A stretch of 64,000 nucleotides of DNA from Escherichia coli (GTDB lineage Bacteria; Pseudomonadota; Gammaproteobacteria; Enterobacterales; Enterobacteriaceae). The stretch is taken from the NCBI RefSeq assembly GCF_050320075.1, contig NZ_CP190018.1; one strand, written 5' to 3'. The position numbers and the translations under genes are program-made. The notes under the pieces were generated by a model, which made no database searches, was not told the DNA's origin, and worked only from the letters and a program-made list of their open reading frames with translations. Shown here in pieces: positions 1 through 64,000 of this stretch (position 1 is its first letter; the number at the start of each line of letters is the position of its first letter).

Positions 1-1851
1 GGGGGTCATGCAGGCACCGAGGCCGCGATGGCCGCGGCGCGTATGGGTCAACAGACTCTGCTTTTGACACACAATATCGACACTCTGGGGCAGATGAGCT
101 GCAACCCGGCGATCGGCGGTATTGGGAAGGGACATCTGGTAAAAGAAGTGGATGCACTCGGCGGTCTGATGGCGAAAGCGATCGATCAGGCGGGTATCCA
201 GTTTAGGATACTAAACGCAAGCAAGGGACCAGCGGTTCGCGCTACCCGTGCTCAGGCGGATCGTGTGCTCTACCGGCAGGCGGTACGTACGGCGCTGGAG
301 AACCAACCGAACCTGATGATCTTCCAGCAGGCGGTTGAAGATCTTATTGTCGAAAACGATCGCGTGGTCGGTGCTGTTACCCAAATGGGACTGAAGTTCC
401 GTGCCAAAGCCGTCGTGCTCACCGTTGGGACGTTCCTCGACGGTAAAATTCATATCGGTCTGGATAACTACAGCGGTGGTCGTGCTGGTGATCCGCCGTC
501 CATTCCGCTCTCTCGCCGTTTACGTGAACTGCCGCTGCGCGTTGGTCGTCTGAAAACCGGGACACCGCCGCGTATTGATGCGCGTACTATCGACTTCAGC
601 GTGCTGGCGCAACAGCATGGCGATAACCCAATGCCGGTATTCTCGTTTATGGGTAATGCGTCCCAGCATCCACAGCAGGTGCCGTGTTATATCACCCATA
701 CCAACGAGAAAACCCATGATGTGATCCGCAGTAACCTCGATCGTAGCCCAATGTATGCAGGGGTGATCGAAGGTGTCGGCCCACGCTACTGCCCGTCGAT
801 CGAAGACAAAGTCATGCGCTTCGCCGACAGAAATCAGCATCAGATCTTCCTTGAACCGGAAGGGCTGACCTCAAACGAAATTTATCCGAACGGTATCTCC
901 ACCAGCCTGCCGTTCGATGTGCAGATGCAAATCGTCCGCTCCATGCAGGGGATGGAAAACGCGAAGATCGTACGTCCGGGGTATGCCATTGAGTATGACT
1001 TCTTCGATCCACGCGACCTGAAACCGACGCTGGAGAGCAAGTTTATCCAGGGGCTGTTCTTTGCTGGTCAGATTAACGGCACTACCGGTTACGAAGAAGC
1101 CGCTGCGCAAGGTTTGCTGGCTGGTCTTAACGCTGCCCGTCTGTCTGCTGACAAAGAAGGTTGGGCTCCGGCGCGTTCTCAGGCGTATCTCGGCGTACTG
1201 GTTGATGACCTGTGCACTTTAGGAACCAAAGAACCGTATCGTATGTTTACTTCGCGCGCAGAATATCGTCTGATGCTGCGCGAAGATAATGCGGATCTGC
1301 GTTTGACTGAAATCGGTCGTGAACTGGGCCTGGTGGATGACGAACGTTGGGCGCGCTTTAACGAGAAACTTGAGAATATCGAGCGTGAGCGTCAGCGTCT
1401 GAAATCGACCTGGGTAACCCCGTCGGCGGAAGCTGCAGCCGAAGTGAATGCTCACCTGACTGCGCCGCTTTCCCGTGAAGCCAGTGGTGAAGATCTGCTG
1501 CGTCGTCCGGAAATGACTTATGAAAAATTAACCACGCTGACGCCGTTTGCCCCTGCGTTGACAGACGAACAGGCGGCGGAACAGGTTGAGATTCAGGTTA
1601 AATACGAAGGTTATATCGCGCGCCAGCAAGATGAGATCGAAAAGCAGCTGCGTAACGAGAACACCCTGCTACCAGCGACGCTGGATTACCGCCAGGTATC
1701 CGGTCTTTCTAACGAAGTGATCGCCAAACTTAACGATCACAAACCGGCCTCTATCGGCCAGGCTTCGCGTATTTCTGGCGTCACGCCTGCGGCCATCTCC
1801 ATTCTGCTGGTATGGCTGAAAAAACAGGGTATGCTGCGTCGTAGCGCATAA
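1..1851 (+). CDS. mnmG: tRNA uridine 5-carboxymethylaminomethyl modification enzyme MnmG (GidA), 5' end outside window
   Basis: Frame is open from base 1 and the track ORF 28..1851 is internal to it. Protein matches the recalled MnmG sequence (FAD-binding N-terminus, ...[12 protein letters not shown]-terminus). rsmG follows immediately. Confidence 0.93.
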
Positions 1852-1914
1852 CGCATTAAAAATGCCTGGTAAGCACCCGCTTACCGGGCAACGCATCAAG
1901 AACAGGTAATCACC

Positions 1915-2538
1915 GTGCTCAACAAACTCTCCTTACTGCTGAAAGACGCAGGTATTTCGCTTACCGATCACCAGAAAAACCAGCTTATTGCCTATGTGAA
2001 TATGCTGCATAAATGGAATAAAGCGTACAACCTGACTTCGGTCCGCGATCCTAATGAGATGCTGGTACGCCATATTCTCGATAGCATTGTGGTGGCACCG
2101 TATCTGCAAGGTGAACGGTTTATCGATGTCGGCACCGGACCAGGACTGCCTGGCATTCCACTCTCTATCGTGCGTCCTGAAGCCCACTTCACGTTGTTGG
2201 ATAGCCTTGGTAAACGCGTGCGTTTCCTTCGTCAGGTGCAACATGAGCTTAAACTGGAGAATATTGAGCCAGTACAGAGCAGGGTAGAAGAGTTTCCTTC
2301 AGAGCCGCCATTTGATGGCGTAATTAGCCGCGCTTTTGCCTCTCTGAACGATATGGTGAGCTGGTGCCACCATCTTCCTGGTGAGCAAGGCCGTTTCTAC
2401 GCGCTGAAAGGGCAAATGCCGGAAGATGAAATCGCTTTGTTGCCCGAAGAATATCAGGTCGAATCAGTGGTTAAACTTCAGGTTCCAGCCCTGGATGGCG
2501 AACGTCATCTGGTGGTGATTAAAGCAAATAAAATTTAA
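1915..2538 (+). CDS. rsmG: 16S rRNA m7G527 methyltransferase RsmG (GidB)
   Basis: 207-aa ORF starting [13 protein letters not shown], immediately downstream of mnmG, with a SAM-methyltransferase GxGxG motif (VGTGPGLPG). Confidence 0.93.
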
Positions 2539-3154
2539 TTTTTATCAAAAAAATCATAAAAAATTGACCGGTTAGACTGTTAACAACAACCAGGTTTTCT
2601 ACTGATATAACTGGTTACATTTAACGCCACGTTCACTCTTTTGCATCAACAAAGTAACGTGGCTTTTTTTGGTAAGCAGAAAATAAGTCATAAGTGAAAA
2701 TATCAGTCTGCTAAAAATCGGCGCTAAGAATCATCATTGGCTGTTAAAACATTATTAAAAATGTCAATGGGTGGTTTTTGTTGTGTAAATGTCATTTATT
2801 AAAACAGTATCTGTTTTTAGACTGAAATATCATAAACTTGCAAAGGCATCATTTGCCAAGTAAATAAATATGCTGTGCGCGAACATGCTCAATATGTGAT
2901 CTGAAGCACGCTTTATCACCAGTGTTTACGCGTTATTTACAGTTTTTCATGATCGAACAGGGTTTGCAGAAAAGTCGCAATTGTATGCACTGGAAAAATA
3001 TTTAAACATTTATTCACCTTTTGGCTACTTATTGTTTGAAATCACGGGGGCGCACCGTATAATTTGACCGCTTTTTGATGCTTGACTCTAAGCCTTAAAG
3101 AAAGTTTTATACGACACGCGGCATACCTCGAAGGGAGCAGGAGTGAAAAACGTG

Positions 3155-4359
<1,205 letters not shown>

Positions 4360-4387
4360 TTTACCAACACTACTACGTTTTAACTGA

Positions 4388-4662
<275 letters not shown>

Positions 4663-4706
4663 TAAAGAGCAATATCAGAACGTTAACTAAATAGAGGCAT
4701 TGTGCT

Positions 4707-5177
4707 GTGAATCTTAACGCAACAATCCTCGGCCAGGCCATCGCGTTTGTCCTGTTCGTTCTGTTCTGCATGAAGTACGTATGGCCGCCATTAATGGCAG
4801 CCATCGAAAAACGTCAAAAAGAAATTGCTGACGGTCTTGCTTCCGCAGAACGAGCACATAAGGACCTTGACCTTGCAAAGGCCAGCGCGACCGACCAGCT
4901 GAAAAAAGCGAAAGCGGAAGCCCAGGTAATCATCGAGCAGGCTAACAAACGCCGCTCGCAGATTCTGGACGAAGCGAAAGCTGAGGCAGAACAGGAACGT
5001 ACTAAAATCGTGGCCCAGGCGCAGGCGGAAATTGAAGCCGAGCGTAAACGTGCCCGTGAAGAGCTGCGTAAGCAAGTTGCTATCCTGGCTGTTGCTGGCG
5101 CCGAGAAGATCATCGAACGTTCCGTGGATGAAGCTGCTAACAGCGACATCGTGGATAAACTTGTCGCTGAACTGTAA
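4707..5177 (+). CDS. atpF: F0F1 ATP synthase subunit b
   Basis: 156-aa protein with N-terminal TM helix then a charged coiled-coil (AEAE/KR-rich) region. Confidence 0.95.
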
Positions 5178-5191
5178 GGAGGGAGGGGCTG

Positions 5192-5725
5192 ATGTCTGAA
5201 TTTATTACGGTAGCTCGCCCCTACGCCAAAGCAGCTTTTGACTTTGCCGTCGAACACCAAAGTGTAGAACGCTGGCAGGACATGCTGGCGTTTGCCGCCG
5301 AGGTAACCAAAAACGAACAAATGGCAGAGCTTCTCTCTGGCGCGCTTGCGCCAGAAACGCTCGCCGAGTCGTTTATCGCAGTTTGTGGTGAGCAACTGGA
5401 CGAAAACGGTCAGAACCTGATTCGGGTAATGGCTGAAAATGGTCGTCTTAACGCGCTCCCGGATGTTCTGGAGCAGTTTATTCACCTGCGTGCCGTGAGT
5501 GAGGCTACCGCTGAGGTAGACGTCATTTCCGCTGCCGCACTGAGTGAACAACAGCTCGCGAAAATTTCTGCTGCGATGGAAAAACGTCTGTCACGCAAAG
5601 TTAAGCTGAATTGCAAAATCGATAAGTCTGTAATGGCAGGCGTTATCATCCGAGCGGGTGATATGGTCATTGATGGCAGCGTACGCGGTCGTCTTGAGCG
5701 CCTTGCAGACGTCTTGCAGTCTTAA
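5192..5725 (+). CDS. atpH: F0F1 ATP synthase subunit delta
   Basis: 177-aa ORF in operon position between atpF and atpA. Confidence 0.94.
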
Positions 5726-5737
5726 GGGGACTGGAGC

Positions 5738-7279
5738 ATGCAACTGAATTCCACCGAAATCAGCGAACTGATCAAGCAGCGCATTGCTCAGTTCAATGTT
5801 GTGAGTGAAGCTCACAACGAAGGTACTATTGTTTCTGTAAGTGACGGTGTTATCCGCATTCACGGCCTGGCCGATTGTATGCAGGGTGAAATGATCTCCC
5901 TGCCGGGTAACCGTTACGCTATCGCACTGAACCTCGAGCGCGACTCTGTAGGTGCGGTTGTTATGGGTCCGTACGCTGACCTTGCCGAAGGCATGAAAGT
6001 TAAGTGTACTGGCCGTATCCTGGAAGTTCCGGTTGGCCGTGGCCTGCTGGGCCGTGTGGTTAACACTCTGGGTGCACCAATCGACGGTAAAGGTCCGCTG
6101 GATCACGACGGCTTCTCTGCTGTAGAAGCAATCGCTCCGGGCGTTATCGAACGTCAGTCCGTAGATCAGCCGGTACAGACCGGTTATAAAGCCGTTGACT
6201 CCATGATCCCAATCGGTCGTGGTCAGCGTGAATTGATCATCGGTGACCGTCAGACCGGTAAAACCGCATTGGCTATCGATGCCATCATCAACCAGCGCGA
6301 TTCCGGTATCAAATGTATCTATGTCGCTATCGGCCAGAAAGCGTCCACCATTTCTAACGTGGTACGTAAACTGGAAGAGCACGGCGCACTGGCTAACACC
6401 ATCGTTGTGGTAGCAACCGCGTCTGAATCCGCTGCACTGCAATACCTGGCACCGTACGCTGGTTGCGCAATGGGCGAATACTTCCGTGACCGCGGTGAAG
6501 ATGCGCTGATCATTTACGATGACCTGTCTAAACAGGCTGTTGCTTACCGTCAGATCTCCCTGCTGCTCCGTCGTCCGCCAGGACGTGAAGCATTCCCGGG
6601 CGACGTATTCTACCTCCACTCTCGTCTACTGGAGCGTGCTGCGCGTGTTAACGCCGAATACGTTGAAGCCTTCACCAAAGGTGAAGTGAAAGGGAAAACC
6701 GGTTCTCTGACTGCGCTGCCGATTATCGAAACTCAGGCGGGTGACGTTTCTGCGTTCGTTCCAACCAACGTAATCTCCATTACCGATGGTCAGATCTTCC
6801 TGGAAACCAACCTGTTCAACGCCGGTATTCGTCCTGCGGTTAACCCGGGTATTTCCGTATCCCGTGTTGGTGGTGCAGCACAGACCAAGATCATGAAAAA
6901 ACTGTCCGGTGGTATCCGTACCGCTCTGGCACAGTATCGTGAACTGGCAGCGTTCTCTCAGTTTGCATCCGACCTTGACGATGCAACACGTAAGCAGCTT
7001 GACCACGGTCAGAAAGTGACCGAACTGCTGAAACAGAAACAGTATGCGCCGATGTCCGTAGCGCAACAGTCTCTGGTTCTGTTCGCAGCAGAACGTGGTT
7101 ACCTGGCGGATGTTGAACTGTCGAAAATCGGCAGCTTCGAAGCCGCTCTGCTGGCTTACGTCGACCGTGATCACGCTCCGTTGATGCAAGAGATCAACCA
7201 GACCGGTGGCTACAACGACGAAATCGAAGGCAAGCTGAAAGGCATCCTCGATTCCTTCAAAGCAACCCAATCCTGGTAA
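5738..7279 (+). CDS. atpA: F0F1 ATP synthase subunit alpha
   Basis: 513 aa with Walker A GDRQTGKT. Confidence 0.97.
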
Positions 7280-7329
7280 CGTCTGGCGGCTTGCCTTAGG
7301 GCAGGCCGCAAGGCATTGAGGAGAAGCTC

Positions 7330-9602
<2,273 letters not shown>

Positions 9603-9622
9603 CGCCTTAATCGGAGGGTGAT

Positions 9623-10042
9623 ATGGCAATGACTTACCACCTGGACGTCGTCAGTGCAGAGCAACAAATGTTCTCTGGTCTGGTCGAGAAAATCCAGGTA
9701 ACGGGTAGCGAAGGTGAACTGGGGATCTACCCTGGCCACGCACCGCTGCTCACCGCCATTAAGCCTGGTATGATTCGCATCGTGAAACAGCACGGTCACG
9801 AAGAGTTTATCTATCTGTCTGGCGGCATTCTTGAAGTGCAGCCTGGCAACGTGACCGTTCTGGCCGACACCGCAATTCGCGGCCAGGATCTCGACGAAGC
9901 GCGAGCCATGGAAGCGAAACGTAAGGCTGAAGAGCACATTAGCAGCTCTCACGGCGACGTAGATTACGCTCAGGCGTCTGCGGAACTGGCCAAAGCGATC
10001 GCGCAGCTGCGCGTTATCGAGTTGACCAAAAAAGCGATGTAA
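9623..10042 (+). CDS. atpC: F0F1 ATP synthase subunit epsilon
   Basis: 139-aa [20 protein letters not shown]..., last gene of the operon. Confidence 0.95.
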
Positions 10043-10062
10043 CACCGGCTTGAAAAGCACAA

Positions 10063-10094
10063 AAGCCAGTCTGGTAACAGGCTGGCTTTTTTTT
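10063..10094 (+). terminator. Rho-independent terminator of the atp operon
   Basis: GC stem gccagtctggtaacaggctggc followed by a T8 run immediately after the atpC stop. Confidence 0.75.
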
Positions 10095-10394
10095 ACGCGT
10101 ATTGACCCGTCCTGAAGAGCGTTCACATAGATCCTGCTGATATAAAACACCCTGTTTTCCCGTTTATTCATTGATCGAAATAAGAGCAAAAACATCCACC
10201 TGACGCTTAAATGAAGGTACTGCCTTAATTTTCTGCAGACAAAAGGCGTGACGATGGTCGAAAATGGCACTTTCGTCAGCGGGGATAATCCGTTATTGAA
10301 CAATTTATCCTCTGTCCATTTCACGATGAAAAAAATGTAGTTTTTTCAAGGTGAAGCGGTTTAAATTCGTTCTCAAATTACAGTCAGGACGCGT

Positions 10395-11765
10395 ATGTTG
10401 AATAATGCTATGAGCGTAGTGATCCTTGCCGCAGGCAAAGGCACGCGCATGTATTCCGATCTTCCGAAAGTGCTGCATACCCTTGCCGGGAAAGCGATGG
10501 TTCAGCATGTCATTGATGCTGCGAATGAATTAGGCGCGGCGCACGTTCACCTGGTGTACGGTCACGGCGGCGATCTGCTTAAACAGGCGCTGAAAGATGA
10601 CAACCTGAACTGGGTGCTTCAGGCAGAACAGCTGGGTACAGGTCATGCGATGCAGCAGGCCGCACCTTTCTTTGCCGATGATGAAGACATTTTAATGCTC
10701 TACGGCGACGTGCCGCTGATCTCTGTCGAAACACTCCAGCGCCTGCGTGATGCTAAACCGCAGGGTGGCATTGGTCTGCTGACGGTAAAACTGGATGATC
10801 CGACCGGTTATGGACGTATCACCCGTGAAAACGGCAAAGTTACCGGCATTGTTGAGCACAAAGACGCCACCGACGAGCAGCGTCAGATTCAGGAGATCAA
10901 CACCGGCATTCTGATTGCCAACGGCGCAGATATGAAACGCTGGCTGGCGAAGCTGACCAACAATAACGCTCAGGGTGAATACTACATCACCGACATTATT
11001 GCGCTGGCGTATCAGGAAGGGCGTGAAATCGTCGCCGTTCATCCGCAACGTTTAAGCGAAGTAGAAGGCGTGAATAACCGCCTGCAACTCTCCCGACTGG
11101 AGCGCGTTTACCAGTCCGAACAGGCTGATAAACTGCTGTTAGCAGGCGTTATGCTGCGCGATCCGGCGCGTTTTGATCTGCGCGGTACGCTTACTCACGG
11201 GCGCGATGTTGAAATTGATACTAACGTTATCATCGAGGGCAACGTGACTCTCGGTCATCGCGTGAAAATCGGCACCGGTTGCGTGATTAAAAACAGCGTG
11301 ATTGGCGATGATTGCGAAATTAGCCCGTATACCGTTGTGGAAGATGCGAATCTGGCAGCGGCCTGTACCATTGGCCCGTTTGCCCGTCTGCGTCCTGGTG
11401 CTGAGTTGCTGGAAGGTGCACACGTCGGTAACTTCGTTGAGATGAAAAAAGCGCGTCTGGGTAAAGGCTCGAAAGCTGGTCATCTGACTTACCTGGGCGA
11501 TGCGGAAATTGGCGATAACGTTAACATCGGCGCGGGAACCATTACCTGCAACTACGATGGTGCGAATAAATTTAAGACCATTATCGGTGACGATGTGTTT
11601 GTCGGTTCCGACACTCAGCTGGTGGCCCCGGTAACAGTAGGCAAAGGCGCGACCATTGCTGCGGGTACAACTGTGACGCGTAATGTCGGCGAAAACGCCC
11701 TGGCGATCAGCCGTGTGCCGCAGACTCAAAAAGAAGGCTGGCGTCGTCCGGTAAAGAAAAAGTAA
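10395..11765 (+). CDS. glmU: Bifunctional GlcNAc-1-P uridyltransferase / GlcN-1-P acetyltransferase
   Basis: 456 aa, N-terminal nucleotidyltransferase motif LAAGKGTRM and C-terminal left-handed beta-helix hexapeptide repeats. Confidence 0.95.
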
Positions 11766-11926
11766 TTCTGGCCGGGTAATACGGTCATATGGGATGAGGA
11801 GATAACATAATCTCCCGCCCACAAGCAGTAACTATAAAAATAACCCCACTCTCTACAAGGCTCGGGGTGCCCGAAAAAACGGGCATACAGGTTGACCGAC
11901 AACGATATAAATCGGAATCAAAAACT

Positions 11927-13756
11927 ATGTGTGGAATTGTTGGCGCGATCGCGCAACGTGATGTAGCAGAAATCCTTCTTGAAGGTTTACGTCGTCTTGA
12001 ATACCGCGGATATGACTCTGCCGGTCTGGCCGTTGTTGATGCAGAAGGTCATATGACCCGCCTGCGTCGCCTCGGTAAAGTCCAGATGCTGGCTCAGGCA
12101 GCGGAAGAACATCCTCTGCATGGCGGCACCGGTATTGCTCATACTCGCTGGGCGACCCACGGTGAACCTTCAGAAGCTAACGCGCATCCGCATGTTTCTG
12201 AACACATTGTGGTGGTGCATAACGGCATCATCGAAAACCATGAACCGCTGCGTGAAGAGTTAAAAGCGCGTGGCTATACCTTCGTTTCTGAAACCGACAC
12301 CGAAGTGATTGCCCATCTGGTGAACTGGGAGTTGAAACAAGGCGGTACTCTGCGTGAGGCTGTTCTGCGTGCTATCCCGCAACTGCGTGGTGCGTACGGT
12401 ACAGTGATCATGGACTCCCGTCATCCGGATACCCTGCTGGCGGCACGTTCTGGTAGTCCGCTGGTGATTGGCCTGGGTATGGGCGAAAACTTTATCGCTT
12501 CTGACCAGCTGGCGCTGTTGCCAGTGACTCGTCGCTTTATCTTCCTTGAAGAGGGCGATATTGCGGAAATCACTCGCCGTTCGGTAAACATCTTCGATAA
12601 AACTGGCGCGGAAGTAAAACGTCAGGATATCGAATCCAATCTGCAATATGACGCGGGCGATAAAGGTATTTACCGCCACTACATGCAGAAAGAGATCTAC
12701 GAACAGCCGAACGCGATCAAAAACACCCTTACCGGGCGCATCAGCCACGGTCAGGTTGATTTAAGCGAGCTGGGACCGAACGCCGACGAACTGCTGTCGA
12801 AGGTTGAGCATATTCAGATCCTCGCCTGTGGTACTTCTTATAACTCCGGTATGGTTTCCCGCTACTGGTTTGAATCGCTGGCAGGTATTCCGTGCGACGT
12901 CGAAATCGCCTCTGAATTCCGCTATCGCAAATCTGCCGTGCGTCGTAACAGCCTGATGATCACCTTGTCACAGTCTGGCGAAACCGCGGATACCCTGGCT
13001 GGCCTGCGTCTGTCGAAAGAGCTGGGTTACCTTGGTTCACTGGCAATCTGTAACGTTCCGGGTTCTTCGCTGGTACGCGAATCCGATCTGGCGCTAATGA
13101 CCAACGCGGGTACAGAAATCGGCGTGGCGTCCACTAAAGCATTCACCACCCAGTTAACCGTGCTGTTGATGCTGGTGGCGAAGCTGTCTCGTCTGAAAGG
13201 TCTGGATGCCTCCATTGAACATGACATCGTGCATGGTCTGCAGGCGCTACCGAGCCGTATTGAGCAGATGCTGTCTCAGGATAAACGCATTGAAGCACTG
13301 GCAGAAGATTTCTCTGACAAACATCACGCGCTGTTCCTGGGCCGTGGCGATCAGTACCCAATCGCGCTGGAAGGCGCATTGAAGCTGAAAGAGATCTCTT
13401 ACATTCACGCTGAAGCCTACGCTGCAGGCGAACTGAAACACGGTCCGCTGGCGCTGATTGATGCCGATATGCCGGTTATCGTCGTTGCACCGAACAACGA
13501 ATTGCTGGAAAAACTGAAATCCAACATTGAAGAAGTTCGCGCGCGTGGCGGTCAGTTGTATGTCTTCGCCGATCAGGATGCGGGTTTTGTAAGTAGCGAT
13601 AACATGCACATCATCGAGATGCCGCATGTGGAAGAGGTGATTGCACCGATCTTCTACACCGTTCCGCTGCAGCTGCTGGCTTACCACGTTGCGCTGATCA
13701 AAGGCACCGACGTTGACCAGCCGCGTAACCTGGCGAAATCGGTTACGGTTGAGTAA
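11927..13756 (+). CDS. glmS: Glutamine--fructose-6-phosphate aminotransferase
   Basis: Starts MCGIVGA (Ntn amidotransferase Cys at position 2) with two SIS domains. Track ORF 11867 is an upstream in-frame extension. Confidence 0.95.
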
Positions 13757-13763
13757 TAAATGG

Positions 13764-13790
13764 ATGCCCTGCGTAAGCGGGGCATTTTTC
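13764..13790 (+). terminator. Rho-independent terminator after glmS
   Basis: Hairpin gccctgcgtaagcggggc followed by a T-run directly after the glmS stop. Confidence 0.7.
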
Positions 13791-13963
13791 TTCCTGTTAT
13801 GTTTTTAATCAAAAATCCTGCCAACTCCATGTGACAAACCGTCATCTTCGGCTACTTTTTCTCTGTCACAGAATGAAAATTTTTCTGTCATCTCTTCGTT
13901 ATTAATATTTGTAATTAACTGAATATCAACGCTTATTTAAATCAGACTAAAGACTTTCTCTCT

Positions 13964-14016
13964 CTGTCATAAAACTGTCATAAACCTTACATATAACTGT
14001 CACCTGTTTGTCCTAT
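13964..14016 (+). promoter_or_regulatory. Pho boxes (PhoB binding sites) of the pstS promoter
   Basis: Tandem CTGTCATAAAACTGTCATA and CTGTCACCTGTTTGTCCTAT motifs about 55-105 bp upstream of pstS. Matches the recalled Pho box consensus. Confidence 0.8.
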
Positions 14017-14051
14017 TTTGCTTCTCGTAGCCAACAAACAATGCTTTATGA

Positions 14052-15110
<1,059 letters not shown>

Positions 15111-15119
15111 TAAAACTCC

Positions 15120-15155
15120 AGGCCGGGTACGGTGTTTTACGCCGCATCCGGCATT
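15120..15155. repeat. REP (repetitive extragenic palindromic) element
   Basis: gccgggtacggtgttttacgccgcatccggc matches the REP consensus family, in the pstS-pstC intergenic region. Confidence 0.7.
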
Positions 15156-15193
15156 ACAAAATGACTTTGTAAACGCGTTTAACTGAAGAGTAA

Positions 15194-17046
<1,853 letters not shown>

Positions 17047-17051
17047 CACTT

Positions 17052-17086
17052 TGCCGGATGCGGCGTGAACGCCTGATCCGGCCTAC
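17052..17086. repeat. REP element
   Basis: tgccggatgcggcgtgaacgcctgatccggcctac in the pstA-pstB spacer. Confidence 0.7.
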
Positions 17087-17097
17087 GGTAAGCCTGA

Positions 17098-17910
<813 letters not shown>

Positions 17911-17924
17911 TTCAGGAGTGCGTT

Positions 17925-18650
17925 ATGGACAGTCTCAATCTTAATAAACATATTTCCGGCCAGTTCAACGCCGAACTGGAAAGCATCCGCACGCAGGTGA
18001 TGACCATGGGCGGCATGGTGGAGCAGCAGCTTTCTGATGCAATCACCGCGATGCATAACCAGGACAGCGATCTGGCGAAGCGCGTCATCGAAGGCGACAA
18101 GAACGTCAACATGATGGAAGTGGCGATCGATGAAGCCTGCGTGCGCATTATCGCCAAACGTCAGCCGACGGCGAGCGACCTGCGTCTGGTTATGGTGATC
18201 AGTAAAACCATTGCCGAGCTGGAGCGTATTGGCGACGTGGCGGACAAAATCTGCCGTACTGCGCTGGAGAAATTCTCCCAGCAGCATCAGCCGTTGCTGG
18301 TAAGTCTGGAGTCGCTGGGCCGTCATACCATCCAGATGCTGCACGACGTGCTGGACGCGTTCGCGCGGATGGACATTGACGAAGCGGTACGTATTTATCG
18401 TGAAGATAAAAAAGTCGATCAGGAGTACGAAGGTATTGTTCGTCAACTGATGACCTACATGATGGAAGATTCGCGCACCATTCCGAGCGTACTTACCGCG
18501 CTATTCTGTGCGCGTTCAATCGAACGTATCGGCGACCGCTGCCAGAATATTTGTGAGTTTATCTTCTACTACGTGAAGGGGCAGGATTTCCGTCATGTAG
18601 GCGGTGATGAGCTGGATAAACTGCTGGCCGGAAAAGACCCGAAAGAGTAA
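17925..18650 (+). CDS. phoU: Phosphate signalling regulator PhoU
   Basis: Starts [24 protein letters not shown], as recalled for PhoU. Track ORF 17907 is an upstream extension. Confidence 0.95.
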
Positions 18651-18651
18651 C

Positions 18652-18693
18652 GCTAACTGTAGGTCAGATAAGGCTTTTACGCCGAATCTGGCA
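18652..18693. repeat. Degenerate REP-like element after phoU
   Basis: Reverse complement of gtaggtcagataaggcttttacgccgaatctggca resembles the REP consensus with mismatches. Confidence 0.5.
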
Positions 18694-18779
18694 ATCAGCC
18701 CGGTCATACATAGTTACCGGGCTGGGTGATGCTGCCAACTTACTGATTTAGTGTATGATGGTGTTTTTGAGGTGCTCCA

Positions 18780-19055
18780 GTGGCTTCTGTTTCTATCAGC
18801 TGTCCCTCCTGTTCAGCTACTGACGGGGTGGTGCGTAACGGCAAAAGCACCGCCGGACATCAGCGCTATCTCTGCTCTCACTGCCGTAAAACATGGCAAC
18901 TGCAGTTCACTTACACCGCTTCTCAACCCGGTACGCACCAGAAAATCATTGATATGGCCATGAATGGCGTTGGATGCCGGGCAACTGCCCGCATTATGGG
19001 CGTTGGCCTCAACACGATTTTCCGCCATTTAAAAAACTCAGGCCGCAGTCGGTAA
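18780..19055 (+). CDS. insA: IS1 InsA (transposition inhibitor / N-terminal part of transposase)
   Basis: 91-aa ORF with zinc-finger-like CPSCS...CSHC N-terminus inside IS1. Confidence 0.93.
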
Positions 19056-19477
19056 CCTCGCGCATACAGCCGGGCAGTGACGTCATCGTCTGCGCGGAAA
19101 TGGACGAACAGTGGGGATACGTCGGGGCTAAATCGCGCCAGCGCTGGCTGTTTTACGCGTATGACAGGCTCCGGAAGACGGTTGTTGCGCACGTATTCGG
19201 TGAACGCACTATGGCGACGCTGGGGCGTCTTATGAGCCTGCTGTCACCCTTTGACGTGGTGATATGGATGACGGATGGCTGGCCGCTGTATGAATCCCGC
19301 CTGAAGGGAAAGCTGCACGTAATCAGCAAGCGATATACGCAGCGAATTGAGCGGCATAACCTGAATCTGAGGCAGCACCTGGCACGGCTGGGACGGAAGT
19401 CGCTGTCGTTCTCAAAATCGGTGGAGCTGCATGACAAAGTCATCGGGCATTATCTGAACATAAAACACTATCAATAA
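18974..19477 (+). CDS. insB: IS1 InsB' frame (expressed as InsAB' transposase by -1 frameshift)
   Basis: 167-aa ORF in the -1 frame overlapping the insA 3' end, within IS1. Confidence 0.9.
19028..19036 (+). other. IS1 programmed -1 ribosomal frameshift site (A6C slippery motif)
   Basis: TTTAAAAAAC motif in the insA/insB' overlap. This is the established IS1 frameshifting mechanism. Confidence 0.75.
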
Positions 19478-19487
19478 GTTGGAGTCA

Positions 19488-39066: not shown

Positions 39067-40470
39067 GTGTCACTTTCGCTTTGGCAGCAGTGTCTTGCCC
39101 GATTGCAGGATGAGTTACCAGCCACAGAATTCAGTATGTGGATACGCCCATTGCAGGCGGAACTGAGCGATAACACGCTGGCCCTGTACGCGCCAAATCG
39201 TTTTGTCCTCGATTGGGTACGGGACAAGTACCTTAATAATATCAATGGACTGCTAACCAGTTTCTGCGGAGCGGATGCCCCACAGCTGCGTTTTGAAGTC
39301 GGCACCAAACCGGTGACGCAAACGCCACAAGCGGCAGTGACGAGCAACGTCGCGGCCCCTGCACAGGTGGCGCAAACGCAGCCGCAACGTGCTGCGCCTT
39401 CTACGCGCTCAGGTTGGGATAACGTCCCGGCCCCGGCAGAACCGACCTATCGTTCTAACGTAAACGTCAAACACACGTTTGATAACTTCGTTGAAGGTAA
39501 ATCTAACCAACTGGCGCGCGCGGCGGCTCGCCAGGTGGCAGATAACCCTGGCGGTGCCTATAACCCGTTGTTCCTTTATGGCGGCACGGGTCTGGGTAAA
39601 ACTCACCTGCTGCATGCGGTGGGTAACGGCATTATGGCGCGCAAGCCGAATGCCAAAGTGGTTTATATGCACTCCGAGCGCTTTGTTCAGGACATGGTTA
39701 AAGCCCTGCAAAACAACGCGATCGAAGAGTTTAAACGCTACTACCGTTCCGTAGATGCACTGCTGATCGACGATATTCAGTTTTTTGCTAATAAAGAACG
39801 ATCTCAGGAAGAGTTTTTCCACACCTTCAACGCCCTGCTGGAAGGTAATCAACAGATCATTCTCACCTCGGATCGCTATCCGAAAGAGATCAACGGCGTT
39901 GAGGATCGTTTGAAATCCCGCTTCGGCTGGGGGCTGACTGTGGCGATCGAACCGCCAGAGCTGGAAACCCGCGTGGCGATCCTGATGAAAAAGGCCGACG
40001 AAAACGACATTCGTTTGCCGGGCGAAGTGGCGTTCTTTATCGCCAAGCGTCTACGATCTAACGTACGTGAGCTGGAAGGCGCGCTGAACCGCGTTATTGC
40101 TAACGCCAACTTTACCGGACGGGCGATCACCATCGACTTCGTGCGTGAGGCGCTGCGCGACTTGCTGGCATTGCAGGAAAAACTGGTCACCATCGACAAT
40201 ATTCAGAAGACGGTGGCGGAGTACTACAAGATCAAAGTCGCGGATCTCCTTTCCAAGCGTCGATCCCGCTCGGTGGCGCGTCCGCGCCAGATGGCGATGG
40301 CGCTGGCGAAAGAGCTGACTAACCACAGTCTGCCGGAGATTGGCGATGCGTTTGGTGGCCGTGACCACACGACGGTGCTTCATGCCTGCCGTAAGATCGA
40401 GCAGCTGCGTGAAGAGAGCCACGATATCAAAGAAGATTTTTCCAATTTAATCAGAACATTGTCATCGTAA
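39067..40470 (+). CDS. dnaA: Chromosomal replication initiator DnaA
   Basis: GTG start giving [22 protein letters not shown]... with AAA+ Walker [11 protein letters not shown]. Track ORF extends 4 codons upstream. Confidence 0.96.
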
Positions 40471-40474
40471 ACCT

Positions 40475-41574
40475 ATGAAATTTACCGTAGAACGTGAGCA
40501 TTTATTAAAACCGCTACAACAGGTGAGCGGGCCGTTAGGTGGTCGTCCTACGCTACCGATTCTCGGTAATCTGCTGTTACAGGTTGCTGACGGTACGTTG
40601 TCGCTGACCGGTACTGATCTCGAGATGGAAATGGTGGCACGCGTTGCGCTGGTTCAGCCACACGAACCAGGGGCGACGACCGTTCCGGCGCGCAAATTCT
40701 TTGATATCTGCCGTGGTCTGCCTGAAGGCGCGGAAATTGCCGTGCAGCTGGAAGGTGAGCGTATGCTGGTGCGCTCCGGGCGTAGCCGTTTTTCGCTGTC
40801 TACCCTGCCAGCCGCGGATTTCCCGAACCTCGATGACTGGCAGAGCGAAGTCGAATTTACCCTGCCGCAGGCGACGATGAAGCGTCTGATTGAAGCGACC
40901 CAGTTTTCTATGGCGCATCAGGACGTTCGCTATTACTTAAACGGTATGCTGTTTGAAACCGAAGGCGAAGAACTGCGCACCGTGGCGACCGACGGCCACC
41001 GCCTGGCGGTCTGCTCCATGCCAATTGGTCAATCTTTGCCAAGCCATTCGGTGATCGTGCCGCGTAAAGGCGTGATTGAACTGATGCGTATGCTCGACGG
41101 CGGCGACAATCCGCTGCGCGTGCAGATTGGCAGCAACAACATTCGCGCCCACGTTGGCGACTTTATCTTCACCTCGAAACTGGTGGATGGTCGCTTCCCG
41201 GATTACCGACGCGTTCTGCCGAAGAACCCAGACAAACATCTGGAAGCAGGCTGCGATCTCCTCAAGCAGGCGTTTGCTCGCGCGGCAATTCTCTCTAACG
41301 AGAAATTCCGCGGTGTGCGCCTGTATGTCAGCGAAAACCAGCTGAAAATCACCGCCAATAACCCGGAACAGGAAGAAGCGGAAGAGATCCTCGACGTTAC
41401 CTATAGCGGTGCGGAGATGGAAATCGGCTTCAACGTCAGCTATGTGCTGGATGTTCTGAACGCGCTGAAATGTGAAAACGTGCGCATGATGCTGACCGAT
41501 TCGGTTTCCAGCGTGCAGATTGAAGATGCCGCATCACAGTCGGCTGCCTATGTTGTCATGCCAATGAGACTGTA

Positions 41575-41575
<1 letters not shown>
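40475..41575 (+). CDS. dnaN: DNA polymerase III beta sliding clamp
   Basis: 366 aa [21 protein letters not shown]... Confidence 0.96.
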
Positions 41576-45091
<3,516 letters not shown>

Positions 45092-45104
45092 TGACGTTAA
45101 CAAT

Positions 45105-45215
45105 GCGAGCGTGCCTGATGCGCTACGCTTATCAGGCCTACGAGACTCGTGCAATATATTGAATTTGCATGATTTTGTAGGCCGGATCAGACGTTAACGC
45201 CGCATCCGGCAAGAA
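45105..45215. repeat. REP element cluster downstream of gyrB
   Basis: Two REP-like palindromes (gtgcctgatgcgctacgcttatcaggcctacg and gtaggccggatcagacgttaacgccgcatccggca) in opposite orientation. Confidence 0.7.
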
Positions 45216-45330
45216 GCTATAAGAAAAGGGCGGAGATCATCTTCGCCCTTTTTATTTCTGCAATCCGCAATTATCATCCCGCAGATCTATACTTTTTGAG
45301 TCAACACGTAACGCTTTACAGGTGATTATC

Positions 45331-45729
45331 ATGGGGCTTTTTGATGAAGTTGTCGGTGCCTTTCTGAAAGGCGATGCGGGGAAATATCAGGCCATTTTGA
45401 GCTGGGTTGAGGAGCAGGGCGGCATTCAGGTGCTGCTGGAAAAACTGCAAAGTGGCGGTTTAGGTGCCATTCTCTCAACCTGGCTGAGTAATCAACAGGG
45501 CAACCAACCAGTTAGCGGCGAGCAACTGGAATCAGCGCTCGGCACAAATGCGGTGTCCGATCTCGGGCAAAAACTGGGCGTGGATACCAGTACAGCTTCC
45601 AGTTTACTGGCAGAACAATTGCCGAAGATTATTGATGCACTCTCACCGCAAGGTGAAGTGACAACACAAGCCAATAACGATCTGCTTTCCGCAGGCATGG
45701 AACTGCTGAAAGGGAAACTCTTCCGCTAA
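45331..45729 (+). CDS. yidB: DUF937-family protein YidB
   Basis: 132 aa starting MGLFDEVVGAFLKGDAGKYQAIL. Track start is an upstream GTG. Confidence 0.85.
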   Translation: MGLFDEVVGAFLKGDAGKYQAILSWVEEQGGIQVLLEKLQSGGLGAILSTWLSNQQGNQPVSGEQLESALGTNAVSDLGQKLGVDTSTASSLLAEQLPKIIDALSPQGEVTTQANNDLLSAGMELLKGKLFR

Positions 45730-45843
45730 GCAAAAGGGGAGCATGCAACGCGCGTTGCATCCCCCTTTTCCCTCGGGTGTTGTACTGATTTTTGAGCGGA
45801 ATCGCGTTAGCATGGGTCAGGAACCAATCTACCTGGGGAACTC

Positions 45844-46656
45844 ATGGCTATCAAACTCATTGCTATCGATATGGATGGCACCCTTCTGCTGCCCGATCAC
45901 ACCATTTCACCTGCCGTTAAAAATGCGATTGCTGCAGCTCGCGCCCGTGGCGTGAATGTCGTGCTAACGACGGGTCGCCCTTATGCAGGTGTTCACAATT
46001 ACCTGAAAGAGCTGCATATGGAACAGCCGGGCGACTACTGCATTACTTACAACGGTGCGCTGGTGCAGAAGGCCGCTGATGGTAGCACCGTGGCGCAAAC
46101 CGCTCTCAGCTATGACGACTACCGTTTCCTGGAAAAACTCTCTCGCGAAGTCGGTTCTCATTTCCACGCCCTGGACCGCACCACGCTGTATACAGCAAAT
46201 CGCGATATCAGCTACTACACGGTGCATGAATCCTTCGTTGCCACCATTCCGCTGGTGTTCTGCGAAGCGGAGAAAATGGACCCCAATACCCAGTTCCTGA
46301 AAGTGATGATGATTGATGAACCCGCCATCCTCGACCAGGCTATCGCGCGTATTCCGCAGGAAGTGAAAGAGAAATATACCGTGCTGAAAAGTGCGCCGTA
46401 CTTCCTCGAAATCCTCGATAAACGTGTTAACAAGGGTACGGGTGTGAAATCACTGGCCGACGTGTTAGGTATTAAACCGGAAGAAATCATGGCGATTGGC
46501 GATCAGGAAAACGACATCGCAATGATTGAATATGCAGGCGTCGGTGTGGCGATGGATAACGCTATTCCTTCGGTGAAAGAAGTGGCGAACTTTGTCACCA
46601 AATCCAACCTTGAAGATGGCGTGGCATTTGCTATTGAGAAGTATGTGCTGAATTAA
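45844..46656 (+). CDS. yidA: HAD-superfamily sugar phosphatase (Cof-type)
   Basis: 270 aa with HAD motif I IAIDMDGTLL. Confidence 0.9.
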   Translation: MAIKLIAIDMDGTLLLPDHTISPAVKNAIAAARARGVNVVLTTGRPYAGVHNYLKELHMEQPGDYCITYNGALVQKAADGSTVAQTALSYDDYRFLEKLSREVGSHFHALDRTTLYTANRDISYYTVHESFVATIPLVFCEAEKMDPNTQFLKVMMIDEPAILDQAIARIPQEVKEKYTVLKSAPYFLEILDKRVNKGTGVKSLADVLGIKPEEIMAIGDQENDIAMIEYAGVGVAMDNAIPSVKEVANFVTKSNLEDGVAFAIEKYVLN

Positions 46657-46699
46657 TCAGTGAACGGGCAAACGGCATGAATGCGTTTGCCCGCAGCGA

Positions 46700-47356
46700 T
46701 TAACAATTTCTGGTCGTGCATAAAATCAGGAACTGGAGTGGTGACGTTACTATATCCAGCGTAAGAGTGACTGGCAGCAGCGCATTAACGAGGCCGCGCG
46801 GGACGCCATCTGTTGCTTTGTACTCATAAAATCCCACCGTAAAGGGTTGATGGAAAACCATCACGTTTGAGTAATCCGCTTTTTTATTTTTCTGGTGGAT
46901 TGAGCCTGTCAAACCGTCCAGCATCCATGTACAACGCCGGGTATCACAAATAAAACCATATTGTGTTGCCAGTGCCTTATCTTCTTCGTTGTTCCAGTCG
47001 TAATAGAGCGTAATAGCACCAGAGAAATTTTTATTACTGCTGCTTAAAATAAATTTCGCGTTATCAGAAACGGTGATTCTTTCACCATGAATTGCCGGAT
47101 CGTTCAGCATTTTAACCACCTTATCGCCGCCGGTGGTCAACAGATAGTCCAACGATTCACCAACAAAAACATAGCCTTTCGTACCGTTACTATCTTCTGC
47201 CAGCGATAAACCCTTAATCGTGTCTGACCGCCATTGCTCGGCATGTGGACGGCTTGCAGTATTGGAAACCAATCCCCAAGTGATACATCCGGTCAACGCA
47301 AATGCCAAAGAACACAAACCGGCAGCCTTAAAAAATCCCTTAAAATTCAACTTCAT
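46700..47356 (-). CDS. yidX: Putative lipoprotein YidX
   Basis: Signal peptide with lipobox ([24 protein letters not shown]) beginning at the ATG at 47356. Track ORF extends a further 39 codons upstream. Confidence 0.8.
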
Positions 47357-47489
47357 GATTAATCCTTTAAACGAGTAGCTAAGCCGTTGAAAGCATACTC
47401 TTCTTTCCCTCCTGTTTAGCGCCTGACATCCCTTTTCAGATTTCTGCCCGACGCATGTCATTTTTTTATGCATTGTTCTTTTTGTGATC

Positions 47490-47575
47490 TAAATTGTAGT
47501 ACAACAATATAAGTTTGTACTACATTACGCACACGGCAAACGCGAACGTCATCACGCTAGTACTACAAAGTTGCC
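47490..47575 (+). promoter_or_regulatory. Putative DgoR operator / dgo promoter region
   Basis: Inverted repeats TTGTAGTACA ... TGTACTACA and a third TAGTACTACAA copy, 60-140 bp upstream of dgoR. Typical of GntR/FadR-type operators. Confidence 0.55.
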
Positions 47576-47633
47576 GCGTTATGCATCGATCGGGGTAAAG
47601 TAGAGAAGAACATACAGAGCACAAGGACTCTCC

Positions 47634-48323
47634 ATGACTCTCAATAAAACCGATCGCATTGTCATTACGCTGGGTAAACAGATCGTTCACGGCAAATACG
47701 TACCAGGCTCGCCGCTTCCGGCTGAGGCGGAGCTCTGTGAAGAGTTTGCAACCTCGCGCAACATCATCCGTGAGGTGTTCCGTTCGCTGATGGCGAAGCG
47801 GCTGATTGAAATGAAACGTTATCGCGGCGCGTTTGTGGCACCGCGTAACCAGTGGAATTACCTCGACACTGACGTACTGCAATGGGTGCTGGAAAACGAC
47901 TACGACCCACGACTTATCAGTGCCATGAGCGAAGTGCGAAATCTGGTGGAACCGGCGATTGCCCGTTGGGCAGCAGAGCGCGCGACCTCCAGCGATCTGG
48001 CGCAGATTGAATCGGCGCTGAACGAGATGATTGCCAACAATCAGGACCGCGAAGCGTTTAACGAAGCGGATATTCGCTACCACGAGGCGGTGCTGCAGTC
48101 GGTGCATAACCCGGTGTTACAGCAACTTAGCATTGCGATCAGTTCGCTGCAGCGGGCGGTTTTTGAACGAACCTGGATGGGCGATGAGGCCAACATGCCG
48201 CAAACGCTCCAGGAACATAAGGCGCTGTTCGATGCGATACGGCATCAGGACGGCGATGCGGCAGAGCAGGCGGCGCTTACCATGATCGCTAGCTCGACAC
48301 GAAGGTTAAAGGAAATCACATGA
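47634..48323 (+). CDS. dgoR: GntR/FadR-family repressor of the D-galactonate operon
   Basis: 229 aa with N-terminal winged HTH, first gene of the dgo cluster. Confidence 0.9.
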   Translation: MTLNKTDRIVITLGKQIVHGKYVPGSPLPAEAELCEEFATSRNIIREVFRSLMAKRLIEMKRYRGAFVAPRNQWNYLDTDVLQWVLENDYDPRLISAMSEVRNLVEPAIARWAAERATSSDLAQIESALNEMIANNQDREAFNEADIRYHEAVLQSVHNPVLQQLSIAISSLQRAVFERTWMGDEANMPQTLQEHKALFDAIRHQDGDAAEQAALTMIASSTRRLKEIT

Positions 48324-49198
48324 CAGCTCGCTACATCGCAATTGACTGGGGATCGACCAATCTGCGCGCCTGGCTTTATCATGGCGACCACTGCCTGGAG
48401 AGCAGGCAATCAGAAGCAGGCGTCACGCGTCTGAACGGAAAATCTCCGGCTGCGGTGTTAGCAGAAGTGACGACCGACTGGCGTGAAGAGAATACGCCAG
48501 TGGTAATGGCAGGAATGGTCGGCAGCAATGTCGGCTGGAAAGTTGCACCGTATTTATCCGTTCCTGCCCGTTTTTCGTCTATTGGCGAACAATTAACGTC
48601 GGTTGGCGACAATATCTGGATTATTCCCGGATTATGCGTCTCTCATGACGATAACCATAATGTGATGCGCGGCGAAGAAACACAATTGATCGGCGCGCGT
48701 GCTCTGGCTCCTTCCTCTCTTTATGTCATGCCCGGTACGCATTGCAAATGGGTGCAGGCCGATAGCCAGCAAATCAACGATTTTCGCACCGTGATGACCG
48801 GTGAATTACATCATTTACTGTTAAATCACTCATTGATTGGCGCAGGTTTGCCGCCGCAGGAAAACTCTGCCGATGCCTTCGCGGCTGGTCTTGAGCGTGG
48901 CCTTAATGCTCCCGCCATATTGCCGCAGATTTTTGAAGTTCGCGCCTCGCATGTGCTGGGAACACTTCCCCGAGAACAGGTCAGCGAATTTCTCTCTGGT
49001 TTGTTGATTGGCGCAGAGGTTGCCAGTATGCGCGACTATGTGGCCCATCAACACGCCATCACCCTTGTCGCCGGAACATCGCTGACCGCGCGCTACCAGC
49101 AAGCCTTTCAGGCGATGGGTTGCGATGTGGCGGCGGTGGCGGGCGACACGGCATTTCAGGCTGGTATAAGGAGCATCGCTCATGCAGTGGCAAACTAA
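48320..49198 (+). CDS. dgoK: 2-dehydro-3-deoxygalactonokinase
   Basis: 292 aa, start overlaps the dgoR stop. Confidence 0.9.
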   Translation: MTARYIAIDWGSTNLRAWLYHGDHCLESRQSEAGVTRLNGKSPAAVLAEVTTDWREENTPVVMAGMVGSNVGWKVAPYLSVPARFSSIGEQLTSVGDNIWIIPGLCVSHDDNHNVMRGEETQLIGARALAPSSLYVMPGTHCKWVQADSQQINDFRTVMTGELHHLLLNHSLIGAGLPPQENSADAFAAGLERGLNAPAILPQIFEVRASHVLGTLPREQVSEFLSGLLIGAEVASMRDYVAHQHAITLVAGTSLTARYQQAFQAMGCDVAAVAGDTAFQAGIRSIAHAVAN

Positions 49199-49799
49199 AC
49201 TCCCGCTGATCGCCATTTTGCGCGGCATTACGCCCGACGAGGCGCTGGCGCATGTTGGCGCGGTGATTGACGCCGGGTTCGACGCGGTTGAAATCCCGCT
49301 GAATTCCCCACAATGGGAGCAGAGCATTCCCGCCATCGTTGATGCGTATGGCGACAAGGCGTTGATTGGCGCAGGTACGGTACTGAAACCTGAACAGGTC
49401 GATGTGCTCGCCAGGATGGGCTGCCAGCTCATCGTTACGCCCAATATCCATAGTGAAGTGATCCGCCGTGTGGTGGGCTACGGCATGACCGTTTGCCCCG
49501 GCTGCGCGACGGCGACCGAAGCCTTTACCGCGCTCGACGCGGGTGCGCAGGCGCTGAAAATATTCCCTTCATCGGCTTTTGGTCCGCAATACATCAAAGC
49601 GTTAAAAGCGGTATTACCACCGGACATCGCAGTCTTTGCCGTTGGCGGCGTGACGCCAGAAAACCTGGCGCAGTGGATAGACGCAGGTTGTGCAGGGGCA
49701 GGCTTAGGCAGCGATCTCTATCGCGCCGGGCAGTCCATAGAACGCACCGCGCAGCAGGCAGCAGCATTTGTTAAGGCGTATCGAGAGGCAGTGCAATGA
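49182..49799 (+). CDS. dgoA: 2-dehydro-3-deoxy-6-phosphogalactonate aldolase
   Basis: 205-aa KDPG-aldolase-family protein overlapping dgoK. Confidence 0.9.
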
Positions 49800-50944
49800 A
49801 AATCACCAAAATTACCACGTATCGTTTACCTCCCCGCTGGATGTTCCTGAAAATTGAAACCGATGAAGGCGTGGTCGGCTGGGGCGAGCCCGTGATCGAA
49901 GGCCGCGCCCGTACAGTGGAAGCGGCAGTTCACGAACTGAGCGACTATTTGATTGGTCAGGATCCATCGCGCATCAATGACTTATGGCAAGTGATGTATC
50001 GCGCCGGATTTTATCGTGGCGGTCCAATCCTGATGAGCGCTATCGCCGGGATCGACCAGGCGTTATGGGATATCAAAGGCAAAGTGCTGAATACGCCGGT
50101 GTGGCAACTGATGGGCGGCCTGGTTCGCGACAAAATTAAAGCCTACAGTTGGGTCGGCGGCGATCGTCCGGCGGATGTTATCGACGGCATTAAAACCCTG
50201 CGCGAAATCGGCTTCGATACCTTCAAACTGAACGGTTGTGAAGAACTGGGGCTAATTGATAACTCCCGCGCGGTAGATGCGGCAGTCAACACCGTGGCAC
50301 AAATTCGTGAAGCTTTTGGCAATCAGATTGAGTTTGGTCTTGATTTCCACGGTCGCGTCAGCGCGCCGATGGCGAAAGTGCTGATTAAAGAACTGGAGCC
50401 GTATCGCCCGCTGTTTATTGAAGAGCCGGTGCTGGCGGAACAAGCCGAATACTACCCGAAACTGGCGGCACAAACGCATATTCCACTGGCGGCGGGTGAA
50501 CGCATGTTCTCACGCTTCGATTTTAAACGCGTGCTGGAGGCGGGCGGTATTTCGATTCTGCAACCAGATCTCTCTCATGCAGGCGGTATTACCGAATGCT
50601 ACAAAATTGCCGGAATGGCAGAAGCCTATGACGTGACCCTTGCGCCGCACTGTCCGCTCGGACCGATTGCACTGGCGGCTTGTCTGCATATCGACTTTGT
50701 TTCCTATAACGCCGTACTTCAGGAACAAAGTATGGGAATTCATTACAACAAAGGCGCGGAGTTACTCGACTTTGTGAAAAACAAAGAAGACTTCAGCATG
50801 GTCGGCGGTTTCTTTAAACCATTAACGAAACCGGGCTTAGGCGTGGAAATCGACGAAGCTAAAGTTATTGAGTTCAGTAAAAATGCCCCGGACTGGCGTA
50901 ATCCGCTCTGGCGTCATGAAGATAACAGCGTAGCAGAGTGGTAA
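49796..50944 (+). CDS. dgoD: D-galactonate dehydratase (enolase superfamily)
   Basis: 382 aa [32 protein letters not shown]... Confidence 0.93.
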
Positions 50945-51063
50945 TTCCTGCCACGTAAGCCCCTCATCGGGCACTAAAACAGCAATACAAAAATATAACC
51001 CTCTGTAAATTACAGGGCATGGTGAGCGGCTTCGCTATGCCCAAAATCTGGAGAAAGCTCGCT

Positions 51064-52356
51064 ATGGATATTCCCGTTAATGCAGCAAAGCCGGGGCGTC
51101 GGCGTTATCTGACGCTGGTGATGATCTTTATTACGGTGGTCATTTGTTATGTTGACCGCGCTAACCTGGCCGTGGCTTCCGCCCATATTCAGGAAGAGTT
51201 CGGTATTACGAAAGCGGAAATGGGCTATGTATTTTCGGCCTTCGCCTGGCTTTATACGTTATGCCAGATCCCCGGCGGTTGGTTTTTAGATCGCGTAGGT
51301 TCTCGCGTGACTTATTTTATTGCGATATTTGGCTGGTCAGTGGCGACGTTATTCCAGGGCTTTGCCACGGGATTAATGTCATTAATTGGTCTGCGCGCGA
51401 TAACCGGTATTTTCGAAGCGCCCGCTTTCCCGACCAATAACCGGATGGTGACCAGCTGGTTCCCGGAACATGAACGCGCTTCCGCCGTTGGTTTTTATAC
51501 GTCTGGTCAGTTTGTCGGTCTGGCGTTTTTGACTCCGCTGCTGATCTGGATTCAGGAGATGTTGAGCTGGCACTGGGTGTTCATTGTCACCGGTGGTATC
51601 GGCATTATCTGGTCGCTGATTTGGTTTAAGGTTTATCAGCCGCCGCGCCTGACCAAAGGCATCAGCAACGCTGAACTGGATTACATTCGTGATGGCGGCG
51701 GTCTGGTGGATGGTGATGCGCCGGTGAAGAAAGAGGCGCGTCAGCCGTTAACAGCCAAAGACTGGAAACTGGTGTTCCATCGTAAACTGATTGGCGTCTA
51801 TCTTGGGCAATTTGCGGTGGCTTCTACACTGTGGTTTTTCTTAACCTGGTTCCCGAACTATTTAACCCAGGAAAAAGGAATCACGGCGCTGAAAGCAGGC
51901 TTTATGACCACGGTGCCATTCCTCGCGGCGTTTGTCGGCGTCCTGCTCTCTGGCTGGGTCGCGGATCTGCTGGTACGTAAGGGCTTTTCACTGGGCTTTG
52001 CGCGTAAAACGCCGATTATCTGCGGCTTGCTGATCTCCACCTGCATTATGGGCGCTAACTACACTAACGATCCGATGATGATTATGTGCCTGATGGCGCT
52101 GGCATTCTTCGGCAACGGTTTTGCTTCGATTACCTGGTCGCTGGTCTCTTCTCTGGCACCGATGCGCCTGATTGGTTTAACCGGCGGCGTGTTTAACTTT
52201 GCCGGTGGTCTGGGCGGCATCACCGTTCCGCTGGTGGTGGGTTACCTGGCGCAGGGTTACGGTTTCGCGCCTGCACTGGTTTATATCTCCGCCGTCGCGT
52301 TGATTGGCGCGCTCTCATACATCCTGCTGGTGGGCGATGTGAAACGCGTTGGCTAA
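51064..52356 (+). CDS. dgoT: D-galactonate:H+ symporter (MFS)
   Basis: MFS transporter starting [22 protein letters not shown] at the ATG at 51064. Track start 51019 is upstream. Confidence 0.9.
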
Positions 52357-53417
52357 TCTTTCAACTGTGGAATATGCGCCACACCACTGCGCATAATCCA
52401 CTTTCTTAAAGCCGGTGCGGTCAGGCATCGGCTTTTTACTATTTTGCCGAAGAGTTTTAAACGCAGTTTGCGGGTGGCGCGCCAGTAGGCGGCGTTGCTC
52501 TTCTCCGGCTGCTTCAGTAACACCGAACGCAGAATCTCTGCGCTATCCAGCGCATAGCTAATCCCCTCCAGCGAACTGGCGCTGATAAATCCCGCCGCTT
52601 CACCAATCAGAAAGGCGTTGTCCTTACCGCAGACAAAATCCTGCCAGCGTGAGGGAAACAGCACGGTACATTTCTCGCTTTTCACCGCTTTGCCAAACTG
52701 GAACTGAAAGGCGTTCATTTTCTCTTTCAGCGTCGTGAAACGCGTCTGACCGTCTTTCATGGGATAGGCACCGCCAAAGATAAAATAACCGTCTTTGCTG
52801 ATACTCCATGAGTAACAGTCAGTTATCGCATTATCAAAGATGCAGGAGTAGAACGGCACCGGATGTTTCTCTGCGAACCACTGCTGGATAGCGACATATT
52901 TACGAATTTGATGATCCGGGTAGAGATGTCGCCGCACCATCGAGTTTGCGCCATCGGCACCGACCAGATAGCGGGCAGTAATATGCTGCTCCCAACCGTC
53001 TGCACGAAAAATGACATGCCATTTATCATCCTCACGCCAGATTTTTCGGCACAGGCTGTCGTGGTAAACCTCAACGCTGGCGGGGATCAGCGATTTCATC
53101 CACAAGTCGAAAGCATGGCGATTAATATTGATATAGCTTCGCTGGTAGTTACGCGTGAACGATGCGGCAACGTCGACAGTTTTGACGCTGAAAATCTGTG
53201 GATTGGCGATCACATCGACAGGAAGCGTCAGTCCATCGCGAATAAAAGATCGCTGCGCGTCCGGTGCCAGCAGACCGCCGCAAGGTTTGCTGAAACCTTC
53301 AGTACCACACTGGTGCTTTTTATCCAGCGCGATCACCTGCATTTTGCCTGCTAACTTTCGTGCCAACGCCGACCCTGCCGGGCCGAGGCCAATAATCGCC
53401 ACGTCGAAATGTTCCAT
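52353..53417 (-). CDS. cbrA: FAD-dependent oxidoreductase, colicin M resistance protein CbrA
   Basis: FAD dinucleotide-binding motif [15 protein letters not shown] near the N-terminus. Start chosen at MEHFDVAII; track ORF extends 7 codons upstream. Confidence 0.85.
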
Positions 53418-53481
53418 CTTTTCACTCACATTCATCACGATGGCGAAAGACTATTGTCTGAAAGTGAAGTCCTTGTGAAGT

Positions 53482-54732
53482 ATGATGGCGGGAACCGTTT
53501 TGTATCAGGACCGCGCCATGAAACAGATAACCTTTGCTCCCCGTAATCACCTGCTCACCAATACCAATACCTGGACGCCCGACAGCCAGTGGCTGGTATT
53601 TGACGTTCGTCCTTCAGGGGCGTCGTTTACCGGCGAGACCATTGAGCGTGTGAATATCCATACCGGCGAGGTCGAGGTTATCTATCGCGCGTCACAGGGC
53701 GCACACGTCGGCGTGGTGACCGTTCATCCGAAGTCAGAGAAGTATGTCTTCATCCACGGCCCGGAAAATCCTGATGAAACATGGCATTACGACTTCCATC
53801 ATCGGCGCGGAGTGATTGTTGAAGGCGGCAAGATGAGTAACCTTGATGCGATGGATATTACCGCGCCGTATACGCCAGGAGCGCTGCGCGGCGGCAGCCA
53901 TGTGCATGTCTTTAGCCCGAACGGTGAAAGGGTGAGCTTTACCTATAACGACCATGTAATGCATCAACTCTGCCCGGCGCTGGATTTGCGAAACGTCGGT
54001 GTTGCTGCACCGTTTGGCCCGGTCAACGTACAAAAGCAGCATCCGCGTGAATACAGCGGTAGCCACTGGTGCGTGCTGGTGAGTAAAACCACGCCCACGC
54101 CGCAGCCTGGCAGCGATGAAATCAATCGTGCTTATGAAGAAGGATGGGTAGGAAATCACGCGCTGGCGTTTATTGGCGACACACTTTCGCCAAAGGGCGA
54201 GAAAGTACCGGAGCTATTTATCGTTGAGTTACCGCAAGATGAAGCTGGCTGGAAAGCGGCAGGTGATGCGCCGTTAAGTGGAACGGAAACAACCCTGCCC
54301 GCGCCACCGCGCGGCGTCGTGCAGCGACGTTTAACCTTTACCCACCATCGGGCTTATCCGGGGTTAGTTAACGTCCCGCGCCACTGGGTGCGCTGTAATC
54401 CGCAGGGTACGCAAATCGCGTTTTTAATGCGTGATGATAACGGCATTGTGCAACTGTGGCTTATCTCGCCACAAGGCGGCGAGCCGCGCCAGTTAACCCA
54501 TAACAAAACGGATATTCAGTCTGCATTTAACTGGCATCCGTCAGGAGAATGGTTGGGCTTTGTGCTGGATAATCGAATTGCTTGCGCCCATGCGCAAAGC
54601 GGCGAGGTTGAGTATTTAACCGAAAACCACGCCAATCCACCTTCTGCGGACGCCGTGGTCTTCTCGCCGGATGGTCAGTGGCTGGCGTGGATGGAAGGCG
54701 GCCAGCTGTGGATCACCGAAACTGATCGCTAA
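53482..54732 (+). CDS. yidR: Beta-propeller-like protein YidR
   Basis: 416-aa ORF in the K-12 position of yidR. The true start may be the ATG at 53518 (MKQITFAPRNHL...). Confidence 0.8.
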   Translation: MMAGTVLYQDRAMKQITFAPRNHLLTNTNTWTPDSQWLVFDVRPSGASFTGETIERVNIHTGEVEVIYRASQGAHVGVVTVHPKSEKYVFIHGPENPDETWHYDFHHRRGVIVEGGKMSNLDAMDITAPYTPGALRGGSHVHVFSPNGERVSFTYNDHVMHQLCPALDLRNVGVAAPFGPVNVQKQHPREYSGSHWCVLVSKTTPTPQPGSDEINRAYEEGWVGNHALAFIGDTLSPKGEKVPELFIVELPQDEAGWKAAGDAPLSGTETTLPAPPRGVVQRRLTFTHHRAYPGLVNVPRHWVRCNPQGTQIAFLMRDDNGIVQLWLISPQGGEPRQLTHNKTDIQSAFNWHPSGEWLGFVLDNRIACAHAQSGEVEYLTENHANPPSADAVVFSPDGQWLAWMEGGQLWITETDR

Positions 54733-54733
54733 A

Positions 54734-55066
54734 TCAGTTATCAGGCATTCTGGCCGGTGGAATAACCGCATTGGTGGCTTGCGCGTTGGCTTCGCTTTTT
54801 TCAACGCGTGAGCGCACCGAGCTGTCTTTGCGGAACACGTCCCACGGCAGTAAAAGCGTGTCCATCACAGCGGTAAACGGCATATCGAGAATCGCCAGCG
54901 ACTTAGTGCCCCAGTTGGTTTCATCGTCGCCAATCATGGTGGCGCTGGCGCGGGTGCCGGGATACGTTCCTTCTTTCCCCCCGGTATGGGACATCACGCT
55001 GGAGCATCCTCCGAGTAATGTCATTCCGCTGCATATCATGAACGCTAACAACACATTTCTTATCAT
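54734..55066 (-). CDS. yidQ: Lipoprotein YidQ
   Basis: Signal peptide plus lipobox MIRNVLLAFMICSGMTLLGGC from the internal ATG. Track ORF extends 25 codons upstream. Confidence 0.8.
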   Translation of the reverse strand: MIRNVLLAFMICSGMTLLGGCSSVMSHTGGKEGTYPGTRASATMIGDDETNWGTKSLAILDMPFTAVMDTLLLPWDVFRKDSSVRSRVEKSEANAQATNAVIPPARMPDN

Positions 55067-55240
55067 AATAAATTCATCTGTTGATCGTGGGTGTTGGCCT
55101 GATGAGTTATAGCGATCCCTTGCTGAAAATAACATCATCATTACGTCGCACTGTGGCGGCTATCGCACTTTAACGTTTCGTGCTGCCCCCTCAGTCTATG
55201 CAATAGACCATAAACTGCAAAAAAAAGTCCGCTGATAAGG

Positions 55241-55270
55241 CTTGAAAAGTTCATTTCCAGACCCATTTTT
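55241..55270 (+). promoter_or_regulatory. Sigma-32 heat-shock promoter of ibpA
   Basis: -35 CTTGAAA, 14-nt spacer, -10 CCCATTTTT, matching the sigma-32 consensus. The ~100-nt leader before ibpA corresponds to the known ibpA RNA-thermometer region. Confidence 0.75.
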
Positions 55271-55371
55271 ACATCGTAGCCGATGAGGACGCGCCTGATG
55301 GGTGTTCTGGCTACCTGACCTGTCCATTGTGGAAGGTCTTACATTCTCGCTGATTTCAGGAGCTATTGATT

Positions 55372-55785
55372 ATGCGTAACTTTGATTTATCCCCGCTTTA
55401 CCGTTCTGCTATTGGATTTGACCGTTTGTTTAACCACTTAGAAAACAACCAGAGCCAGAGTAATGGCGGCTACCCTCCGTATAACGTTGAACTGGTAGAC
55501 GAAAACCATTACCGCATTGCTATCGCTGTGGCTGGTTTTGCTGAGAGCGAACTGGAAATTACCGCCCAGGATAATCTGCTGGTGGTGAAAGGTGCTCACG
55601 CCGACGAACAAAAAGAGCGCACCTATCTGTACCAGGGCATCGCTGAACGCAACTTTGAACGCAAATTCCAGTTAGCTGAGAACATTCATGTTCGTGGCGC
55701 TAACCTGGTGAATGGTCTGCTGTATATCGATCTCGAACGCGTGATTCCGGAAGCGAAAAAACCGCGCCGTATCGAAATCAACTAA
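55372..55785 (+). CDS. ibpA: Small heat shock protein IbpA
   Basis: 137 aa [24 protein letters not shown]..., alpha-crystallin domain. Confidence 0.95.
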
Positions 55786-55896
55786 TTCCTTAAGGCCGCC
55801 TGGCGCGGCCTGACATCTCCATGCTCGCCGTCAGGGAGCATATGCGAATCTTCGGATTTGCAGGTACTTACTCGCTTCTTAGAAGGAGAAATGACT

Positions 55897-56325
55897 ATGC
55901 GTAACTTCGATTTATCCCCACTGATGCGTCAATGGATCGGTTTTGACAAACTGGCCAACGCACTGCAAAACGCCGGTGAAAGCCAGAGCTTCCCGCCGTA
56001 CAACATTGAGAAAAGCGACGATAACCACTACCGCATTACCCTTGCGCTGGCAGGTTTTCGTCAGGAAGATTTAGAGATTCAACTGGAAGGTACGCGCCTG
56101 AGCGTAAAAGGCACGCCGGAGCAGCCAAAAGAAGAGAAAAAATGGCTGCATCAAGGGCTTATGAATCAGCCATTTAGCCTGAGCTTTACGCTGGCTGAAA
56201 ATATGGAAGTCTCTGGTGCAACCTTCGTAAACGGTTTACTGCATATTGATTTAATTCGTAATGAGCCTGAACCCATCGCAGCGCAGCGTATCGCTATCAG
56301 CGAACGTCCCGCGTTAAATAGCTAA
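55897..56325 (+). CDS. ibpB: Small heat shock protein IbpB
   Basis: 142 aa [24 protein letters not shown]..., paralogue immediately downstream of ibpA. Confidence 0.95.
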
Positions 56326-56339
56326 CTAGCTATTCTCTT

Positions 56340-56368
56340 TGCCCCGCCATTCTGGTGGGGCTTTTTTT
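56340..56368 (+). terminator. Rho-independent terminator after ibpB
   Basis: Hairpin ccccgccattctggtgggg followed by a T7 run. Confidence 0.75.
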
Positions 56369-56520
56369 GTCTTTCTTCTTCAACAATGCGTTAATTTTCG
56401 CCTGTTTAAGATATTTCGGCACGTTCTTTCCCGTGATAATGTGCGCTATAAGGCAAATCTGCTTCACCGATTCAGCCATAATCCGTAGCAATTAAAATGT
56501 TATCTCAAGAGAAATGGACG

Positions 56521-58182
56521 ATGAGTGATATAGCATTAACGGTCAGTATTCTGGCTTTGGTGGCAGTCGTCGGTTTGTTTATCGGCAACGTCAAATTTCG
56601 CGGCATAGGATTAGGTATTGGCGGCGTGCTGTTTGGTGGGATCATCGTCGGCCATTTTGTTTCTCAGGCGGGGATGACATTAAGTAGCGATATGCTGCAT
56701 GTTATTCAGGAATTTGGCCTGATCCTGTTCGTTTATACCATCGGGATTCAGGTAGGGCCGGGCTTCTTTGCCTCATTGCGCGTCTCCGGATTACGCCTCA
56801 ACCTGTTTGCTGTTCTGATCGTCATCATCGGTGGTCTGGTTACCGCCATCCTGCATAAACTGTTTGATATTCCACTGCCGGTAGTGCTGGGGATTTTCTC
56901 CGGTGCGGTAACCAATACGCCAGCACTGGGGGCAGGGCAGCAGATCTTGCGCGACCTGGGTACACCAATGGAAATGGTCGATCAGATGGGGATGAGTTAC
57001 GCGATGGCGTATCCATTCGGCATTTGCGGGATTTTGTTCACCATGTGGATGTTGCGGGTTATTTTCCGCGTCAATGTCGAGACAGAAGCCCAGCAGCACG
57101 AGTCTTCACGCACCAATGGCGGCGCGCTGATCAGGACTATCAATATTCGCGTTGAGAACCCTAACCTGCATGATTTAGCCATTAAAGATGTACCGATTCT
57201 CAATGGCGACAAAATTATCTGCTCGCGTCTGAAACGCGAAGAAACCCTAAAAGTACCTTCGCCAGATACCATTATCCAACTGGGCGATTTGCTGCATCTG
57301 GTGGGGCAGCCAGCGGATTTACATAATGCGCAACTGGTGATTGGTCAGGAGGTCGATACCTCGCTGTCTACGAAAGGCACTGATTTGCGCGTCGAGCGTG
57401 TGGTGGTCACCAATGAAAACGTGCTCGGAAAACGTATTCGCGACCTGCACTTTAAAGAACGCTATGACGTTGTTATCTCGCGCCTGAACCGTGCCGGGGT
57501 CGAACTGGTCGCCAGTGGTGATATCAGCCTGCAGTTCGGCGATATTCTCAACCTGGTGGGGCGTCCGTCCGCAATTGATGCCGTTGCCAATGTGCTGGGG
57601 AATGCGCAGCAAAAACTGCAACAGGTACAGATGCTGCCGGTGTTTATTGGTATCGGGCTTGGCGTATTGTTAGGTTCTATTCCCGTCTTTGTGCCGGGAT
57701 TCCCGGCCGCGTTGAAACTGGGGCTGGCGGGCGGTCCGCTGATTATGGCGTTGATCCTCGGGCGTATCGGCAGTATCGGCAAGCTGTACTGGTTTATGCC
57801 GCCAAGTGCCAACCTCGCGCTGCGGGAGCTGGGGATCGTGCTGTTCCTCTCGGTCGTTGGTCTGAAATCTGGTGGGGATTTTGTGAATACCCTGGTCAAT
57901 GGCGAAGGGCTAAGCTGGATTGGATATGGTGCCCTGATCACCGCCGTTCCGCTGATTACTGTTGGTATTCTGGCGCGGATGTTAGCCAAAATGAATTACC
58001 TGACCATGTGCGGGATGCTGGCTGGCTCCATGACCGATCCACCGGCGCTGGCGTTTGCTAATAATCTTCATCCAACGAGCGGTGCGGCGGCGCTCTCTTA
58101 CGCCACTGTCTATCCGTTAGTGATGTTCCTGCGCATTATCACCCCCCAATTACTGGCGGTGCTCTTCTGGAGTATCGGTTAA
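56521..58182 (+). CDS. yidE: AAE-family transporter YidE (two TrkA-C domains)
   Basis: 553 aa starting [20 protein letters not shown]. Track ORF extends 8 codons upstream. Confidence 0.88.
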
Positions 58183-58895
58183 CTCTTTTCCGGGTGGAGT
58201 CGCCGTAAATGGTACTCCACCTGGTATTCGTTGGCATTTCTGAACATTACTGAATAATTCAAAAACTCCCCGCTCTCGCTATATGACAACGAGGTGATCC
58301 GCAGCAGTGGCGTGTGTTCCGCTACCTTCATTTGCCGCGCCAGCAGTCTATCGGCGAGCACCGGCGTCAGGCTTTCATAATTACCGCCAATCAGAATCCC
58401 GCACTCTTGTTCAATATATTCAAACTTCGACCCTTCCAGATGTTGCAGCGAAAGGTTACGGAACAGTTTTACCGGCATATAGCTGTCTTCCAGCATCAGC
58501 GGTTTCCCTTCCACAAAACGAACGCGACGGGAGAAGTAGATCTGCTCGTTGATTTGAATCCGTAACTGGCTGGCAATGGCCGGAGGCGCAGGCATGATTT
58601 CAAAAATCAGCACCTGGCTGGTGACCGTTTTTCCCTGGCGTTTTAACACCTCCACCAGCCCGGTCAGGCTGGCGGTTTGATGCAATACATCTTTACGCAC
58701 CAGGTAAGTACCGCTGCCGTGGCGGCGGACCACCAGCCCCCACGCTACCAGCAGATCAATGGCTTTACGGATGGTCATCCGCGATACCGCAAACTCTTCC
58801 GCCAGCTTTTTTTCACCGGGAAGAAGGCTATTTAGCGTGAAATCCGCGGAGTTAAGTCGAATTCTTAACCGCTCCGCAATGCTTTTGTAGATCAT
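58179..58895 (-). CDS. yidP: GntR-family (HutC subfamily) transcriptional regulator
   Basis: 238 aa with N-terminal winged HTH ([22 protein letters not shown]) and a UTRA-type C-terminal domain. Confidence 0.88.
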
Positions 58896-59189
58896 CTCTA
58901 GATCTCTTTTTTGCCTGCAAGCCCGGGTAATGCGCCCACAAGTTCTGCTTAATCGATTGAAAAAAATCTTTTTTTTAAAGATGTGTTCGATGCTGTGTAC
59001 CAGTGCTCACAGATGTCTACTTTTTCGCGAAAACGTAGATCTCTACCGCCCAACGAAAAGCATGAAAGCGATCACGAATCCCATTGGGTCGTCATGTTCT
59101 GCCGATCGCATCTTCCTATCCTCGCTCCAGGCCTGCCGCATAACCAATCAGGCTTCCTACTTACAGAATTGAGAAAAGAGGATGTGGAA

Positions 59190-63048
<3,859 letters not shown>

Positions 63049-63184
63049 AACCTGAACTTAACAGAAAACAATCCGTTCAGGGATACGACGTTTGTATTTT
63101 AAGAATCTGACTGCCTGACCCGACGCATTTTACCTCTCCCTATATTCATGCGTCCGGGACATAAACATAAATAAGGGCTATGAG

Positions 63185-64000
63185 ATGAATTCGTTACAAA
63201 TCTTGAGTTTTGTCGGTTTTACGCTGCTGGTGGCGATCATCACCTGGTGGAAGGTTCGCAAAACAGATACCGGATCGCAACAAGGCTATTTTCTTGCCGG
63301 ACGTTCACTAAAAGCGCCGGTTATTGCCGCTTCGTTAATGTTAACCAACCTTTCCACGGAACAACTGGTTGGACTTTCCGGGCAGGCCTACAAAAGCGGC
63401 ATGTCGGTGATGGGCTGGGAAGTGACTTCAGCGGTGACGCTGATCTTCCTCGCGCTAATCTTTTTACCGCGCTATCTGAAGCGCGGCATTGCCACCATCC
63501 CCGATTTTCTGGAGGAACGTTATGATAAAACGACGCGTATTATCATCGACTTCTGCTTCCTCATTGCCACCGGCGTCTGCTTTCTGCCGATTGTTCTCTA
63601 CTCCGGCGCGTTGGCGCTCAACAGCCTGTTTCACGTCGGGGAATCGCTACAGATTTCTCACGGTGCGGCTATCTGGCTATTGGTAATTTTGCTTGGTCTG
63701 GCGGGAATTTTGTATGCGGTGATCGGCGGACTGCGCGCAATGGCAGTGGCGGACTCCATCAACGGTATTGGTCTGGTTATCGGCGGGTTGATGGTGCCGA
63801 TATTTGGCCTGATCGCGATGGGCAAGGGCAGCTTTATGCAGGGCATTGAGCAACTCACCACCGTTCACGCCGAGAAATTAAACTCAGTCGGCGGCCCGAC
63901 CGATCCCTTGCCGATTGGCGCGGCATTTACCGGTTTAATTCTGGTGAACACCTTTTACTGGTGTACAAATCAGGGCATCGTGCAACGCACGCTGGCGTCA
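63185..64000 (+). CDS. yidK: Sodium:solute symporter family transporter, 3' end outside window
   Basis: Not in the ORF track because no stop falls inside the window. ATG at 63185 opens a frame to the window edge encoding MNSLQILSFVGFTLLVAIITWWKV... (SSS-family N-terminus). Confidence 0.8.
   Translation, partial: MNSLQILSFVGFTLLVAIITWWKVRKTDTGSQQGYFLAGRSLKAPVIAASLMLTNLSTEQLVGLSGQAYKSGMSVMGWEVTSAVTLIFLALIFLPRYLKRGIATIPDFLEERYDKTTRIIIDFCFLIATGVCFLPIVLYSGALALNSLFHVGESLQISHGAAIWLLVILLGLAGILYAVIGGLRAMAVADSINGIGLVIGGLMVPIFGLIAMGKGSFMQGIEQLTTVHAEKLNSVGGPTDPLPIGAAFTGLILVNTFYWCTNQGIVQRTLAS

Follow-up and report, generated by a model that had tools for sequence, protein, structure and literature searches.

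How many operators does the repressor DgoR have at its own operon, dgoRKADT? The experimental model for K-12 has two, and a third has been predicted; we examined all three in the window, a 64,000-nucleotide stretch of an Escherichia coli chromosome. The feature as such is already known: experiments have established two of its sites, and the third is a published prediction. We conclude that the three repeats very probably form the operator region of an autoregulated dgoRKADT operon, in which the third repeat, S3, would be a weaker and probably auxiliary site.

The initial annotation had counted this region as part of the expected backbone, and so it proved: the dgo part of the window is ordinary chromosomal DNA. 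Positions 47300-47700 (401 bp) match many complete E. coli genomes at 100% identity, and in these the stretch is annotated yidX / dgoR. In around 400 of 5,426 E. coli genomes the match covers less than 80% of this region, and 11 of the matching places lie on plasmids. Gene content and the RefSeq annotation on identical DNA put the repeats in the regulatory region of dgoRKADT, whose first gene encodes DgoR; downstream of it lie the regulated structural genes dgoK, dgoA, dgoD and dgoT (48320-52356, plus strand). The gene is annotated as DgoR by RefSeq on 100%-identical E. coli DNA. Its product has both domains of the GntR/FadR subfamily, an N-terminal GntR wHTH domain (PF00392, E = 2.9e-14) and a C-terminal FCD domain (PF07729, E = 2.1e-27), and PDB entry 7C7E matches it over its full length (residues 1-229, E = 3.7e-149).

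Between dgoR and its divergent neighbour yidX lie 277 bp in the K-12 annotation. The annotated yidX protein has 218 amino acids, and its start codon at 47356 is preceded by a good ribosome-binding site. A longer yidX reading frame (257 amino acids, start at 47473), which would come to within 21 bp of S1, was rejected as an artefact of ORF calling. In one E. coli strain, ECCTRSRTH03 (NZ_CP041110.1), an IS66-family element sits at the equivalent of about 47621. It separates the dgo promoter region from the ribosome-binding site of dgoR, so that promoter region and gene no longer adjoin directly in that strain.

Table 1. Coordinates of the dgo sites, promoters and genes, as positions in the window
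Feature	Position	Strand	Description
yidX	46700-47356	-	Divergent neighbour; annotated ATG at 47356; region annotated YidX/lipoprotein
CRP site	47483-47498	+	Class II, TGTGA-N6-TTGTA; position mapped from Belliveau 2018
S1	47494-47504	no strand	Published IR1; TTGTAGTACAA, 0 mismatches; centre -135 from dgoR ATG
S2	47515-47525	no strand	Published IR2; TTGTACTACAT, 1 mismatch; centre -114 from ATG
P1 -10 hexamer	47521-47526	+	TACATT; CRP-dependent, D-galactonate-inducible promoter; overlaps S2
S3	47558-47568	no strand	Predicted third (auxiliary) DgoR site; TAGTACTACAA, 1 mismatch, at position 2
P2	47564-47604	+	Downstream promoter; RNAP site active in glucose, non-consensus
Shine-Dalgarno of dgoR	47623-47627	+	AAGGA; from sequence; conserved across enterobacterial loci
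dgoR	47634-48323	+	GntR/FadR-subfamily repressor, 229 aa
dgoK	48320-49198	+	DGOK (NCBIfam/Pfam)
dgoA	49182-49799	+	2-dehydro-3-deoxy-6-phosphogalactonate aldolase (NCBIfam/Pfam)
dgoD	49796-50944	+	Galactonate dehydratase (NCBIfam/Pfam)
dgoT	51019-52356 (longest ORF)	+	D-galactonate transporter (NCBIfam/Pfam)

Three dyads upstream of dgoR

Three copies of a near-palindromic decamer, arranged as inverted and direct repeats, had been described between positions 47490 and 47575. All three were located there, as S1, S2 and S3, and a repeat finder recovered the relations between them: S1 and S2 form a 10-nt inverted pair with 100% complementarity, S1 and S3 form a 9-nt inverted pair, and S2 and S3 have a direct 8-mer in common. 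The description as a decamer can be refined, in that each copy is its own 11-bp dyad, TTGTA-N-TACAA, and the central base is C except in S1, where it is G. Because each copy is itself palindromic, the distinction between 'direct' and 'inverted' comes down to whether that central base is G or C. The dyads follow the FadR-subfamily geometry GT-N3-AC, with no mismatch in S1 and one each in S2 and S3; this spacing is given for DgoR in Suvorova 2015 (PLoS One 10:e0132618).

Measured between centres, S1 and S2 are 21 bp apart, S2 and S3 43 bp, and S1 and S3 64 bp. At 10.5 bp per turn these distances amount to 2.0, 4.1 and 6.1 turns of the helix, the integral-turn spacing expected of operators in cooperative or looping repression of the lac O1-O3 or LldR O1/O2 type, and the three dyads therefore lie on the same face of the DNA. 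The centre of S3 is at -71 from the dgoR ATG and at about +32 relative to P1, and the dyad abuts the upstream edge of P2.

Published operators and promoters at dgo

The initial annotation had read the repeats as a multi-site operator for DgoR and had proposed a comparison with published DgoR binding data. The comparison supports that reading: S1 and S2 are the experimental operators IR1 and IR2 and fall within the repressor region mapped by Sort-Seq, and S3 coincides with a published prediction. IR1 is given as 5'-CTAAATTGTAGTACAACAATAT-3', which is S1 with its flanks, and IR2, described as 'closely spaced' and with 'one mismatch', is S2 (Singh et al. 2019 J Bacteriol, as quoted in PMC11705089 and PMC12288454). 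The primary DgoR operator is S1, which covers the -35 region of inducible promoter P1.

In Belliveau 2018 (PNAS), Sort-Seq in K-12 mapped a repressor-type signal to -140 to -110 from the ATG (47494-47524 in the window). Deleting dgoR or adding D-galactonate abolished the signal, and DgoR was recovered by DNA-affinity mass spectrometry with the -145 to -110 region. The EMSA probe GA149 (55 nt, GTGATCTAAATTGTAGTACAACAATATAAGTTTGTACTACATTACACGCACG), as published, spans S1 and S2 and ends 20-odd bases before S3. DgoR is reported to bind it with a KD of about 0.5 uM and to be released by D-galactonate, so that the published relief of DgoR occupancy by this ligand refers to a fragment carrying S1 and S2. 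Identity to DNA shown to bind DgoR thus holds for S1 and S2 only, S3 being outside both probes. The experimental model through 2025, as given in PMC11705089 and PMC12288454, has two DgoR dimers on IR1 and IR2, and the former describes DgoR as a dimer.

These K-12 results transfer directly to the window, because the two sequences are identical base for base over the CRP site, S1, S2 and the -10 element. Locus and repressor protein are the same as in the K-12 system with its IR1 and IR2, and only 3 of 201 bases differ, two of them in the S2-S3 spacer and one at S3 position 2. S3 itself is present in both the window and K-12, whereas the experimental K-12 model has two sites.

Belliveau 2018 also defines the promoter elements. 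The TGTGA half of the CRP site is placed at -160 to -140 (47483-47487) and its right half over the -35 element, which makes this right half also the left half of S1. The TGTGATC of the CRP half-site is at least 95% conserved in 81 sequences. A GATC at 47486-47489 lies inside it, with its A at -147 from the ATG. Salmonella dgoR is reported to have its single hemimethylated GATC at the same offset (PMC7708049), which fits protein occupancy adjoining S1. The wild-type -10 element is named as TACATT, between -120 and -100 (Belliveau 2018), and we infer a P1 transcription start near 47532-47533.

A second RNAP site is placed by the same source at -70 to -30 from the ATG. Within P2 the block GGTAAAGTA (47594-47602) is at least 95% conserved in 81 enterobacterial sequences, and the TAAAGT that it contains is probably the -10 hexamer of this downstream constitutive dgoR promoter; no acceptable -35 element was found 17 bp from it. 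A scan of 47300-47700 for consensus sigma-70 promoters and terminators returned nothing, P2 included. We did not count this against the promoters, because P1 is CRP-dependent with a poor -35, P2 is non-consensus and both are experimentally defined.

Conservation of the third dyad and its possible causes

S3 has been predicted before as a DgoR site. In the S1 File of Suvorova, Korostelev and Gelfand 2015, the entry for E. coli b4479 gives TTGTAGTACAA, TTGTACTACAT and TGGTACTACAA as predicted DgoR sites, a purely computational listing of exactly these three sites, and entries for E. fergusonii, Enterobacter sp. 638, Cronobacter, Klebsiella and Shigella likewise have three predicted sites each. 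The main-text and supplement passages of that paper on DgoR make no comment on the spacing of S3, on its position relative to the two promoters or on its never-perfect dyad. In the literature to 2025, with Singh et al. 2019 as quoted by others, we found no experiment showing DgoR on S3. A Reg-Seq account states that the DgoR 'right site' went undetected, a term that may mean either IR2 or S3.

We then collected dgoR loci from 80 genomes, each representing one species of the Enterobacteriaceae, the Erwiniaceae or a neighbouring family, and scanned and aligned their upstream regions; 79 loci were usable. S1 was perfect in 74 of them. S2 had one mismatch in 71 and at most two in 77, the mismatch being mostly the final T, which also completes the -10 element TACATT. 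S3 had one mismatch in 66 loci and two in a further 10, giving at most two mismatches in 76/79. The arrangement is kept as well: the centres of S1 and S2 are 21 bp apart in every locus listed, and the distance from S2 to S3 is 43 bp in 70 of the 79, 42 bp in 8 and 44 bp in 1. Across the 70 loci with 43-bp spacing, pairwise identity was 99% for S1, 91% for S2 and 87% for S3, compared with 45% for the 32-nt spacer between S2 and S3. The sites are conserved at orthologous loci while their flanks diverge.

In Affinibrenneria salicis (Pectobacteriaceae) there are only two DgoR dyads, at -161 and -140, without a third, and the Pectobacterium entry in the Suvorova 2015 S1 File also has two sites; because of these two genera, S3 seems restricted to Enterobacteriaceae and Erwiniaceae. 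One sequence titled Chryseobacterium sp. 18061 (CACSKA010000004.1) has a dgoR with 90% protein identity to that of E. coli and an enterobacterial operator layout, and this assembly is probably contaminated or mislabelled. For Shigella flexneri SF3769, the same S1 File lists S1 as TTGTAGCGCAA, with two mismatches, which would weaken IR1 in that lineage.

Conservation of S3 could have a cause other than DgoR. The serious rival among the alternatives holds that S1 and S2 are the complete operator and that S3 is conserved for P2, as an upstream or -35-proximal contact of RNA polymerase, or for another factor. The reported RNAP site (-70 to -30) reaches into the right half of S3, and part of the conservation of S3 could therefore serve P2. 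In the Sort-Seq text, -140 to -110 is the only region with a repressor-type shift, and the -70 to -30 region is called an RNAP site (Belliveau 2018); the two-site model has persisted in papers from 2019 to 2025; and in most species a G or T at S3 position 8 breaks the AC core of the family motif. Against a promoter contact, the left half of S3 (47558-47562, -76 to -72) is outside the reported RNAP site and yet as conserved as the right half. Its T1, G3, T4 and A5 are kept in 74, 78, 79 and 79 of the 79 loci, and T7, C9, A10 and A11 of the right half in 75, 77, 75 and 77. These positions mirror the S1/S2 dyad and not a promoter element. The mismatched half, moreover, alternates among species, a pattern that makes sense only for a symmetric site whose halves are read together. 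We therefore consider it unlikely that S3 is kept for P2 or another factor, and likely, from the pattern of conservation, that it is a genuine DgoR site.

The S3 region lies inside the inferred P1 leader and is flanked by a 9-nt imperfect inverted repeat (47531-39 / 47571-79), and it could also have been preserved as an RNA element of the P1 5' UTR, whether a structure, a riboswitch or a target of an sRNA. RNAalifold found no conserved pairs across 32 species, and Rfam gave nothing at E <= 1. At -17.3 kcal/mol the minimum free energy was no better than that of shuffles (z = +1.16), and the arms of the flanking repeat are poorly conserved. An RNA-level explanation has a vanishingly small probability and is excluded. 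The inverted repeat was likewise dismissed as a feature of its own for its poorly conserved columns, as was the repeat TTATGCAT at 47466/47579.

A chance cluster of AT-rich near-palindromes in intergenic DNA is just as improbable and is also excluded: single sites with at most one mismatch are expected about 1.6 times per 64 kb, and one does occur in yidC, but three sites within 75 bp arose in 0/1000 dinucleotide shuffles of the window, at least three in 0/20000 shuffles of the intergenic region, and all three are positionally kept in about 77 of the 79 species. Matches to TTGTANTACAA with at most one mismatch number 4 in the 64-kb window against the 1.6 expected, 3 of them at dgo. The fourth (ATGTAGTACAA, 36405-36415) lies within the yidC coding sequence (36074-37720, minus strand) at a frequency consistent with chance, and was rejected as a real DgoR site. 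A loose cluster of 9-mers at 36169-36414, with near-matches at 36169 and 36325, is within the same coding sequence, also at chance frequency, and was set aside.

In these alignments the S3 dyad is never perfect. A perfect S3 was found in 0/79 species, and T at position 2 together with A at position 8 in none of the 79 (Fisher p = 4e-14, in a test that ignores phylogeny). Where the left half is degenerate, it reads TAGTA or TGGTA and is paired with TACAA; where the right half is, TTGTA is paired with TGCAA or TTCAA. On a rough neighbour-joining tree of dgoR, the degenerate side switched about 10 times. Given these limits of test and tree, the pattern is suggestive rather than proven.

Within E. 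coli, the perfect S3 TTGTACTACAA in its 32-nt context had no match among 5,426 genomes; the search needed an exact word of 28 bases, so other polymorphisms nearby could hide a perfect site. At S3 position 2 (47559) the window has A and K-12 has G. The window allele, TAGTACTACAA, occurs in 147 of the 5,426 complete genomes and the K-12 allele, TGGTACTACAA, in 4,802. The minority allele is also the form found in Salmonella, Klebsiella and several Citrobacter. S3 thus appears, from these alignments, to be held by selection at sub-maximal affinity.

Proposed operator arrangement and its meaning

Related repressors offer points of comparison. LldR is a FadR-subfamily repressor with at least two dyad operators that flank the promoter, one of them near +30, and a cooperative or looping mechanism has been proposed for it. 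The dgo region resembles that system in having a FadR-subfamily repressor, multiple dyads and one dyad downstream of the transcription start near +30. It differs in that two adjacent sites overlap the promoter and one is distal, with a second promoter beside the distal site, and in that looping or a tetramer is only putative for DgoR. The LldR operators, O1 and O2 of lldPRD in E. coli, were reportedly described by Aguilera and colleagues (J Bacteriol, 2008). NanR, known from cryo-EM work cited in PMC11705089, is a GntR/FadR-family repressor with three repeats in one regulatory region, as at dgo; the NanR repeats are adjacent direct copies of GGTATA, whereas those at dgo are separate dyads 21 and 43 bp apart.

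In the arrangement that we propose, one DgoR dimer would occupy each 11-bp dyad, with one wHTH domain per TTGTA half-site. A dimer on S1 covers the right half-site for CRP and the -35 element of P1, and a dimer on S2 covers the -10 element TACATT, so that two bound dimers exclude CRP and RNA polymerase. Binding of D-galactonate to the FCD domain takes DgoR off the DNA. The literature has shown this occlusion and release on K-12 DNA, to which the window is identical at both sites.

S3 would be a third, weaker DgoR site, some four turns of the helix downstream from S2 and directly adjoining P2 at its upstream end. Judged by its sequence and position, S3 would most likely serve as an auxiliary operator, in either of two ways: same-face cooperativity with S1 and S2 might stabilise repression, or S3 might provide mild autoregulation by damping P2 when DgoR is abundant. 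Looping among the dgo sites would need higher-order contacts beyond the DgoR dimer; in the literature we found no evidence of a DgoR tetramer or of bridging between operators. The further proposition, that S3 is a functional DgoR site kept weak by selection, that dgo is a three-operator device and that the two-site model is incomplete, we hold to be evenly poised between right and wrong.

In the main, these results describe the expected regulatory DNA of a well-studied E. coli sugar-acid operon. What remains of value to those who study DgoR is a strongly conserved, never-perfect third site that lies outside the probes of the binding assays, and the strain of the window carries its minority allele. 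The dgo operon is repeatedly under selection in the gut, and dgoR recurs in the literature on the evolution of E. coli in the gut. If the three-operator reading is true, S3 would either bridge to IR1 and IR2 or set the basal, P2-driven level of DgoR and DgoT.
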